Shown here piece by piece: positions 1 through 64,000 of a stretch of 64,000 bases of DNA. Position 1 is the stretch's first letter, and each line of letters opens with the position of its first letter. The notes beneath the pieces were generated by a model that saw only the letters and a program-made list of their open reading frames with translations, ran no database searches and was not told the DNA's origin. Made by a program: the position numbers and the translations under genes. Source of the stretch: Cytophagales bacterium (lineage in GTDB: Bacteria > Bacteroidota > Bacteroidia > Cytophagales > MED-G16); NCBI GenBank assembly GCA_045568775.1, contig JBJLAJ010000003.1, positions 129,123 through 193,122 on the forward strand, read 5' to 3'.

Positions 1-1
1 T

Positions 2-127
2 TTAAATGAAGGGATATTTGATGGTAAAATTGAGTTATTTGTATCTGATACCTTGCAATTATCTAAATTGATTAAGAGATTACAAAGTGTTCCAAATGTT
101 AATAATGTTGTGAGATTAGATTTGTAA
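2..127 (+). CDS. 3' end of a CDS that starts upstream of the window; possibly the C-terminal ACT-like tail of a RelA/SpoT-family protein
   Basis: Frame 2 is open from the window edge to TAA at 125-127 (LNEGIFDGKIELFVSDTLQLSKLIKRLQSVPNVNNVVRLDL*). The family guess rests on only 41 residues. Confidence 0.3.
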   Translation, partial: LNEGIFDGKIELFVSDTLQLSKLIKRLQSVPNVNNVVRLDL

Positions 128-130
128 AAA

Positions 131-568
131 ATGGAAAGTAAATCAATTTTAAAAGAGGTAAATAAAATTCTCGATAAGCACTTAGAATTAAAGGGTCTAA
201 GAAAAACTCCAGAAAGGTACGCCATCATCAATGAAGTGTATTCTTTTGATCATCATTTTGATGCTGATGAACTTTATTCTCAGATGATAAATAAAAAATA
301 TAGAGTTAGTAGAGCAACTATATATAATACCTTGGAGTTATTAGTTAGTTTAGAGCTTGTTACTAGACATGTTTTTAAAGATAATCTAGCAAAGTATGAA
401 AAGTCTTTTGGCTTCAGACAACATGATCATATAATACTAGACAACAATGAAATAATTGAATTTTGTGATCCTAGAATACAATCTATAAAAAACACTTTAG
501 AAGAAATGTTTGATGTTAAAATTAAAAACCATTCACTATATTTTTTTGGTGAGAAAAACAAAAAATAA
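131..568 (+). CDS. Fur-family transcriptional regulator (atypical, lacks a Cys4 zinc site)
   Basis: 145 aa. Winged-helix region (TPERYAIINEVY...RVSRATIYNTLELLVSLELV) and HDH motif typical of Fur/Zur/PerR. Only one Cys in the protein. Stop abuts the purA ATG. Confidence 0.75.
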   Translation: MESKSILKEVNKILDKHLELKGLRKTPERYAIINEVYSFDHHFDADELYSQMINKKYRVSRATIYNTLELLVSLELVTRHVFKDNLAKYEKSFGFRQHDHIILDNNEIIEFCDPRIQSIKNTLEEMFDVKIKNHSLYFFGEKNKK

Positions 569-1837
569 ATGTCTGTAGATGTACTTTTAGGACTTCAGTG
601 GGGGGATGAAGGTAAAGGAAAGATAGTTGATTTCTTAGCCCCTAATTATGATTTTATTGCGAGGTTTCAGGGTGGGCCTAATGCTGGTCATACTTTGGAA
701 TTTGATGGAATAAAGCATGTTTTGCATCAAATCCCTTCAGGTATTTTTAGAGAAGATAAATATAATATAATAGGAAATGGTGTAGTTCTTGATCCTGTTA
801 TTTTTATGAAAGAAGTAACTCAGATTCATGATAAATTTGACATTCAGTTAAAAAATATTTTAACTATTTCTTCTCGAGCTCAATTAATATCACCTGTCCA
901 CAGATTACTTGATAGGGTTCTAGAAGAAAATAAAGGAGATAAAAAAATTGGATCAACTTTAAAAGGAATTGGACCAACTTATCAAGATAAAATTGGGCGT
1001 CATGGTCTTAGAGTTGGGGATGTTTTATCAGAATCATTTCATGACAAGTATAAACTTCAAAAATCTTATCATGATTATTTCTTAGACGGATATTATAATG
1101 AACAATTTCAAAATGAAGAAACACAATTTTTTGATTCTATAGATTTCTTAAAGCAGTTTGATATCCTTGATACTGAATATCTAATTAATAAAAATGTTGA
1201 AAAAAATAAAAAATTTTTAGCAGAGGGAGCTCAAGGCACTTTATTAGATATAGATTTTGGAAGCTATCCATTTGTGACTTCTTCAAATACAACAACTGCA
1301 GGAGCTTGTATTGGTTTAGGAATTTCTCCTAAGAAAATAGGTGAAGTTTTTGGTATATTTAAAGCATATTGTACAAGAGTTGGAGCTGGACCTTTCCCTA
1401 CTGAACTTTTTAATGAGGAGGGTAAACAAATAGGGATTAATGGTAATGAATTTGGCTCAACAACAGGTAGACCAAGAAGGTGTGGGTGGCTTGATATCCC
1501 CGCTCTAAAATATTCAGTCATGCTTAATGGAGTAACTAAACTCTATATGATGAAAGCAGATGTTTTATCTGATTTTAAAGAAGTCAAGATATGTGTCGGG
1601 TACAATTATAAAGGTAAAGAGATAGACTACTTTCCTTCGTCAATTGACTCAGAAGATATTGAACCTATATACAAAACTTTTGATGGATGGACCTCATCTA
1701 CTAACTCATGTAAAGATTATGATTCATTAGAAGAAAATTTTAAAGATTATATTAGATTCATAGAGGACAAGACTGGAGTTAATATTAAGTTAATTTCATT
1801 GGGACCTGATAGAGAAGAAACCATATACATTAATTAA
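569..1837 (+). CDS. purA: adenylosuccinate synthase
   Basis: 422 aa. QWGDEGKGKIVD P-loop, GPNAGHT, GSTLKGIGPTY and TTGRPRRCGWLD motifs. Confidence 0.97.
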   Translation: MSVDVLLGLQWGDEGKGKIVDFLAPNYDFIARFQGGPNAGHTLEFDGIKHVLHQIPSGIFREDKYNIIGNGVVLDPVIFMKEVTQIHDKFDIQLKNILTISSRAQLISPVHRLLDRVLEENKGDKKIGSTLKGIGPTYQDKIGRHGLRVGDVLSESFHDKYKLQKSYHDYFLDGYYNEQFQNEETQFFDSIDFLKQFDILDTEYLINKNVEKNKKFLAEGAQGTLLDIDFGSYPFVTSSNTTTAGACIGLGISPKKIGEVFGIFKAYCTRVGAGPFPTELFNEEGKQIGINGNEFGSTTGRPRRCGWLDIPALKYSVMLNGVTKLYMMKADVLSDFKEVKICVGYNYKGKEIDYFPSSIDSEDIEPIYKTFDGWTSSTNSCKDYDSLEENFKDYIRFIEDKTGVNIKLISLGPDREETIYIN

Positions 1838-1886
1838 TCTGTATTGTATATTGATAATATTTTAGTTTTATCTAAATTTGCTTTTA

Positions 1887-3146
1887 ATGTCTTTGTTGCT
1901 AAACTCCTTAGTTGTTTCAGATCCAACATCAAAATATCATAATTCTTTAGTTAATATTCTAATTTCTTTAGATGGAAAAATAAAGAAGATCTCTAAAGGT
2001 AAAATTAATGATAAAGTAAGAAAAAAAATTGATTGTAAATCAAGTAAAATATCAATTGGCTGGATTGATTTAAATGCTAATTTTTGTGATCCTGGATATG
2101 AATATAAAGAGGACTTACAATCTGGGACTTATTTAGCATGTAGTTCTGGTTTTACTGAGGTTGTAATTAGTCCAAATACTAATCCAGTTATTCAGACTAA
2201 AAATGATATTTCATATATAATGAACAATTCAAAAAATGAATTGTGTAAAATATATCCATGTGCTTCAGTTACAAAGAATGGGGATGGTCATGAAATGAAT
2301 GATCTGATGGATTTAAACAATGAGGGAGCAATTGCATTTTCTGATTCTAGAATTGATAACACTGAGTTGGTTTTAAATACCCTATTGTATCTTAAACAGT
2401 TTAATGGTGTATACATATCAAAACCTAGGGAGAGATTTTTGTCTAGCGGTCTGGTAAATGACAGTTTGAATAGTAATATTTTGGGTGTAAAATCAATACC
2501 ATATATATCTGAAACAATAGCAATTAAAAGAGATATATCATTAATAGAGTATACTAAGGGAAAAATTCATTTTTCAGGAATTTCATGCAAAGAATCTGTG
2601 AATCTTATAAGGGAAGCTAAGAAGAGAGGACTCTCTGTAACATGCGATGTGCCTATTTATAATTTTCTTTTAGATGATTCAAAAATTCTTGATTTTGATA
2701 CTAACTATAAAGTATTTCCTCCTTTAAGGTCAAATGAAGACATCCAAGAATTAATTAGAGGTTTAGAAGATGATACTATTGATGTCATTACATCAAATCA
2801 TCAACCCCAAGATTATGATTCTAAGAATTGTGAATTTGAAAATGCAAGTTTTGGGATTATTTCATTGCAAACTTTTTATTCAAACATGTTAGAGCTATCA
2901 TCTAAGATTTCTTTTGATAAAATAATTCAAAAAGTTACATCTAATCCTAGAAAAATTTTAGGTATAAATTCTCCAGAAATTAAAATTGGAGATAGAGCAC
3001 TATTTACAATTTTTGATGATAAGGGTTCATGGGATTTTAATGAAAATACTAATTTATCAAAATCTTCTAATTCTCCATGGATGAATTGGTCATTAAGAGG
3101 TAAGGTAAATGGTGTCGTTGTCGGCTCTAAAACAAATTTAAAGTAA
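1887..3146 (+). CDS. dihydroorotase-like protein, predicted non-catalytic (metal ligands substituted)
   Basis: Collinear with class I DHOase (PGYEYKEDLQSG, GAIAFSDS, KVFPPLRS, ASFGIISLQT). However, the HxH motif is NAN (IDLNANF), HH is YN (VPIYNF), and TDHAPH is SNHQPQ. The ORF track starts at TTG 1878; the first ATG is 1887. Confidence 0.8.
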   Translation: MSLLLNSLVVSDPTSKYHNSLVNILISLDGKIKKISKGKINDKVRKKIDCKSSKISIGWIDLNANFCDPGYEYKEDLQSGTYLACSSGFTEVVISPNTNPVIQTKNDISYIMNNSKNELCKIYPCASVTKNGDGHEMNDLMDLNNEGAIAFSDSRIDNTELVLNTLLYLKQFNGVYISKPRERFLSSGLVNDSLNSNILGVKSIPYISETIAIKRDISLIEYTKGKIHFSGISCKESVNLIREAKKRGLSVTCDVPIYNFLLDDSKILDFDTNYKVFPPLRSNEDIQELIRGLEDDTIDVITSNHQPQDYDSKNCEFENASFGIISLQTFYSNMLELSSKISFDKIIQKVTSNPRKILGINSPEIKIGDRALFTIFDDKGSWDFNENTNLSKSSNSPWMNWSLRGKVNGVVVGSKTNLK

Positions 3147-4127
3147 ATGGGAAATATAGATTTATCTATTGTAATTCCCTCATTTGACGAGGAAGAATCA
3201 TTACCTATTTTAGTTAAATCAATTTATAATAATTTACAAAATCAAAATATAATTTTTGAAGTTATTATTGTTGATGATGGGAGTGCTGATAATACATGGT
3301 ATGAAATTGTATGTTTAGAAAAAAAATATTCTAACATTACCCCAATAAAATTTATAAAAAATTATGGTAAGTCTGATGCGCTTGATGCAGGTTTTAAAGC
3401 GTCTTATGGTAATTATGTTCTTACAATGGACGCAGATTTACAAGATGATCCTGAAGAAATTTATAAATTATACAAAGTTATTTCTAAAGAGGGTTTTGAC
3501 CTTGTATCAGGATGGAAGAAAAAAAGAAATGACCCGTTGTCTAAGACTATCCCATCAAAATTTTTTAATATGGTAACTAGAATTTTTTCAGGTATCAAAT
3601 TAAATGATTTTAATTGTGGTATAAAGATTTATAAGAGGGAGGTTATAGATTCTATTAATTTATATGGTGAGATGCATAGATATATTCCATTGATTGCTAA
3701 ATGGAATGGATATAAAAATATAGGAGAGAAGGAAGTTAATCATAATAAACGTAAATTTGGAAAAACAAAATTTGGAATGGAGAGATATATAAGAGGGTTT
3801 CTAGACTTATTATCAGTGAGTTTTGTCTATAGATTTAAGAAAAGGCCAATGCATTTTTTTGGAACTTTTGGTGTTTTGTTTTTCATTATTGGTTTTATTT
3901 CAGTTGGTTTAATTGTTTATGAAAAAATAAATAAAATTTCAGAGAATGTACCTTTAGACTTAATTAGACCTGTCACAGACCAACCATTATTTTATATTGC
4001 TTTGGTTTCAATTATTATTGGTGTTCAATTATTCTTAGTTGGTTTTCTTTCGGAGTTGGTAATTCAGATTAATTCTGATAGGAAGGGTTATAAAATAGAA
4101 GAGACTGGGGATGTCAAAAAAAGTTAA
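3147..4127 (+). CDS. family 2 glycosyltransferase, GtrB/DPM1-like polyprenyl-phosphate sugar transferase with C-terminal TM helices
   Basis: 326 aa. IVIPSFDEEESL, IIVDDGSADNT and MDADLQDDPEE (DxD) motifs. Two hydrophobic C-terminal helices (FGTFGVLFFIIGFISVGLIV; LFYIALVSIIIGVQLFLVGF). Confidence 0.85.
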   Translation: MGNIDLSIVIPSFDEEESLPILVKSIYNNLQNQNIIFEVIIVDDGSADNTWYEIVCLEKKYSNITPIKFIKNYGKSDALDAGFKASYGNYVLTMDADLQDDPEEIYKLYKVISKEGFDLVSGWKKKRNDPLSKTIPSKFFNMVTRIFSGIKLNDFNCGIKIYKREVIDSINLYGEMHRYIPLIAKWNGYKNIGEKEVNHNKRKFGKTKFGMERYIRGFLDLLSVSFVYRFKKRPMHFFGTFGVLFFIIGFISVGLIVYEKINKISENVPLDLIRPVTDQPLFYIALVSIIIGVQLFLVGFLSELVIQINSDRKGYKIEETGDVKKS

Positions 4128-5088
4128 ATATTCAGTAGTTGTAGCAGTTTACAATAGGCCAGAGGAGATGAATGAACTTCTAGAAAGCATTGTTCAACAG
4201 AGATTTAAAAATTTAGAGATAATTATAGTAGACGATGGATCTGAAAAATCATCTAGAGAAGTCTTTCAAAATTTTAGAGATAAACTAAAAATATCTTATT
4301 TTTTTATAGAAAATCAAGGTCCTGCACTAGCTAGAAATTTTGGTGTTACTAAATCTGATGGAGATTGGATAATATTTTTTGACTCTGACTGTACTATACC
4401 TAAAAATTATTTTTTTGAGGTAGAGAAGTTTCTTGAAAAAAATAATGTTAGCTTTTATGGTGGACCAGATATGATGGATGAGAGTTTTACATATCTCCAA
4501 AAATCAATTAATTTTTCTATGACATCGCTATTCACTACAGGTGGAATTAGAGGGAGTAAGATATCAATAGATAAATTTCTTCCTAGATCCTTTAATATGG
4601 GAATAAAAAAAGATGCATTCGAGAAAATAAATGGTTTCTCAGACATAAGGCAGTACGGAGAAGATTTAGATTTATCATATAAATTAATTTTTTCCGGAAA
4701 TAAATCTGCACTTATACCAGGAGCTAAGGTCTTTCATAAGAGGAGAACAAATTTATTTAACTTTTTAAATCAGATGTTTAAATCTGGTAAAGGGAGACAT
4801 TACTTAAATATTAAGTATAAGAATACCTTTAAATTATTTCATATTTTTCCAACACTTTTTATTCTTGGATTTATTCTTAGCCAGATTCTATTTGTCTTTT
4901 ATGGTAATAAGCTCGGGGAGATAATTCAGATCTTTTATGGAGTTTATTTCTCTGCAATATTTTTAAGCTCTTCTATTATGAACAAAAATCCTATTATTGG
5001 AATTTTATCAGTTATAACAACTTTCACTCAATTCTTAGGCTATGGAACTGGGTATATTTATGGTTTAGTTGAGCATGAAAAAAAATGA
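4111..5088 (+). CDS. family 2 glycosyltransferase with C-terminal membrane domain
   Basis: 325 aa. VVVAVYNRPEEM, IIVDDGSEKSS and FFDSDC motifs. Hydrophobic C-terminus. Overlaps the upstream GT2 by 17 nt. Confidence 0.8.
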   Translation: MSKKVKYSVVVAVYNRPEEMNELLESIVQQRFKNLEIIIVDDGSEKSSREVFQNFRDKLKISYFFIENQGPALARNFGVTKSDGDWIIFFDSDCTIPKNYFFEVEKFLEKNNVSFYGGPDMMDESFTYLQKSINFSMTSLFTTGGIRGSKISIDKFLPRSFNMGIKKDAFEKINGFSDIRQYGEDLDLSYKLIFSGNKSALIPGAKVFHKRRTNLFNFLNQMFKSGKGRHYLNIKYKNTFKLFHIFPTLFILGFILSQILFVFYGNKLGEIIQIFYGVYFSAIFLSSSIMNKNPIIGILSVITTFTQFLGYGTGYIYGLVEHEKK

Positions 5089-5815
5089 AATGATAAAAAA
5101 AATTATTCCATACCATATTAAAATCAAACTCCACGAAATAAAAAATATATTTAGAGACATTTTTAAAGGATATTATTTCAATTATGCTAAGAGAAAGCAA
5201 TTGCCAAGTAAATTTTTACATACTTTGAAGATAAGGCAAGACTTAAAACCTAATGATACAAAAAAGAATAACTTATTGATAGCCATAAAATCTATAGAGT
5301 CAGTTGAAATAAATCCAAATGAAATTTTCTCGTTTTGGAAAATTGTTGGTAACCCTTCAAGTAAAAAAGGTTATTTAGAAAGTCGCTCCTTAGTTAATAA
5401 TCAACTAGAAAAATCTATAGGAGGTGGTCTTTGTCAATTATCAGGACTCATATACTATATTAGTTTGCACGCTAAACTAGAAGTGCTCGAAAGATATAGT
5501 CATTCTATGGATATTTATACAAATGAGAATCGATTTACTCCACTAGGTTCCGATGCTACGGTAGTATATGGTTATAAAGATTTGAAAATTAGAAATAATT
5601 TAAATCATCCGATTAAGTTCACTTTTTTAATGGAAGAAAATCATATAACAATACAATTAAATCACTCAAGTTTAATTGAAAATAATAAGGTTGATTTTAA
5701 AGAAAATATCCTAGATGATAATAGGATTGAAGTATTCACTATTATAAATCAAGAAAAAAAAGGTAAATCTATATATAAAAGGTATGTGTCTAACACTATT
5801 AAAAAAACAGATTAA
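5075..5815 (+). CDS. VanW-domain protein
   Basis: About 246 aa. GGGLCQLSGLIYYISLHA and GSDATVVYGYKDLKIRNN resemble the VanW core. The ORF track start at 5069 is TTG; the first ATG is 5075. Confidence 0.65.
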   Translation: MKKNEMIKKIIPYHIKIKLHEIKNIFRDIFKGYYFNYAKRKQLPSKFLHTLKIRQDLKPNDTKKNNLLIAIKSIESVEINPNEIFSFWKIVGNPSSKKGYLESRSLVNNQLEKSIGGGLCQLSGLIYYISLHAKLEVLERYSHSMDIYTNENRFTPLGSDATVVYGYKDLKIRNNLNHPIKFTFLMEENHITIQLNHSSLIENNKVDFKENILDDNRIEVFTIINQEKKGKSIYKRYVSNTIKKTD

Positions 5816-5829
5816 AACTCCATTTTTAA

Positions 5830-6597
5830 TTAAGAGAATATAATATATAGATCCTCATTTTCATCAGTACCATATTTATTTATCTCTGATTTATTTAGAT
5901 AAGTATAAGAATTCACTATTTTAACATTGAATCCTGCAGATTCTAATCTTTTCTTATAATCTTTCCCATATTTTCTTACGTGATCAGACTGCCCATATAA
6001 TTTTTCTCTTTCTCTTTTTGATTTTACAATTTTATCCTCAATGGTTTTTTCTGGTATAGGATCATAAAATGGTACTTGAACTATTCCTATTCCATCTCTT
6101 TTTAAAACTCTCTTAATTTCCTTTAAAGCTTTAATGTCATTATTAACATGTTCAAGAACATGATTACATAAAACTAAATCAAATGAGTTTTCTTTAAATG
6201 GCATATTATGAATATCCATTTTAATATCTGCTAAAGGGGAATTAAGGTCAGCAGTTATATATTCTATATTATCAAATCTTTTAAAAATACTTATTAAGCA
6301 CCCTTCAGGAGCAATGTGCAATAATTTAGTTTTATTTTTAAAAATTAAAGTCTTTTTTTCAAGATAAAGATATATCAGTCTATGCCTTTCAAGAGAAAGA
6401 CAATTTGTACATAGGGCATTATTACGAGTTTTTCTTCCATATGGAAAAAATTCTTTGAAAGATTTATTACAGATAGGACATTCTACATTATTTCCATAGT
6501 AAAATATGGAAATCATCTTAAAAATTGGCTTACTTATCCTCTGGAGAAGGGTTCTAGGTAATTTTCTTAATAAAAAACCTACTAATTTTCTTAACAT
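5830..6597 (-). CDS. class I SAM-dependent methyltransferase with N-terminal zinc ribbon
   Basis: 255 aa. CPICNKSF...CTNCLSLERHR (CxxC...CxxC), then a methyltransferase core (LLHIAPEG, FDLVLCNHVLEHV). The start overlaps the purB stop. Confidence 0.75.
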   Translation of the reverse strand: MLRKLVGFLLRKLPRTLLQRISKPIFKMISIFYYGNNVECPICNKSFKEFFPYGRKTRNNALCTNCLSLERHRLIYLYLEKKTLIFKNKTKLLHIAPEGCLISIFKRFDNIEYITADLNSPLADIKMDIHNMPFKENSFDLVLCNHVLEHVNNDIKALKEIKRVLKRDGIGIVQVPFYDPIPEKTIEDKIVKSKREREKLYGQSDHVRKYGKDYKKRLESAGFNVKIVNSYTYLNKSEINKYGTDENEDLYIIFS

Positions 6598-7949
6598 CTT
6601 TTTGCATTTCCTAAGTAATTGCTAGGAGTAATAGATAATAATTCCTTCTTGATAGATTTACTCACAGGTAAATTTTTAATGAAGTTAGTAATTGAACTTT
6701 TAGTAATTTCATTATTGCCTCTAGTAAGATTTTTTAAAAGTTCATAAGGATTTGGAATTCTTTCCCTCCTTAAAATAGTTTGGATAGCTTCAGATACTAC
6801 CGCCCAATTATTTTCTAAATCTTTTTTTATTACTTCTTTGTTTACGTCTATTTTATTTAAACCTTTAATAAGTGATTCAAGAGCTATTTTAGTATGAGCA
6901 AATGGAATGCCAATATTTCTAGAAACAGTTGAGTCCGTAAGATCTCTTTGAAGTCTTGAGATGGGTAATTTTTCAGCTAAAAAAATAAACTGAGAATTTG
7001 AGTACATTAAATTACCTTCAGCATTTTCAAAGTCTATAGGATTCACTTTGTGTGGCATTGCGGATGAACCAACCTCTTTTTTATTTACTTTTTGGATAAA
7101 ATAATTAATTGAAATATAGTGCCATGAATCTCTACATAGATCAATTAAAATAGTATTAAGTCTGCTTAGATTATGAAATATAGCTGACATATTATCATAA
7201 TGTTCTATCTGAGTTGTTGGTTTGCTCCTTTTGAGACCTATAGATTTTAAAAAAGTATCTGAAAAATTGTCCCAATCAATATCTGGAAATGATACATAAT
7301 GAGCATTTAAATTACCAGATGCTCCTCCGAACTTTCCGTTATTTGGGATATTTTTTAAAGCTTCTAATTGCTTATTAAGCCTTTCTTCAAATACTCTGAA
7401 CTCCTTTCCAAATGTGGTGGGGGTTGCTGATTGTCCATGAGTTCTAGCAATCATTGCAACATCTTTCAAATAAACTGACATTTTATTAATTTCTTTTATA
7501 ACCTCTTTGAATGAAGGGATGATAATATTCTTTAAAGAATCTTTGATCATTAAAGGAACTGCAGTATTGTTTATATCTTGAGATGTTAACCCAAAGTGTA
7601 TATATTCCTTGTATTCTTTTAAACCAATTTTATCAAATTCCTCCTTTAAAAAATATTCAACTGCTTTTACGTCATGATTTATATTTTTTTCAATCTCCTT
7701 AATCCTTAGTGCATTCTTTTCATTAAAATTTTCTATAATTTTTTCAACGCTTCTCAACTCTTTTGAAGAGATTTTATTAATTGGATTAATTGAACATTTT
7801 GATAATGCTATGAAATATTTTATTTCTATATAAACTCTATATTTTATTAGTGCGTACTCAGAAAAATACTCTTGAAATTTTGTTGTCTTCTTAGAATATC
7901 TACCGTCAACTGGAGATATTGATAGTAAACTTTTTGAGATTGAATTCAT
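6591..7949 (-). CDS. purB: adenylosuccinate lyase
   Basis: SPVDGRYS N-terminus, HGQSATPTTFGKE and the GSSAMPHKVNP fumarate-lyase signature. The likely start is the ATG at 7949 (MNSISKS...), not the upstream alternative at 7982. Confidence 0.95.
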   Translation of the reverse strand: MNSISKSLLSISPVDGRYSKKTTKFQEYFSEYALIKYRVYIEIKYFIALSKCSINPINKISSKELRSVEKIIENFNEKNALRIKEIEKNINHDVKAVEYFLKEEFDKIGLKEYKEYIHFGLTSQDINNTAVPLMIKDSLKNIIIPSFKEVIKEINKMSVYLKDVAMIARTHGQSATPTTFGKEFRVFEERLNKQLEALKNIPNNGKFGGASGNLNAHYVSFPDIDWDNFSDTFLKSIGLKRSKPTTQIEHYDNMSAIFHNLSRLNTILIDLCRDSWHYISINYFIQKVNKKEVGSSAMPHKVNPIDFENAEGNLMYSNSQFIFLAEKLPISRLQRDLTDSTVSRNIGIPFAHTKIALESLIKGLNKIDVNKEVIKKDLENNWAVVSEAIQTILRRERIPNPYELLKNLTRGNNEITKSSITNFIKNLPVSKSIKKELLSITPSNYLGNAKRC

Positions 7950-8015
7950 TTGCAAATTTAGATAAATATTGTAACAGATCACATATATTAACGTTATTAA
8001 GATTAATATTAAAGA

Positions 8016-8297
8016 ATGAATGATATGACTACTGTAAAAATTATGATGGATGGTGAAGATTTTGGTTTTGAAATGAAAAAATCTGAAACAATTCTTGACG
8101 CAGCTCTAGAAAACGATATAGACTTACCTTACTCATGTCAAAGTGGTGTTTGTACTTCATGCCAGGGAAAATTAATTTCTGGTTCTGTTGATATGGATGT
8201 TAGTGACGGGTTATCTGATGAAGAGATAAGTGAAGGATATATTTTATGTTGTCAGGCCATCCCTTCTTCTGATTTAATTGAAGTTGAGATAGATTAG
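8016..8297 (+). CDS. plant-type [2Fe-2S] ferredoxin
   Basis: 93 aa. The C-x4-C-x2-C motif (CQSGVCTSCQG) plus the downstream ILCCQA cysteine. Confidence 0.85.
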   Translation: MNDMTTVKIMMDGEDFGFEMKKSETILDAALENDIDLPYSCQSGVCTSCQGKLISGSVDMDVSDGLSDEEISEGYILCCQAIPSSDLIEVEID

Positions 8298-8331
8298 AAT
8301 TAAAGTTTATAGTCTGTTATTAGCTTTTTTC

Positions 8332-8363
8332 TTTGAAAAATTTAAAATAATATGATACATTTG
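8332..8363 (+). promoter_or_regulatory. candidate Bacteroidota sigma-A promoter for rpoD (-33 TTTG, -7 TACATTTG)
   Basis: TTTG at 8332-8335 and TAnnTTTG match (TACATTTG) at 8356-8363 with 20-nt spacing, 27 nt upstream of the rpoD ATG. Confidence 0.4.
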
Positions 8364-8389
8364 CTGATAATTTTTCTCAAAAAACATTC

Positions 8390-9262
8390 ATGAGGCAGCT
8401 TAAGATAACACAATCAATCACTAATAGACGAGAAAGTCATACTCTAGAAAAGTACTTCACTGAAGTTAGTGGAGTCCCAATGATTACACCTGAAGAGGAA
8501 GTTAGACTAGCAAAGGAAATTAAAAAAGATAATCAAGATGCTCTTGATAAATTAGTTAGAGCAAACTTGAGGTTCGTTGTTTCAGTTGCAAAACAATACC
8601 AGAATAGAAGTCTTCCTTTAAATGACCTTATAAATGAGGGTAATTTAGGTCTTATTAAGGCTGCTAAAAAGTTTGATGAAACTAAAGGATTTAAGTTTAT
8701 TTCTTATGCAGTTTGGTGGATTAGACAGTCAATTATGCAAGCATTAGCAGAACAGTCTAGAATTGTAAGATTACCTATGAATAAATCTGGTGCAATTAAT
8801 CAGATAAGAAGGGCTTATGCTGAGTTAGAACAAAAGTATGAACGTGAGCCAACAGAAGAAGAAATTGCTGAGAACTTGGATATGAAAACTACAGAAGTTA
8901 GAAGTACTCTTGGTGCTGAAGTTAAACAAATGTCTATGGATGCTCCATTTGGTGAAGATGATTCGGGTTCTTTACTTGATGTTTTAGAAAATGATTCTGA
9001 GGGGCCAACAGATACTGGATTAGTATTTAACCATTCTCTTAAAATTGAGACTATGAGAGCTCTTTCTACTTTGACTCCTCGTGAAAGAGATGTCGTTTTA
9101 ATGAGTTTTGGCATCGGTTTTGATAATCCATATACACTAGAAGAAATAGGTGATGTGATGGGATTAACTAGAGAAAGAGTTAGACAAATTAGAGAAAAAG
9201 CACTTCAGAAATTAAGAGAGCCAGGAAAAAATAGAAGATTAAAAGAATTCTGCGCAAATTAA
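8390..9262 (+). CDS. rpoD: RNA polymerase primary sigma factor (sigma-A / RpoD, short Bacteroidota type)
   Basis: 290 aa. Region 2 (DLINEGNLGLIKAAKKFD, FISYAVWWIRQSI) and region 4 (LTPRERDVVLMSFG...TLEEIGDVMGLTRERVRQIREKAL). Confidence 0.95.
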   Translation: MRQLKITQSITNRRESHTLEKYFTEVSGVPMITPEEEVRLAKEIKKDNQDALDKLVRANLRFVVSVAKQYQNRSLPLNDLINEGNLGLIKAAKKFDETKGFKFISYAVWWIRQSIMQALAEQSRIVRLPMNKSGAINQIRRAYAELEQKYEREPTEEEIAENLDMKTTEVRSTLGAEVKQMSMDAPFGEDDSGSLLDVLENDSEGPTDTGLVFNHSLKIETMRALSTLTPRERDVVLMSFGIGFDNPYTLEEIGDVMGLTRERVRQIREKALQKLREPGKNRRLKEFCAN

Positions 9263-9367
9263 ATATTCATTATACTTCATTTTATATAAAAATTTCACTT
9301 GTTAGATTAAATAACAAAACTTATATTACGTATAGTTTATGTTGTTGAATCTTCTCTTTTTAAAAAT

Positions 9368-12300
9368 ATGAAATTTTTTAATTTAAATCTCCTCCTTCTA
9401 CTTGTACTTATTTCTTGTAATAAAATAGAAAATAATGAAAGTACATATAAACCAAAAAAGTCAAAAAAGTCAATTATTGTTGGCGATGCCAAATATGATG
9501 GGCCAGAAAAATATATGTATTATCATGCTGCAATTAAACATGGTGATGTTGATGTTAATAAACCATCTAGATTTAGGTCTTATAAATCTGATTATAAAAG
9601 AGTAGAGTTAGAGAAAGCATTAAAAAGACTTAATAATAATTATTCAAGATCAACTGGTAATCCAAACCCAAGTTATTCAACATATGCTAAGGACAATGCG
9701 GTCTTTATTGAAAGAGGTCCTTACAATGCTCCTGGTAGAACAAGAGCTTTCATAGTAGACGCTAGTGATCCATCAAAAGATACATGGATTGCAGGAAGTG
9801 TCGGTGGTGGAGTCTGGAAAAGTACAGACGGAGGGACTTCATGGGTTAGTATATCAAATGACATGGATAATATAGCTATATCGTGGTTAGGTCAATCCAA
9901 ATCTAATACAGATGTTTTATATGCTGCAACTGGTGAAAACTGGATTGGTTCTTTAGGAGATATAACTGGTGCTGGTGTTTATAAATCTGTAAATGGCGGA
10001 GCTAACTGGACTAATATATCAACAAAAGATAGCGGTGGTTATGTAGACTCTAAATTCTCTAACGTTAGTAGATTAATTGTTGATCCTAATGACTCTGATG
10101 TAGTTGTTATCAGTACAGTAGATGCAAATGATGCTGGTCATGGATATATTTTTAAAACTACAAACGGAGGAACTTCATGGTCTGATGTATTCAACCAACA
10201 TATTAGAATTCAACAAATTATAGCGGCGCCTTCAGATTTTAACATACAGTATGCTGTGCTAAGAGGTGTAGGAGTAATTAGGTCAAATGATGCGGGTTCT
10301 TCATGGTCTAACCCAGGTGGTATTGGCTTAGGAGGTACTGTCTCATACAATAATGCAGATGGTATTCTATCTGGAGGAGGAGGAGGTGCTTTTGGAAGAT
10401 TAGAGATTGCTGTTTCACATCAAAATCCTGATATTGTATATGCAGGAATTGATGGCAATGCTGCATCTTTCCTTAGAGTCTCTTATGATGGAGGAACTAC
10501 ATGGAATTTATTGAAGAATGATGATAATACGGATGATGATTGGTTATATCCACAGGGATGGTTTGATAATACTATAACTGTTAATCCATTTAATGATAGT
10601 ATAGTATATTATGGTGGAAGAGATGCAAGTAAAGCTACTGTATTACCTGATCAAGGAACCTCATTTTCAGGATCTACGACAAAAGTAACATTAGATAACA
10701 TATCATCTCACATGAATTTAGTTAATATATGGGGAGGTTCTGCAATTTCTCCTGATGAAACTGAATGGAATAATAATTCAGACAGTCCAGACCTTGTAGA
10801 TATAGAGGTAAGGTTTGGTCCAGGAAAACGACAAAAAGCATATAGATTTTCAGTACCTGAAGGTTCAACCTCTGGTGTGACTCACGATAAATATAACTAC
10901 GAAGGTGTGGTAGAGGTTCCATTTGAAGTGTGGAATATTTCTGCAGACCCAGAACAACAACTTACTGTTTCCTTTAGAGATAATGCAAACGATGGAGATT
11001 TTAATCTTCTCGCTGCCCAAGGTGACAGTAGAGAATATATATTTCCTCAATCGCTTCCTTATGACCCAGACATGAATCAGTCAGAAATTTTTGGAGATGG
11101 AACCCCTGGTAATGTCAACTCTATCTATGGCCAATTACATAAATCATTATTTCTTATATGGCCATTTCTTGCTGATGGAGTTTCTTGGGATCCTCAAAAT
11201 ATTCCTGAGTCAAAAATAAAAATTGAGTTTATTGATGCAACTTATAAGACACTAAAGAAATCTGTAGAGTATATGACTAATCAGTATGATAATGGTGGTG
11301 CATTTGATTTAAATGAAAATGTTCACGTCGATCATCATAACCTAGGAACAATTGTTGATTCAGAAGTTGATAGTACATTTAGAATATACCTTACGACTGA
11401 TGGAGGAATCTATTATACTATTTCAGATAAGGATCCAGGCGTCAAGGATGATCACTTTAAAAGAGCAGGTCTTATCTCGGATATTATGTTTGCTCCTGGA
11501 GGAGGATATAATACTACTCAATTTTATGGGGCTGATAAAATTGCAGGATTTGATCAGTATATTGCTGGTGCTCAAGATAACGGAACATTTTACTCTCCAA
11601 GAAATCAGGATGCAAGTGACACAACTAATTATTTTCATCCGATAGGTGGTGATGGTTTTGAAGTGATTGCTCACTTTACTGATCCTGATAAGATGTTTGG
11701 GGGTTATCAAGGAAATAATTTATTTTATACTCATAATGGAGGATCTACTTGGAATTATGTGGGTGGTCTTTTGACTGGCGGGGGACCATTTATAAATAGA
11801 GCATCTACTTCATACCAGGACCCTGATATTTTGTTTACAATCAATTCATCAGGTGTTGACAAATCATCAGATTTTGGAGTTTCTTGGGAACATACTTCAA
11901 TTAGCGGCACTTGGGGTAATAGTTTTTGGAGTGGGGCTGATGTTGAAGTATCTCTCGCAAACCCTAGATTCGTTTATGCTGGAGGTGTAATGGGTAATTC
12001 TGCTGATATTTTCATATCTAAAGATTGGGGTACTACATTTGACCCTGTTACAAAATTTGCAAATTTAGGAACAATCACAGGTATATACTCACACCCAAAA
12101 GAAGATTCAACTGCGTACATATTATTTGGTGTAGCAGGAGAAGCTAAAATAATTGAGACTAAAGATTTGGGTGATTCATGGACAGATATCACAGGATTCC
12201 ATTTAAACATTTCAGGAAAGTCATCAAATGGATTTCCAGATGTTGCCGTATATAGTTTTTTAGTTATGCCACACAATTGTGATATAATGTGGGCAGGAAC

Positions 12301-13603
12301 AGAAATCGGATTATTTGAGTCTACAGATAGAGGTGCCTCCTGGCATAAAGTAGTTGGGGATTTACCTAATGTTACAATTTGGGATATGAAAATAAAAGAT
12401 GAGGGACAAGTTGTATTTGCTACTCATGGAAGAGGTATATGGACAGCTACTTTAGAAGATTTAAAAACTTTTGTACCTAAACCTACTACACTTCGTCCTG
12501 TTATCTTAGAAGGAAATCAGACTGACAACGATGAAAAGTATGAGATAAAAGCTAAAGTTGATTTAAGATCTATATATGATTCTCTTGAAATAAATGCAAA
12601 TAGTGTATTAAGATCAACATACTATGACACGGATTCTATTGTAGAAAGAGAATATATTTTTGAAGTTGATGATAAAGGAGACTTTAGTTTACAAGCATAT
12701 GCCTATAAGGATGGAGTAATGTACCCATCTAATATATTAGAGATTGCTGTAAACCCTATTTTAGATGCAAGAACACAATTTAAAACTACTTTTAGTGATC
12801 TTGTGGGGGATGAGTTTTATTTAGATAGGTTTAGGATTGGTATTCAAGGTGGATTTGAAGGAAGGCAGTTACATACTGAGCATCCTTATGAATCTGGAGT
12901 TGATGGAGGTTATACAGACGGATATAGTGTACACGCTATGCTTAATATACCTATAATAGTTACTGATTTTACTCCTTCTATAACATTCCAAGAAATAGTT
13001 ATTGTTGAGCCGGGTGAGCCAGGCACCTCATATGGTGACGCACAATTTTGGGATTATGTGATCGTTGAAGCCTCTAAAGATGGTATTACTTGGAAAGCTT
13101 TATTGGATGGGTATGATTCAGATTCAGATCCAGGATGGAAGTCAGCATATGCTACAAATCAATTTGGAAGTCTAGATTTATTAAGGAGTAAAGAAGCTAA
13201 CTTCAAACCTCATTTTAATGAAGGAGATACAGTTAAAGTTAGGTTTAGAATGTTTTCTGATGACTTAACTGTAGGATGGGGATGGATGGTAGATGACCTT
13301 TACATACAGATGGAGACACCGGTTGTTCAAGGAATAGAGTTTACTAAATTAGATAAGAACATATCAATATATCCAAACCCGACTAAAGGTATAGTTAATA
13401 TCAATTTTTCTGATACTTGGAGAGGTGATGTGGAATGTGAAATAATTGATATTTTTGGTAGACCTGTTTATGAAAGAATATTAGATAATAATAATGCATC
13501 TTCATCTCATAATATTGATATATCAAGTTCTAATGATGGGATTTATGTAATTCAATTAATTCAAGGAGATAAGAAGACTATGTACAAAGTAATAAAAGAG
13601 TAA
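9368..13603 (+). CDS. giant BNR/sortilin(VPS10)-repeat surface protein with type-A T9SS C-terminal sorting domain
   Basis: 1411 aa. At least 10 S/T-x-D-x-G-x-T/S-W repeats (STDGGTSW, SVNGGANW, TTNGGTSW, SNDAGSSW, SYDGGTTW, THNGGSTW, SSDFGVSW, TKDLGDSW, STDRGASW). N-terminal signal with lipobox-like LISC. C-terminal ISIYPNPTKGIVNINF...GIYVIQLIQGDKKTMYKVIKE tail. Confidence 0.85.
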   Translation: MKFFNLNLLLLLVLISCNKIENNESTYKPKKSKKSIIVGDAKYDGPEKYMYYHAAIKHGDVDVNKPSRFRSYKSDYKRVELEKALKRLNNNYSRSTGNPNPSYSTYAKDNAVFIERGPYNAPGRTRAFIVDASDPSKDTWIAGSVGGGVWKSTDGGTSWVSISNDMDNIAISWLGQSKSNTDVLYAATGENWIGSLGDITGAGVYKSVNGGANWTNISTKDSGGYVDSKFSNVSRLIVDPNDSDVVVISTVDANDAGHGYIFKTTNGGTSWSDVFNQHIRIQQIIAAPSDFNIQYAVLRGVGVIRSNDAGSSWSNPGGIGLGGTVSYNNADGILSGGGGGAFGRLEIAVSHQNPDIVYAGIDGNAASFLRVSYDGGTTWNLLKNDDNTDDDWLYPQGWFDNTITVNPFNDSIVYYGGRDASKATVLPDQGTSFSGSTTKVTLDNISSHMNLVNIWGGSAISPDETEWNNNSDSPDLVDIEVRFGPGKRQKAYRFSVPEGSTSGVTHDKYNYEGVVEVPFEVWNISADPEQQLTVSFRDNANDGDFNLLAAQGDSREYIFPQSLPYDPDMNQSEIFGDGTPGNVNSIYGQLHKSLFLIWPFLADGVSWDPQNIPESKIKIEFIDATYKTLKKSVEYMTNQYDNGGAFDLNENVHVDHHNLGTIVDSEVDSTFRIYLTTDGGIYYTISDKDPGVKDDHFKRAGLISDIMFAPGGGYNTTQFYGADKIAGFDQYIAGAQDNGTFYSPRNQDASDTTNYFHPIGGDGFEVIAHFTDPDKMFGGYQGNNLFYTHNGGSTWNYVGGLLTGGGPFINRASTSYQDPDILFTINSSGVDKSSDFGVSWEHTSISGTWGNSFWSGADVEVSLANPRFVYAGGVMGNSADIFISKDWGTTFDPVTKFANLGTITGIYSHPKEDSTAYILFGVAGEAKIIETKDLGDSWTDITGFHLNISGKSSNGFPDVAVYSFLVMPHNCDIMWAGTEIGLFESTDRGASWHKVVGDLPNVTIWDMKIKDEGQVVFATHGRGIWTATLEDLKTFVPKPTTLRPVILEGNQTDNDEKYEIKAKVDLRSIYDSLEINANSVLRSTYYDTDSIVEREYIFEVDDKGDFSLQAYAYKDGVMYPSNILEIAVNPILDARTQFKTTFSDLVGDEFYLDRFRIGIQGGFEGRQLHTEHPYESGVDGGYTDGYSVHAMLNIPIIVTDFTPSITFQEIVIVEPGEPGTSYGDAQFWDYVIVEASKDGITWKALLDGYDSDSDPGWKSAYATNQFGSLDLLRSKEANFKPHFNEGDTVKVRFRMFSDDLTVGWGWMVDDLYIQMETPVVQGIEFTKLDKNISIYPNPTKGIVNINFSDTWRGDVECEIIDIFGRPVYERILDNNNASSSHNIDISSSNDGIYVIQLIQGDKKTMYKVIKE

Positions 13604-14323
13604 TTATTTTTTAATTTTTATTCTCTTTAGGCTTACTCTTCTAAATCTTATATTTAATAATTCTACACCTAATGTAAAGAAAAGGGCGAAGTAAATGAAC
13701 CCTTTTGGAATTTCATAGTGTGCTGCTTCAAGAATTAACGTGAATCCAATTAGAATTAAAAAGCATAAAGCTAAAATTTCAAGAGAAGGATATCTATCAA
13801 TTATGTCACTGATTTTTGATGAATAAAAAATCATAAAAAGAATTGATATTACTACCGCAACAATCATCAATAATAAAATTTCTGTCAAGCCAATTGCAGT
13901 TAGAATAGAGTCAACAGAAAACACAAAATCAACTGCTACAATTTGCCAAATCACTGATCCAAATGATACAGATTTCTCTATAATTATTTTTTCATCAAAA
14001 TTCACATTTATCTTATGAGATATTTCAAGAGCACTTTTGAAAATTAAAAATACTCCTCCAAAAAATAAAATAAGATCTTTTATGCTGAAATCAAGAAAAA
14101 TTGGTTTTGTCAGACCAATAAACCAAGTCAATCCAAACAACATAATAATCCTTAAGACAAGAGCTAGTAGAAGACCAATAACTCTGGCTTTCTGTCTATC
14201 CTCTTTATTTACCTTATTAGTTATAATTGATATAAATATTATATTATCTATACCTAAAATTATTTCTATAATTGTTAATGTGAATAGTGCTATATAAGTT
14301 TCTAACTGAAAAAATATTTCCAT
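13604..14323 (-). CDS. TerC-family integral membrane protein
   Basis: 239 aa, multi-TM. The LGIDNIIFISI motif is typical of TerC/Alx. Confidence 0.8.
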   Translation of the reverse strand: MEIFFQLETYIALFTLTIIEIILGIDNIIFISIITNKVNKEDRQKARVIGLLLALVLRIIMLFGLTWFIGLTKPIFLDFSIKDLILFFGGVFLIFKSALEISHKINVNFDEKIIIEKSVSFGSVIWQIVAVDFVFSVDSILTAIGLTEILLLMIVAVVISILFMIFYSSKISDIIDRYPSLEILALCFLILIGFTLILEAAHYEIPKGFIYFALFFTLGVELLNIRFRRVSLKRIKIKK

Positions 14324-14411
14324 TTGATTATAAATTAATATATCTTAAAATAATAAGAGCAATTTTGTTTACTTTGGCATCTAATTTACATAGCGAAATT
14401 AAAATATTAAT

Positions 14412-15095
14412 ATGAAAAATATTATTGAAGTTCAGGATATTTCTAGGCATTACTTTGTAGGTACGCAAACTGTTAAAGCTCTTGATTCAATTAGTGTTGA
14501 TATAAAAAAGAATGAATATGTTTCTTTCATGGGAGCATCAGGTTCAGGAAAATCTACTTTGATGAACATAATTGGTTGTTTAGATTCTCCAACGGGTGGA
14601 AAATACAAGCTTAATAGTAAAGATGTTAGCAACATGTCTGAAAACGAACTCGCTGATATAAGAAATAAAGAAATTGGATTTGTTTTTCAAACATTCAATT
14701 TGCTTCCTAGAGCCTCTGCTTTGGATAATGTTTCTTTACCTTTAGTTTATGCAGGATATTCATCAAGTGAAAGAAATGAAATGGCAATGGGAGCACTTAA
14801 AGATGTTGATCTAGTAGATAGAGCAACTCACAAACCAAATGAATTATCTGGGGGACAGAGGCAGAGAGTAGCTATTGCAAGGGCGCTTGTAAACAATCCA
14901 AGTATAATTTTAGCTGATGAGCCAACAGGTAACTTGGATAGTAAGACATCACATAGTATAATGGATCTTTTTTCAATATTACATGACAGAGGAAATACTA
15001 TTATTATGGTTACTCATGAGGAAGCTATTGCAAAATACTCTAAGAGAATTGTAAGATTAAAAGATGGTTTGATTTCTTCTGATAAAAAAAATTAA
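14412..15095 (+). CDS. ABC transporter ATP-binding protein (LolD/MacB/FtsE-like)
   Basis: Walker [10 protein letters not shown], signature [15 protein letters not shown], Walker [12 protein letters not shown]. No permease gene adjacent. Confidence 0.9.
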
Positions 15096-15104
15096 TTTTA
15101 ACTT

Positions 15105-16160
15105 ATGAAAATTAATGTTAAGAGAGTTAGAGAATCAAAACTTACTAAAGTTAATTTTTCAGATCTTGGTTTCTGTAAATATCATTCTGATCATATGTTT
15201 ATTGCTGATTATGAAGATGGCAAGTGGTCAAATTTTAGAATTACCCCTCATGAAGATTTAAATTTATCTCCAGCCTGCACAACACTCCATTATGGTCAGA
15301 CAATTTTTGAAGGTTTAAAAGCATACAAGAATAAGAAAGATGAGATTCTTATTTTTCGTCCAGATAAGAATGCTACTAGATTTAATAAAAGTGCTCAAAG
15401 AATGTGCATGCCAACATTTCCAGAAAAGTATTTTATTCAATCAATAACTGAATTATTAAAAATTGATAAAAGATGGGTTCCGTCTCAAGAAAATAGCTCA
15501 TTATATATCCGTCCACTGATGTTTGCTATGGACTCCTATATTGGAATAAAACCAGGAGATAAATATGTTTTTATTATTATCTGTGGCCTTGCAGGTGGGT
15601 ATTATTCTGAACCTGTAAATGTTAAAATAGAGACTAAATTTACTAGAGCTGTTTCAGGTGGTGTAGGTTTTTCAAAGACAGCAGCAAATTATGCTGCAGC
15701 CCTTTATCCTGCTGTCGAAGCCCAAAAAGATGGGTTTCATCAGTTAATATGGACAGATGGTAAAGAACATAAGTATGTTGAAGAGTCAGGAACAATGAAT
15801 TTATTTTTTGTTATAGATAATAAATTAATAACACCACCTCTCGGTGACACTGTTTTAGATGGAGTCACTAGAGATAGTATTATTATTCTGAGTAAAGATC
15901 TTGGTATTGACATTGAAATAAGAAAAATCTCTGTTGATGAAATAATTAATTCTTTAGATAATAATTCAATTAAGGAGGTTTTTGGTGCAGGAACTGCTGC
16001 AACTATTGCCCCAATAAAGACTATTGGATATAAAAATAAAAAATATCATATACCTCAATTATCTAGAGACTCTATTTCATCTACTTTACTCAAATCACTT
16101 AATTCAATAAAGTATGGAGAAACTGAAGATAAATTTGGTTGGATACTTAAATTAAATTAA
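15105..16160 (+). CDS. ilvE: branched-chain amino acid aminotransferase
   Basis: 351 aa, class IV aminotransferase pattern. Catalytic Lys context GFSKTAANYAAAL. The stop TAA overlaps the prfB ATG (TAATG). Confidence 0.9.
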   Translation: MKINVKRVRESKLTKVNFSDLGFCKYHSDHMFIADYEDGKWSNFRITPHEDLNLSPACTTLHYGQTIFEGLKAYKNKKDEILIFRPDKNATRFNKSAQRMCMPTFPEKYFIQSITELLKIDKRWVPSQENSSLYIRPLMFAMDSYIGIKPGDKYVFIIICGLAGGYYSEPVNVKIETKFTRAVSGGVGFSKTAANYAAALYPAVEAQKDGFHQLIWTDGKEHKYVEESGTMNLFFVIDNKLITPPLGDTVLDGVTRDSIIILSKDLGIDIEIRKISVDEIINSLDNNSIKEVFGAGTAATIAPIKTIGYKNKKYHIPQLSRDSISSTLLKSLNSIKYGETEDKFGWILKLN

Positions 16161-17243
16161 TGAATATAGACCAGATTAATAATTTAACAAAGCGTGCCTC
16201 GGCTCTAAGGGGCTATCTTTGACTATGAAAAAAGAAAAAAACTAATTTCTTCAAAAGAAGAGGTTTCTCTTGAACCTGACTTCTGGAATAATAGAGAAAA
16301 AGCAGAAAAAGTCTTAAAAGAAATATCTTCTAATAAAGTTTGGATCGTAGCATATGATAATATTACCAGCTCAATATCCGATCTAGAGACTTTATTTGAA
16401 TTTTATGAATCAGGTGAAGTTGATGAAGAAGAAATAGAAATAGAATATACCAAAACATTAGATTTAATTGAAAAGCTTGAGTTCAAGAAGATGCTTTCAA
16501 GTAAAGAAGATCAAATGAGCGCAATAATTGAAATTAATCCAGGTGCCGGAGGAACTGAGAGTCAAGACTGGGCAAGTATATTGATGAGAATGTATATTAT
16601 GTGGGCAGAATCTCAAAATTTTATTGTTAAAAAGGTAAATGTTCAACCTGGAGATACTGCTGGAATAAAATCTGCAATTTTGGGAATTGAAGGTCAATTT
16701 GCTTACGGTAATTTAAAATCAGAGATTGGAGTGCACAGATTAGTAAGAATTTCCCCCTTTGATTCTGGAGCGAGGAGACATACTTCTTTTGCTTCTGTAT
16801 TTGCATACCCTGAAGTTGATGAAACTATAGAAATAAATATTAACCCAGCTGATATAGAGTGGGAAACATTTAGGGCTAGTGGGGCAGGAGGTCAAAGTGT
16901 AAACAAAATTGAATCCGCGGTTAGACTTAAACATGAGCCTTCTGGTCTAATTATAGAGTGTCAGCAGGAGAGGAGTCAAATATTAAATAAAGAAAAAGCT
17001 TTAAATATGTTGAAATCTAAGTTATATCAAATAGAGGTTGATAAAGTAAATAAAGAAAAGGATGAAAGGGATAGTACTAAATTAAAGATTGATTTTGGTT
17101 CCCAAATTAGAAATTATGTTCTCCATCCTTATAAAATGATTAAAGATGTAAGAACAGGGGTTGAGAGAGGGGATGTGAATAATGTTTTGGATGGAGATAT
17201 TAATGATTTTATTAAAGCTTTTCTATTGGAAAAAGACAATTAA
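16160..17243 (+). CDS. prfB: peptide chain release factor 2, requires programmed +1 frameshift: join(16160..16219,16221..17243)
   Basis: Frame 0 reads [20 protein letters not shown] then TGA at 16220-16222. The +1 frame continues [14 protein letters not shown]... into the 16491-17243 ORF, which carries the SPF (RISPFDS) and GGQ ([10 protein letters not shown]) motifs. Confidence 0.93.
16208..16223 (+). promoter_or_regulatory. prfB +1 frameshift site: SD-like AGGGGC, TAT, slippery CTT TGA C
   Basis: AGGGGCTATCTTTGAC differs from the canonical E. coli site AGGGGGTATCTTTGAC at one base. Confidence 0.9.
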
Positions 17244-17273
17244 ATTAATAAACTTACACCCTAATATTAATTT

Positions 17274-18512
17274 ATGATTTCGGGTAAAAAATCTAGTAAA
17301 TTTACTGCTAATACTCAATTAAAAATTTCACCATTTTTTGAAAGAACATCCAAAATTAATATGTCTCAAGAGTGGAAAAGATGGGGTGGTTTTTTGGCAT
17401 CAACAAAATATGATTTACATCATGATAATGAATATTTTGCCATTAGGACTAAAGCAGGGTTATTAGATATATCACCATTGTATAAGTATAGAATTAAGGG
17501 AAAAGATTCAAAGTTATTTCTAAATAGATTAGTTACAAGAAATATTAATATATGTGAAGTAGGTCAGGTAATGTATTCTTCATGGTGTGATGAAAATGGA
17601 AAGGTTATAGATGATGGTACAATTCAAAGGCTAGATAAAGAAGATTTTAGGTTAACAAGTGCAGAACCTAATTTATATTGGTTGGAATTAAATTCTTATG
17701 GTATGGATGTTGACATTCATGATGAGTCAGAAATGATCTCTGCTTTAGCACTTCAAGGACCAAACTCTAGAGATATTATCAATTCTATTTCATCTAAATC
17801 TATAAATGATTTAAAGTTTTTTAGAATAATTAACACTGATTTTAATGGTATTGAAGTATCTATTTCAAGAACAGGATACACAGGGGATTTGGGCTATGAG
17901 ATCTGGATAAAACCTAGTGACTCTTTGAAAATTTGGGATATTTTAATTAAAAAAGGTAAAGATTTTGGTATAACTCCTGCTGGGCTTAATGCTTTAGATA
18001 TTTCTAGAATAGAAGCATCTCTTATTCTTTTAGATGTAGATTATATTTCTTCAAGACATGCACTTATTGAAGATAGAAAATCTTCTCCATATGAATTAGG
18101 TTTGGGCTGGACCGTAAAATTAAATTCAGGAAATTTTATTGGCTATAAAGCACTTAAAAATGAAAATAAAAATCCATCGCACTGGAGTTTTGTTGGGATT
18201 GAAATTTTATGGGATGACCTAGAAAAACTTTATAAAAAAGTAGGATTAGCTCCAGATCTTCCCCATGCTGCATGGAGAGATAGTGTACCTCTTTATTATA
18301 ATAAAAGTCAAGTTGGATATGCAACAAGTGGATGTTGGTCACCTATTCTTAAGAAATATATTGCACTTGCTCACGTTAATTCAAAGTATTCTTCTTTAGA
18401 TACTATCTTAGATTTTGAGATTAAGGTTGAACATTACAGACACCTAACACCTGCTAAAATTGTTAAAACCCCTTTTTACAATCCTAAAAGAAAAATGTCA
18501 TGTCCAGATTAG
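17274..18512 (+). CDS. aminomethyltransferase (GcvT/DmdA/DMGDH C-domain)-family folate-binding protein, stand-alone
   Basis: 412 aa. ISRTGYTGDLGYEIW, EYFAIRTKAGLLDISPLYKYRIKGKDS and ALALQGPNS motifs. Only 30 nt after prfB. Confidence 0.8.
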   Translation: MISGKKSSKFTANTQLKISPFFERTSKINMSQEWKRWGGFLASTKYDLHHDNEYFAIRTKAGLLDISPLYKYRIKGKDSKLFLNRLVTRNINICEVGQVMYSSWCDENGKVIDDGTIQRLDKEDFRLTSAEPNLYWLELNSYGMDVDIHDESEMISALALQGPNSRDIINSISSKSINDLKFFRIINTDFNGIEVSISRTGYTGDLGYEIWIKPSDSLKIWDILIKKGKDFGITPAGLNALDISRIEASLILLDVDYISSRHALIEDRKSSPYELGLGWTVKLNSGNFIGYKALKNENKNPSHWSFVGIEILWDDLEKLYKKVGLAPDLPHAAWRDSVPLYYNKSQVGYATSGCWSPILKKYIALAHVNSKYSSLDTILDFEIKVEHYRHLTPAKIVKTPFYNPKRKMSCPD

Positions 18513-20080
18513 ATAAGTATGATGCAATTATAATAGGAGGTGGTCATAATGGTTTAACTGCTGCTGCCTATTTGTCAAAAGCTGGAAAAAAGGTATTAGT
18601 TTTAGAGAGAAGACATGTACTGGGAGGAGCAGCAGTTACAGAAGAAGTTTTTCCTGGATTTAAATTTTCAGTTTGTTCATATGTTGTGAGTTTGTTAAAG
18701 GCTAATGTTATAAGAGAACTAATGTTACCACGTTTTGGTCTTGAAATATTACCACTAGAGAGTACATTTACTCCTCTAGATAATGACTATTTATTTAGAA
18801 CATCTGACTATGATCAAACTTACAAGGAAATATATAGACACTCTAAAAAAGATGCTGAAAATTATACTAGGTTTGGTCCATTGATGGGTCAGGTAGGTAT
18901 GGCAGTAAGGCCAATTCTAGAGACAATTGCCCCAAATGCAATAAGACCGAGCATTAATGATCTGCTTTCTTTGAAAAGTTTATTAGGTCATGTAAAAGGT
19001 TTAAATAATGAGACTTTTGAATATTTATGTAAACTCATGACAATGAGCTCTGCAGATTTTCTTGATGAATGGTTTGAATTTGAACCTCTCAAAGCTACAA
19101 TGTCAGCAAGTGGGATTATTGGAACTTTTATGGGTCCAAGGTCTCCAGGATCTGCTTATGTTATGCTTCATCATTATATGGGTGATATCGATGGATCTTT
19201 TAGGGCTTGGGGTTTCCAAAGAGGAGGAACTGGTGAATTAAGTATGACAATAGCTCGTTCTGCTAAGCATTTTGGTGCTGAAATTTTAACGGAAGCTTCA
19301 GTTGATAAAGTAATTGTTAAGAATGGTGAAGCTGTAGGTGTTGCATTAGAGAATGGTAATGAATATAAATCAGATATAGTAATTTCAGGTTTAGATCCAA
19401 AACTAACATTTCTTAAAATGATAGATGAAAGTGATCTTCCTGAAGATTTTGTTAGAGATATTAAAAACTTTAGAATTAGAGGTTCTTCAGGTAAGGTAAA
19501 TTTAGCACTTGATGGATTGCCTAATTTTACATCTTTACCTGGAGATGGTCCCCATTTAAGAGGAGCTATTTCAATAAGCCCTAGTTATGATCATCTTGAA
19601 AGAGCATATGATGATGCTAAATATGGTAATTTTTCTAAAGAGCCTTATATGGATATTATTTTACCTTCAGTTCTAGATCCTACTATGGCACCACCAGGGA
19701 AACACGTTATGTCATGTTTTGTACAGTATGCACCATATAATATAAATGGTGGCTGGGATGATAACAAAAGAGAAGCCTTTGGCGATGCAGTTGTTAATAC
19801 TCTTTCACGATTTGCCCCCAACATAAAAGACTTAATTTTACATCGCCAAGTTCTCACTCCAATGGACTTAGAAAAAACTTTTGGATTAACAGAAGGAAAT
19901 ATTTTTCATGGTGAATTAACATTACAACAACTGTTTTCATTTAGACCTGCGGTCAAATGGGCTGATTATACTACGCCTATAAAAAATTATTATCAATGTG
20001 GTTCTGGAACTCATCCAGGAGGTGGAGTCACTGGATCTCCGGGAGAAATGGCTGCTAAAAAAATTCTTAAAATATGGTAG
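18500..20080 (+). CDS. NAD(P)/FAD-dependent oxidoreductase, phytoene-desaturase/amine-oxidase superfamily (paralogue 1)
   Basis: 526 aa. YDAIIIGGGHNGLTAAAYLSKAGKKVLVLERRHVLGG dinucleotide fold. C-terminal CGSGTHPGGGVTG. Overlaps the upstream gene by 13 nt. Confidence 0.8.
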   Translation: MSRLDKYDAIIIGGGHNGLTAAAYLSKAGKKVLVLERRHVLGGAAVTEEVFPGFKFSVCSYVVSLLKANVIRELMLPRFGLEILPLESTFTPLDNDYLFRTSDYDQTYKEIYRHSKKDAENYTRFGPLMGQVGMAVRPILETIAPNAIRPSINDLLSLKSLLGHVKGLNNETFEYLCKLMTMSSADFLDEWFEFEPLKATMSASGIIGTFMGPRSPGSAYVMLHHYMGDIDGSFRAWGFQRGGTGELSMTIARSAKHFGAEILTEASVDKVIVKNGEAVGVALENGNEYKSDIVISGLDPKLTFLKMIDESDLPEDFVRDIKNFRIRGSSGKVNLALDGLPNFTSLPGDGPHLRGAISISPSYDHLERAYDDAKYGNFSKEPYMDIILPSVLDPTMAPPGKHVMSCFVQYAPYNINGGWDDNKREAFGDAVVNTLSRFAPNIKDLILHRQVLTPMDLEKTFGLTEGNIFHGELTLQQLFSFRPAVKWADYTTPIKNYYQCGSGTHPGGGVTGSPGEMAAKKILKIW

Positions 20081-21648
20081 ATAAGAAATTTGATTATATA
20101 GTTATTGGTGGAGGTATAAATTCTTTAATATCCGCAGCACTTCTATCTAAGAAAAATAAATCAGTATTATTATTTGAGTCATGCGACCAAATAGGTGGCA
20201 TGGCATCCCTAAATGAATTTTCTCCAGGGTTTAAATGTAATTTAATTTATGATTATATAAAATGGATAGACGATAGAGTAATTAAAAATTTAAAAATAAA
20301 TAAATCCTTACTTGAGTACATAGAAAATGATATATATAGGATCTCTTTAAACTCAAATACAAATGATCATATTTTTTTTAATAGAGATAATAATAAAACT
20401 GTAAAATCAATTCAATCAATTTCAAAGTCTGATTCTGAAAAGTGGATTGATTTCACAAATTATATTTCTAAAATAGCTAGTTTTCTAAAACCTCTTTATA
20501 AAATAACACCTCCTAATATTCAAAAAATGGGATTAGGTGATGCTATGTCTATGAAGGAAATGATTAAGCCAATGTGGAGTCATGGAACAAGGGGTTTTGT
20601 TGATATTTTAAGAACATTGCCAATGATGATGCCTGAGTTACTAGATGAATGGTTTGAATCAAAACTATTAAGGGGTACTATTTCTGCTAGTGGTATTCAT
20701 CATTTGAATCAGGGACCATATTCAGCTGCTACTGTTCTAAATTTTTTACATCACAACTTATATTCGGGGTCACATATTTTAGATGCTAATTTTATTAAGG
20801 GTGGGGTAAATAATTTTTCAAAAGTTCTGAAAAATAAAGCTATAGATAATGGGGCAGTAATTAAAATAAACTCTAAGGTTATATCTATAGATTGTAGTGA
20901 TGATATATGTCATGGTGTAACTTTAGAAAATGGCGAAAAGTTTTTTTGTAACAATATTATTTCAGGATTGGATCAAAACAATACTTGTATTAAATTATTA
21001 GGGCTTGAAAATCTTAATCCTAATATTAGAACACAATTAAATAATATAAAGTATAGGGGAAGTACTGCTCGAATTCATTTTGCTTTGAAAACCATACCAA
21101 AGATTAAAGGAGTTAATAATGATCAGCTAAAAACTGTATTTTCTATCACTCCATCAATCAATTATTTAGAGAAGGCATTTGATGAAGTTAAATACGGCAG
21201 ATTTTCATCATCCCCTAGTATAGAGTTTTGTATTCCTAGCCTAATTAATTCTGGATATGCTCCTAATGGTAAGCATGTTCTTTCAGCATCAATACAATAT
21301 ATTCCATATAAATTAAAAAATAAGGATTGGAATAAAAGTTTAAAAGATGATATTATTAAAAATGTTACTAATATATTAGATCAATATATTTCTAACTTTT
21401 CAGATATTATTATTGATTCTTCCATATCCACTCCATTAGATTTTGAAAATTCATTAGGGATAACTGAGGGTAGTTTTAATCATGGTGATATGACTCTTGA
21501 TCAATTTTTATTTATGAGACCAACAATTTCTTCATCACAATATAGAACTCATATTAAAAACTTATTTATCTGTGGTCCTTCAACTCATCCAGGAGGAGGC
21601 CTTCATGGATCTAATGCTTTTAATATGGTTAATGAAATACTTAAATAG
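20074..21648 (+). CDS. NAD(P)/FAD-dependent oxidoreductase, phytoene-desaturase/amine-oxidase superfamily (paralogue 2)
   Basis: 524 aa. FDYIVIGGGINSLISAALLSKKNKSVLLFESCDQIGG. C-terminal CGPSTHPGGGLHG. Collinear with paralogue 1 (LDEWFE, ISASGI, ENGE, IISGLD blocks). Overlaps it by 7 nt. Confidence 0.8.
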   Translation: MVDKKFDYIVIGGGINSLISAALLSKKNKSVLLFESCDQIGGMASLNEFSPGFKCNLIYDYIKWIDDRVIKNLKINKSLLEYIENDIYRISLNSNTNDHIFFNRDNNKTVKSIQSISKSDSEKWIDFTNYISKIASFLKPLYKITPPNIQKMGLGDAMSMKEMIKPMWSHGTRGFVDILRTLPMMMPELLDEWFESKLLRGTISASGIHHLNQGPYSAATVLNFLHHNLYSGSHILDANFIKGGVNNFSKVLKNKAIDNGAVIKINSKVISIDCSDDICHGVTLENGEKFFCNNIISGLDQNNTCIKLLGLENLNPNIRTQLNNIKYRGSTARIHFALKTIPKIKGVNNDQLKTVFSITPSINYLEKAFDEVKYGRFSSSPSIEFCIPSLINSGYAPNGKHVLSASIQYIPYKLKNKDWNKSLKDDIIKNVTNILDQYISNFSDIIIDSSISTPLDFENSLGITEGSFNHGDMTLDQFLFMRPTISSSQYRTHIKNLFICGPSTHPGGGLHGSNAFNMVNEILK

Positions 21649-22882
21649 TATTTGTTGTTTTTTTAATGCTCTTTTCCAAATGTTTTAAATACCATATTTT
21701 TAGTTTTTCTAACCCCATTTCCATTTCTGATAAAGGTCCAGGTTCATATTTTTTTGATAGAACCCCTTTCTGATTATCTTCTATTATTCTTTTGTCTTCT
21801 AAAGTAGTCTTATGCCACATCCAGGTCAATTCTTCAATATTATAATCAACTCCTTCAATTGCATTTTCATTTACTAACCACATTATTTCTATATCAGTAT
21901 CATTTGGTCCTTTTGGTATAAATGTAAAAGTTGTAGCAAAATCATTTGACATAATTATGCTGTTAAATGGGGAAGGTCCTATAGTTGTATATCCACCATC
22001 AAATTCATTAAATTCTCCCATAAGAGTTGATGCTGGCTTTCCAGACTTTGTTTCAGATAATTTCCCATTACTAAATGGAGTCCTTTCTGCACTTCTAAAG
22101 AATTCAGAGAATTTATCTTCTGAAAATTCACCAGTTAAATACCCTAATTTCTTAACCTTTTTATTCCAAATTTTTAATTTTTTATTAAATTCTTTTGATT
22201 TTGGTCCAGTATTACTCCCTGCACCATATGATTGAATATAATCTCTACTATGAACATGACAGTACTCAGGATGGGATGGTTGGCAGTGGTAACATTCATG
22301 AAAATTATCTAATGCTAATTTCCAATTTCCTTTTGTTGGATATATTTTTCTATCTGCGATTTTAGCTCTACCTAAACCATGTAATTCGATAAATGGTTTA
22401 ATTGGTTTAATGAAATTTTTAAATTCTGAGGGTTTTTCAGACAAATTAATAAATACTAATCCTTCGAAAACCTGAGAATAACATTTTTTTAAATTCCAAT
22501 CTTTAGGATTAAAGTTTTTCTCCATCATTTTAGCATTTATTAGATTTCCTCCAAGATCATAACCCCATGCATGATAAGGGCAAATAAGTTTTCTTACCCT
22601 ACCTTCATCTTCTAAACATATATGCGAACCCCTATGCCTACATACATTAAAAAAACAATTAATCTTTTCATTGTTTTCTCTTATAATAATTATTGATTCG
22701 TTTCCTATTGAAAATAAAAAATAATCTCCTTTATTTGGAATTCGAGATGCATGTCCAACAAATACCCATTGATTATAAAAAAAAGTTTCTAAATCTAATT
22801 CAAATATTTCTTTGTTAACATAGAAGGGTTGTTCAAGAGGAAATTTTTTTTTTTGAGAATTAATTAATTTTAAAATATCCAA
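21641..22882 (-). CDS. Rieske [2Fe-2S] non-haem-iron oxygenase alpha subunit, choline-monooxygenase/GbcA/CntA-like
   Basis: 413 aa. Rieske CRHRGSHIC...CPYHAWGY. Mononuclear-iron motif NWKLALDNFHECYHCQPSHPE. The 3' end overlaps the convergent flavoprotein gene by 8 nt. Confidence 0.8.
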   Translation of the reverse strand: MDILKLINSQKKKFPLEQPFYVNKEIFELDLETFFYNQWVFVGHASRIPNKGDYFLFSIGNESIIIIRENNEKINCFFNVCRHRGSHICLEDEGRVRKLICPYHAWGYDLGGNLINAKMMEKNFNPKDWNLKKCYSQVFEGLVFINLSEKPSEFKNFIKPIKPFIELHGLGRAKIADRKIYPTKGNWKLALDNFHECYHCQPSHPEYCHVHSRDYIQSYGAGSNTGPKSKEFNKKLKIWNKKVKKLGYLTGEFSEDKFSEFFRSAERTPFSNGKLSETKSGKPASTLMGEFNEFDGGYTTIGPSPFNSIIMSNDFATTFTFIPKGPNDTDIEIMWLVNENAIEGVDYNIEELTWMWHKTTLEDKRIIEDNQKGVLSKKYEPGPLSEMEMGLEKLKIWYLKHLEKSIKKTTNTI

Positions 22883-22978
22883 ATTATTTTTTTATTCATT
22901 TATATATAAGCTATTATACTTTTATTTAAGGTACTTTTCCAGTTTTTCTTAATAAATATTATTAATTTGTTATGAATC

Positions 22979-24406
22979 ATGAAAAAAAGAATACCTACTT
23001 TAATTGAGTCTTTTCTACCGATAATATTTCTTGTAATATTTTTATCTATTAATGTCACAGTTTTTGGAGATGATGCTCTATCTGGAAGTATTCAGATTGT
23101 TCTTATCTTTTCGTCAGCTATAGCTACTGTAATTGCATTTAATTTAGGTTTTACATGGATTGAAATCCAAAAGGGGATTCAAAATAGTATTAATTCTGCT
23201 ATACCTTCAATTCTTATACTTTTTCTTGTTGGCTCACTTGCTGGGTCTTGGTTATTGAGTGGAATTGTACCTGCTCTAATCTATTATGGTATTCAAATTT
23301 TAAATGCTAAAATATTTTTATTTGCTGCTTGTATTATATGTATTATAGTTTCAATGGCAACTGGAAGTTCTTGGACAACATCTGCTACAATTGGTATAGC
23401 TTTAATAGGAATTGGTAAAGCTCTTAATATTCCTGAAGGGTTAATTGCAGGTGCCATTCTTAGTGGTGCTTATTTTGGAGACAAAATGTCTCCTTTATCA
23501 GACACGACGAATCTTGCTCCGGCAATGGCTGGTAGTGATTTATTTACTCATATTAAATATTTATCAATAACCACTTTTCCATCTATAATTATTTCACTTG
23601 TTATTTTTATTATAATGGGCATGAATATTTCGAGTGATGTGAATATTGATAATGCTTCACTAATTTCATCTTCCATTCTAGATAAATTTTATATATCCCC
23701 AATTTTATTTTTAGTCCCTTTCACTGTTATCTTTCTCATTTATAAAAAAATAAAAGCAGTCCCTTCATTATTTGTTGGTGTAGTCTTAGGATCTGTTTTT
23801 GCTTTAATATTTCAGCCTGATTTAGTTAGAGAGGTATCAGGAAATCTTTCAGAAGACTGGACTTCATTATTTATTGGAATAATGAAATCATTATATGGGT
23901 CAATTTCAATATCAACATCTAATGAGTTAGTATCTGATCTTCTTTCATCAAGTGGGATGTATGGTATGTTAGGGACTATTTGGTTAGTTGTTTCAGCTAT
24001 GATTTTTGGTGGTGTTATGGACAAAGCAGGTTTTCTAAATGTAATTTCATCTTTAATTTTAAAGAAAGTTAATTCAGCGGGATCCTTAGTAACCTCAACC
24101 GCAGGAACTTGTATATTTTTTAACTTAACTGCATCAGATCAATATATATCAATAGTTGTTCCTGGTAAAATGTACTCAAAAATATATAAGGATAAAGGAC
24201 TTGCTCCTGAGAATTTGAGTAGAACTTTAGAAGATAGTGGAACTGTCACATCGGTCTTAATTCCATGGAATACTTGTGGTGCATACCATGCTAGTGTTTT
24301 AAATGTATCTACTTTAACTTACTTACCTTACTGTTTTTTTAGTATTATTAGTCCTATTATCACAATCTTAATAGCCTATTTAAAGATAAGAATAAAACGT
24401 TTATAG
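22979..24406 (+). CDS. NhaC-family membrane transporter (Na+/H+ antiporter family, substrate unknown)
   Basis: 475 aa, about 11-12 hydrophobic helices. The YFGDKMSPLSDTTNLA and SVLIPWNTCGAYH blocks are typical of NhaC-family proteins. Confidence 0.75.
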   Translation: MKKRIPTLIESFLPIIFLVIFLSINVTVFGDDALSGSIQIVLIFSSAIATVIAFNLGFTWIEIQKGIQNSINSAIPSILILFLVGSLAGSWLLSGIVPALIYYGIQILNAKIFLFAACIICIIVSMATGSSWTTSATIGIALIGIGKALNIPEGLIAGAILSGAYFGDKMSPLSDTTNLAPAMAGSDLFTHIKYLSITTFPSIIISLVIFIIMGMNISSDVNIDNASLISSSILDKFYISPILFLVPFTVIFLIYKKIKAVPSLFVGVVLGSVFALIFQPDLVREVSGNLSEDWTSLFIGIMKSLYGSISISTSNELVSDLLSSSGMYGMLGTIWLVVSAMIFGGVMDKAGFLNVISSLILKKVNSAGSLVTSTAGTCIFFNLTASDQYISIVVPGKMYSKIYKDKGLAPENLSRTLEDSGTVTSVLIPWNTCGAYHASVLNVSTLTYLPYCFFSIISPIITILIAYLKIRIKRL

Positions 24407-25303
24407 CTATTCTAGTTCATTAAGAATAGATAAATAATTATTATATCTTTTATTAGAGACTTCTTTACCTATTACATTCTTTATAAAACACTTTGGTTCA
24501 TTTTGATGTAAACAATTATTGAATTTGCATTTATCATTTAATAATATAAATTCAGGATACAGAAATTTCAAATCACTTCTTTTAATATCAAAAAAATAAA
24601 AGTCTTTAAACCCAGGTGAATCAATGATGTAGCTGTTTTTATTTATTTCAAAAGTTTCAGAAAAAGTTGTTGTTTGCCTTCCTTTGCCTGTTTTTGATGA
24701 TAAATCTCCTGTCTTCTGATTCGAGCTTGGAGATATAGTATTTATTAATGTAGACTTGCCTACTCCGGAATTGCCTATAATCAATGTCTTTTTATTTAAT
24801 AATTTTTTTAATAATTCATTTATATTAATTTTTGATTCAGCAGATATATTACATGTTTCAATACCAGCACCATTATAGATACTGTATATTTTTTCTAATT
24901 TTAAAGTTTCTTCATTACCTAATAGATCAATTTTATTGAAAACAAGAATAGGTTTAATATTATAATAAATAGATGCTGCTAGGCATTTATCAATAAAACT
25001 CAATTTTGTATAAGGGTTTTTAATGCTACTGATAATAAGAATTTGGTCCAGGTTTGCGCCAATTATATGAGCTTTTTTATCTTTTAATGATTTCTTAATG
25101 AAATAGTTTTTTCTCTCTATAACTTTTTCTATAATTCCCGATTTGTCGTCTAATAATTTTATTTCTACTTTATCTCCTGATACAATCGGGTTTGAAAATT
25201 TATTGTTTAGTTTGTTTTTTCCTCTATAATTACATCGTATAATACTATTATTAATCTTAACATTATACAAATCCCCAACTGACTTGACAACAACTCCTTT
25301 CAT
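24407..25303 (-). CDS. rsgA: ribosome small-subunit-dependent GTPase A
   Basis: 298 aa. Circularly permuted GTPase (NKIDL ... GNSGVGKSTLIN) and C-terminal zinc knuckle CKFNNCLHQNEPKC. Confidence 0.9.
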   Translation of the reverse strand: MKGVVVKSVGDLYNVKINNSIIRCNYRGKNKLNNKFSNPIVSGDKVEIKLLDDKSGIIEKVIERKNYFIKKSLKDKKAHIIGANLDQILIISSIKNPYTKLSFIDKCLAASIYYNIKPILVFNKIDLLGNEETLKLEKIYSIYNGAGIETCNISAESKININELLKKLLNKKTLIIGNSGVGKSTLINTISPSSNQKTGDLSSKTGKGRQTTTFSETFEINKNSYIIDSPGFKDFYFFDIKRSDLKFLYPEFILLNDKCKFNNCLHQNEPKCFIKNVIGKEVSNKRYNNYLSILNELE

Positions 25304-26529
25304 TAAAGATATTTAGATAAAAATTTATTTATTTTAATTGTAGCTCCTGAATTTTTAATTATAAATGAGTTGCCTCCTTTTCCTATATCTCTATCTTTTA
25401 AAACTCTATTTTTTATAAGTTTAAACTCATTGCCGTTTCTAATAGGAAACCCAACACTATTTTTTTCTAATTTTTTTACTTCAATAAACTTTAGATTGTT
25501 TTTATGGAATCCATATATTACTGGCACATCCCATACAGCTGCCTCTAAAGTATTATGTAAAGCTCCTCTAAAACCACCTCCAATAAATGCAATTTTACAA
25601 TATTTGTATAAAGATGATAGCATACCTAAATTATCAATAATTAGAATTCTTTTTCTTACATTTTTTTGAGGTAGTTCAGAAAATTTAATTGTATCGTTTA
25701 TGAAACTATTTTCTAAATATTCAATGTCATTTATTCCAATATTATGAGGTGCAATAATATATTTTGTGTCAGTTAAATCTCTTTCTATTTCTTTTCTTAA
25801 TATTTCAATATCACTCTTCCATGAGCTTCCTATAACTATTGTTGTCTTATTATTTATGAAATCTTTTATACGTGAAATATTTTTAGAATTATTATAAATA
25901 TTTAAAACTCTATCATATCTAGTATCACCAATTACTTCCACTTGTGAAATATTAATTTTATTCAATATCACTTTCGATTTTTCATTTTGAACTAGAAATA
26001 AACTAATGTTTTTTAAAGCATTTCTAAAGAAAAGTCCAATCTTTAAAAAATAAATTTGATTTGACCTGAAGACAGATGAAACTGAAATAATTGGAACAGA
26101 ATATTTTTTTGCTGTATATATAAGGTTTATCCAAAATTCATATTTAACAATAATAATAATTTTTGGATTTAATAATTTGAAGAGTTTTTCAGTATTAGAT
26201 TTTATATCAGAAACTAAATAAAAATTATAATTAATTTTTTTGTATTTTTTTACCTCTTCCTCAGCTGAAGATGAAAAATATGATACCAGTATTTTATACT
26301 GGTAATTTTTATGAATAAGATCAATTATTGGTTTAGCTTGTTCAAACTCTCCCACTGAAGAAACATGAATCCAAACAATTTCCTCATCTGATCTAATATA
26401 TTTATTTATATAAGAGAAAGTATTTTTTCTTCCTTCATATATCTTTTTATTTTTTTTGTTGAAGAATGAACTAATTAGTAGAAGACAGTTTAATATTTTA
26501 ATTGAGAGGTTATAAAATATTTTTATCAT
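25303..26529 (-). CDS. waaA: 3-deoxy-D-manno-octulosonic acid (Kdo) transferase
   Basis: 408 aa. VWIHVSSVGEFEQAKPII N-terminal motif and C-terminal GGGFRGALHNTLEAAVWDVPVI glycosyltransferase block. Confidence 0.8.
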   Translation of the reverse strand: MIKIFYNLSIKILNCLLLISSFFNKKNKKIYEGRKNTFSYINKYIRSDEEIVWIHVSSVGEFEQAKPIIDLIHKNYQYKILVSYFSSSAEEEVKKYKKINYNFYLVSDIKSNTEKLFKLLNPKIIIIVKYEFWINLIYTAKKYSVPIISVSSVFRSNQIYFLKIGLFFRNALKNISLFLVQNEKSKVILNKINISQVEVIGDTRYDRVLNIYNNSKNISRIKDFINNKTTIVIGSSWKSDIEILRKEIERDLTDTKYIIAPHNIGINDIEYLENSFINDTIKFSELPQKNVRKRILIIDNLGMLSSLYKYCKIAFIGGGFRGALHNTLEAAVWDVPVIYGFHKNNLKFIEVKKLEKNSVGFPIRNGNEFKLIKNRVLKDRDIGKGGNSFIIKNSGATIKINKFLSKYL

Positions 26530-27140
26530 CTTAATAATGATTTATTTATGGTAAAAATATGTTTAAGAATTTCTTCTCTTCCAATATTTTTCATAGACGA
26601 AGAAATAAAATAATTAGGTGTTTTTGACCAATATTTTGACAATTCACTTAAAAAATCATAAATGTTTGACTTGATTTTAGACTTTGTCTCTTTATCACTT
26701 TTAGTAAATATAATATTTAGTGGTAATTTATTTTTTCCAATATAGTTTATATATTCAATATCAATTTTTTGAGGTTTTAGCCTTATATCTACTAGAATAA
26801 ATATTAAAGAGATTTTATCTGAGTTTACAAGAAATTCTTTTGTCATTTTATCCCATTTTTCTCTATTTGATTTACTTGCCTTGGCCCAACCATATCCTGG
26901 TAAATCCACAAAGTAAAGACTTCCATTAATTGTAAAATGATTAATAAGCTGTGTTTTACCTGGTTTTGAAGATATTTTTGATAGTTTGTTTTGATTCACT
27001 AACATGTTAATTAGTGAGGATTTTCCAACATTTGATCTGCCTAGGAAAACATATTCAGGTAATTTTATTTTTGGGCATTCTGATAGATTTGAACTACTCT
27101 TGATAAATTTAGCTTCTTTTATGATCATGTTTTCAACCAT
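26526..27140 (-). CDS. engB: ribosome biogenesis GTP-binding protein YsxC/EngB
   Basis: GRSNVGKSSLINML G1, DLPGYG G3, TKSDK G4. The start may be the internal ATG at 27128 (MIIKEAKF...). Confidence 0.9.
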   Translation of the reverse strand: MVENMIIKEAKFIKSSSNLSECPKIKLPEYVFLGRSNVGKSSLINMLVNQNKLSKISSKPGKTQLINHFTINGSLYFVDLPGYGWAKASKSNREKWDKMTKEFLVNSDKISLIFILVDIRLKPQKIDIEYINYIGKNKLPLNIIFTKSDKETKSKIKSNIYDFLSELSKYWSKTPNYFISSSMKNIGREEILKHIFTINKSLLR

Positions 27141-27190
27141 TATACAATTTTACTTCAATTTTAAAGTTTAGATGTTATATTTAGCAATAA

Positions 27191-27913
27191 ATGAGAAAGA
27201 TTTTTGTGTTCATAGTGTTATTAATATCATTGAATACTTCTTTGTATTCCCAATCAACGAGAATTAACTTAGGTGGGTATGATGATGTAAATACACATTT
27301 TGGTTTTCTTTTAGGTGCCCATTCTACTTATTATAGAATATATTATTCTCAAGAGTTTCTAAAACCAAATTTTAATAATCTTCATAGTGTACACTCAAAA
27401 TCAATGCCTGGATTTAAATTAGGTTTTGTTTCAGATTTTAGTCTTATTTATCCCTTTGACCTGAGAACATTATTACAAGTTTCTTTTTCTGAATTTAGAT
27501 TAGACTATTATAATGTTGATGAATTTACTGGTGTAACTACTACTTTTTCTAATGTTAGACCTGCTGTATTTCTAGAATCTCCAATACTATTTAAATATAA
27601 ATCTAAGAGAAGAAAAAACCATCGAATGTTTTTAATAGCCGGAATTAAACCAAGTTTAGAGATAGGAGCTAAAAATAAAGATGAAGCAGGCGAAGATATT
27701 TTAGACTTAAAAGCTTTTGATATTTCATTAGAAGTTGGATTTGGTAGTGATTTATTTTTTCAACTTTTTAAATTTTCACCTGAGATAAGATATTCTCGAG
27801 GCCTTAGAAATATATTAAAAGGTATAAATGTTAACCAATATAATTTACCATTAGATAGAATAATAGTTCACAATATTTCATTTTTCTTTACTTTTGAGGG
27901 TGGACCAAAATAA
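27191..27913 (+). CDS. outer-membrane beta-barrel protein (PorT/OMP_b-brl_2-like)
   Basis: 240 aa. Signal peptide (IVLLISLNTSLYSQ), alternating amphipathic strands, C-terminal aromatic residue context (FFFTFEGG). Confidence 0.45.
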   Translation: MRKIFVFIVLLISLNTSLYSQSTRINLGGYDDVNTHFGFLLGAHSTYYRIYYSQEFLKPNFNNLHSVHSKSMPGFKLGFVSDFSLIYPFDLRTLLQVSFSEFRLDYYNVDEFTGVTTTFSNVRPAVFLESPILFKYKSKRRKNHRMFLIAGIKPSLEIGAKNKDEAGEDILDLKAFDISLEVGFGSDLFFQLFKFSPEIRYSRGLRNILKGINVNQYNLPLDRIIVHNISFFFTFEGGPK

Positions 27914-28664
27914 TAATAAAAAGTTGGTGTTTATTACTGGAGCAACTTCTGGGATAGGGGAGGCAACAGCAAAACTTTTGTGTCATAATTATAATTTAAT
28001 TCTTTGTGGGAGGAGAGATGATAGGTTGATGAAGCTTAGTACAGTATTGTCTAGAAAAACAAATGTTAAGACTCTGTCATTTGATGTAAGAAATAAAGAA
28101 GATGTGTCAGAAAAAATTAAAAGTCTTACTGGTGAGTGGAGACATATAGATTTTTTAATAAATAATGCAGGCAATGCTCATGGTATGGACTATATTTTTG
28201 AGGGAGATACCGATGATTGGGATAAGATGATAGATATTAATGTTAAAGGATTGCTCTATGTTTCTAAAGAGATACTAAAAATTATGGTATATAATAAAAG
28301 AGGTCATATTATTAATATTGGTTCAATAGCTGGTAAAGAGATCTATCCTAAGGGAAATATATATTGTGCATCAAAATTTGCAGTTGATGCAATCTCTCAG
28401 GGGATGAGAATAGACCTTAATCATAAAAATATAAAAGTATCTCAAGTAAATCCTGGCCTTGTAAATACCGAATTTTCTAAAGTTAGGTTTAAAAATGATA
28501 AAGAAAAGACAGATAATGTTTATAAGGGAATGGTCCCTCTTATTGCAGATGATATTGCTGAGGTTATAAATTTTATAATTAATAGGTCTGATAATGTCAA
28601 TATTAGTGATATAACTATTTTACCTAAGGCACAGGCGTCATCTACTGTCGTTAAAAGAGATTAA
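27894..28664 (+). CDS. short-chain dehydrogenase/reductase (YdfG-like)
   Basis: ITGATSGIGEATA, NNAG and YCASKFAV (YxxxK) motifs. There is no in-frame ATG near the 5' end; candidate starts are TTG 27894, GTG 27900, TTG 27924 and GTG 27927. Confidence 0.85.
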   Translation: MRVDQNNNKKLVFITGATSGIGEATAKLLCHNYNLILCGRRDDRLMKLSTVLSRKTNVKTLSFDVRNKEDVSEKIKSLTGEWRHIDFLINNAGNAHGMDYIFEGDTDDWDKMIDINVKGLLYVSKEILKIMVYNKRGHIINIGSIAGKEIYPKGNIYCASKFAVDAISQGMRIDLNHKNIKVSQVNPGLVNTEFSKVRFKNDKEKTDNVYKGMVPLIADDIAEVINFIINRSDNVNISDITILPKAQASSTVVKRD

Positions 28665-29653
28665 TATTTAAGAATGCTAAATACCCAATTTATCCCTAAT
28701 TTTTCTAAATTTATCTCTTTTAAAATTTTTGAATAGTTTTTATTGTAACATACCAACCTTGTTGGTTTTTTAAGTTTTACTTCATTCGTAAGCTTATTAC
28801 CTAGCCATTTAACATTTTCAATAAACTTAGTTGGTCTTATTCTGCTAAAACCCACATAGTTTTTATCATCTAATTGCTGAAAGCCTCTGCACCATCCTAA
28901 AGATCTACCTTTTTTCTCAAATTTATTTAGATTAATAATTTCTGTTTCCTTCAAGTTATTTTTATTGATCTCAATAATTTTTCCATTTACCACAGTATAT
29001 ATTAATTTGTTATTAAAAATAGATCCATCATGAGGGATTCCCTCATTTAAAATTATAGTATCAATTATTTTACCTTCAAGAGAATATACTAACACGTCTT
29101 GTTGTTTATATCTTGTTATAAATAATTTATCATCATGAATAGTTACATGGTTAGGATGACATAAATGTGGTTTTGTTGTATTTATTTTTCTGTAATCTTT
29201 TTGTTTATCAAACCTATTCCAAGTATCAATCTCTGGAAAGCAGTTATAAACACATAATATTTTTTTCTTTGATAAAGAATATCTTGCTACTATATCTAAT
29301 CCTGTTATAACTATGAATATATCATTTTTATACCTGATGACATGATGCAAATCATTAAATATTTTGAGTGAAATTCTTTCTTCTAGTTTGTAATTAGGGA
29401 GTGTGTAAACTAAAACTTCAGTTAATGAAGTTATATAAAGCTTATTATTAAAAATAGACCCACTTTTAAATGATATACTAAAGTTTTTTTTTGGACGAAA
29501 CTTTAATGGTGTTTGATAATTTACTTTTTCTACCAAAGTTTTATCTTCTGAATCATATTCATAAATAACTCCACAGATACCATTACTCCATTCTTTATTA
29601 AAATAAGATAAAGATGACTCAGATTGTCTTCCACCAGTTATAATAAGTTTCAT
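28661..29653 (-). CDS. hypothetical protein, beta-propeller-like; resembles the DUF4915/TIGR03032 family from memory
   Basis: 330 aa, repetitive beta-strand blades (NNKLYIT, DDKLFIT, NNKLIYT). CHPNHV, GIPHDG and GWCRGFQQL..YVGFSRIR blocks recall that family's conserved motifs. Not verified. Confidence 0.35.
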   Translation of the reverse strand: MKLIITGGRQSESSLSYFNKEWSNGICGVIYEYDSEDKTLVEKVNYQTPLKFRPKKNFSISFKSGSIFNNKLYITSLTEVLVYTLPNYKLEERISLKIFNDLHHVIRYKNDIFIVITGLDIVARYSLSKKKILCVYNCFPEIDTWNRFDKQKDYRKINTTKPHLCHPNHVTIHDDKLFITRYKQQDVLVYSLEGKIIDTIILNEGIPHDGSIFNNKLIYTVVNGKIIEINKNNLKETEIINLNKFEKKGRSLGWCRGFQQLDDKNYVGFSRIRPTKFIENVKWLGNKLTNEVKLKKPTRLVCYNKNYSKILKEINLEKLGINWVFSILKY

Positions 29654-29708
29654 TAGATATTTTTATTAATTTTAATATACATTACCTGAAAATTCTAAAC
29701 CCAAATTT

Positions 29709-31034
29709 ATGTCAAAAAAAATAGTAATTCTTGGCGCCGGAAAATCTTCATCTTTTTTGATAAAATATTTATACAATAATAGAAATGAATTAGATATTTC
29801 TTTGAATATAGCATCAGATTATAGACCTAAATACATCCATGATTTTGAAGAAATAAGTTTTATAAATTTAGATATAAAGAATAAAGAAAAGCTACTTCAA
29901 GTCATGCAAAACTCCTTCATAGTAGTTAGCCTATTACCTCCATTTTTACACTTTGAAATTGCAGAAATATGCTCATATAATAAAATTAATATGATAACGG
30001 CATCTTACCTTGATGATAAAATAAAAACTTTAGAAAAAACATTTATTGACAATAATTGTTTTCTATTTATGGAAATGGGTCTTGATCCAGGTATTGACCA
30101 CATGTCTGCCATGAAGATGATTGATAAATTAAGTGCATCAAATAAAATTATTGAATTTGAATCATATACTGGTGGTTTAGTAAAGCTAGATAAAGAAAAT
30201 AACCCTTGGGGTTATAAATTTACTTGGAATCCTATGAATGTTATTCTTGCAGGAGCAGACGGAGCAAATTATTTAAAGGATGGCGTCAATAAATCAATTC
30301 CATATAAAAAGATATTTAAAGACTTTACATCTATAGTTATACCTGGAGAAGAAGGTTTTGAAGGTTATCCTAATAGAAATTCATTAATGTATAAAGACTT
30401 ATATAAGTTAAAAGATATTAAAACTCTTAAGAGAGGAACACTGAGACATAAAGGATTTTGTGAAACGTGGTCTTTGCTGATTGAATTAGGATTGACTAGC
30501 AATACTAAAACTCTATATAACAATAAAAAAATGACTTTTTTTGACTTTTTTAATCATAAAATAAAAGCAAAAAGCATTGAAGATTTAATTAAATACCTTG
30601 ATAAAAAACATGGAATAAAAAGAACTTCTTTAGTATATAAAAATCTTGAGTGGTCAGGTTTTTTTTCTAATAAAAAAATACCTATTGTCGAAGGTAAAAT
30701 ATCAGATTTTCTTTTGGCAGTATTGATGGACAAATGGACTCTATCTGATGGAGACATCGACTTAATTGTTATGACCCATTCCATAGTATATGAGTCTGAA
30801 GAAAAACAAAATAAAATTTTATCTTATTTAAAAATTGAAGGTGAAGACAATGTATATACGGCTATGTCAAAAACTGTAGGATTACCAATTGCTGTGCTGA
30901 TAGAACACATAATAAAAAATAAAATTCAAAAAAAAGGCATCCATTTACCATTCAGTAAGGATATTTATGAGCCTATACTTAAAAAACTTAAAAAATTAGG
31001 AATTGAGTTCACTGAGATAGAAACTAATATTTGA
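29709..31034 (+). CDS. saccharopine dehydrogenase family protein
   Basis: 441 aa. [10 protein letters not shown] Rossmann start and [16 protein letters not shown] block. Confidence 0.8.
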
Positions 31035-32358
31035 AAGTATCCATAAAATTAGTTGTGAAATTTCCTTTTTTAAAGTTAGGATCATCCATAATTTTTATAT
31101 GAAATGGTATAGTTGTTTCAATGCCTTCAATAATAAATTCTTTTAGTGCTCTTTTCATTCTTACTATTGCCTCCTCTCTTGATTGATGACTAACAATTAA
31201 TTTAGCAATCATTGAGTCGTAATTAGGAGGAATGATATAACCTGAATAAATATGTGAATCTACTCGCACACCATGCCCTCCTGGTTTATGTAGTGCAGTA
31301 ATTTTTCCAGGACAAGGTCTGAAATTAGCAGAAGGATCTTCAGCATTAATTCTACATTCGATAGAATATAATTTTGGGTAGTAGTGTTTTCCAGAGACCT
31401 TTACACCACTAGCAACTTTTATTTGTTCTTTAATTAAATCATAATCTGTAACTTCTTCTGTAATTCCATGTTCTACCTGAATTCTGGTATTCATCTCCAT
31501 AAAGTAAAATTTTTTGTTTATGTCGACAAGAAATTCTATAGTTCCTGCACCTTCATATTTTATGAATTCGCATGCTTTAACAGCTGCTTCCCCCATCTTC
31601 TCCCTTAACTCTTCATCTACAAAAGGAGAAGGTGTTTCTTCTATTAATTTTTGATGTCTTCTTTGGATTGAGCAATCTCTTTCTGATAAATGACTGACAT
31701 TACCATATTGATCTCCCATAACTTGGATTTCAATATGTCTAGGTTTTACGATAAATTTTTCTAAATATAATCCAGAATTAGAAAATGATGCCTCAGATTC
31801 AGCTTTTGCACTATTCCAACAATCTTCAAATTCTTTTTCACTATTTACTATTCTCATTCCTTTACCCCCTCCACCAGCTGTTGCCTTTAAAATAACAGGG
31901 TATCCAATTGAAGATGCTAATTTTTTTCCTTCTTTTATTGAATTCAACAAACCATCTGAACCTGGTACAGTAGGAATTCCAGCTTCTTTCATAGTTTCTT
32001 TAGCTGTAACTTTATCACCCATCTTTTCAATCATCTTCCAGTCTGGACCAACAAACTTTATCCCGCTTTCATTACAAATTTTTGAGAATTCTGCATTTTC
32101 TGATAAAAAGCCATAACCAGGATGAATAGCATCAGAATTTGTAATTTCAGCTGCAGCCATTATTTTAGGAATACTTAAGTATGATTCTTTTGATATAGGA
32201 GGTCCAATACAGACTGCCTCATCAGCAAAACGTACATGTAAACTTTCTTTATCTGCAGTTGAATATACTGCAACTGTTTTTATTCCCATCTCATTACAGC
32301 TCCTAATTACCCTTAGAGCAATTTCACCTCGATTAGCAATAAGTACTTTTTTAATCAT
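31024..32358 (-). CDS. accC: acetyl-CoA carboxylase, biotin carboxylase subunit
   Basis: 444 aa. [19 protein letters not shown]-grasp [20 protein letters not shown]. Confidence 0.97.
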
Positions 32359-32366
32359 CTTGATTA

Positions 32367-32825
32367 TTAGCTTGGATCAACTTCGAATAAAGGTTGATCA
32401 AATTCAACTGGAGAATTATCGTCAACAAGAATTTTTACAATTTTACCAGATACTTCTGATTCTATATCATTAAATAATTTCATTGCCTCTATTATACATA
32501 TTTTTTGACCTATTTTAATTGTGTCTCCCTCACTTATAAAAGGATCACTTTCAGGATTTGGAGAACGGTAGAAGGTGCCAATCATTGGTGATTTGACTAT
32601 AATGGTATTTGATAATTTCTTCTCTTCATTTTTAACAACTTCCTTTACTTCACTTTCAATTGGTTTTTTAATTTGCTTTGATGTGTTTTTATTAGTTTTT
32701 ATTTCAGAGACAACTGTATTATTTTTTTTGACTCTAATCTTATAATTTTCAGTTTCTATACTCACATCATCAAGGTCAGTTTTTTTAATGAAGTTTATAA
32801 TATCCTGTATTTCTTTTACTTTCAT
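32367..32825 (-). CDS. accB: acetyl-CoA carboxylase, biotin carboxyl carrier protein
   Basis: 152 aa. Biotinyl-lysine motif IEAMKLFN in the C-terminal lipoyl-like domain. Confidence 0.95.
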
Positions 32826-32841
32826 TTAACAAATTTAAAAT

Positions 32842-33405
32842 TTATTTTACTCTCTCAACGTATTTACCTTGTCTAATATCAACTTTTATTTTATCATTTT
32901 CATTTATAAAAAGCGGTACTTGGATTTCAGCTCCTGTTTCAATTCTTGCTAATTTTGTTGCATTTGTAGCAGTATCACCTTTTACCCCTGGTTCGGTATA
33001 AGTTATTTTAGTTTCTATATTTTGTGGCAGTTCACATGATAAAATATCTCCAGTCTCTGTATGAATAGAAATTTCAACTTCCATTCCATCCATTAAAAAA
33101 TTAGAGTAATCAATTTGATTTTCTTCAAGAGATATTTGGTCAAATGAAGATGCATCCATAAAATGGTATCCCGAGCTATCCTTATATAAAAATTGATGAG
33201 ATCTTTTTTCAACTCTTGCAGTAGTAATTTTATGTCCAGATGGAAAAGTATTATCGATAACTTTTCCCGTTTTAACATTTTTAAGCTTTGTCCTTACAAA
33301 AGCTGGACCTTTTCCAGGTTTAACATGTTGAAATTCAGTAACAAAGTATAAGTTCCCATTGTACTCAATACAAAGTCCATTTTTAATATCACTAGTAGAA
33401 GCCAT
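32842..33405 (-). CDS. efp: translation elongation factor P
   Basis: 187 aa. The VKPGKGPAFVRTKLKN loop is typical of EF-P. Confidence 0.95.
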   Translation of the reverse strand: MASTSDIKNGLCIEYNGNLYFVTEFQHVKPGKGPAFVRTKLKNVKTGKVIDNTFPSGHKITTARVEKRSHQFLYKDSSGYHFMDASSFDQISLEENQIDYSNFLMDGMEVEISIHTETGDILSCELPQNIETKITYTEPGVKGDTATNATKLARIETGAEIQVPLFINENDKIKVDIRQGKYVERVK

Positions 33406-33410
33406 TTTAT

Positions 33411-34412
33411 TTAATTATTGTAAGACCATTTTAAATAAAGAGAGCCCCAAGTAAAACCACCTCCAAAAGCAGCAAGTATTAAGTTATCTCCCTTTTTGAA
33501 TTTTTTTTCAAAATCCCATAAGCATAATGGGATAGTTCCAGCTGTAGTATTGCCGTATTTTTCAATATTTAACAAAACTTTTTCAGGACCCACACCCATT
33601 CTTTTAGCAGTTGCGTCAATTATTCTTTTATTAGCCTGGTGAGGAACTAGATAAGACACATCATCAGATGAAAGGTTATTTTTTTTCATTATTTCTTCAG
33701 AAATATCTGCCATGTTAGTTACAGCAAATTTAAAAACAGAAGAACCTTCTTGATATATATAGTGATCCTTATTTTTAATTGTTTCTATTGATGCTGGCCT
33801 TAAACTTCCACCCCCTCTAAGACATAACATATCACTTCCAGATCCATCACTCCTTAGTATATAATCTTGTATCCCAGTATCATCATTAGATCTTTCAAGT
33901 AATACTGATCCTCCACCATCTCCAAATAACACACAATTTTTTCTTTCATCATAGTCAATAATAGAAGACATTTTATCTGCTCCAATTACAACAACTTTTT
34001 TATGTGTTCCTGATTCTATAAATTGACACCCAGTCGTAAGAGCAAATAGGAAACCGGAACAAGCAGCTGAAATATCAAAACCATATGCTTTTGATGCGCC
34101 AACTTTATCAGCTATTAAATTTGCTGTTGAAGGAAAAAACATGTCTGGTGTAACAGTAGCAACAATTATTAGATCTATATCTTTAGGATTAGTATTGGTT
34201 TTCTCTAGTAGCCCCTCTAAACATCTTACACCTAGAACAGATGTTCCTTGTAATTCGCCTTTTAAAATTCTTCTTTCTTTAATGCCAGTTCTTGTGACAA
34301 TCCATTCATCTGTGGTATCTACTAATTTTTCAAGCTCAGAATTAGTTAGAACATAATCAGGCACATAACCATGTACCCCAGAAATACAAGCTTTATATTT
34401 TTTTGAGGACAT
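33411..34412 (-). CDS. fabH: 3-oxoacyl-ACP synthase III
   Basis: 333 aa. Active-site DISAACSGF, HQANKRI and GNTTAGTIP blocks. Confidence 0.95.
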   Translation of the reverse strand: MSSKKYKACISGVHGYVPDYVLTNSELEKLVDTTDEWIVTRTGIKERRILKGELQGTSVLGVRCLEGLLEKTNTNPKDIDLIIVATVTPDMFFPSTANLIADKVGASKAYGFDISAACSGFLFALTTGCQFIESGTHKKVVVIGADKMSSIIDYDERKNCVLFGDGGGSVLLERSNDDTGIQDYILRSDGSGSDMLCLRGGGSLRPASIETIKNKDHYIYQEGSSVFKFAVTNMADISEEIMKKNNLSSDDVSYLVPHQANKRIIDATAKRMGVGPEKVLLNIEKYGNTTAGTIPLCLWDFEKKFKKGDNLILAAFGGGFTWGSLYLKWSYNN

Positions 34413-34426
34413 AAATTTGATGAAAA

Positions 34427-34618
34427 TTAAGCTACTGCTTCTTTTTCTAGAACTACTTTACCCTTATAGTATAGTTTGCCTTCATACCAATATGCTCTAT
34501 GTGGAAGGTGAGACTCTCCAGTAGTTGAGCAAACAACAAATTTTTTTGCAGTTGCTTTGTAATGAGTTCTCCTTTTATCTCTTCTGGTTTTTGACGTTTT
34601 ACGTTTTGGATGTGCCAT
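34427..34618 (-). CDS. rpmF: 50S ribosomal protein L32
   Basis: 63 aa, [22 protein letters not shown]-terminus. Confidence 0.95.
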
Positions 34619-34624
34619 TTTAAT

Positions 34625-35131
34625 TTATTTTAATTTATTTAATGGATCCAATCTTGGATCAGTTTTTTTAATAACATTTGTTCTAAATACAAAATTATCA
34701 ATATTATCTTCATTTTTTAAAGAAGGGTGTAATCTTTTTACTGGAATTTTTAAAATAACAAACTCATAAATATATTTTGCTATGTTAATTATTGATTTAT
34801 TTCTTTCAATAACTATCATTTCTTCAGATATTTCTTCATCAAAATCACCAAATTTGAATAATATTTTGTTTTCTATATTTATTGGATGAATAAAATTTTT
34901 TAATGTTCTGTCACAAATTAATTCAGTAGAACCTTTTATAGAAAAAGTAGCGTTTAACATCATATCTGTCTTAACTATTTCTAAATTACATTCTCCCAAT
35001 GTATTTTTCATTTCAATTTCCTCAGAGAAATGTTCTAAAAGACTATGATTAAATTCAAATAAAAATGAATGTTTATTATTTGATAAACTTTGAATTTTTA
35101 TATCAAATTTTCTAAGAAATTTTTTATCCAT
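34625..35131 (-). CDS. DUF177 (YceD-like) protein
   Basis: 168 aa, conserved position immediately upstream of rpmF. Assignment is mainly from synteny and size. Confidence 0.6.
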   Translation of the reverse strand: MDKKFLRKFDIKIQSLSNNKHSFLFEFNHSLLEHFSEEIEMKNTLGECNLEIVKTDMMLNATFSIKGSTELICDRTLKNFIHPINIENKILFKFGDFDEEISEEMIVIERNKSIINIAKYIYEFVILKIPVKRLHPSLKNEDNIDNFVFRTNVIKKTDPRLDPLNKLK

Positions 35132-35191
35132 AATTATAAATATGTCCGCAAAAATATTACCAAATCTCTTATTTAGAAAACATTCTTTGAT

Positions 35192-36202
35192 TTATAATTC
35201 TCTTTGATTTATAATTCTAATATTTAACTTGATTGATTCTATCAAAGAATTTTCATTGGCAATACCTTTTCCTGAGAGGTTAAATGCAGTCCCATGATCT
35301 GGGGAAGTCCTTACAATAGGGAGGCCTCCTGTATAATTAACACCATCTTCAAAAGAAAATGATTTAAACCCTACTAATCCTTGATCGTGATACCATGAAA
35401 AAACACCATCATAATTTTTAAATTCTTTTGCGCCAAAAAAAGAATCAGCCGAAAAAGGACCTTCAAAATTTTTTCTTTTATTATTTAATTCTTTGATAAT
35501 TGGATCTATTTTTTCTATTTCTTCTGAACCTAACATTCCGCTTTCACCAGCGTGAGGATTTAACCCTAAAATTGCAATTTTAGGGTATTTCTTATTAAAG
35601 TCATTTTTTAAAATGTTTAGAAATAGTTTTAATTTTTTCTTTATTAAAGTTTCTTTAATATATGCTGGGACATCTTTTAACTTAATATGTCCAGTATGAA
35701 ATCCAATAATCATCTTTTTTGAATACATAATCATGATATTATCTTCTACATTATACTTTGACTTTAAAAATTCAGTGTGACCGGGGAATGAAAAAAAATC
35801 TGAGTGAGAATTAATTTTACTTATTGGTAAAGTCACTAGTCCATGGATTTCATTTTTTTCTAAATACTTAATAGAGTTTTTTAGAGATTTTATTGAATAA
35901 TTTCCTGCTTTTTTACTTATATATCCTGGCTTTATAATTATTTGTGACTCTTCATCTGATATTGTATATAAAATATTATCCTTGAATTTTGTTATTGAAC
36001 TATCTTTTTTCTCAATTTTTAACTTGTAATTGAAACGATTATTATAGTATTCTAATATTCTTTTATCACAAAAAATCATTGGGATGCACTTATCGAATAA
36101 TTTAGAATTCATAAATGATTTTAGTAAAATTTCTGGTCCAATTCCATTGTAATCTCCGATGCTAAAGCCTATGATTATTTTTTTGTTAATATCTTTTTTC
36201 AT
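35192..36202 (-). CDS. pdxA: 4-hydroxythreonine-4-phosphate dehydrogenase
   Basis: 336 aa. GLNPHAGESG, FPGHTEF and SPDHGTAF motifs. Confidence 0.9.
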   Translation of the reverse strand: MKKDINKKIIIGFSIGDYNGIGPEILLKSFMNSKLFDKCIPMIFCDKRILEYYNNRFNYKLKIEKKDSSITKFKDNILYTISDEESQIIIKPGYISKKAGNYSIKSLKNSIKYLEKNEIHGLVTLPISKINSHSDFFSFPGHTEFLKSKYNVEDNIMIMYSKKMIIGFHTGHIKLKDVPAYIKETLIKKKLKLFLNILKNDFNKKYPKIAILGLNPHAGESGMLGSEEIEKIDPIIKELNNKRKNFEGPFSADSFFGAKEFKNYDGVFSWYHDQGLVGFKSFSFEDGVNYTGGLPIVRTSPDHGTAFNLSGKGIANENSLIESIKLNIRIINQREL

Positions 36203-36246
36203 TAAATTCTTGATATAATTCCAAATTTACATTCAAATTTATCTTA

Positions 36247-37008
36247 ATGATAAAGATTCAAACTAAAAAAAAATTAGGTCAACACTTTTTAATTAATGAA
36301 ACAACTGCAAAATTGATTTCAAATACTTTTAATGGCAGAAATAATATTCTTGAAATTGGTCCTGGAATGGGTGTTCTGACTAAATATATTCATAAAAATA
36401 GATCTAAAATAATCTTAATAGAAATTGATTTAGAATGTGTGAATTATTTAAATAAGATTTATAAAAATATTAAAATTATTCATGGGGATATCTTAAAAAT
36501 TAAACTCGAAAATTTATTTAAAGAAAATTTCTCAGTAATTAGTAATTTACCATATAACATTTCATCTCAGGTTTTTTTTAAAATTCTTGAATCAAGAGAT
36601 AAAATAGATCACTTTACCTTTATGGTTCAAAAGGAAGTTGGTGAGAGAATATGTTCTAAATCTGGCAAAAAAAGTTATGGAATATTATCTGTCTTGATAC
36701 AAATCTATTTTGATATGGAATATGTCTTTGATGTAAAACCTGAAGATTTCAATCCTCCACCTAGGGTTATTTCTTCAGTAATTAAAGGTGTTAGAAATAA
36801 AAGGTCAGATATTGGTGTCTCATATTCATTTTTAAAAAGTATTGTTAAAAATTCGTTCCAAAATAGAAGAAAAACATTGCGAAATTCTTTAAAAAACCTA
36901 AATTTACCCCAAGACTTTACCTCAAAAAAAATATTTTCAAAGAGAGCTGAACAATTAGTCTTGAATGATTTTATATGGCTTTCAAATGAAATTAAACTTT
37001 TACAATGA
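36247..37008 (+). CDS. rsmA: 16S rRNA (adenine1518/1519-N6)-dimethyltransferase
   Basis: 253 aa. KKLGQHFL, EIGPGMGVLT and SNLPYNISS motifs. Confidence 0.93.
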   Translation: MIKIQTKKKLGQHFLINETTAKLISNTFNGRNNILEIGPGMGVLTKYIHKNRSKIILIEIDLECVNYLNKIYKNIKIIHGDILKIKLENLFKENFSVISNLPYNISSQVFFKILESRDKIDHFTFMVQKEVGERICSKSGKKSYGILSVLIQIYFDMEYVFDVKPEDFNPPPRVISSVIKGVRNKRSDIGVSYSFLKSIVKNSFQNRRKTLRNSLKNLNLPQDFTSKKIFSKRAEQLVLNDFIWLSNEIKLLQ

Positions 37009-38396
37009 TGAAGTTTTCACTAACAAATGAATTTAAAGAAAAACTTAGATTAGAGATAAAAAATCAAAACATTGATTTTATCCAAAAATCATTTGAAAAT
37101 ACTAGTTATGTAGATATTACAGAACTCTTGTATGAGTTTGATTCTGTTGATTCAAAGTATGTTTTAGATAATATTAAAATCGATATTTCTGCAAAAATTA
37201 TTTCTGAATTAGATGAAGACAATAGACAAAATTTTCTGAAAATATATTCAGCTAATGAAATAGCTCGATATTTGGATATTATTGATTCTGATGATGGTGC
37301 AGATATATTATCTGAACTTAATTTTGAAAAAAGAAATGATGTAATAACATCTATAAAAGATTCAGAAAAATCAAAAAACTTAAAGGAGTTACTGCAATAT
37401 GATGAGGATGTTGCTGGAGGATTAATGGCTATTGAGCTTGTTAAATGCAATATAAATTGGAAAATAAATCAATGTATAGAATTAATTAAAAAACAAGCTA
37501 AAAATGTAGAAAACATTTATAGTGTATATGTAACAGATGATAAAGGAAAATTATTAGGTACTGTATCTCTTAAAGACATTATTTTAGCTAAAGACAATTC
37601 GAGTATTAAGGATGTATATGATGACTATATAATATCAGTTGATACTCATATGAATCAAGAAGAGGTAGCACAAATTATGCAGAAATATGATCTGACTGTT
37701 CTACCTGTAATTAATAAAAGAGGTAAATTATTAGGTAGGATAACAATAGATGACGTTGTGGATGTAATTACTGAGACAGCTGAAGAAGAGAGACAGATTA
37801 TGTCTGGTATAACTTCAGATGTAGAAGAAGATGATTCAATATGGAAGTTATCTAATGCTCGTTTGCCATGGCTTGTTATTGGAATAGTTGGAGGTCTTTT
37901 TGGGGCATTTTTTTTAGGCTCTTTTGAAAACAATTACTTTAAAAATAACCAAATGTTCTTGTCATTATCTTTATTTATACCATTAATCATGGCGACTGCT
38001 GGAAATGTTGGTATTCAGTCATCATCAATTGTAATTCAAAGTTTATCTAACCCAAGTGCTTTTGAAAGTTCTGTTACAAATAGATTATTTAAGGTTTTAC
38101 TTGTTTCAATAATTAATGGTGTTGTTTTATCCCTATTAGTTTACTTAGGATTAATTGCTTTTGATTATTTTGGTTATTTAGATTTTGGGATTTATTCAAA
38201 AACTGCTCTTATTGTATCAGTTTCTTTATTTTCTATAGTTATGTTATCTTCTTTACTAGGGACAATTACACCCATTATTTTAGATAAACTTAATTTTAAT
38301 CCTGCTTTGGCATCTGGCCCATTTATAACAACAACTAATGATTTGATTGCCTTAGCAATATACTTCATAGTTGCTCTTCTATTGGGAGGAATTTAA
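37005..38396 (+). CDS. mgtE: magnesium transporter MgtE
   Basis: 463 aa. N-domain, CBS pair (LPVINKRGKLLGRITIDDVVDVI), five C-terminal TM helices with the GNVGIQSSS motif. ATGA overlap with rsmA. Confidence 0.92.
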   Translation: MMKFSLTNEFKEKLRLEIKNQNIDFIQKSFENTSYVDITELLYEFDSVDSKYVLDNIKIDISAKIISELDEDNRQNFLKIYSANEIARYLDIIDSDDGADILSELNFEKRNDVITSIKDSEKSKNLKELLQYDEDVAGGLMAIELVKCNINWKINQCIELIKKQAKNVENIYSVYVTDDKGKLLGTVSLKDIILAKDNSSIKDVYDDYIISVDTHMNQEEVAQIMQKYDLTVLPVINKRGKLLGRITIDDVVDVITETAEEERQIMSGITSDVEEDDSIWKLSNARLPWLVIGIVGGLFGAFFLGSFENNYFKNNQMFLSLSLFIPLIMATAGNVGIQSSSIVIQSLSNPSAFESSVTNRLFKVLLVSIINGVVLSLLVYLGLIAFDYFGYLDFGIYSKTALIVSVSLFSIVMLSSLLGTITPIILDKLNFNPALASGPFITTTNDLIALAIYFIVALLLGGI

Positions 38397-38422
38397 TTCA
38401 TATTAACTATATTTGCTTACAT

Positions 38423-38445
38423 AACGGATATAGTCCGTTTTTTTT
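38423..38445 (+). terminator. intrinsic terminator-like hairpin + T8 (after mgtE, inside the greA leader)
   Basis: AACGGA-TATAG-TCCGTT followed by TTTTTT (38440-38445); 6-bp stem. Confidence 0.55.
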
Positions 38446-38456
38446 ATCTATATCAT

Positions 38457-38930
38457 ATGAGTAAAGTAAAATATTTTACAGAGTCAGGTCTTAAAAAATT
38501 AAATGATGAATTACATTATTTAAAAACAAAAGGACGAACTGAGATAGCAAATCAAATAGCTGAAGCAAGAGATAAAGGTGATCTCTCTGAAAATGCCGAG
38601 TATGATGCAGCAAAAGATGCTCAGGGTCTACATGAATTGAAGATATCTAAATTAGAGGAATCTATTAGTAATGCAAGGGTAATTGATGAATCTGAAATAA
38701 ATACTGATAAAGTATCTATATTATCTAAAGTTAAAATTCTTAATCTATCTTTTAATAAAGAATTCCAATATACTATCGTATCAGAGGAAGAATCTGATCT
38801 TCAATCAGGAAAAATTTCTGTTCAATCACCTATCGGCAAAGGTTTATTAGGCAAGGAAAAAGGTCAGACAGTTAGTATTGATGTGCCTTCTGGAGAGTTA
38901 AAATTAAAAATAATTGATATCTCTATATAA
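38457..38930 (+). CDS. greA: transcription elongation factor GreA
   Basis: 157 aa. EARDKGDLSENAEYDAAK coiled-coil tip and C-terminal ISVQSPIGKGLLGK. Confidence 0.95.
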   Translation: MSKVKYFTESGLKKLNDELHYLKTKGRTEIANQIAEARDKGDLSENAEYDAAKDAQGLHELKISKLEESISNARVIDESEINTDKVSILSKVKILNLSFNKEFQYTIVSEEESDLQSGKISVQSPIGKGLLGKEKGQTVSIDVPSGELKLKIIDISI

Positions 38931-38932
38931 TA

Positions 38933-39328
38933 ATGTCTTCAATTTTCACAAAAATAATAAATAGAGAAATTCCAGCGTATATCTTACATGAAAATAAAAA
39001 TTTTATTTCTATTCTTGATATAAACCCTTTAACTCATGGTCATTCATTAGTTATTCCAAAAGTAGAGACCGATTATTTTTTTGAGTTAGATGATATATAC
39101 CTAAGTAAAATAATGGTTTTTTCAAAAGTAGTATCTAACGCTCTTTCAAAGAGTGTTAGTTGTGAGCGTGTTGGTCTATCAATTGTTGGTCTAGAAGTTC
39201 CTCATGCTCATGTACATTTAATACCATTTAATAATGAAAAAGAAATGAGTTTTTCTAATGAAAGACTAAACTTTTCAGAAGATCAATTTTTAGAACTACA
39301 GAAAAAAATTATAAAAAATTTAAATTAA
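38933..39328 (+). CDS. HIT-family (histidine triad) nucleotide hydrolase
   Basis: 131 aa. HAHVHLIP histidine triad. Confidence 0.9.
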   Translation: MSSIFTKIINREIPAYILHENKNFISILDINPLTHGHSLVIPKVETDYFFELDDIYLSKIMVFSKVVSNALSKSVSCERVGLSIVGLEVPHAHVHLIPFNNEKEMSFSNERLNFSEDQFLELQKKIIKNLN

Positions 39329-39868
39329 TTTTTCTGGGTTAGAAATTATATATTGTTTCCAGGATTTTTTTGTTGTTTGATTATTTGATTTTTGATATAA
39401 ATGACATAAGGCAGCTCCTAAAGCATCAGAAGCATCAAGCTTTTTTGAGTCTTTAATTTCAATATTTAATATTTTTTGAACCATTTTATTTAATTGTTCT
39501 TTTGAGGCATTACCGTTTCCAGTAACAGCTTGTTTTATTTTTTTTGGAGCATATTCTGTAATACTTATGTTATTTATCTCTCCAGCTACCATAGCTACAC
39601 CTTGTGCTCTTCCTAATTTCAACATAGATTGAACATTTTTACCATAAAAAGGTGATTCTATTGATATGTCATGAGGTTTAAATTCATTTATTAAATTATT
39701 TACTGTATTAAAAATAATTTTCAATTTTTTTAAATGACTTTTCTCTTTGCTCATCTTAATTACTCCATATTGTAATACCTTTAAATTTTGATTTTTATTA
39801 CTAATAACGCCAAAACCCATAATATTAGTTCCTGGGTCAAGTCCTAAAATAATTTTATCCGAAGCCAT
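39320..39868 (-). CDS. ruvC: crossover junction endodeoxyribonuclease RuvC
   Basis: 182 aa. ILGLDPGTNIMGFGVI N-terminus (catalytic Asp) and C-terminal DASDALGAALCH. Confidence 0.92.
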   Translation of the reverse strand: MASDKIILGLDPGTNIMGFGVISNKNQNLKVLQYGVIKMSKEKSHLKKLKIIFNTVNNLINEFKPHDISIESPFYGKNVQSMLKLGRAQGVAMVAGEINNISITEYAPKKIKQAVTGNGNASKEQLNKMVQKILNIEIKDSKKLDASDALGAALCHLYQKSNNQTTKKSWKQYIISNPEKLI

Positions 39869-39928
39869 AATGTGAATATATTATTATTAATTTCACGATC
39901 ATAAAAACTATTAATTAATTTAAAAATA

Positions 39929-40705
39929 GTGAATAAATCTTTCATTGACTCTCATGCTCATATCTACCTTAAAGATTTTTCGAATCAATTAGGTGCAATT
40001 ATTGATAATTCTATTAACAATAATGTTGAGAAGATATTAATGCCTAATATTAATTTAAAAACAGTTAATCCAATGAAAAAATTATCCTTAAAGTATGAGG
40101 GTAGATGTTTTTCTATGCTGGGGTTACATCCTTGTTATGTAGAAGGTAATTATGAAAAAGAAATAAACGAAATCTTTGATTTTTTTGATTCTAAAGTTAT
40201 TGCTATTGGAGAAATAGGGCTTGATTATTATCAGTCAGAAAAAACTTTTACTAATCAATTAAGAGCTTTTGAATTACAATGTGAGTTTGCTATTGATAAA
40301 AAATTACCTATTGTCATACATACAAGAAACTCTATAGATGAATCGATAAATGTTATTAAAAGGTATTCTAATAAAAATATTACAGGTGTTTTCCATTGTT
40401 TTACTGGAAATTTAAAACAAGCTAATCAAATTATTGACCTTGGTTTTAAAATTGGAGTAGGAGGGATATTAACATTTAAAAACTCTGATTTAAAAAATGT
40501 GATATCAAAAATTGATTTGTCTTCAATTTTGCTTGAAACAGATAGTCCTTATCTTTCCCCAGAACCAAAAAGAGGTAAAGTAAATGAACCTTCAAATATT
40601 AAATATGTTGCGGAAAAATTATCAGAAATATTATCTGTTCCTATTGAATTAGTTGCAAAAGTTACTTCACAAAATGTAAATAATTTATTTGATTTGTCTT
40701 CTTAA
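39929..40705 (+). CDS. TatD-family metal-dependent hydrolase
   Basis: 258 aa, GTG start. IDSHAHI, IGEIGLDY, VIHTR and ETDSPYL motifs. Confidence 0.9.
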   Translation: MNKSFIDSHAHIYLKDFSNQLGAIIDNSINNNVEKILMPNINLKTVNPMKKLSLKYEGRCFSMLGLHPCYVEGNYEKEINEIFDFFDSKVIAIGEIGLDYYQSEKTFTNQLRAFELQCEFAIDKKLPIVIHTRNSIDESINVIKRYSNKNITGVFHCFTGNLKQANQIIDLGFKIGVGGILTFKNSDLKNVISKIDLSSILLETDSPYLSPEPKRGKVNEPSNIKYVAEKLSEILSVPIELVAKVTSQNVNNLFDLSS

Positions 40706-40708
40706 TTT

Positions 40709-40797
40709 AGAGAGGTGGCCGAGCGGTCGAAGGCGCGCGCTTGGAAAGCGTGTATACGAAGTAATTCGTATCGAGGGTTCGAATCCCTTCCTCTCTG
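40709..40797 (+). tRNA. tRNA-Ser (anticodon GGA)
   Basis: Acceptor stem AGAGAGG/CCTCTCT, D arm GCC-GAGCGGTCGAA-GGC, anticodon stem-loop CGCGC-TTGGAAA-GCGTG, long variable arm, T arm GAGGG-TTCGAAT-CCCTT, discriminator G. CCA is not encoded. Confidence 0.9.
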
Positions 40798-40894
40798 CAA
40801 AAATTTCAATCATAAAAATTTATGTTATAATTTTTATATTAATACGAAATCTTTATTTTTGAAAAATTCTATATTAAAAATAACACATTTAACT

Positions 40895-41737
40895 ATGAAA
40901 AAATTATTTACATTAATATTAACATTTAGTCTCTTGACTTTCTCAAATGTTACTTATTCTCAAGAAGAAGAGCAAGTAGCTGATACTGAAATGCAAGAAG
41001 ATACTTCATCATCAGTTATTGTTGACTCTGCAACTGAAATAATGAATACTGTTCAATTTGTTGAAGAAGAGGAGATTGAAGAAGTAGTAGAAGAGTCTCA
41101 ATCTTTTCATTATGCCATAAAAGAACAATTTATACAAGGAGGCTGGCAATTTATGGGTATTGTACTATTATGTCTAATTTTAGGTCTTGCAGTTGCTATT
41201 GAAAGAATTATAACTCTAAATCTTGCTACGACTAATACAAATAAATTATTATCAGATATTGATGATGCACTTTCTAATAAGGGTGGTGTTGAATCAGCTA
41301 AAGAAATTTGTAAAAATACAAGAGGCCCTGTAGCTTCTATATTTGTTCAGGGACTTATGAGAGCATCTGAAGGTATTGATATGGTTGAAAAATCAATTAT
41401 ATCGTATGGTTCAGTAGAAATGGGAAAACTTGAAAAAGGCATGGTATGGATTTCTTTATTTATTTCACTTGCACCAATGCTTGGTTTCATGGGTACTGTA
41501 ATAGGTATGATTGGAGCGTTTGATGCTATAGCGGAAGCTGGAGATGTATCTCCTTCGCTTGTTGCGGGTGGTATTAAGATTGCACTTCTTACAACAGTTG
41601 GTGGTTTGATTGTTGCTGTTATTCTACAATTATTTTACAATTATCTTGTATCTAAAATAGATTCTTTGGTTAATACTATGGAAGATGCATCTATATCATT
41701 GGTAGATATTCTAGTTAAAAACAAACTTTCTAAATAA
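40895..41737 (+). CDS. exbB: MotA/TolQ/ExbB proton-channel protein with signal peptide and acidic N-terminal extension
   Basis: True start MKKLFTLILTF at 40895; the ORF-track start at 40715 lies inside the tRNA. TM helices and the LAPMLGFMGTVIGMIGAF motif. Confidence 0.85.
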   Translation: MKKLFTLILTFSLLTFSNVTYSQEEEQVADTEMQEDTSSSVIVDSATEIMNTVQFVEEEEIEEVVEESQSFHYAIKEQFIQGGWQFMGIVLLCLILGLAVAIERIITLNLATTNTNKLLSDIDDALSNKGGVESAKEICKNTRGPVASIFVQGLMRASEGIDMVEKSIISYGSVEMGKLEKGMVWISLFISLAPMLGFMGTVIGMIGAFDAIAEAGDVSPSLVAGGIKIALLTTVGGLIVAVILQLFYNYLVSKIDSLVNTMEDASISLVDILVKNKLSK

Positions 41738-42075
41738 TGATATTATTAGATCTAGTTGACGTTATTTTATATTTCGGTTACGGAATGGTAATGGTGGGAG
41801 CTATTTTAGCAATTGGCTTTCCATTGTGGATAGCTTCAAAGAACCCTAAATCATTAGTAGGTACCGGAATTGGATTAGGCTCTATTCTTGTGTTATTTTT
41901 AATAGCCTGGTTAATTTCTGGTAGTGAAGTTTATTCTAGTTACAGTGAATTTGGAGTAGATGCTTCTCTTTCTAAATTTATTGGTGGAATGTTGATACTT
42001 GTTTATATGTTAGTTGGTTTAGCTCTTTCCGGAATTATCTACTCTGAGGTTACCAAATCTTTAAAAAATGGCTAG
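41737..42075 (+). CDS. small integral membrane protein (3 predicted TM helices), function unknown
   Basis: 112 aa, hydrophobic throughout. ATGA-type overlap with exbB and an 8-nt overlap with the next exbD. Confidence 0.55.
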   Translation: MILLDLVDVILYFGYGMVMVGAILAIGFPLWIASKNPKSLVGTGIGLGSILVLFLIAWLISGSEVYSSYSEFGVDASLSKFIGGMLILVYMLVGLALSGIIYSEVTKSLKNG

Positions 42076-42706
42076 AAAAAACAGACCTACTGCGGAAATT
42101 CCTAATGGATCAATGGCTGATATTGCTTTTCTTCTATTAATATTTTTCTTGGTTACTACAACTATAGCGAATGATAAAGGTATTGCAATGTTATTACCTC
42201 CAAAACCTGATCCTAATCAACCACCGCCTGAGGTTACAGAAAATGCTAGAAATATATTTAAGATTTTAGCTAATTCTCAAGATAAGTTATTGGTGGAGGA
42301 TGAACCATTAACAGATGTGTTTGAATTAAGGGAGATGGTAAAGAGTTTTATTTTAAATTTTGGTAGTCCAGGAGAAGAGGGTGTTGAAATATACAATAGC
42401 TTGCCTGCTTCTATGAAATCTTATATTTCTTTGAATGGAAGAAAGGTAGATTCTTCAGATGATCCAAAGACAGCAATAGTTTCTTTTAAGGCTGATAGGG
42501 GTACTTCATATGAACTATATGTTCAAGTTCTTGATCAAGTAAATGCAGCATATAACGATGTTTATGGTGAAAGGATAGGCTTATCTGCTTCTGAGTTTTT
42601 ACAACTTGATAGAGATGATCCAATTCAAGATAAAAAATACTTGGCTGCTAGACAGGGTATACCACGTGCTATCTCAATTGCTGAACCTAATAAAATTGTA
42701 AACTAA
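42068..42706 (+). CDS. exbD: ExbD/TolR-family biopolymer transport protein (long form)
   Basis: 212 aa. N-terminal MADIAFLLLIFFLVTTT anchor and periplasmic domain. Confidence 0.8.
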   Translation: MARKNRPTAEIPNGSMADIAFLLLIFFLVTTTIANDKGIAMLLPPKPDPNQPPPEVTENARNIFKILANSQDKLLVEDEPLTDVFELREMVKSFILNFGSPGEEGVEIYNSLPASMKSYISLNGRKVDSSDDPKTAIVSFKADRGTSYELYVQVLDQVNAAYNDVYGERIGLSASEFLQLDRDDPIQDKKYLAARQGIPRAISIAEPNKIVN

Positions 42707-43167
42707 TGGCTAAATTTGGAAAAAAATCAAATACTTCTCAGGATATTCCTACTGCTGCTTTACCTGATATAATATTCATGTTATTGTTTTTCTTTATGGT
42801 AACTACAGTACTTAGGGAGACGGATATTTTAGTTAAACAGAAGTTGCCTAAGGCTGCTCAATTATCTAAACTAGAAAGAAAGTCTCTAGTTAGTTACATA
42901 TATATAGGAGAACCAAAACAAAGTAATTTATTTGGTAAAGAACCAAAAATTCAGGTTAATGATGTTTTTGTTGAGGTTGATGAAATAGTACAATTTGTTA
43001 ACCAAGAAAAAGACAAGTTGAATGAAGCTGAAAGGGATCAGATAACCATGTCCTTGAAGGTTGATGTTGAATCAAAGATGGGAATTGTTTCTGATGTTCA
43101 ACAAGAGCTCAGAGATGCTAATGCTAGAAAAATTCTTTATAGTTCTGTCCAGTCGATAGATATTTAA
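42706..43167 (+). CDS. exbD: ExbD/TolR-family biopolymer transport protein
   Basis: 153 aa. LPDIIFMLLFFFMVTTV anchor. Confidence 0.8.
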   Translation: MAKFGKKSNTSQDIPTAALPDIIFMLLFFFMVTTVLRETDILVKQKLPKAAQLSKLERKSLVSYIYIGEPKQSNLFGKEPKIQVNDVFVEVDEIVQFVNQEKDKLNEAERDQITMSLKVDVESKMGIVSDVQQELRDANARKILYSSVQSIDI

Positions 43168-43199
43168 TTTAAATAAGAGGCTAATTTCTTATTTAAATT
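43166..43199. repeat. perfect 13-bp inverted repeat filling the exbD-MFS intergenic gap
   Basis: AATTTAAATAAGA (43166-43178), 8-nt loop GGCTAATT, TCTTATTTAAATT (43187-43199). Runs from inside the exbD stop codon to the base before the MFS ATG. Confidence 0.8.
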
Positions 43200-44489
43200 A
43201 TGATTCAAAGCTTAAGTTCATATAATAAAAAAATCAATGCCTGGTGTATGTATGACTGGGCTAACTCTGTCTACTCATTAGTAATAACTACTGCAATATT
43301 TCCTATTTTCTATAATTCTGTGACTACAAGTGATTCTGGGTCTGATATTGTAAATTTTTTTGGTATTAATATAGTCAACTCAGTACTTTACTCATACTCT
43401 CTTTCATTCTCTTTTTTATTATTGACATTTTTTCAGCCAATCTTATCAGGAATAGCAGATTATTCTGGAAATAAGAAATTTTTCTTAAGACTTTTTATGT
43501 ATATGGGGTCTTTATCTTGTATGTCATTATATTTTTTTGAAGGTCATAATGTAGAATTTGGAATTATATGTTCTGTTTTAGCTAGTATTGGATTTACTGG
43601 AAGTTTAGTTTTTTATAATGCTTTCTTACCAGAAATATCTGAGGCAAAAGATTTTGATAAAATAAGTGCTAGAGGTTATAGTTTTGGATATGTTGGAAGT
43701 GTTATTCTTCTAATTATATGTTTAGTTTTAATTCAAAATTATGAGTATTTTGGTTTTTCTGATTCCAAAAATGCAACTCAATTTACTTTTTTATTAGTTG
43801 GTATATGGTGGATATTATTTTCTCAGTTAACTCTTTATTTTATTCCTGAGAAATCTAATAAAATTGATTTATCAAAAAAGATTTTATTATTTGGAGCCAA
43901 TGAGTTAATAAAGGCATGGAACTATATAAAAAATATTAGAGATTTAAAATTATATCTATTTTCATATTTTTTCTATAGCATGGGAGTGCAAACTATTATG
44001 CTAGTTGCTTCTTACTTTGGTGACAAAGAATTAAAGTTAGAGCAGTCCAAGTTAATTATGACTATTTTAATAATTCAGATAATTGCTATTTTTGGTGCTT
44101 ACTTTTTTGCTTATATATCTAAATTAAAAGGTAATAGATTCTCTTTAGTTGTGATGAATATTTGTTGGATATTTATATGTTTTTCAGCTTATTATACTAC
44201 AAATGAAAATCAATTTTATTTATTAGCATTAGGTGTCGGAATTCTAATGGGAGGTATACAGTCTTTATCAAGATCTACCTTTTCAAAATTAATTCCATCC
44301 AATAGGACTGATAATGCTTCTTTTTTTAATTTTTATGCTATCACTTATAATATTTCAGTTGTAATTGGAACTTTTACTTATGGTTATATTGAGCAATTAA
44401 CTGGAAGTATGAGAACTAGTATTTTAGCTCTAATGGGGTTTTTTATTATTGGACTTATTTTCTTAATCTTTACAAAAATTAAAAAATGA
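43200..44489 (+). CDS. MFS transporter (UMF1/Atg22-like)
   Basis: 429 aa, about 12 TM helices. N-terminal WCMYDWANSVYSLVITTAIFPIFY is typical of the UMF1 family. Confidence 0.7.
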   Translation: MIQSLSSYNKKINAWCMYDWANSVYSLVITTAIFPIFYNSVTTSDSGSDIVNFFGINIVNSVLYSYSLSFSFLLLTFFQPILSGIADYSGNKKFFLRLFMYMGSLSCMSLYFFEGHNVEFGIICSVLASIGFTGSLVFYNAFLPEISEAKDFDKISARGYSFGYVGSVILLIICLVLIQNYEYFGFSDSKNATQFTFLLVGIWWILFSQLTLYFIPEKSNKIDLSKKILLFGANELIKAWNYIKNIRDLKLYLFSYFFYSMGVQTIMLVASYFGDKELKLEQSKLIMTILIIQIIAIFGAYFFAYISKLKGNRFSLVVMNICWIFICFSAYYTTNENQFYLLALGVGILMGGIQSLSRSTFSKLIPSNRTDNASFFNFYAITYNISVVIGTFTYGYIEQLTGSMRTSILALMGFFIIGLIFLIFTKIKK

Positions 44490-44495
44490 TGATTG

Positions 44496-44939
44496 ATGAT
44501 CAATTTAAATATCCCTGATCAAAACATTAAACTTCAAACTATAAATTCAAAAACTTATGTTTTTGATTTTCTAAGAAAGAAGAAGTTAATATTAACTCCA
44601 GAAGAATGGGTTAGGCAGAACTTAGTTAGTCACCTGGTAAATGATTTGAATTATCCAAAGGGATTAATTAAGACTGAATCTTCACTAAAGTATAATAAAT
44701 TAAATAAAAGGGCAGATATTATAGTTTTAGATAGAAGTATGAATAATTTTATGGTTATAGAATGTAAATCTTATAAGTTAAATCTTAATAAATCAAATTT
44801 AAATCAGGCAGCAGTTTATAATAAAGTCTACAGGAGCAGATACTTAATGTTATCAAATGGGATAAAACATGTGATTTGTGAATACAACTGGGATGATGAA
44901 TCTTTTACTTTTCTAGATTCTATACCAAAATATAATTAA
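44496..44939 (+). CDS. stand-alone HsdR_N-like (PD-(D/E)xK nuclease fold) domain protein
   Basis: About 147 aa. EEWVRQNLV..., RADIIVLD...FMVIECK (D...E-x-K). The first ATG is 44496; the ORF-track start at 44493 is TTG. Confidence 0.6.
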   Translation: MINLNIPDQNIKLQTINSKTYVFDFLRKKKLILTPEEWVRQNLVSHLVNDLNYPKGLIKTESSLKYNKLNKRADIIVLDRSMNNFMVIECKSYKLNLNKSNLNQAAVYNKVYRSRYLMLSNGIKHVICEYNWDDESFTFLDSIPKYN

Positions 44940-46048
44940 ATCAAAGAGTTAATATTACAATACTCTCTATTAAATGCTTCAGAAACATTTTTATTTACAA
45001 TTTTTCCTGAAATCACATTAACTCCTGTTCTTATTTCTAAATTTTCTTTTGATGCCTTCTCCCAGCCTTTATTAGCTATTTCAATAAGATAGGGTAGTGT
45101 TCTGTTGGTTAAGGCATAAGTTGATGTATAAGGTACTGCTCCTGGCATATTTGCGACACAATAATGAAGAACATTATCAATAGTAAATACTGGATTTTCA
45201 TGAGTTGTAGGAGTTGAGGTTTCAAAGCACCCACCTTGATCAATTGCTATATCAACTAATACACAGCCTGGTTTTAATTTTTTTAATAAACTTTTAGAAA
45301 TAAGTTTTGGAGCTTTAGCACCAGGAATAAGAACTGCCCCAATAATTAAATCACTATCAATAGCTTCTTGTTCAATTACATTTTTATTTGATTTTATGTA
45401 TTTTGCTTTATCTCCAAAAAGTTCATTAAGCTCTCTAATTCTTTGATCATTAGTATCTAAAATAGTAACATTTGCACCAAGTCCAATTGCCATCTTTGCT
45501 GCTTCAGTGCCTGATATTCCCCCGCCAATTATGAGGACATTAGCAGGCTCAACTCCAGTAACTCCTCCTAATAAAATTCCTCTTCCACCCATTGGTTTCT
45601 CAAGATATTTTGCACCTTCTTGAGTGGCCATTCTTCCAGCTACTTCTGACATTGGAACTAGCAGTGGTAGGTTTCTCTGCTCATCTTCAACAGTTTCATA
45701 TGCTATACAAATTGATTTACTTTTTATCATAGCATCAAGCAGAGGTTCATGTGAAGCAAAATGAAAGTAAGTGAAGACAATTTGATCTTTCTTTATTAAG
45801 CTATATTCTTCTTCTATGGGTTCTTTAACTTTTAATATTAGATCAGAAATATTAAAGATAGATTTATTGTCATTTACTATTTTTCCACCAGCACTTATAT
45901 ATTCTTGGTCCGTAAAACTTGAGTTTAGTCCGGCATTTTTTTCAATGAAAACTTCGTGGCCATTAGATATTAATTCTCTAACACCTAAAGGAGTGATTGA
46001 AACTCTAAATTCATTGTTTTTTATTTCTTTAGGTACACCTATTTTCAT
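44936..46048 (-). CDS. ald: alanine dehydrogenase
   Basis: MKIGVPKEIKNNEFRV N-terminus, VLIIGGGISGTEAAKMA NAD fold. The start is taken as ATG 46048 rather than the TTG at 46057. Confidence 0.93.
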   Translation of the reverse strand: MKIGVPKEIKNNEFRVSITPLGVRELISNGHEVFIEKNAGLNSSFTDQEYISAGGKIVNDNKSIFNISDLILKVKEPIEEEYSLIKKDQIVFTYFHFASHEPLLDAMIKSKSICIAYETVEDEQRNLPLLVPMSEVAGRMATQEGAKYLEKPMGGRGILLGGVTGVEPANVLIIGGGISGTEAAKMAIGLGANVTILDTNDQRIRELNELFGDKAKYIKSNKNVIEQEAIDSDLIIGAVLIPGAKAPKLISKSLLKKLKPGCVLVDIAIDQGGCFETSTPTTHENPVFTIDNVLHYCVANMPGAVPYTSTYALTNRTLPYLIEIANKGWEKASKENLEIRTGVNVISGKIVNKNVSEAFNREYCNINSLI

Positions 46049-46243
46049 ATGGCACAAATATGATATTTTTAAATATATTTAATTAATAATTTTTTTAATT
46101 TTTTAATTTTTCAATTTTTATATATTTCAAAATATTATTTGGCAAAACACAGATTAAAATAATATAATTCTTTTATCTGTCTAAATAGATAATATTATAC
46201 TATATAAATAAAATATATAAAATTTATTTAATCTCTTTTATTA

Positions 46244-46251
46244 TATATTTG
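46244..46251 (+). promoter_or_regulatory. candidate -7 element (TATATTTG) for the E1 dehydrogenase gene
   Basis: Matches the Bacteroidota TAnnTTTG consensus, 18 nt upstream of ATG 46269. There is no good -33 TTTG. Confidence 0.3.
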
Positions 46252-46268
46252 CACTTGTTATTTAATAT

Positions 46269-48686
46269 ATGATAGATTCTAATATTACAATAAATAAATC
46301 TTTAAAAATCTCTAAAAAAGAAATTCTAAAAGATTACTTTTTAATTAATGAAAGTAGAAACCTAAGTCTTATAGGTAGAAAGGAAGTCTTTATGGGAAGA
46401 GCTAAATTTGGTGTATTTGGCGATGGCAAGGAACTTCCTCAAATAGCAATGTCAAAATTTTTCAAAAATGGTGACTTTAGGAGTGGTTACTATAGAGACC
46501 AAACATTTATGATGGCAATTGATCAGTTAAATTCATCTCAATTTTTTGCTCAATTATATTCCCATACTGACACAAAATTTGATCCTCATTCAGCGGGAAG
46601 ACAGATGAATTGTCATTTTGCTACAAGAATGCTTAATGATGATGGAGATTGGAAAACACAGACTGATATGAAAAACTCAGCTAGTGATATTTCATGTGTT
46701 TCTGGACAGATGCCAAGGATTGTTGGTTTAGGTTATGCTTCCAAATTATATAGAGAAAACAAGAACTTATCCAATATGCCTAATTTTTCTATAAATGGAA
46801 ACGAAGTGATATTTGGAACAATAGGTGATGCAAGTACTTCTGAAGGTCATTTTTGGGAATCAATAAATGCATGTGGAGTTTTACAGTTACCTGTTATTAT
46901 GTCAATCTGGGATGATGGATATGGTATATCAGTACCATCAGAATATCATACAACTAGAAATGATTTATCAAAAGTTTTGTCTGGTTTTCAAAGGTCATCT
47001 AATAAAGAAAATGGGTTTGAATTATTTACCGTAAAAGCATGGGATTATGTTGGATTATTAAACGCTTATTCTAAGGCAGAAAAACTAGCTAGAAATGAAC
47101 ATGTACCATCTATAATTCATGTAAAAGATGTAACTCAACCACAAGGACATACTACATCAGGTTCACACGAAAGATATAAATCAAAAGAAAGGCTTCAGTG
47201 GGAGAAAGACTTTTGCTGTATAAAAATGATGAGAGAATGGATAATTGAAAATAATTTATCAAGTGCTGAGGAATTAGATGAAATAGAAAAAAATGCTTTA
47301 GATTCAACAAAAGTTTCAAGAGACACTTCCTGGAAAAATTATAGAAAATCTATTGACGATGATTTAAATGATGCAATGGTAATTATAACTAGGGTTGCGC
47401 AAAATAGCCCTAAAAATAAAAAGGAAATAATTGATGTTAGAGATCAGCTGTCAAATACATTACACCCATTAAAATCAGATATTTTTAAAACCTTAAAGTT
47501 TGCCCAAAGAATAATAAGAAATGAAAATAATATATCTAGAAGCTACTTATTAAACCTAATTGATGAATTACAGAACAAGTATAATTTTGAATACAGCTCA
47601 CATTTAAATAGTGAATCAAAATATTCAGTTGATAAAATACAAGAATTAAAGCCAACTTACTCAAAACAAAATAAATTAGTTGACGGAAGAGAGATAATAA
47701 ACAAATTTTTTGATTTAACATTTGATAATAATCCTCTGGTTTTTGCAGTTGGAGAAGATGTGGGAATAATTGGAGGTGTAAATCAAGGTTTTGCAGGAAT
47801 ACAAAAAAAATATGGTAAGCTAAGAATAACAGATACTGGAATAAGGGAATCATCTATAATAGGTCAAGGTATTGGAGCTGCTTTGAGGGGTTTGCGACCA
47901 ATTGTTGAAATTCAGTATTTAGATTATGTTTATTGGGCTTTACAGACTCTCTCTGATGATTTATCAACTTTACAATACAGAACTAAAGGTGGGCAGAAGG
48001 CACCTGTTATAATTAGAACTAGAGGACACAGGTTAGAAGGAATTTGGCATTCAGGTTCTCCGATGGGAACTCTAATAAATAGTTTAAGAGGAATAAATGT
48101 ACTAGTTCCTAGAAATTTTGTTGAAGCTTCTGGTATGTATAATACATTATTACTTTCTGATGAACCGGGTATTGTTATCGAACCTTTGAACGCATATAGA
48201 TTAAAGGAAAATCTTCCAGAAAATTTAAAAAATGTAAGAGTTGAGTTTGGAGTTCCTGAAATTCTTAGAGAAGGAGAAGATATAACAATAGTAACATATG
48301 GGTCAATGTGTAGAATTGTTCTTGAAGCAGCTTCTCAACTAAATGATATTGGTATATCATGTGAAGTTATTGATGTTAGAACCTTACTTCCTTTTGATAA
48401 AAATAATCTGATTGTAGAGTCAATTAAAAAGACTAATAAGGTGATATTTGCTGATGAAGATGTTTCTGGTGGAGCAAGTGCATACATGATGCAATCAGTT
48501 ATTGAAAATCAAGATGCTTATTTTTATCTAGATTCAAAACCTCTCACAATACATTCCAAAGATCATAGGCCAGCATATAGTACAGATGGTGACTATTTTT
48601 CAAAACCAAATTGCGAATCTGTATTTGAAAAAATTTACTCTTTATTTAATGAGTTAAATCCAAAAGCTTATCCTAGCTTAGATTAA
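46269..48686 (+). CDS. fused E1 alpha/beta thiamine-diphosphate-dependent 2-oxoacid dehydrogenase component
   Basis: 805 aa. The N-terminal half has the TPP-binding block GDASTSEGHFWESINACGVLQLPVIMSIWDDGYGIS. The C-terminal half is transketolase-like E1-beta (DTGIRESSIIGQGIGAALRG, IVTYGSM). Confidence 0.8.
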   Translation: MIDSNITINKSLKISKKEILKDYFLINESRNLSLIGRKEVFMGRAKFGVFGDGKELPQIAMSKFFKNGDFRSGYYRDQTFMMAIDQLNSSQFFAQLYSHTDTKFDPHSAGRQMNCHFATRMLNDDGDWKTQTDMKNSASDISCVSGQMPRIVGLGYASKLYRENKNLSNMPNFSINGNEVIFGTIGDASTSEGHFWESINACGVLQLPVIMSIWDDGYGISVPSEYHTTRNDLSKVLSGFQRSSNKENGFELFTVKAWDYVGLLNAYSKAEKLARNEHVPSIIHVKDVTQPQGHTTSGSHERYKSKERLQWEKDFCCIKMMREWIIENNLSSAEELDEIEKNALDSTKVSRDTSWKNYRKSIDDDLNDAMVIITRVAQNSPKNKKEIIDVRDQLSNTLHPLKSDIFKTLKFAQRIIRNENNISRSYLLNLIDELQNKYNFEYSSHLNSESKYSVDKIQELKPTYSKQNKLVDGREIINKFFDLTFDNNPLVFAVGEDVGIIGGVNQGFAGIQKKYGKLRITDTGIRESSIIGQGIGAALRGLRPIVEIQYLDYVYWALQTLSDDLSTLQYRTKGGQKAPVIIRTRGHRLEGIWHSGSPMGTLINSLRGINVLVPRNFVEASGMYNTLLLSDEPGIVIEPLNAYRLKENLPENLKNVRVEFGVPEILREGEDITIVTYGSMCRIVLEAASQLNDIGISCEVIDVRTLLPFDKNNLIVESIKKTNKVIFADEDVSGGASAYMMQSVIENQDAYFYLDSKPLTIHSKDHRPAYSTDGDYFSKPNCESVFEKIYSLFNELNPKAYPSLD

Positions 48687-48687
48687 A

Positions 48688-49428
48688 TTATTCAACTAGT
48701 ATTTCTTCTAGTGTCACTTCTGGTGTTTCAATAATATTACTTTTATTTAATTCTCTATCTATAATATGAACTCTTAGCTTAAAAATATCATTTTTAAGAA
48801 TCATCTCAAATCCGTATGAAACCATACCATACCTAAGTTTTCCAGATAGAAGCTGTGAGGAATTAGAAATATTTAGTGGTGGAAATCTAGAATTAAAATC
48901 GATTCCACATCCATATTCTTCATCAAAAATTCTTTTCCAGTCAATGATTTTAAAATCATTATTTTCTTTTTTCAGGAATTCAATAAAAATATTTTTATTA
49001 AAATCATTTTTCTGGATAAAGAAAGTATCTAATTTAGAAGTAGTGCTAACTGTATCAATTATATAATCCTCGCAATTATATGAAGGTCTATTGTCGCTGT
49101 TACTGAAAGAATAATAAGTTCCATTTGGTTCGTAAACATAAAGTGGTGGAGTTACAGTAGATGATCCAAACGTTACCCAATTAAACTCTTGATCAATTAT
49201 TGCATTATATGGGTGGTAAGGATAGTTATTTTCATCATTAGATAATCCTAAATTTCCATCACCATCTATAAAGTTTATTGTGAGAATTAGAGAGTCCTGA
49301 GTGATATTATTAATGCTTTTTTTAAATTCAATGTTCTCATATGATATTGAAGGAATTTTTGATACTCCTTCATCTTTTTCACAAGAAATAAATGCAAATA
49401 ACACAAGTATCAATAAGTAATATTTCAT
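48688..49428 (-). CDS. hypothetical lipoprotein
   Basis: 246 aa. Lipobox LFAFISC and a DGDGNLG calcium-like motif. No recognisable family. Confidence 0.5.
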   Translation of the reverse strand: MKYYLLILVLFAFISCEKDEGVSKIPSISYENIEFKKSINNITQDSLILTINFIDGDGNLGLSNDENNYPYHPYNAIIDQEFNWVTFGSSTVTPPLYVYEPNGTYYSFSNSDNRPSYNCEDYIIDTVSTTSKLDTFFIQKNDFNKNIFIEFLKKENNDFKIIDWKRIFDEEYGCGIDFNSRFPPLNISNSSQLLSGKLRYGMVSYGFEMILKNDIFKLRVHIIDRELNKSNIIETPEVTLEEILVE

Positions 49429-49431
49429 AAT

Positions 49432-51390
49432 CTAATAACTAAATGGTTTAAATGTTATTGTGTTTTTTAAATTCTTAATAGAATGAATAGCTTCATTACA
49501 TACATTATTACGACACAGGTAAATATTTAGTTTTGAATTTTCATATTTTATCTTATCTGAATTAGGTCTATTATTATACATTAAAATTTTGTTAGGAAAG
49601 TACCACGAATTTATTTCTTTGGTTATTTTATGTTTATATGAAATATCTCTTATTTCTATTTCATTTATCATTTTTTGATTAATCTCATTTATATAAATCC
49701 AATTAGACATAAATTCAAAATTATTTAAATAATTTTTCAATTTTTTAGTCATTTCGTTATAAAGGTTTATATATAGTTTGTCATTATAGATTTTCCCTAA
49801 TATTAGAAGATTATAAAACATCACAGAGTTTGATGATGGTATAACATTATCAAAAATTTCAATTTTTTTTGCAAGTAACTTTTCATTATTAGTGCCACTG
49901 AAATAAAACATTTTATTTTTTTTGCAATAAAATAACCTTATAGAATCCTCCATTAATTTTCTAGCATTTTCTAAATATTCTATGTTTTGGGTTGTTTCAA
50001 ATAACTTAATAAATGCACTAATTGTATGGGCGAAATCTTCTAAAAACGCATTTATTCTACTTCCATATACTCTAATTAAATTTTTATTTTTTAAAAATTT
50101 ATTAGATATAAAATTTGCATTTTTTATAGCTAAAGAAAGATATTTTTCATCACCAGTTGATTGATAACTTGATAAAATTCCCTTCAACATAATTGAATTC
50201 CAAGATAGAATTATTTTCTTATCTATTAACGGCTTAATTCTTCCTTCTCTTATTTTTAATAATTTCTTTTTTAATTTATTTATTTGATTATTTTTCTCAG
50301 ATTCAAAAAATTTTCTTTTTATAATAATTTTATCATTCCAGTCCCCTTTTTTAGATATTTTAAATATTTTTTTTGCAAGATTAAATTCTTTTTCATTTAA
50401 AATTTTCTTTAGTTCATCATATTCCCATAAATAATATTTTCCTTCTTCTCCCTCAGAGTCAGCATCTATAGATGAATAAAAACCACCTGATTCGTCTGTC
50501 ATTTCATCCTCAATCCAATTAATTGTGTCTTTGATTATAGCTTTATATTTTTCGTTTTTTGTGATAGAATAAATATTTGATATTAACTCTAAAAGCTGAC
50601 CGTTATCATATAACATTTTTTCAAAGTGAGGTACTATCCATTTTTTGTCAGTGGAATACCTATAAAAGCCACCTTTTAACTGATCAAAAATCCCTCCTTC
50701 AATTATTTTATTTATTGTGTGTGAAATATGATTAAAAAGATCTTGATCATTATTATGATATGAATAAAATAGAAGTGAGTTCCAAATTGATGGCATTGGG
50801 AACTTTTGAGCTCTGTCAATACCTCCTTCATCATAGTCAAATTTAATTTTAATCTCATTCACAAGAGTTTTAATTGAAAACTCATTTTTCGAACTGTATT
50901 TTTCACTATGAGATTTTTTTAGATCTTTTGAGAATTTTTCTGAAGACTTTTCAAATTCTTTTTTATTTCTAGAATATGCATCTATTATATTATTTATAAT
51001 CCCATACCATTGATTAGGAGAAAAGTAAGTTCCTCCATAAAATGGTTTTAAATTAGGTAAAAGAAAAATATTTAAAGGCCATCCACCTTGTATACCCATA
51101 TACTGTAAGGCTTCCATATATAAATTATCTATGTCAGGCCTTTCCTCTCTATCTACTTTTATTGAAATAAAGTTTTCATTCATGTATTTTGAGATTGAAT
51201 GATTCTGGAATGTTTCTTTTTCCATGACGTGACACCAATGACAACTAGAATAACCTATACTTAAAATTATTATTTTCTTATCTTTTTTTGCTTTATTTAG
51301 TGCTTCTTTGCTCCATGGAAACCAATCTATTGGGTTTTCTGAGTGTTGTTGAAGATAACTGCTTTTTTCAGTAGAAAGTTTATTTGACAT
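49432..51390 (-). CDS. thioredoxin-domain protein (DUF255/YyaL-like, with six-hairpin glycosidase-like C-terminal region)
   Basis: 652 aa. [13 protein letters not shown]...[19 protein letters not shown]-terminal thioredoxin-like motif. Confidence 0.8.
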
Positions 51391-51454
51391 TAGTCTATAC
51401 AGTGGTTTTTATTAAATGAATAAAGTTTTGTATCTTTACAAAAGATAAATAATA

Positions 51455-51577
51455 GTGAAAAAGTTACTAGTAATCTTATTAATTCTTTTTTCATCTTGTG
51501 AGAGAAAACTCTGTCCTACATATTCTTCAATAGATAATCAGTCAGCTAAAACTGAAAATTCAATTAAAGTTTCTTAA
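51455..51577 (+). CDS. possible 40-codon micro-lipoprotein (GTG start)
   Basis: (M)KKLLVILLILFSSCERKLCPTYSSIDNQSAKTENSIKVS*. Signal-peptide-like h-region plus FSSC lipobox. Not in the ORF track and has no homology support. Confidence 0.25.
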   Translation: MKKLLVILLILFSSCERKLCPTYSSIDNQSAKTENSIKVS

Positions 51578-51582
51578 AAAAA

Positions 51583-51931
51583 GTAAGTCTATAAGCCGGA
51601 TTCTGTATCTGATATAATCAGACTCTTATCATTTATCTAGACTCAGTATCACTACTAAGTTCAATCGATCTACCCATTCGATTTGTAGCGAGCAACTACA
51701 TGTTAAAAACATTCGAATTGCTTGATCTTTCAATTTATAAGGTTTACAAAGCATCAAATATCACTATTTGACCGGTAAGCTCTTACCTTACCTTTTCACC
51801 CTTACCAAATTGGCGGTTTTTTTTCTGTTGCACTATCTGTTCTCAAAAGAGACCTTCTAGTTAAGAAGTATAATGCTCTATATTGTCCGGACTTTCCTCT
51901 TCAAAATATGAAGCGATAAGACGACTTACAT
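51583..51931 (-). ncRNA. rnpB: RNase P RNA (bacterial type A)
   Basis: On the minus strand: P4 5' strand GAGGAAAGTCCGGAC (plus-strand coordinates 51885-51899) and P4 3' strand ACAGAATCCGGCTTAT (51591-51606). P1 pairing GTAAGTC/GACTTAC at the two ends. Short P3 hairpin TTCA-TATTT-TGAA. Ends are approximate. Confidence 0.88.
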
Positions 51932-51968
51932 CGCAAAAGTATATATATTTTTGTTTAAATATTTAAAA

Positions 51969-52976
51969 ATGAAAAACTCAATATTAGCTATTGAAACATC
52001 ATGTGATGATACATCTGCCTCTGTTATATCGGATGGTATAATAAAATCAAATATTGTTTCTTCTCAGATAGATCATACTAAGCTTGGTGGAGTAGTTCCT
52101 GAAATAGCTTCAAGAGGACATCAGAAGAACATTATCTATATAGTAGAAAAAGCTTTAGAAGAAGCTGAAATCAGCAGAAAAAAATTAGATGCAATTGCTT
52201 TTACTCTTGGGCCTGGATTATTAGGGTCATTACTTGTAGGCTCAACATTTTCAAAATCTTTTGGTTATGCTCTAAATATTCCTATTATAGGTGTTAATCA
52301 CCTTAAAGCTCATGCTTTTTCTCATACTATAAATAAGAAAAAAATCACTTATCCTTTTGTTTCTCTTTTAGTTAGCGGTGGCCATACCCAGATTATATTG
52401 ATTAAATCTTATGATAAGATGAAAATTATTGGTGAAACTAGAGATGATGCTGTTGGTGAAGCTTTTGATAAATGTGCCAAGATATTAGGTCTTGATTATC
52501 CAGGTGGACCATTGATAGATAAATTATCATATGATGGAAATAAAAAGGCTTACTCATTTCCTGACACTAACGTAGATGGATATGATTATTCATTTAGTGG
52601 AATAAAAACATCATTTTTATATTTTATTAATAAAGAATTAAAAAATAATCCTGATTTTATTAAAGAGAATTTAAATGATATTTGTGCTTCTATCCAATCT
52701 AAGTTGATAAGTATGTTAATGTTAAAATTGGTAAAGGTTATAGATGATTTTAAAGTTAAAGATATTTCTATTTGTGGAGGGGTTGCTGCAAATTCATACC
52801 TAAGAAAAAAAATATTTAATTTGTCAGAGTCAAAAAATGTAAAAATTCATATACCAGAAATGGAATATTGTACAGATAATGCTGCAATGATTGCTAATTA
52901 TGCATATTACATGTACAAAGACAAAATTTTTTCAGATTTTGATGTTGTGCCATATTCAAAGCATAAAATTGAATAA
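51969..52976 (+). CDS. tsaD: tRNA N6-adenosine threonylcarbamoyltransferase
   Basis: ILAIETSCDDTS N-terminus, GVNHLKAH metal site, GGVAANS block. The start is taken as ATG 51969. Confidence 0.93.
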   Translation: MKNSILAIETSCDDTSASVISDGIIKSNIVSSQIDHTKLGGVVPEIASRGHQKNIIYIVEKALEEAEISRKKLDAIAFTLGPGLLGSLLVGSTFSKSFGYALNIPIIGVNHLKAHAFSHTINKKKITYPFVSLLVSGGHTQIILIKSYDKMKIIGETRDDAVGEAFDKCAKILGLDYPGGPLIDKLSYDGNKKAYSFPDTNVDGYDYSFSGIKTSFLYFINKELKNNPDFIKENLNDICASIQSKLISMLMLKLVKVIDDFKVKDISICGGVAANSYLRKKIFNLSESKNVKIHIPEMEYCTDNAAMIANYAYYMYKDKIFSDFDVVPYSKHKIE

Positions 52977-52977
52977 T

Positions 52978-53433
52978 ATGAATTTTAAAAGTTTTTCTCT
53001 AAAAAATAAAAAAGCAAATTTTAATTATCAGATTTCTGATAAATATATTGCTGGAATGGTATTAAAAGGAACAGAAATTAAATCATTAAAAGAGTCTATG
53101 GTTAATTTTTCAAATTCTTTTTGTTCAATTGTTGGCGAAGAGATTTATCTAAAAGGAATGAATATCTCTGAGTACTTATATGGTAATATAAATAATCATG
53201 ACCCAAATAGGGATAGAAAATTACTATTAAACAAAAGTGAAATAAAGCAAATAAAAAAGAAGGTTAATGAAAAGAAGTTATCAATAATACCAATAAAATT
53301 ATTTATTAATAATAGGGGTTATGTAAAGCTTGAAATAGGATTGGGCAAAGGTAAAAAGGCATATGATAAAAGAGAGGATATTAAAAAAAGAGATATCGAA
53401 AGAAATTTAAGAGAGAACATTAAAAATATTTAA
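52978..53433 (+). CDS. smpB: SsrA-binding protein
   Basis: 151 aa from ATG 52978 (MNFKSFSLKNKKANFNYQISDKYIAGMVLKGTEIKS). The upstream part of the 52891 ORF overlaps tsaD and is spurious. Confidence 0.9.
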   Translation: MNFKSFSLKNKKANFNYQISDKYIAGMVLKGTEIKSLKESMVNFSNSFCSIVGEEIYLKGMNISEYLYGNINNHDPNRDRKLLLNKSEIKQIKKKVNEKKLSIIPIKLFINNRGYVKLEIGLGKGKKAYDKREDIKKRDIERNLRENIKNI

Positions 53434-54832
53434 TTATTATATCAATAAGTCCTTGTTTAAATCTGTTATAAGGTGGAACCAACATATCGGTTGGGCTAAA
53501 AGATGTAAATTGTTTTAAAATACTTTTTTGATTTGAAAATTCTTTAAATCCATATTTTCCATGACATTTCCCAAAGCCACTATTTCCGATGCCTCCAAAG
53601 GGTAGGTTATAGTTAGAGTAGTGAAGTGTACTGTGATTGATACAGACTCCTCCTGATGAAGTTTCATTTAATATTTTTTTAATATTTTTTTTGTTATCAC
53701 TAAAAATATATAGAGCTAAAGGCTTTTCTTTTTTATTAATAAATGATATAGAATCATTGATATTCTTATAGGTGAATATTGGTAATATTGGCCCAAAAAT
53801 TTCTTCATTATAAATTTTTGAATTTTCACTTATATTTTCAATTATAGTTGGTTCTATGAAATTTTTTCCTTCAATTGTATTACCTCCATATAGTATATTA
53901 CCTCCATTTAATTTAGCATTATCTATAAGTTCTTTTATTCTTTTAAAATGATTTCTATTTACAATCCTACAATATGAAGAAGATTTTATTGATTCTTCAG
54001 TATAGAGCTTTATTATATTTTTAATAACATATTGAATAAACTTTTTTTTCTGATTTTCATGAATAAGTACATAATCTGGAGAGATACAGACTTGACCATT
54101 GTTTATAAATTTAGACCAAGTAATTTTTTTTGCTGCATTTTTTAAGTTACAATCTCTATCAATTATTGTAGGAGATTTACCACCTAATTCTAAAGTTATT
54201 GATGACAGATTTTTAGCTGCAGATTTCATTACAACCTTTCCGATTGAAGGGGATCCAATAAACAGAATGTGATCAAATTTTAATTTTAATAAATTTGATG
54301 CTGTATCTACTCCTCCAAGAATAACAGATACATTATTAGGCTTATATGTTAATTCTATAATTTTTTTAATTATTAGTGATGTTTTATTTGTTATTTCAGA
54401 TGGCTTAATAATAACTGAATTATTTGCGGCTACAGCACTAATAAGTGATACAAATGTTAGATTAATTGGAAAATTCCAAGGAGTAATTATGAGTATCACA
54501 CCTTTTGCTTCATATTCAATATATGATTTAGATCCTAAAAGTGTTATTGGAGTCTTTACATATTTTCTTTTTGCCCATTTTTTTATATTGTTAATACAAT
54601 GATTTATCTCTGATATTACAGGAAATATTTCAGTAAGATCAACTTCACTGCTATTTTTACCAAAATCATCATAAAGAGCATTTTTTATTTCATTTCTATG
54701 TTCTAAAATGTTTTTTTTTAACTCCTTAAGTTTTACAATTCTTTTATTGACAGGTGTGTTTTTGTAATTTTTATGGTTGGTGCAAACCTCATCATAAATT
54801 GAAATAATTTTATTATTGCTATAATCCATCAT
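53420..54832 (-). CDS. NAD(P)-dependent aldehyde dehydrogenase (class 3-like)
   Basis: 470 aa. LELGGKSP and the catalytic Cys in NNGQVCISPDY, EEIFGPILP. Confidence 0.9.
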   Translation of the reverse strand: MMDYSNNKIISIYDEVCTNHKNYKNTPVNKRIVKLKELKKNILEHRNEIKNALYDDFGKNSSEVDLTEIFPVISEINHCINNIKKWAKRKYVKTPITLLGSKSYIEYEAKGVILIITPWNFPINLTFVSLISAVAANNSVIIKPSEITNKTSLIIKKIIELTYKPNNVSVILGGVDTASNLLKLKFDHILFIGSPSIGKVVMKSAAKNLSSITLELGGKSPTIIDRDCNLKNAAKKITWSKFINNGQVCISPDYVLIHENQKKKFIQYVIKNIIKLYTEESIKSSSYCRIVNRNHFKRIKELIDNAKLNGGNILYGGNTIEGKNFIEPTIIENISENSKIYNEEIFGPILPIFTYKNINDSISFINKKEKPLALYIFSDNKKNIKKILNETSSGGVCINHSTLHYSNYNLPFGGIGNSGFGKCHGKYGFKEFSNQKSILKQFTSFSPTDMLVPPYNRFKQGLIDIIIKYF

Positions 54833-55194
54833 TTAATAATATTAATGCCAATATAACAAAATAGGATACCAACTACTGAGCTAGAAATCATATAACTTAA
54901 AAAAAGAAGATACTTACTTTCATTTAATAAGTTTATTGAATCTGCTGAAAAAGCTGAAAAAGTAGTAAACCCACCACAAAACCCAATAATTAAAAAATTA
55001 TTTATAAGATGAGATAATTCTTTATTAGAGATTGATGAATATTTAATTAATATTCCAACCAGAAAACAACCTATCATATTAACTATAAATGTGTTAAATG
55101 GAAAACTTGAATTTATAAAAGGAATTTTAACAATTAAAAATCTTAAAATAGCTCCGAACATCCCTCCAGCACCAACAAAAAATATTTCTTTCAT
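54829..55194 (-). CDS. crcB: fluoride ion channel CrcB/Fluc
   Basis: 121 aa, 4 TM helices, GFCGGFTTFSAFS motif. Confidence 0.9.
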   Translation of the reverse strand: MKEIFFVGAGGMFGAILRFLIVKIPFINSSFPFNTFIVNMIGCFLVGILIKYSSISNKELSHLINNFLIIGFCGGFTTFSAFSADSINLLNESKYLLFLSYMISSSVVGILFCYIGINIIK

Positions 55195-55640
55195 TTATTT
55201 TTTTTTGTAAATTCTAATGAAGCTGAATTAATACAATATCTTAATCCAGTAGGGTTAGGTCCATCATTAAAAATATGTCCTAAATGACCTTGACAGTTTG
55301 AACATATTACTTCAATTCTTTGCATTCCTAAGCTGTTATCATCAACGAAACTTACATATTTTTTGTCTTCAACATCAAAAAAACAAGGCCATCCTGTTCC
55401 TGAGTCATATTTTTTTTCTGATGTAAACAATTTTTGACCACAACCAGCACATTTGTATTCTCCTTCTTGCTTATTGTTCCAGTACTTACCAGTAAAAGCT
55501 CTTTCTGTTCCCTTTTCTCTTAATATTTCATACTGTTCTTTAGTCAATTTTTCTTTCCAGTAATTATCATTTTTATCTTGAGAACTACAGCTAGATATAA
55601 CTACTATTATAAGTAATATTAAGGATGTAATTTTTTTCAT
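55191..55640 (-). CDS. msrB: peptide-methionine (R)-S-oxide reductase, exported/lipoprotein form
   Basis: 149 aa. Signal plus lipobox (VVISSCSS), zinc CxxC pairs (CAGCGQKLF, CSNCQGHLGHIF), catalytic GLRYCINS. Confidence 0.92.
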   Translation of the reverse strand: MKKITSLILLIIVVISSCSSQDKNDNYWKEKLTKEQYEILREKGTERAFTGKYWNNKQEGEYKCAGCGQKLFTSEKKYDSGTGWPCFFDVEDKKYVSFVDDNSLGMQRIEVICSNCQGHLGHIFNDGPNPTGLRYCINSASLEFTKKNK

Positions 55641-56455
55641 TTTTTGATATTCACGTCGAGTTGAGGGAATGGTATACTTAATCCATTTTGAGGAAACTCT
55701 TGGTAAACCTTTTCATTAAACTTAAACTTTACATCCAAGAAGTCTTCAGATTTTACCCAAGCTCTAACCATTATATTAACTGAACTATCAGCTAATTCTG
55801 ATATTACAACCATAGGCTCTTTATCTTTTAATATCCTATCATCTTCATCTATCCATTTTAATAAAATTGTTTTTGCTTTATTAAAATCATCTCCATATGC
55901 TATTGAAAAGGTCCATATAATTCTTCTAATATCTTCAGAAGAGTAATTAATTACAATTGATGTTTGAAGTAGTCCGTTTGGTATTATTACCCTTCTATTA
56001 TCAACCGTAGTAAGTACAGAATTAAATATTTGAATTTCTTTTACAGTTCCTTTAGTTCCTTCGTATTCAATAAAGTCACCAACCCTAAAAGGTTTAAAAA
56101 ATAATATCATTACTCCTGCTGCAAAATTCTGAAGTGTATCTTTTAAAGCTAATCCTATTGCAAGACCTGCTGCACCGAGAATAGCTAGAAAAGAAGTCAT
56201 TTCAACTCCTATCATCGAAAGGACGGATATAATTAACGCAACTTGAAGAGTAATAGATAGTAATGATTTAAAGAATGGTCTCAAAGACTCATCTATATTT
56301 TTAGATTTTAAAAAATTATCTAAAATATTTAACAATCTTCTTATTATTCTTAATCCAAAAAAAAGGAAAACAAAACCTAAAATAATTTTTGGGGCATATT
56401 CTATTAATATGTTTAATAGAAAAGTGTAGTTATCGGGGCTTAATATATCTGACAT
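55637..56455 (-). CDS. small-conductance mechanosensitive channel (MscS family)
   Basis: 272 aa. Three N-terminal TM helices, pore helix GAAGLAIGLALKDTLQNFAAGVMILFFKPFRVGD, beta-domain. Confidence 0.88.
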   Translation of the reverse strand: MSDILSPDNYTFLLNILIEYAPKIILGFVFLFFGLRIIRRLLNILDNFLKSKNIDESLRPFFKSLLSITLQVALIISVLSMIGVEMTSFLAILGAAGLAIGLALKDTLQNFAAGVMILFFKPFRVGDFIEYEGTKGTVKEIQIFNSVLTTVDNRRVIIPNGLLQTSIVINYSSEDIRRIIWTFSIAYGDDFNKAKTILLKWIDEDDRILKDKEPMVVISELADSSVNIMVRAWVKSEDFLDVKFKFNEKVYQEFPQNGLSIPFPQLDVNIKK

Positions 56456-56469
56456 ATAACAAATTTAAA

Positions 56470-56838
56470 TTAATCTTCTGGATATGGTATAAATATTATC
56501 TTAGAATTAATATCTATTCTTGTTAATAAACAACAAAACTCATCAGGATTTTTATATTTTTCTTTAAATATAGAGATATCTGATATAATTTTTTTTTCAA
56601 TTAATACTTCAGCATAACTTGCAAAATATTTCCATTTATTATTTAAAATTTCATTTTGATCAATGAGAAGTGCACCTAAATCATTATTTGTGTCGCTTAT
56701 TATTATTACAGGAAACTTTGAAAATTTTTTTTCTATAATCTTTTTACATGTTATTTTAACTTGATCTGAAACTTTAACAAAGTCGGAAGTTATTTGCCCT
56801 ATTTTATTATAATCTAAATCATCATTTTTGTTCTCCAT
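56470..56838 (-). CDS. hypothetical protein
   Basis: 122 aa, no signal peptide and no motif I recognise. First gene of a tightly packed same-strand run. Confidence 0.5.
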   Translation of the reverse strand: MENKNDDLDYNKIGQITSDFVKVSDQVKITCKKIIEKKFSKFPVIIISDTNNDLGALLIDQNEILNNKWKYFASYAEVLIEKKIISDISIFKEKYKNPDEFCCLLTRIDINSKIIFIPYPED

Positions 56839-56872
56839 ACTACAATAAACTTACTATATTTATAACAAATTT

Positions 56873-59515
56873 ATGTTAAGGACCTTCTTAATTTTATTTA
56901 TTTCTTTAATTCCAATTCAATATGTTCTAGCAGCTCATATTGTAGGAGGTGAAATAGAAATGATTCACATCGGGGATGAGAACTCATTTACTTATCAAGT
57001 TAAATTAATTCAGTATTTCGATTGTGCTCAGACATCGAATCCAGGACCTGATGACCTGGTAATATATACTATTTTCAGAAAATCAGATGGTCAGTTTATG
57101 AGAAATGGTACTATGGTTATTACAAAGACAGAGAATGTTCCTTATACTAATCCTGACTGTGCTTTAGGTTTCTTATGTACCGATAAGGTAGAATATTCTC
57201 ATGAAATAACTTTAGATCCAGATATATATAATGATCCAGATGGATACGTAATTGTGTGGGAAAGGTGTTGTAGAAACGCAGCCATAAAAAATTTAATTAA
57301 TCCTGACACTAATGGGATGACCTATACTTTATATTTTCCTCCTGTAGTAGACGCAACTGGTAAACCATTTGTAAACTCTTCTCCAAAATTATTTCCTCCT
57401 CTTAGTGATTATGCTTGCGTTAATCAGTTATTCTACATAGATTTTGCAGGTACTGACGATGATGGAGACTCAATTGCTTATTCACTTGCTGCGCCTCTAG
57501 ATGATAAACAAGATAATAATGGTGATATACAAGCGTTGCCACCGACTACACCTCCTCCTCATCCTATAGTTAATTTTGCTCCTGGTTATGATCTAGCTAG
57601 TATGATTCCTGGAAATCCGTCATTATCAATTTCAAACGAAGGGTTTATAACAGTGACTCCGTCTGAAGTGGGATTATATGTTTTCTCAGTCAGAGCTGAA
57701 GAATATAGGAATGGTATTAAGATAGGAGAGTCTCGCAGAGATTTCCAGATGTTGGTTGTTGATGGATGTAACCCACCCGATCCCCCTGAAGCTTTAGTTA
57801 AAATACCTGGACAGCTTGATTTTTATAAGGAAGATGACACCATTATTTATGTTGCGTCACAACCAAAATGTTTTGAGCTATTTGTTACTGATGATTTAGG
57901 AACAAATGTTACTCTAACTGCTGAAGGGGTTAATTTTGGTAAAGGAGGAAGTACAGATTTATCTGATATTTTTTCATTTAGTGAGGGTTCTATTAACTCT
58001 TCTGGGGATACTCTAAAAGTAGAGGTTTGTGTTTCAGATTGCCCATATGTTCAGAACGAACCTTATCTGATAGATTTAATTGCAGCTGATGATGCATGCC
58101 CGTTACCTCAAAGAGATACAGTTCGAGTTACAATTATAGTAGAGCCTCCAACTAATAAAGACCCTTTCTTTTTAAATCAAGAAGATACTAATGTTGTTAC
58201 TGTATCTTGGAATTCACAATACTCAACTTTAATTGAGGGTCAAGATGTAGATTTAGATTCTCTAAGTTTGGATTATTTTATTGTTCCTCTAAAACCAGAA
58301 TATAATATTGAAGATTATGGCATCTCTTTTAACGTATCTGAGAGTGGAGCTGGCTCTATTTCTTCTACTCTAAGTTTTGATACTGACTGTAGAAATTTTG
58401 ATTATTCAGATAAAGATAGTTTTATGATTGGTATTGTTCTAGATGATTTGGATACATGTGAACAGTTTAATCAGGATACAATATATTATGATTTAAGAGT
58501 AGAATTACCACAGAACTCTGGACCTAAGTTGACAGCAGATATGCAGATAACTGATTCAGTCAATTCAAGACCTAATTTTTCAATTATTGAATATGAAACT
58601 GATCTTTCAGGTTTATTCTCTTTAAAACTATTCTCAGATGATCAAGACAATGATACTCTAATTATGTCAGCAAATGGAATAGGATTTAATTTAGAAGATA
58701 TAAATTCTACTTTTTCAGTAAATAACTTTCAAACTGGACATATTGAAGGTCAATTTAATGTAGATCTTGAGTGTGTAAATTTCCCTTATAAAGATATAAA
58801 TGAATACAAAATTAATTTTATTACTGAAGACATTGATTACTGTCAAGAATCAAACCCGGATACTATCCAGCTAATTCTTAAAATTAATATTGACGAGAAT
58901 AATACTCCGTTAATTACAAATGAAAATGAATATGTAATGACAGTTAATAATCCATTTGAGATAGATATTAATGCTATAGATCAGGATAATGACCTAATTT
59001 TATTAGAATTGATTTCTGAAGGGTTACCTGGTGATTTTGTTTTTGCTCAATCTTCTGGTGTTGGTGAGGTAACCAGTAAGCTTACTTGGAATCCAACTTG
59101 TGAATTTTTGAATAGTGACTTTACTTCTAAAGGATATAATCTAACTTTTAGGGTACAAGATAATAGCTGTCCATATTATAGTGAATATACTAAGCAAATT
59201 AAATTTTTATTAGAAAAACCTATAGTTAACTGGGATATATTTAATCCTCCAAATGCCTTCAGTCCTAATGGAGATGGGATAAATGATGTGTTCTCATTAA
59301 CTAATTTATCAATTCCTTCACAGAACTTACCTTTAGACGGCTGTGATGATAATTTTGAGTCAATAGTTTTTGTAGATAGGACTGGAGTTGAAGCTTATAA
59401 ATCTAGCAATAAGTTTTTTGAGTGGGATGGCAGCAATAGATCTCCAGGCGTGTATTATTATTATATTAAGTATACCAAGTCTGAATATAAAGGGTCTGTG
59501 ACAATAGTTTTTTAG
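56873..59515 (+). CDS. large secreted adhesin-like protein with type-B T9SS (gliding-motility-associated) C-terminal domain
   Basis: 880 aa. Signal peptide ([10 protein letters not shown]). Repeated cadherin-like D-x-D/N-x-D motifs ([37 protein letters not shown]). C-terminal [15 protein letters not shown]...YYYYIKY...GSVTIVF. Confidence 0.85.
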
Positions 59516-60678
59516 ATTTTACTCAAAGAATTTTTGATATCATCAATTATTAAGTCTGTCTCTTCTAATCCAATATAGAATCTGATATAATTTTTTGGGA
59601 GAAGCTCAGTTTTTGAATAGTATTCGCTTTCGTTATTATACCTTGCAATTTCAGGAAAAATTAATGATTCATGTCCACCCCATGAGGCAGCCATTCTAAA
59701 ATGAGAAAGATTATCGCAAAATCTTTCTATTTCCTTATCATCTTCAGTATTTAAAACTAAAGTAAACTGACCACATGGTTTCTTTAAATATTTTTTGACA
59801 AGATTTTTTTGACTAAAATCTTTAGAGTGAGGATAAAGTACTTTTTTAATTTTTGATTCTTTTTCGAGAAAACTCACAACTTTAGGCGTAGACTCACTTA
59901 CATATTTCATCCTAATTTTTAACGTTCTTAACCCATTAATAAAAAGCCATGAATGAAATGGAGATAAAACACTTCCAATGAGTTTAAATTGAGAATTATA
60001 AATTTGATTAATTATCTTATTTGTGCTACAAATAACTCCTCCCATCGCATTAGCATGACCACCAATATATTTAGTTGCTGAATGAACTATTATATCTATT
60101 CCCCACAAAGAAGGATTACAATTTATTGGAGAGGCATAACTATTGTCTATTATAGTAATGATATTATTTGACTTAGCAATCTTTGAAATTTTTTCTAAAT
60201 CTTGCATATCATAAGTCCATGAATTTGGACTTTCAAGGTAAATAAGTTTAGTATTCTTTTTGATTTTATTTTCAAAATTTTCCTTTTTTTCTCCATTAAT
60301 AAACGAGATATCAATGTTATAATCTGGTAATATATTTTTCATGAACATGTCAGTTCCTGTATAGGGTTGATTAATTGAAATCATATGTTCACCACTCTTT
60401 ATTTGAGAAAGTATAGCAGATGAAATTGCAGCCATTCCACTACTGAGAGCTATAGCATTTTCTGTTTTTTCTAATGCGGCAATTTTTTTCTCAAATATTC
60501 TTGTAGTAGGATTATGACCTCTAGTGTAAAAAGGAATATTGTTTTTATTGATCATAGCTGAACGCATGTCTTCTACCTTAGAAAATAAAAAATTAGAATT
60601 TGAGAAAATTGGAGGTATAGCTGCGTTAAAATACTCTTCTCGATTTTCTCCAAGCTGATTTATAATATCTTTACTCAT
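59512..60678 (-). CDS. PLP-dependent Cys/Met-metabolism enzyme (cystathionine gamma-synthase / beta-lyase / methionine gamma-lyase family)
   Basis: 388 aa. PLP-lysine context [11 protein letters not shown] and SSGMAAISS block. Confidence 0.85.
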
Positions 60679-60736
60679 TACTTAGTTAAGTTGTTTTTAC
60701 GAAATTATAATAATTTTAATAAACTATATTTATAAT

Positions 60737-61549
60737 ATGGAAAATAAAGTTGTAGTTATAACTGGCGGTTCATCTGGAGCGGGAGAAGCTCTAGCCTACA
60801 AGTTTTCAAAGGAAGGTTTTGATGTTGTTATAGGTGGAACAAACTTAGAAAGACTTAAAAAAGTTCAATTAAATATAAAATCAATAGGGACTAGATGTGA
60901 GTATATAGTTCATGATGTTTCTGTAGAAAAAGATGTAAAAAAGATGATTGAGCTTACAATAAAATCCTTTGGTAAGTTAGATGTTTTAATTTGTAATGCT
61001 GGGATTTCTTATAGGTCTGTTTTTGAACATGCAAATATGGAAGTTTTTGAAAAATTATTTAAGATAAATTTTTTTGGTTCCATTTATTCAGTAAAACATT
61101 CAATTCCTTATCTTATTAAATCAGAGGGATCAATAATTGCAATTTCTTCATTAAATGGATTCATTGCAACACCAACTAGATCAGCTTATGTATCTTCTAA
61201 GCATGCTTTGCAAGGTTTTTTTGATTCAATCAGGCTTGAGCTTAAGAATAAAAATGTGAATATAATGGTCGCTTCACCAGGTTATTTTGAAAGTAACTTT
61301 AGGAAAAATACTTTAAAAAGCGATGGTAATAAAGAGGGGAGTACCGCAAGAGATCAAAAAGGCATGATAACTTCTGAACATTTAGCTGATAAAATATATG
61401 AGGGATATAAAAATAAAAAAAGAGATTTAATTTTTACATTCAGAGGTAAATTAGCTCACTTAATAAAAAATTGGTTTCCTAAGTTATCAGATAGACTATC
61501 ATACAAAGAAATTCTTAACGAGAGAGAATCTCTTCTGAAAGATTATTAA
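60737..61549 (+). CDS. short-chain dehydrogenase/reductase
   Basis: 270 aa. ITGGSSGAGEALA, CNAGI and YVSSKHAL (YxxxK) motifs. Confidence 0.85.
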   Translation: MENKVVVITGGSSGAGEALAYKFSKEGFDVVIGGTNLERLKKVQLNIKSIGTRCEYIVHDVSVEKDVKKMIELTIKSFGKLDVLICNAGISYRSVFEHANMEVFEKLFKINFFGSIYSVKHSIPYLIKSEGSIIAISSLNGFIATPTRSAYVSSKHALQGFFDSIRLELKNKNVNIMVASPGYFESNFRKNTLKSDGNKEGSTARDQKGMITSEHLADKIYEGYKNKKRDLIFTFRGKLAHLIKNWFPKLSDRLSYKEILNERESLLKDY

Positions 61550-62259
61550 TTAATCTTTAATAAATTCTTTTTCCTTATATATCTTCTTTCATTATCAATT
61601 ATAATTTCATACCAGACATCTGTCTCACCTGTAATTTCAATTTTTTCACCTTTATTAATTATACTATGTACATCTGATCCAGATGAGGGATCATACATAA
61701 TAAATGTGTTGTTATTTGAGATTATTCCTGAAGGATTATTTTTAAAATTAAGTACAAATAGCAAAAACATATTTACCAAGAAGAAAGACTTTATATAATT
61801 GATTTTTTTTCTTTTATAAATTCTATAAATATTATATGTGAATATTAAGATTGAAATAGATAGAAGTAAATAAATTATATAATATTTATTAATTAAAAAT
61901 TTACCCTCAAAAAAATCAAAATCAGAATTTTCAAAACTTTTTAGTTTATTGTTATCTATAATGTTTTGTAATGAGTTATTTACCTCTATATTTTCTTTTC
62001 TTTTTTTATAAAATGATAAATAGTATATGCTTCTCTCAAAGTTTCCTAAACGTTCTTCAATAAAAGACATCTTTAATAGCATGCTATAACTAAACATATT
62101 TTTATTATAAAATATGCTGTCATAATATTTTTTTGCATCGTAATATTTTTCTTCTTTAAATAGGGAATCACCAGCATTTAATAGATCATTCTTTCCTTTT
62201 AGAATTATTGGAAAAAATAAAAAGACAAATATTGAAATCTTAAAGGTTTTTAAATTCAT
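61546..62259 (-). CDS. membrane protein with N-terminal TPR-like region and C-terminal SH3b-like domain (BatE-like architecture)
   Basis: 237 aa. Signal/anchor, TPR-like YYDAKKYYDSIF...GNFERSIYYLSFY, two TM helices, C-terminal GEKIEITGETDVWYEIIIDNERRYIRKKNL. Confidence 0.4.
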   Translation of the reverse strand: MNLKTFKISIFVFLFFPIILKGKNDLLNAGDSLFKEEKYYDAKKYYDSIFYNKNMFSYSMLLKMSFIEERLGNFERSIYYLSFYKKRKENIEVNNSLQNIIDNNKLKSFENSDFDFFEGKFLINKYYIIYLLLSISILIFTYNIYRIYKRKKINYIKSFFLVNMFLLFVLNFKNNPSGIISNNNTFIMYDPSSGSDVHSIINKGEKIEITGETDVWYEIIIDNERRYIRKKNLLKIN

Positions 62260-64000
62260 TTATTGTAATTTTTTCTTCTAAAATTAAATTTTCAGTTTTT
62301 AAAATTAAATTATAATCCCCAGTTGAAATAAATTTATTAAAATGAATATAGTATGGTTTTTGGCTATTATTTTTTTCTATTATTAAATCCCATCTGATTT
62401 GATTTATTCCCTTTTCACCAATTCCATTCATTTTCCAAATCTCTTTATCTTTCTCTTTTATAATTAATGAATACTCTTTTGAATTATTTAAATAGAAAGT
62501 AATAGGAACGTTTTCATATGAGTGCATTAATGGCTCTCTATGAGTATCATTAAATTTTGGTAATAAGAATTCACCGGTACTAAGAATCATATCTTTATCT
62601 TCAATATTATTACTAGATATTAGATTATGAATTGGATCTAAATTCAATTTGTATATCCCTCTGCCATGAGTAGAAACTACCATATCATTAGTTTCTTTAT
62701 GGATCTCTATATCGGAAACGCTACTCATTGGAAAATTATTTCCTATTATCTCCCATGAATTACCTCTATCTAACGAAATATATACTCCTCTGTAAAGTCC
62801 AGCATAGAGAACATTTTCATATTTGTAATCTTCGATTATAACATTTGCAGGTTCATTTGGCAGGTTGCCTTTAATTTTTTTCCAATTTTTTCCATAGTTT
62901 TCAGAAACATATAAGTAATTATTTAAGTCATCATAATTTATTCCTGTCATTGCCATATAAACCCTTGATTCTTCAAATTGAGATGGGAATATACTTCTGA
63001 TATATCCATTCGATATATTTTCTGAATTTTCATGCCATTTTCTACCATCATTTTTTGTGTACCAAAATACTCCTCTATCAGTACCATAATATATTAGTCC
63101 TTTTGATAATTTAGACTCAGCAATTGCTCCAGCTGAATGTGATTCAAACTTTTGAGAATTTTTTGATTTAGTTAGTTTATTACTGATTACTTCCCAATTA
63201 TTTCCTTTATCTGTTGACTTAAAAACATAATTACCTGCATGATAAAGAGTGTTATGGTTATGTTCTGATATAAAGTATGGTGTTATGAAATTATATTTTA
63301 AAGTATCGTTTATATTTTTAGGTAATTTTGGTTTTATGGAGACCGAAAGACCTTTCTTCAAGTTTTTTCTTCTTATTGCACCATTTTGCATACTAAAGTA
63401 AACAGTATTATTATCTGATGGATCAACCTGAGTTATGCAACCATCTCCACCGTCCCATGCATCTATCCATAAATATTTCCATTTATCTTCACTATTATTT
63501 TTCCATTCTTTTGGAGGTCCATATACAGTAGCGTCGTCTTGCGTTCCACCATAAATTAAGTAAGGTGATCCATTTGTTAGTTCAATATCATAAAACTCCC
63601 CTGTAGGAATATTATTATAATGAAGCCATGAATTACCTTTATTGTAACTCACAAATACCCCACCATCATTTCCTAAAACAATATGCTCAGGGTTAATTGG
63701 GTTAATCCACAACTCACAGTGATCAAGGTGTAACCCTTTTGCTTGACTGGGGTTTATTCTTTTAACAGTACCATTTAAATTTTTAAAACTTTTCCCTCCA
63801 TCATTACTGTAAGCAGCTCTAACACCAAGAGAATATATCTCGTTATCATCCAAAGGATTAACATAAATGTCAGCAAAGTACCAGCCAATACCTGGAAAAA
63901 TTAATAGTTCTTTTTCATGAGTTCTGTACCAGTTTATTCCTCCATTATCAGTAGAGTATACTTCTGCTGCATGATTTCTCTCTTTAGATAAATTATCAAT
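62240..64000 (-). CDS. BNR/sortilin(VPS10)-repeat protein, 5'-truncated by the window edge
   Basis: The frame stays open upstream of the ORF-track start (a TTG Leu at 63853) to position 64000 (...STDNGGINWYRTHEKELL...NPLDDNEIY). BNR motifs SNDGGKSF, SYNKGNSW, STDKGNNW, SENYGKNW, SLDRGNSW. Confidence 0.8.
   Translation of the reverse strand: MDNLSKERNHAAEVYSTDNGGINWYRTHEKELLIFPGIGWYFADIYVNPLDDNEIYSLGVRAAYSNDGGKSFKNLNGTVKRINPSQAKGLHLDHCELWINPINPEHIVLGNDGGVFVSYNKGNSWLHYNNIPTGEFYDIELTNGSPYLIYGGTQDDATVYGPPKEWKNNSEDKWKYLWIDAWDGGDGCITQVDPSDNNTVYFSMQNGAIRRKNLKKGLSVSIKPKLPKNINDTLKYNFITPYFISEHNHNTLYHAGNYVFKSTDKGNNWEVISNKLTKSKNSQKFESHSAGAIAESKLSKGLIYYGTDRGVFWYTKNDGRKWHENSENISNGYIRSIFPSQFEESRVYMAMTGINYDDLNNYLYVSENYGKNWKKIKGNLPNEPANVIIEDYKYENVLYAGLYRGVYISLDRGNSWEIIGNNFPMSSVSDIEIHKETNDMVVSTHGRGIYKLNLDPIHNLISSNNIEDKDMILSTGEFLLPKFNDTHREPLMHSYENVPITFYLNNSKEYSLIIKEKDKEIWKMNGIGEKGINQIRWDLIIEKNNSQKPYYIHFNKFISTGDYNLILKTENLILEEKITINEFKNL

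Follow-up and report, generated by a model that had tools for sequence, protein, structure and literature searches.

The window (the whole 64,000-nucleotide stretch of Cytophagales bacterium DNA analysed here) contains three overlapping same-strand genes, which we refer to as the triad, encoding a GcvT-fold protein and two flavoproteins, A and B. The features of the locus are as follows.

17274-18512, + strand: gene 1, GcvT-fold protein, 412 aa, ATG start
18500-18512, + strand: overlap of the gene 1 stop and gene 2 start, 13 nt, ATGTCCAGATTAG, read off the sequence
18500-20080, + strand: gene 2, flavoprotein A, 526 aa, ATG start
20074-20080, + strand: overlap of the gene 2 stop and gene 3 start, 7 nt, ATGGTAG, read off the sequence
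20074-21648, + strand: gene 3, flavoprotein B, 524 aa, ATG start
21641-22882, - strand: Rieske non-haem-iron oxygenase alpha subunit of the Stc2/GbcA/CntA group, matching Pfam Rieske and Ring_hydroxyl_A
22979-24406, + strand: NhaC-family transporter, matching TIGR00931 NhaC

The three open reading frames and both overlaps are exactly as given in a preliminary description of this DNA. The Rieske and NhaC-family genes downstream of the triad were absent from that description; the Rieske gene is convergent with gene 3, and its 3' end shares 8 nt with it.

Profile searches identified gene 1 as GCV_T and genes 2 and 3 as Amino_oxidase and NAD_binding_8. The gene 1 product matches the Pfam families GCV_T (198.5 bits, E 1.5e-58) and GCV_T_C (49.7 bits, E 3.6e-13), and both of the motifs previously quoted as aminomethyltransferase hallmarks are found in its translation. 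Among NCBIfam models it scores highest against that of the TMAO demethylase Tdm (266 bits, profile positions 385-759). Against the NCBIfam GcvT models it reaches 222 and 189 bits, under the respective cut-offs of 300 and 236, and its identification as a bona fide glycine-cleavage T protein was rejected on this basis. It aligns end to end with residues 427-783 of Tdm (9q59) and with the Bacillus subtilis T protein (1yx2), keeping the Asp of the 'DD' pair and the SRTGYTG[DE]xGYE motif. By sequence comparison it is thus classed as a tetrahydrofolate (THF)-binding protein of the aminomethyltransferase family, most closely related to the C-terminal THF domain of Tdm.

GcvT-fold methyltransferases of the DmdA/LigM kind exist, and the gene 1 product has sub-threshold matches to the DmdA (132 bits, cut-off 410), LigM and DesA models. 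On this basis, gene 1 could itself encode the demethylase, passing a methyl group directly to THF to give 5-methyl-THF in a redox-neutral reaction, while the flavoproteins oxidise the demethylated product. We consider this quite improbable, given that the Tdm C-terminal domain and the T proteins, which accept formaldehyde or aminomethyl units, are much nearer than DmdA or LigM, that the same ranking of models was obtained for all 24 of 24 cluster-linked GcvT-like homologues, and that we noticed no MetF in the recurrent neighbour families.

Flavoproteins A and B are collinear, and are 33% identical over 523 aa (E 5e-98), with a THPGGG motif close to the C-terminus of each. Their description as paralogues therefore stands, except that the GxGxxG motif attributed to both is canonical in A alone (GGGHNG); B has GGGINS (GxGxxS). 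B does retain the acidic residue that is conserved where the second strand ends. B is probably an active enzyme, since the B group keeps its FAD motifs and most of the family-invariant residues, with no B-group majority at only 4 of the 79 A-invariant columns. The mean pairwise identity is 45% for B and 66% for A, which indicates faster evolution of B. Two open reading frames in which A and B are fused (P0309 and P0312) may be assembly indels.

The AlphaFold2 model of A has a pLDDT of 81.9. The closest PDB folds are CrtD (4rep; Foldseek TM 0.73-0.78) and CrtI (4dgk), followed by flavin amine oxidases, among them putrescine oxidase and NicA2, and the top curated family match of the flavoproteins is the CrtO ketolase. 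CrtD, CrtI and CrtO act on the C-C and C-H bonds of lipids, and these similarities are a counterpoint to a role in N-demethylation; moreover, relatives of the flavoproteins are labelled 'phytoene dehydrogenase-like' or 'beta-carotene ketolase' by their sources. A and B would then be carotenoid or isoprenoid enzymes (a CrtO-like ketolase, or a CrtI/CrtD-like desaturase or isomerase) lying next to a GcvT gene by accident. However, the scores are far under the cut-offs (CrtO 341 against 1000 bits, crtI_fam 106 against 238), and A is only 17-18% identical to the solved CrtD and CrtI structures, compared to around 44% for PYROXD2. We noted no crt genes among those window genes that we examined, in the neighbour families that recur across 80 loci, or on four annotated plasmids, and a GcvT linkage present in 96% of loci across phyla (see below) cannot be chance. 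A carotenoid function is therefore very unlikely indeed. The DAO model matches only over a 37-residue Rossmann start.

Sequence comparison places flavoprotein A in the PYROXD2 group of the CrtI/amine-oxidase superfamily. Full-length identity to PYROXD2 from oyster, mayfly and choanoflagellate is 39-44%; the 44% value is for P0135, a sequence in one cluster with Crassostrea/Magallana gigas PYROXD2, and the Cloeon PYROXD2 (P0156) is similarly close. A neighbour-joining tree unites the A orthologues with eukaryotic PYROXD2 in a single clade, and 64 of the 79 A-invariant columns are common to PYROXD2. B is more distant, at 25-29% identity. We know of no dedicated GcvT partner for eukaryotic PYROXD2.

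PYROXD2 is a mitochondrial protein whose reaction has not been defined (PMC8777681). In humans it is among the strongest metabolite QTLs for N6-methyl-lysine, N6,N6-dimethyl-lysine, trimethylamine and dimethylamine; its variants account for approximately 50% of the variance in the plasma levels of the two methylated lysines, N-methylpipecolate and ADMA are also associated with these variants, and urinary trimethylamine is negatively correlated with PYROXD2 expression (PMC8109053; PMC4564198; PMC3169529). One eukaryote-like contig carries an uninterrupted 816-aa open reading frame in which a glutathione-dependent formaldehyde-activating enzyme (GFA) domain is fused to a PYROXD2 homologue. This fusion may be a Rosetta-stone hint, but it is a single sequence, and GFA proteins as a family are functionally broad.

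The triad is syntenic well beyond close relatives. Within 51 well-flanked loci, a GcvT-like gene lies within 8 kb in 49 (96%) and the second paralogue is directly downstream in 46. In each of the 66 loci with a second paralogue, this gene lies downstream of A on the same strand, the median gap being about 12 nt. The loci come from Gemmatimonadota, Acidobacteriota, Chloroflexota, Actinomycetota, Planctomycetota, Zixibacteria, Bacteroidota, and Alpha- and Gammaproteobacteria, and the triad operon is kept across more than 10 phyla. Tight co-translation of GcvT with the flavoproteins is not universal, because a divergently transcribed GcvT gene is common (36 loci). Some lineages have A and GcvT without B (13 loci), and B is therefore not essential to the chemistry.

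The Rieske protein has GbcA as its top NCBIfam match (325 bits, cut-off 670) and the stachydrine demethylase Stc2 (3vca/4qup) as its top PDB match (264 bits, full length), with CntA next. Enzymes of this group demethylate or cleave quaternary amines. A Rieske gene of the same group lies beside the triad in 4 of 4 plasmid loci examined, and the window enzyme is a probable pathway partner of the triad; we noted no reductase partner for it among those window genes that we examined. The NhaC-family transporter scores 384 bits against TIGR00931 (cut-off 370) and 364 bits, under the cut-off, against the ArcD arginine/ornithine antiporter model. In locus L064, from Bacteroidota (Roseivirgaceae), the order GcvT-A-B-Rieske is followed by an NhaC gene whose product is 58% identical, and the transporter could conceivably carry the substrate or an ion for the cluster.

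Elsewhere, PurU is a neighbour in 9 loci, and TMADH/DgcA-like OYE-FeS flavoproteins are found near the triad in Parasedimentitalea, Shinella and a Poriferihabitaceae locus. Other recurrent neighbours are omega- and GntE-like aminotransferases, PuuC-like aldehyde dehydrogenases (ALDH), and amine or amino-acid transporters such as PotF-like ABC or APC permeases, together with a BetI-type TetR repressor. In Marinimicrobia the operon has the order DDAH/ADI-superfamily hydrolase, GcvT, A, B, Rieske, with an ArgE/DapE-type deacylase, a PLP decarboxylase and an amino-acid permease upstream; its DDAH-like protein scores 90 bits, far under the curated DDAH cut-offs of 340-450 bits.

These neighbours bear on a further alternative, in which the GcvT-like protein would trap formaldehyde for the Rieske monooxygenase in the manner of DmmD, and the flavoproteins would be ordinary amine oxidases or dehydrogenases of the polyamine- or diamine-oxidase type, acting on a non-methyl C-N bond later in the pathway. 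DmmD itself is a precedent (PMC5520151), Stc2/GbcA/CntA-group Rieske proteins adjoin the triad in the window as well as at many loci elsewhere, the proteobacterial clusters contain PotF-like polyamine transporters and aminotransferases, and putrescine oxidase and NicA2 are the folds nearest to A after the carotenoid desaturases. However, the GcvT gene tracks the flavoproteins and not the Rieske gene, which is beside the triad in only 16 of the 51 well-flanked loci (31%). The loci having just A and GcvT, the specificity of the human PYROXD2 QTLs for N-methyl compounds (PMC4564198; PMC8109053) and the GFA-PYROXD2 fusion also argue against this alternative, which we regard as unlikely.

We propose, with a probability of approximately 0.6, that the triad encodes a THF-linked oxidative N-demethylase composed of separate polypeptides and using a new flavoprotein family. 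The proposal is directly supported by the folds and domains, the kinship to PYROXD2, the adjacency of A to B and their linkage to GcvT across phyla, and the N-methyl and one-carbon character of the neighbourhood; for every member the support is computational and comparative. From these we infer the chemistry, a physical complex, the electron acceptor, the substrate, the dependence on folate and the sequence in which two methyl groups are removed. As FAD enzymes, A and B would each turn a secondary or tertiary amine into an iminium ion by oxidising an N-CH3 bond, and the GcvT-like protein would capture the one-carbon unit on THF as 5,10-methylene-THF, with no release of free formaldehyde. The 5,10-methylene-THF would then enter the FolD/PurU oxidation route or biosynthesis. 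The pairing of A and B most likely represents either a heterodimer or successive specificities, for example -N(CH3)2 to -NHCH3 to -NH2. Where present, the Stc2/GbcA-like Rieske oxygenase would take the first methyl group off a quaternary or otherwise flavin-resistant N-methyl substrate, and the primary amine left after demethylation would be used directly or transaminated. Our leading guess for the substrates of the window version is methylated basic amino acids, such as N6-methyl-lysines and methyl-arginines, or the dimethylamine or methylamine released from them. The triad also provides a testable hypothesis for the PYROXD2 family, namely that it strips methyl groups from nitrogen compounds.

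No characterised example of the triad was found in the curated family libraries, PDB or accessible literature searched, in agreement with the preliminary description, which had not recognised this demethylase type as characterised. Of the outcomes that the description had listed as refuting its reading, those open to computation all turned out in its favour: the triad is syntenic across phyla, and the flavoproteins group with PYROXD2 and not with carotenoid enzymes. That description had also suggested a flavin partner that comes from a different superfamily, is a separate polypeptide and is duplicated; all three points hold for the CrtI/PYROXD2-branch proteins A and B. It further named a DAO-family domain as the flavin partner of GcvT domains, which holds for the dimethylglycine and sarcosine enzymes but is too narrow, because Tdm, DmdA and DmmDABC have no DAO domain.

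In dimethylglycine oxidase/dehydrogenase, sarcosine dehydrogenase and 4-methylaminobutyrate oxidase, as proposed for the triad, a flavin oxidises the N-methyl group and a GcvT module takes the one-carbon unit on THF to give 5,10-methylene-THF, and the window GcvT aligns with the C-terminal domains of such fusions (1pj5, 5l46). There, however, a DAO domain is fused to GcvT, whereas in the window the flavoprotein is separate and duplicated. Heterotetrameric sarcosine oxidase (SoxABDG) and N-methylglutamate dehydrogenase are multi-subunit N-demethylases in which THF is bound by the GcvT-like region of SoxA (the window GcvT matches SoxA residues 608-861), but there catalysis falls to SoxB, a flavoprotein of the DAO family, and the alpha/beta/gamma/delta subunit set is absent from the window system. 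CrtI, CrtD and CrtO share the three-domain FAD fold and the C-terminal HPGGG-type motif, and differ in family, identity and gene context as described above. In Tdm, the nearest kin of the window GcvT is fused to a catalytic N-terminal domain, whereas the window protein stands alone; Tdm is not known to be a flavoenzyme. The dimethylamine monooxygenase Dmm contains haem, and DmmABC is unrelated to the CrtI-type flavoproteins; neither Tdm nor DmmDABC includes a PYROXD2-like protein. Eukaryotic PYROXD2, which shares a clade with A and is linked to N-methyl amines, differs in being a single gene with a mitochondrial presequence and without an adjacent GcvT or B paralogue (PMC8777681). DmmD, whose gene accompanies those of a non-DAO demethylase, is believed to capture formaldehyde on THF (PMC5520151), and provides a precedent for a stand-alone GcvT protein that serves a separate demethylase.

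The three genes of the triad are overlapping same-strand ORFs, with the coordinates exactly as in the preliminary description, and they are followed by a convergent Rieske oxygenase gene and a transporter gene:

17274–18512, + strand: GcvT-like gene (gene 1), 412 aa, ATG start
18500–20080, + strand: flavoprotein A gene (gene 2), 526 aa, ATG start
20074–21648, + strand: flavoprotein B gene (gene 3), 524 aa, ATG start
21641–22882, − strand: Rieske oxygenase gene, 413 aa, convergent with gene 3
22979–24406, + strand: NhaC-family transporter gene, after the Rieske gene

Genes 1 and 2 overlap by 13 nt (ATGTCCAGATTAG) and genes 2 and 3 by 7 nt (ATGGTAG). The 3′ end of the Rieske gene (minus strand) overlaps gene 3 (flavoprotein B, plus strand) by 8 nt (21641–21648), and a consensus scan found no terminator-like hairpin between these two gene ends, so that convergent transcription at the junction may read through into the neighbouring gene. 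The organism was assigned to Marinimicrobia (SAR406) from the source names of proteins at 83–85% identity and from the locus of a Neomarinimicrobiota MAG. The G+C content of the window is approximately 29%, and the flanking genes have housekeeping roles: lolD, ilvE, and prfB upstream, and rsgA, kdtA, and a YihA/YsxC-type GTPase gene downstream. No PurU, DDAH-like, class-III aminotransferase or APC permease gene was found elsewhere in the window, and the only aldehyde dehydrogenase gene in it is unrelated and lies 30 kb from the triad.

The release factor 2 gene prfB (16160–17243, +) has a classical programmed +1 frameshift at 16217–16223, where the short ORF0 (20 aa) stops at CTT TGA C and the +1 frame runs into a 250-aa ORF (16491–17243). 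The protein encoded at 9368–13603 (+), of 1411 aa, has a repeat region of the Sortilin/Vps10 type and, at its C-terminus, a Por_Secre_tail domain for sorting to type IX secretion; this fits a host from the FCB group or from Marinimicrobia. A 441-aa saccharopine-dehydrogenase-family protein (Sacchrp_dh_NADP and Sacchrp_dh_C; 29709–31034, +), which is not contiguous with the cluster, is possibly a lysine or polyamine (carboxynorspermidine-type) enzyme.

The gene 1 product is a member of the aminomethyltransferase (GcvT) fold family, as originally described: it matches GCV_T with 198.5 bits (cut-off 25.6; E = 1.5e-58) and GCV_T_C with 49.7 bits (cut-off 25.9), both above the Pfam gathering thresholds. 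It is not a glycine-cleavage T protein, because it fails three curated equivalog cut-offs for true GcvT (TIGR00528, 188.6 vs 235.85; NF001567, 221.9 vs 300; NF010093, 127.6 vs 459) and no gcvH or gcvP is annotated among the window neighbours examined or the recurrent neighbour families. Of the NCBIfam models it matches TMAO demethylase best, over the C-terminal half of that model (266 bits), and the best PDB match is residues 427–783 of the TMAO demethylase Tdm (9q59), followed by the B. subtilis T protein (1yx2). The VIDDGT and ISRTGYTGDLGYEIW sequences align with the same motifs in both structures, and the catalytic "DD" Asp and the folate-site motif SRTGYTG[DE]xGYE of T proteins are kept. 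D114, R199–G207, and E209 are invariant across 24 cluster-linked GcvT-like homologues from other phyla, which also give the same model ranking (Tdm over GcvT). Judged by these motifs, the protein is predicted to have the folate-dependent C1-capture function of the fold. Direct methyl transfer, of the kind carried out by DmdA or LigM, seems quite unlikely as its role, since the similarity ranking favours Tdm and the T proteins over these enzymes.

A and B belong to the flavin amine oxidase/CrtI superfamily. Both match Amino_oxidase (PF01593, cut-off 19.8), A with 59.4 bits over residues 18–511 and B with 35.3 bits over residues 18–512, and both also match NAD_binding_8 in Pfam. They had been described as collinear paralogues each carrying a GxGxxG motif; they are indeed collinear paralogues (33% identity over 523 residues, E = 5e-98), but B has GGGINS in place of the strict motif. 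The AlphaFold2 model of A (pLDDT 81.9, pTM 0.84) is closest to CrtD (4rep, TM 0.73/0.78) and CrtI, and after these it resembles flavin amine oxidases (6-hydroxynicotine oxidase, NicA2, putrescine oxidase, MAO-N, and Pnao), so that the amine-oxidase/CrtI fold of A is confirmed at the level of a predicted model. No PYROXD2-like structure was found among the structural matches to this model.

An exhaustive HMMER search with A as query gave 2,686 clusters (50% identity) at E < 1e-30. Among the best matches are proteins of 575–602 aa with N-terminal extensions; by exact look-up, two of these are PYROXD2, a mitochondrial flavoprotein of eukaryotes, from the oyster Crassostrea/Magallana gigas and the mayfly Cloeon dipterum, and a third comes from the choanoflagellate Didymoeca. 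Over its full length A is 39–44% identical to eukaryotic PYROXD2 proteins (44% for the oyster PYROXD2, P0135, over query residues 5–523), and B is only 25–29% identical to them. In a neighbour-joining tree of 115 sequences, built without outgroups, the smallest clade containing the 57 A orthologues includes all six eukaryotic PYROXD2 sequences and two B sequences; apart from these two, the B paralogues fall outside the A/PYROXD2 clade and are paraphyletic. The mean pairwise identity is 45% in the B group and 66% in the A group, and 64 of the 79 columns invariant in A are common to PYROXD2. On this evidence A appears to belong to the PYROXD2 orthologous group, and B is a divergent paralogue lying outside it. 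The B group keeps the FAD motifs and has lost only 4 of the 79 A-invariant columns, and B is therefore probably an active flavoenzyme and not a degenerate subunit.

The top-scoring model for both flavoproteins is the CrtO ketolase NF045689, with scores (340.8 for A, 206.2 for B) well short of its cut-off of 1000, and the crtI_fam model TIGR02734 gives 105.8 (A) and 85.3 (B) against a cut-off of 238.1. No crtB, crtE, or crtY was noted among the genes examined in the window, in the neighbour families that recur around the best 80 loci, or on the four plasmids described below, nor were crt genes noted in the Kiloniella laminariae or Marinimicrobia (L001–L003) contexts. A carotenoid function for A and B, which is contradicted by the curated cut-offs, the gene context and the PYROXD2 relationship, can be regarded as extremely improbable; the grouping of A with PYROXD2 is in favour of the demethylase proposal.

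In six database proteins (P0309, P0312, P0310, P0313, P0314, and P0315) A reads through into B as one ORF, and these could be genuine fusions or assembly indel errors. In P0309 (1037 aa) the C-terminal HPGGGVMG of A is joined directly to IIIIGAGHNG of B; P0312 (821 aa; locus L089, 6001–8466) has a truncated B and an adjoining divergent GcvT, on a contig that may be long-read. Each of these two is a single sequence, treated as a possible assembly artefact, and they were not counted in favour of a heterodimer. A 963-aa ORF in a high-GC genome (L069) that looked like a fusion was discarded, since A has a normal stop there.

A scan of one genome per species, in which loci were searched by tblastn with the window proteins, gave a best 80 loci encoding proteins 48–82% identical to A, from Gemmatimonadota, Acidobacteriota, Chloroflexota, Actinomycetota, Planctomycetota, Zixibacteria, Bacteroidota, Alpha- and Gammaproteobacteria, and others. 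None of these 80 has SAR11 or SAR116 in its title. Among the 51 well-flanked loci (at least 7 kb on both sides), 49 (96%) have a GcvT-like gene within 8 kb and 46 have the second paralogue, B, and the synteny expected of a functional unit is thus seen across many phyla. In all 66 loci where a second paralogue was detected, B follows A immediately and in the same orientation, with a median gap of about 12 nt (60 nt or less in 54/66). The GcvT gene takes one of three positions: upstream in divergent orientation (36 loci), upstream in the same direction (31 loci), or downstream (4 loci). B is missing, with A and GcvT both present, from 13 loci, most of them in Chloroflexia and Acidimicrobiia. The A–B pair is therefore the tightest unit, and GcvT is its almost obligatory companion. 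The gene is highly abundant in ocean metagenomes: at least 8,000 relatives were scored, single 90%-identity clusters have up to approximately 2,100 members, and some of the relatives come from Tara Oceans assemblies.

The neighbouring ORFs of the best 80 loci were clustered and representatives annotated. The recurrent neighbours, which speak of N-methyl and C1 catabolism, include Stc2/GbcA-like Rieske oxygenases (26 loci), APC-type amino-acid permeases (21 loci), PurU, the formyl-THF deformylase (9 loci), aldehyde dehydrogenases (8 loci), and class-III aminotransferases (8 loci). The Rieske protein in the window matches the stachydrine demethylase Stc2 (3vca/4qup) over its full length with 264 bits, followed by the carnitine monooxygenase CntA. 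These neighbours raise the question of whether the GcvT-like protein serves the Rieske enzyme, with the flavoproteins cleaving C–N bonds other than those to methyl groups. We consider this unlikely, because in the well-flanked loci GcvT accompanies the flavoproteins in 96% of cases and the Rieske gene in 31%.

The triad is also found on plasmids of four cultured Alphaproteobacteria (Parasedimentitalea marina, Shinella zoogloeoides, Fuscovulum ytuae, and Rhizobium sp. SL42), where the A, B, and GcvT genes have only generic annotation in every case. Their common layout starts with a TetR gene and an optional aminotransferase gene, after which come A, B, and GcvT; a PotF-like ABC transporter and an omega-aminotransferase are encoded close by. 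GcvT is followed in Fuscovulum by a pair of co-directional Rieske genes, and the other three plasmids have a Rieske gene elsewhere in the 25-kb locus. The Kiloniella laminariae locus adds a BetI-type TetR, a GntE-like transaminase, a PuuC-like aldehyde dehydrogenase, an ADP-forming acyl-CoA synthetase, an acyl-CoA dehydrogenase, and a Fer2/NAD reductase. Another Marinimicrobia lineage (L001–L003, from Tara Oceans and other ENA contigs) has an extended operon in another genomic context (approximately 3631–14261 in L001): a DDAH/ADI-superfamily hydrolase, GcvT, A, B, and a co-directional Rieske gene, whose 371-aa product is only 29% identical to the convergent 413-aa Rieske protein of the window. 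Upstream of this operon are an amino-acid permease, an ArgE/DapE-type deacylase, and a PLP decarboxylase (minus strand). The DDAH-like neighbour is a member of the guanidino-modifying superfamily far below the DDAH cut-offs, and was taken as a lead and not as proof of a dimethylamine substrate.

In two of the alphaproteobacterial plasmids and a sponge-associated Poriferihabitaceae MAG, the triad adjoins a gene for an OYE-FeS flavoprotein of about 680 aa of the TMADH/DgcA type (L084, 18340–20379, −; L085, 16645–18681, −; L082, 5939–8002, +), which combines NADH:flavin oxidoreductase and Pyr_redox domains, the architecture of trimethylamine and dimethylglycine dehydrogenases. Transporter types differ by clade, being PotF-type ABC systems in Proteobacteria and APC permeases in Acidobacteriota. 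In a Roseivirgaceae MAG (Bacteroidota; L064, 8256–9431) an NhaC-family transporter 58% identical to that of the window follows GcvT–A–B–Rieske, which suggests that in FCB-group genomes this transporter accompanies the cluster. One Logan contig (SRR23031613; L088, 1437–3887) has an uninterrupted 816-aa ORF (P0179), a single occurrence, in which an N-terminal GFA domain (PF04828, glutathione-dependent formaldehyde-activating enzyme, 59.7 bits) precedes a PYROXD2-like flavoprotein 41% identical to A; its neighbours are eukaryote-like (RTC, VMP1, CDP-OH phosphotransferase). This fusion hints at another way to couple the same flavoprotein to formaldehyde handling.

Our preferred reading, to which we give a probability of roughly 60% on evidence that is computational throughout, is that the triad is a THF-linked oxidative N-demethylase; the analysis shows its folds, its relationship to PYROXD2, its synteny, and its gene context, and its chemistry, complex, electron acceptor, and substrate are what we infer. 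As FAD enzymes, A and B would act on secondary or tertiary amines, oxidizing N-CH3 groups to give iminium ions, and the Tdm-like GcvT protein would combine the nascent C1 unit with THF to give 5,10-methylene-THF, preventing the release of formaldehyde and supplying a FolD/PurU route. The Rieske enzyme would take the first methyl off quaternary substrates, and the primary amine so formed would enter assimilation or transamination. The close pairing of A with B points either to a heterodimer or to specificities that succeed one another, from dimethylamino by way of methylamino to amino. For the window-type cluster, the leading candidate substrates are methylated basic amino acids, or dimethylamine or methylamine derived from them, on the basis of the arginine- and lysine-type neighbours in the L001–L003 lineage and of the human metabolite pattern described next; the proteobacterial versions look more like catabolism of N-methylated diamines or omega-amino acids.

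PYROXD2 is mitochondrial, and its "precise biological function" is little known (PMC8777681). In humans, a missense variant accounts for much of the variance in two plasma metabolites, approximately 50% for N6-methyl-lysine and 48% for N6,N6-dimethyl-lysine, and the N2-acetylated forms and N-methylpipecolate are likewise associated (PMC8109053). The locus is associated with a urinary signal assigned to trimethylamine (P < 1e-307) and with plasma dimethylamine and asymmetric dimethylarginine (PMC4564198), and urinary trimethylamine is negatively correlated with PYROXD2 expression (PMC3169529). These metabolites are N-methyl amines, which would be expected to accumulate if an N-demethylase were less active. 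PYROXD2 is among the loci with the strongest metabolite QTLs known. Biallelic variants have reportedly been found to cause a severe infantile mitochondrial disorder.

The literature searched, including PYROXD2 papers from 2022 onward, assigned no reaction to PYROXD2, gave no account of the bacterial operon, and contained no characterised bacterial or human enzyme of the A/PYROXD2 family; the impression that the triad is of an uncharacterised type is upheld to that extent. An oxidative demethylase of free epsilon-N-methyl-lysine, "epsilon-alkyllysinase", was described from rat kidney in 1963–64 and is "thought to be identical" to LSD1 (PMC3936616). In the conserved bacterial operon a PYROXD2 orthologue is linked with PurU, with known N-demethylases, and with a protein that captures C1 units on folate, and this provides a concrete hypothesis for the human protein. 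We tentatively suggest, as a possibility that we hold at rather less than even odds, that the PYROXD2 family is a hitherto unrecognised class of flavin N-demethylases whose substrates are free N-methylated amines. In that case the operon would give human PYROXD2 a reaction: the enzyme would oxidatively demethylate N6-methyl-lysine, N6,N6-dimethyl-lysine, and related N-methyl amines, and this would be the epsilon-alkyllysinase activity.

Amines and amino acids that carry methyl groups are significant sources of nitrogen and C1 units. To our knowledge, the known dimethylamine step (dmmDABC) is absent from many abundant marine clades. If our reading is true, the operon could provide the ocean with an alternative route for demethylation of dimethylamine or methyl-amino acids, which would count in abundant lineages such as Marinimicrobia if these are without dmmDABC. 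The enzymes that feed N-methyl groups to the folate pool would also gain a third flavoprotein lineage, of the CrtI/PYROXD2 type, and the GcvT module would be seen to act as a portable, separately encoded formaldehyde trap.

In its logic, a flavin enzyme with a GcvT module, the triad is like dimethylglycine and sarcosine dehydrogenase and heterotetrameric sarcosine oxidase. It is not a member of the DAO–GcvT fusion demethylases (DMGDH, SARDH, DMGO, and MABO): in these the two parts are covalently joined, whereas the triad proteins are separate ORFs, and the DAO model matches only residues 8–44 of A, unlike the DAO flavin domain of the fusions. The original proposal of a flavin partner that is a separate polypeptide from a non-DAO superfamily, and is duplicated as the paralogues A and B, therefore agrees with our results. 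A stand-alone GcvT has a precedent in DmmD of the dimethylamine monooxygenase operon (PMC5520151). What is new in the triad is the CrtI/PYROXD2 flavoprotein lineage in place of DAO, the A–B duplication, and the bridge to an orphan human enzyme.

Follow-up and report, generated by a model that had tools for sequence, protein, structure and literature searches.

The gene at the centre of this study encodes the alpha subunit of a Rieske non-haem-iron oxygenase and lies on the reverse strand of a 64,000-nucleotide stretch of a contig from a Cytophagales bacterium (the window). On the opposite strand, and converging with it, run three genes, referred to below as the trio, for a GcvT-like folate protein and two flavoproteins; beyond the other end of the Rieske gene lies a gene for a transporter (Table 1). 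The Rieske centre, the mononuclear-iron motif and the 3' overlap of eight nucleotides with the second flavoprotein gene, all read from the DNA in the original prediction, are confirmed in the sequence.

Two details of the gene boundaries deserve comment. The TTG start may be an artefact: the ATG at 22899-22897 is out of frame with the Rieske reading frame because the adjacent run of A (22887-22893) is seven nucleotides long, and database twins of 419 amino acids, beginning with MNKKNNLD..., read as though that run contained eight. At the opposite end, the overlap TTAAATAG contains two stops, TAG for the flavoprotein gene and, on the other strand, TAA for the Rieske gene. It is absent from relatives, which have gaps of about 12 nt instead; the overlap is therefore genome compaction rather than a signal, and a regulatory role for it was ruled out.

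Table 1. Features discussed in the text, with positions in the window except for the last entry
Feature	Position	Strand	Remarks
Plant-type [2Fe-2S] ferredoxin	8016-8297	+	93 aa; the only free Fer2 protein of the genome; candidate electron carrier
Stand-alone GcvT-like folate protein	17274-18512	+	Gene 1 of the trio; 69% identical to its Marinimicrobia counterpart
Flavoprotein 1, CrtO/amine-oxidase-like	18500-20080	+	88-97% identity within the family, 83-85% to Marinimicrobia
Flavoprotein 2	20074-21648	+	Paralogue, 33% identical to flavoprotein 1
Tail-to-tail overlap of the Rieske gene and flavoprotein gene 2, TTAAATAG	21641-21648	both	8 nt; seen in the sequence
Rieske non-haem-iron oxygenase alpha subunit	21641-22882	-	Intact; 413 aa called from TTG
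Asp363	21794-21796	-	Probable third iron ligand; invariant across 31 homologues
Mononuclear-iron motif NWKLALDNFHECYHCQPSHPE	22265-22327	-	Bridging Glu196, Cys197/Cys200, His199/His204; translation and invariant columns
Phe194	22301-22303	-	At the position of CntA Tyr203; motif comparison
Rieske [2Fe-2S] motif CRHRGSHIC...CPYHAWGY	22559-22642	-	C81, H83, C101, H104; invariant alignment columns
Upstream ATG followed by A7 run	22887-22899	-	A8 would give an MNKKNNLD... start
Divergent NhaC-family transporter	22979-24406	+	Conserved neighbour in the family
FNR-like protein	contig C2, 23981-24667 (genome G000, outside the window)		229 aa; likely ferredoxin partner

Enzyme class and fold

Both domains of the Rieske protein are recognised by Pfam (Rieske, PF00355, 57.9 bits, E 1e-15; Ring_hydroxyl_A, PF00848, 94.9 bits, E 8e-27), and C81/H83/C101/H104 together with H199/H204/D363 are invariant in two alignments. 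The protein thus has the N-terminal Rieske domain and the C-terminal 2-His-1-carboxylate iron site of a Rieske oxygenase alpha subunit, with Asp363, judged by its place in the C-terminal helix, as the probable third ligand of the iron. Group V of Quareshy et al. is marked by a bridging Glu in place of Asp and by a Cys-x-x-Cys pair, giving the signature E-C-x-H-C (PMC7948474, PMC10952381). The Rieske protein has E196-C197-Y198-H199-C200, and the same string is found in Stc2, Ralstonia GbcA and E. coli YeaW.

The best NCBIfam model for the protein is that of GbcA (NF058607), which matches over the full length with 324.7 bits. Full-length sequence matches in the PDB are Stc2 (E 3e-77) and 3N0Q (E 1e-74). 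The AF2 model of the protein, with pLDDT of 94, was compared with known structures by Foldseek, and has TM scores of 0.91 to 3N0Q and 0.90 to Stc2, falling to 0.67-0.70 for CntA and for aromatic dioxygenases. No gene for a beta subunit (PF00866) was found in the 94.6%-complete genome, in agreement with the alpha-only composition of group V. The membership in the quaternary-amine group that had been proposed for this protein is upheld by the full-length match to Stc2, the score of the GbcA model and the ECYHC motif. On balance, we consider the product of the gene to be probably the oxygenase component of a Rieske-type monooxygenase of group V, from an uncharacterised branch; it is probably a homotrimer devoid of a beta subunit, and its substrate would be of the trimethylammonium type. 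It is the gene neighbourhood of such oxygenases (GcvT, DMGDH-type and amine-oxidase-type genes) that suggests a putative action on a quaternary ammonium compound.

Gene neighbourhood and electron supply

In the family of genomes to which the window belongs, synteny extends over the NhaC gene and all flanking genes, and a variable slot lies between prfB and the Rieske gene. In 25 family genomes this slot holds one of three mutually exclusive inserts: the GcvT-FAD1-FAD2 trio (11 genomes), a saccharopine-dehydrogenase-like gene (6) or a single distant flavoprotein (8). Twelve genomes besides those with the trio have the Rieske gene without it; within the family, the trio always adjoins the Rieske gene and has no other location in the genome. 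Two neighbours were rejected as partners. The saccharopine-dehydrogenase-like insert persists in G013 and G016, neither of which has a Rieske gene, and hence does not depend on the oxygenase. The NhaC transporter is retained in the same two genomes and, when sought beside homologues in other phyla, did not recur, so that its role as a dedicated uptake partner is unsupported.

Outside the family, the trio adjoins group V Rieske genes in Marinimicrobia, another Bacteroidota family, Porticoccaceae, a Pseudomonadales MAG, a gammaproteobacterial MAG and Poriferihabitaceae (a sponge symbiont), and at least six lineages other than that of the window have either the trio or two DMGDH-type fusion genes next to a group V Rieske gene. 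In one gammaproteobacterial locus, the counterpart of flavoprotein 2 is fused to GcvT. The clade nearest to the window's Rieske protein sits behind two DMGDH-type (true DAO-GcvT) fusion genes, and the Marinimicrobia operon opens with a dimethylargininase-like gene. The best NCBIfam match of the GcvT-like neighbour itself is the C-terminal half of TMAO demethylase. A search of the literature for the combination of GcvT, CrtI-like and Rieske proteins found none.

There is a minor but real possibility that oxygenase and flavoprotein operon lie side by side without being related, the trio having been inserted at a variable position within a gene order that is fixed elsewhere. The exclusive inserts in the slot are as expected from such an event; the trio converges on the Rieske gene and is not co-transcribed with it; the closest relatives of the trio, in Marinimicrobia (83% identity in flavoprotein 1), carry their own, different Rieske gene, which is absent from the window's family; and in two complete genomes of Bacteroidota GcvT-FAD1 occurs without any group V Rieske gene. 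Against this, at least seven lineages have the trio adjacent to a group V Rieske gene, with three distinct Rieske branches involved, and chance is therefore hard to invoke; the confinement of the trio to the vicinity of the Rieske gene within the family likewise argues for a connection. The cooperation of oxygenase and operon suggested in the original prediction is thus supported by recurrence of the same trio, or of two DMGDH-type fusion genes, next to group V Rieske genes of six or more other lineages, yet is not obligatory, as the operon is carried by 11 of the 25 genomes.

An FNR-type reductase gene was sought in the window and none was found, beside the Rieske gene or hidden elsewhere. 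Reductase genes adjoin the oxygenase genes of characterised relatives (Stc2/Stc4, Ralstonia GbcA/GbcB and E. coli YeaW/YeaX) and of the Paracoccus, Cereibacter and Mesorhizobium homologues; no dedicated FNR-type reductase with a [2Fe-2S] domain lies beside the Rieske gene in any family genome examined. The absence noted earlier is confirmed, but it is the rule in this part of the family tree and not a peculiarity of the locus.

The genome-wide search for an FNR-like reductase that had been proposed yields one split pair. The genome encodes a single Rieske protein, a single free Fer2 ferredoxin and a single soluble FNR-like protein; the latter two, encoded respectively in the window and on contig C2, are the best matches of GbcB and Stc4 queries in the genome and correspond to the two halves of the BenC/GbcB models. 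Electrons from NAD(P)H would pass to the FNR-like flavoprotein, then to the ferredoxin, and from it to the Rieske oxygenase, the two proteins jointly rebuilding a reductase of the GbcB/BenC type. The same pair is present in G013, a genome without a Rieske gene, and probably also serves the three fatty-acid-desaturase-family genes; it is therefore generic, not dedicated.

Placement among quaternary-amine oxygenases

The branch of the window's Rieske protein occurs only in a single family of Cytophagales-like genomes, which are marine and streamlined. Identity to anything outside the branch is 45% at most, and the ten best outside cluster representatives are metagenomic. In the careful tree, GbcA and Stc2 form a clade with support of 100/100, and the clade of the window's protein is outside it; forcing the protein into the GbcA+Stc2 clade is rejected by the AU test (p-AU 0.0004). 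YeaW is the most distant row in the trees. The branch is distinct from GbcA, Stc2, CntA and aromatic dioxygenases.

The motif around the bridging Glu also differs between these groups. The window's protein has DNFHECYHC, with Phe194, and every member of the GbcA/Stc2 clade that was examined has ENNRECYHC; at the position of CntA Tyr203, Phe is found in all five window-family sequences examined, and Asn in all GbcA/Stc2-clade rows. At this site the demethylases GbcA and Stc2 (clade Vb) have Asn, and CntA, choline monooxygenase and OxyBAC, which cleave C-N bonds or hydroxylate the chain, have Tyr or Phe; choline monooxygenase is grouped with CntA in clade Va, and the aromatic side chain of Tyr203 in CntA grips the ammonium group by a cation-pi contact (PMC7948474). 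Phe194 is an aromatic residue two positions ahead of the bridging Glu, as in clade Va, although similarity to CntA does not extend over the full length: phmmer aligns residues 18-208 only. Judging from Phe194 at the diagnostic site, the reaction of the oxygenase may be other than demethylation, for instance C-N cleavage. Pocket residues were compared at the position of Stc2 Trp353 and in the motif region. Membership of group V is retained from the original prediction; orthology to GbcA is not, and orthology to choline monooxygenase is improbable.

These results bear directly on the suggestion that the protein is a glycine betaine monooxygenase (GbcA/BmoA) at the head of a route from betaine through dimethylglycine and sarcosine to glycine. 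This is improbable, even though the GbcA model scores highest in NCBIfam, the nearest outside clade is accompanied by two DMGDH-type genes, the classical partners in betaine breakdown, and seawater is rich in glycine betaine, which marine communities metabolise (PMC9321204). The cut-off of the GbcA/BmoA equivalog model is 670 bits, more than twice the score of our protein, and Stc2, a different enzyme, reaches 494.8. The GbcA reference, a Ralstonia megaplasmid gene, has the full gbcAB-dgcAB-etf context; here GbcB does not adjoin, and neither a BCCT or OpuAC-type betaine transporter nor a DAO-type DMGDH or sarcosine oxidase was found in the genome. An above-cut-off GbcA was also sought in the five genomes reached through the loci, and none was found. 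Orthology to GbcA is rejected on the strength of the cut-off, the tree with the AU test, and the motif is at odds with it; of the betaine-to-glycine route there remains glycine betaine as one candidate substrate among several.

It is likewise unlikely that the enzyme works in the manner of CntA and choline monooxygenase (clade Va), hydroxylating the chain carbon adjacent to N and releasing a small methylamine, e.g., trimethylamine, for demethylation by the trio. In its favour are Phe194, at the position of the cation-pi residue of CntA, and the match of the GcvT-like neighbour to TMAO demethylase, as well as the dimethylargininase-like gene of the Marinimicrobia operon, from a family that releases di- or monomethylamine. 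Variants of the human PYROXD2 locus follow urinary trimethylamine and dimethylamine (PMC3169529, PMC8109053), which is relevant if flavoprotein 1 resembles PYROXD2. In sequence and modelled fold, however, the protein is much nearer to Stc2, the match to CntA covers the N-terminal half only, and the pocket in the catalytic domain is not reliably alignable with that of CntA.

Hardly any weight can be given to an aromatic ring-hydroxylating dioxygenase, which public annotation makes of the homologues ("aromatic ring-hydroxylating dioxygenase subunit alpha") and which the original prediction named as a possible outcome of placement (phthalate- or benzoate-type): the aromatic-dioxygenase NCBIfam models score 110 bits at most, they and the corresponding structures match the N-terminal Rieske domain only, Glu bridges where Asp is usual and is joined by the CxxC pair of group V, the genome is without a beta-subunit gene, and the window is without aromatic catabolic genes.

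Proposed pathway and comparison with known systems

As a group V monooxygenase, the Rieske protein would oxidise an N-attached carbon of a trimethylammonium-type compound, most likely with loss of one N-methyl as formaldehyde, leaving a tertiary amine. The tertiary amine, and then the secondary amine, would probably be demethylated by the GcvT-like protein and the two flavoproteins, tetrahydrofolate receiving the methyl carbon. Among the candidate substrates are glycine betaine, other amino-acid betaines and N6-trimethyllysine.

A more speculative proposal, which we regard as unlikely, is that group V includes, in this branch, a third functional type that combines an Stc2-like fold with a CntA-like cation-pi residue. 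The oxygenase would perform the first step, which flavin enzymes cannot do on a fully methylated N, on a non-glycine trimethylammonium compound (N6-trimethyllysine, for example, or a different amino-acid betaine), and feed the flavoprotein/GcvT demethylases. In a bolder variant, the oxygenase would be supplied with electrons by the demethylation steps that the flavoproteins carry out in this pathway, and reductase genes would therefore be missing from all such clusters.

Much of the labile organic nitrogen in the sea is present as methylated ammonium compounds, among them betaines, choline derivatives and methyl-lysines. To our knowledge, the known enzymes of the first step (BHMT, GbcAB, MtgB) do not cover all organisms that use these compounds. 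The gene described here represents a branch of quaternary-amine oxygenases that is both uncharacterised and widespread, in streamlined plankton of high abundance. In several phyla, group V oxygenases are repeatedly tied to a module of GcvT and CrtO-like flavoproteins. A dedicated reductase appears dispensable, which matters for annotation pipelines that recognise betaine use by the pairing of oxygenase and reductase. Variants of the PYROXD2 locus control the levels of methyl-lysine, trimethylamine and dimethylamine; should the main flavoprotein prove similar to human PYROXD2, that orphan enzyme could be tested directly through the bacterial clusters.

Several known systems resemble the locus in part. 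The trio joins flavoproteins to a GcvT folate domain, as do the folate-coupled flavin N-demethylases (dimethylglycine and sarcosine dehydrogenases and oxidases), but its flavoproteins are of the CrtO/amine-oxidase family and not DAO, its GcvT is a separate protein, and its activity is a predicted one. CntA/YeaW and the remainder of clade Va (choline monooxygenase, OxyBAC) share the marks of group V, including the aromatic residue, with our protein; they differ in that sequence alignment is confined to the N-terminal half, in the much lower TM score, and in the CntB/YeaX reductase or BCCT transporter genes, which do not adjoin the Rieske gene of the window. GbcA/BmoA, with its reductase GbcB/BmoB, is similar in being the top curated model, in motif architecture and in the expected trimethylammonium chemistry; it belongs to another clade, has Asn where our protein has Phe, and is accompanied by GbcB and by dgcAB and etf genes, which are lacking here.

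Stc2 of Sinorhizobium meliloti, the demethylase of stachydrine (proline betaine; 3VCA/4QUP), and its twin 3N0Q from Ruegeria sp. TM1040 have the same two-domain fold as the window's protein (rmsd of about 2 Å; full-length identity of about 36%). Common to Stc2 and our protein are the Rieske ligands, the His-His-Asp iron site, the bridging Glu, the CxxC pair and the absence of a beta subunit, and Trp356 corresponds to the conserved Trp353 of Stc2. The two differ in the residues before the bridging Glu, which are Phe-His here and Asn-Arg in Stc2, and in the loop around residues 216-245. Stc2 adjoins a gene for an Stc4-type reductase, unlike the Rieske gene of the window, and its partner is an StcD-type FMN/Fe-S demethylase, the place of which is taken here by GcvT and CrtO-like flavoproteins.

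Family membership and position of the Rieske oxygenase

The Rieske protein encoded convergently to the GcvT-flavoprotein trio is a real, intact group V oxygenase from an uncharacterised branch and belongs, as the original prediction held, to the quaternary-amine Rieske group. Pfam assigns its residues 38-122 to the Rieske domain and 178-403 to the alpha-subunit catalytic domain. All motifs quoted earlier are found in the translation, including the iron-site motif NWKLALDNFHECYHCQPSHPE, and their residues, together with D363, are invariant in two alignments of 13 and 31 homologues. Both group V marks of Quareshy et al., the bridging glutamate and the CxxC pair by the iron (PMC7948474, PMC10952381), are present.

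The top curated model is that of the glycine betaine monooxygenase GbcA (NF058607), matched over the full length at 324.7 bits (cut-off 670); aromatic-dioxygenase models reach at most 110 bits. Among solved structures, full-length matches are Stc2 (3VCA, E 3e-77) and 3N0Q (1e-74), and CntA (8.6e-34) and aromatic dioxygenases match residues 18-208 only. The AlphaFold2 model (pLDDT 94, pTM 0.92) superimposes with a TM score of 0.91 on 3N0Q and 0.90 on Stc2, and of 0.63-0.70 on CntA or biphenyl-type enzymes. No beta-subunit gene was found in the host genome (1.72 Mb, 11 contigs, 94.6% complete). The enzyme does not fall among the aromatic dioxygenases, an identity ruled out by the restriction of such model and structure matches to the N-terminal part, the overall fold, the group V marks and the absent beta subunit.

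The suggested likeness to GbcA named the right kind of enzyme but the wrong specific family. Homologues were sought among 1.84 billion cluster representatives, and two trees were built, rooted on E. coli YeaW (CntA), with S. meliloti Stc2 (with stc4), Ralstonia GbcA (in full dgcAB-etfAB-gbcAB context) and Paracoccus, Cereibacter and Tritonibacter homologues as references. GbcA and Stc2 form one clade (support 100/100), and the window's clade is a separate branch near the base of the tree, with a long stem. Joining the two costs 63 log-likelihood units (p-AU 0.0004), for a group defined with the tree already in view. On the GbcA model even Stc2 reaches 494.8 bits, above the window's protein. 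Orthology to GbcA is rejected on the 670-bit cut-off, the position outside the GbcA/Stc2 clade and the AU test. Clustering at 50% leaves the window's relatives in a single cluster; beyond it, identity is 45% at best, and the nearest outside homologues are metagenome proteins. The gene occurs in 22 of 24 family members (three genera, genomes of 1.0-1.8 Mb), and a search of 16 further families in the order did not find it. Homologous proteins and contigs are publicly labelled as Cytophagales, Flammeovirgaceae or 'Marinoscillum sp.' MAGs, and the G+C content of the window is about 28%.

Two positions before the bridging glutamate, the demethylases GbcA and Stc2 carry Asn, and CntA, choline monooxygenase and OxyBAC carry Tyr or Phe, an aromatic side chain that binds the ammonium group through a cation-pi interaction (PMC7948474). 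This site, residue 194, is Phe in the window's protein and the other four examined sequences of its family (DNFHECYHC); every examined member of the GbcA/Stc2 clade has ENNRECYHC. The enzyme thus combines an Stc2-like fold with a residue typical of clade Va (CntA, choline monooxygenase, OxyBAC), and the choice between N-demethylation and C-N cleavage cannot be read from its sequence.

The 8-nt overlap noted with the flavoprotein 2 gene is confirmed, and TTAAATAG contains the stop codons of both genes; in relatives the two genes lie about 12 nt apart, and so we take the overlap for compaction. There is doubt about the called TTG start. What puts an ATG at 22899-22897 outside the Rieske frame is solely a run of seven A residues, and database twins of 419 aa, starting MNKKNNLD..., equal the product expected from a run of eight. 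Either the assembly is wrong here or the run varies naturally in length, which alters the start codon.

Features of the window, its genome (G000) and comparison loci
Feature	Location	Strand	Remarks
Rieske oxygenase gene	21641-22882	-	413 aa
Rieske centre CRHRG...CPYH	in oxygenase		C81, H83, C101, H104
Iron-site motif	in oxygenase		E196, C197, H199, C200, H204
Overlap with flavoprotein 2 gene	21641-21648		8 nt
Upstream ATG and A7 run	22887-22899	-	homopolymer separates ATG from Rieske frame
GcvT gene	17274-18512	+	
Flavoprotein 1 gene	18500-20080	+	compared with L150 8001-9584
Flavoprotein 2 gene	20074-21648	+	
Variable slot	17243-21641		compared with L016-L027, L155, L156
Ferredoxin gene	8016-8297		sole free [2Fe-2S] ferredoxin of genome
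FNR-like gene	C2:23981-24667		229 aa; sole soluble one; adjoins dnaA and purF
NqrF copies	G000:C11:198398-199696 and G000:C6:1028-2359		same neighbours; one near contig end
Other GcvT homologue	G000:C11:41792-42876		only other one in genome; two overlapping open frames
Flavoprotein-2-type/GcvT fusion	L053 3267-6053		Pseudomonadales MAG; 928 aa
Five-gene operon	L150 5906-12261		TARA scaffold, Marinimicrobia-type
Split flavoprotein 1 orthologue	L149 (G344:C1) 8397-12546		complete Bacteroidota genome; halves about 2.5 kb apart
Homologue cluster	L108 8830-18422		Yoonia sp. SS1-5 plasmid

Electron supply

A reductase gene was expected beside such an oxygenase, and it does adjoin the characterised Stc2/Stc4, GbcA/GbcB and YeaW/YeaX, as well as Paracoccus, Cereibacter and Mesorhizobium homologues. 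A search confirmed that the window has none. Among about 30 loci examined, an adjacent reductase is seen only with Paraburkholderia, Caballeronia, Gluconacetobacter and Mesorhizobium homologues and in the GbcA/Stc2 clade, and its absence is common in this enzyme's part of the tree.

A single Rieske protein emerged from the whole-genome search, together with one free [2Fe-2S] ferredoxin, one soluble FNR-like candidate and two near-identical NqrF copies. By model matches, the FNR-like protein resembles the flavin/NAD part, and the ferredoxin the Fer2 part, of BenC, MmoC, AntC and GbcB. In the window's family each has its own gene, and the two genes lie on different contigs; in the order's other families (G025-G040) a single frame of about 350-390 aa contains both. 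Electrons for the oxygenase would come from generic donors encoded elsewhere in the genome. Most likely this pair is a generic chain that the oxygenase borrows, because the split pair is kept in G013, a family member without the Rieske gene, and three fatty-acid-desaturase-family genes are other possible users. The NqrF copies probably stem from a mixture of strains or a break in the assembly, and not from a genuine duplication.

A variable slot and recurrent neighbours

From an ABC ATPase gene to an SDR gene the family is syntenic except in one slot, flanked by prfB on one side and the Rieske gene on the other. In 25 family genomes, the window's included, the slot holds one of three inserts, never two together: the trio in 11 (all members of two genera and five of the third), a saccharopine-dehydrogenase-like gene in six, or a single distant, CrtI-like flavoprotein in eight. 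The Rieske gene accompanies the trio in all 11, the CrtI-like gene in all eight and the saccharopine-dehydrogenase-like gene in four, and is therefore useful without the trio. The other two genomes, G013 and G016, lack it and keep both NhaC and the saccharopine-dehydrogenase-like gene, so these do not depend on the oxygenase.

In Porticoccaceae, a Pseudomonadales MAG, a gammaproteobacterial MAG and Poriferihabitaceae, a group V Rieske gene is preceded by a flavoprotein 1 orthologue (48-49% identity) with a flavoprotein-2-type paralogue and GcvT behind it; the fusion in the Pseudomonadales MAG argues that flavoprotein 2 and GcvT act together. In a further Bacteroidota family the four genes form a compact operon in the order GcvT-FAD1-FAD2-Rieske. 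Marine metagenomes are very rich in proteins that share 83-85% identity with flavoprotein 1; a few of these bear an organism name, which is Marinimicrobia. The Marinimicrobia-type operon encodes a dimethylargininase-like protein, GcvT (69%), FAD1 (83%), FAD2 (52%) and a short, 371-aa Rieske protein only 29% identical to that of the window. In L150 the five genes are translationally coupled, from a dimethylargininase/arginine-deiminase-like first gene to the group V Rieske gene, with an amino-acid permease, an M20 peptidase and a PLP decarboxylase upstream. In the clade nearest to the window's enzyme (Novosphingobium, Sphingorhabdus, Steroidobacteraceae, a gammaproteobacterial MAG), the Rieske gene directly follows two DAO-GcvT fusion genes of the DMGDH type. 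All three Rieske branches paired with folate-coupled flavoproteins have Tyr or Phe at the diagnostic site.

Flavoprotein 1 is much better conserved than its neighbours, with 94-97% identity against about 80% for prfB and about 78% for the Rieske protein. Together with its 83-85% identity to proteins labelled as a different phylum, Marinimicrobia, this suggests either cassette transfer between phyla or extreme constraint. The split orthologue in L149 looks as if interrupted by an insertion. The genome's other GcvT homologue is presumably the canonical glycine-cleavage T protein, and its overlapping frames suggest a frameshift or sequencing error.

Substrate and proposed division of labour

The original reading is too narrow on substrate. 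Searches of the genome gave no homologue of BCCT or OpuAC and likewise no DMGDH of the DAO type. Neighbours of related clusters include PuuA-like ligase, PuuB-like oxidase, PuuD-like amidotransferase, aminotransferase and arginase-family genes, an agmatinase gene in Yoonia and a dimethylargininase-like gene in Marinimicrobia; they are as suggestive of methylated amines or methylated derivatives of basic amino acids as of glycine betaine. In the Yoonia locus L108, a homologue of 42% identity is flanked by a TetR gene and the agmatinase gene. Next come genes for an FMN/FAD oxidoreductase, a Tm-1-like ATP-binding protein, a DMGDH-sized flavoprotein and an aminotransferase, and the locus seems to be a further uncharacterised cluster for methylated amines that lacks a reductase. 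One close flavoprotein 1 homologue has a UniRef name beginning 'Pyridine nucleotide-disulfide oxid...'. In humans, variants of PYROXD2 account for as much as half (50%) of plasma N6-methyllysine variance, with further associations to dimethyl- and trimethyllysine, N-methylpipecolate and the trimethylamine and dimethylamine of urine (PMC8109053, PMC3169529); if flavoprotein 1 is PYROXD2-like, these associations make methyl-lysines no more than a candidate substrate.

A fully methylated nitrogen is not oxidised by flavin amine oxidases. The oxygenase would attack such a nitrogen, and the flavoproteins with GcvT would remove the remaining methyl groups. This division of labour is supported by the pairing of three different Rieske branches with folate-coupled flavoprotein demethylases. 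The proposed cooperation stands as a recurrent link but not as an obligatory one: it is optional in both directions, and two complete Bacteroidota genomes have GcvT-FAD1 without any group V Rieske gene. To these systems the window's locus adds a convergent arrangement with a different Rieske branch, a three-way variable slot, split reductase candidates and the contrast at residue 194.
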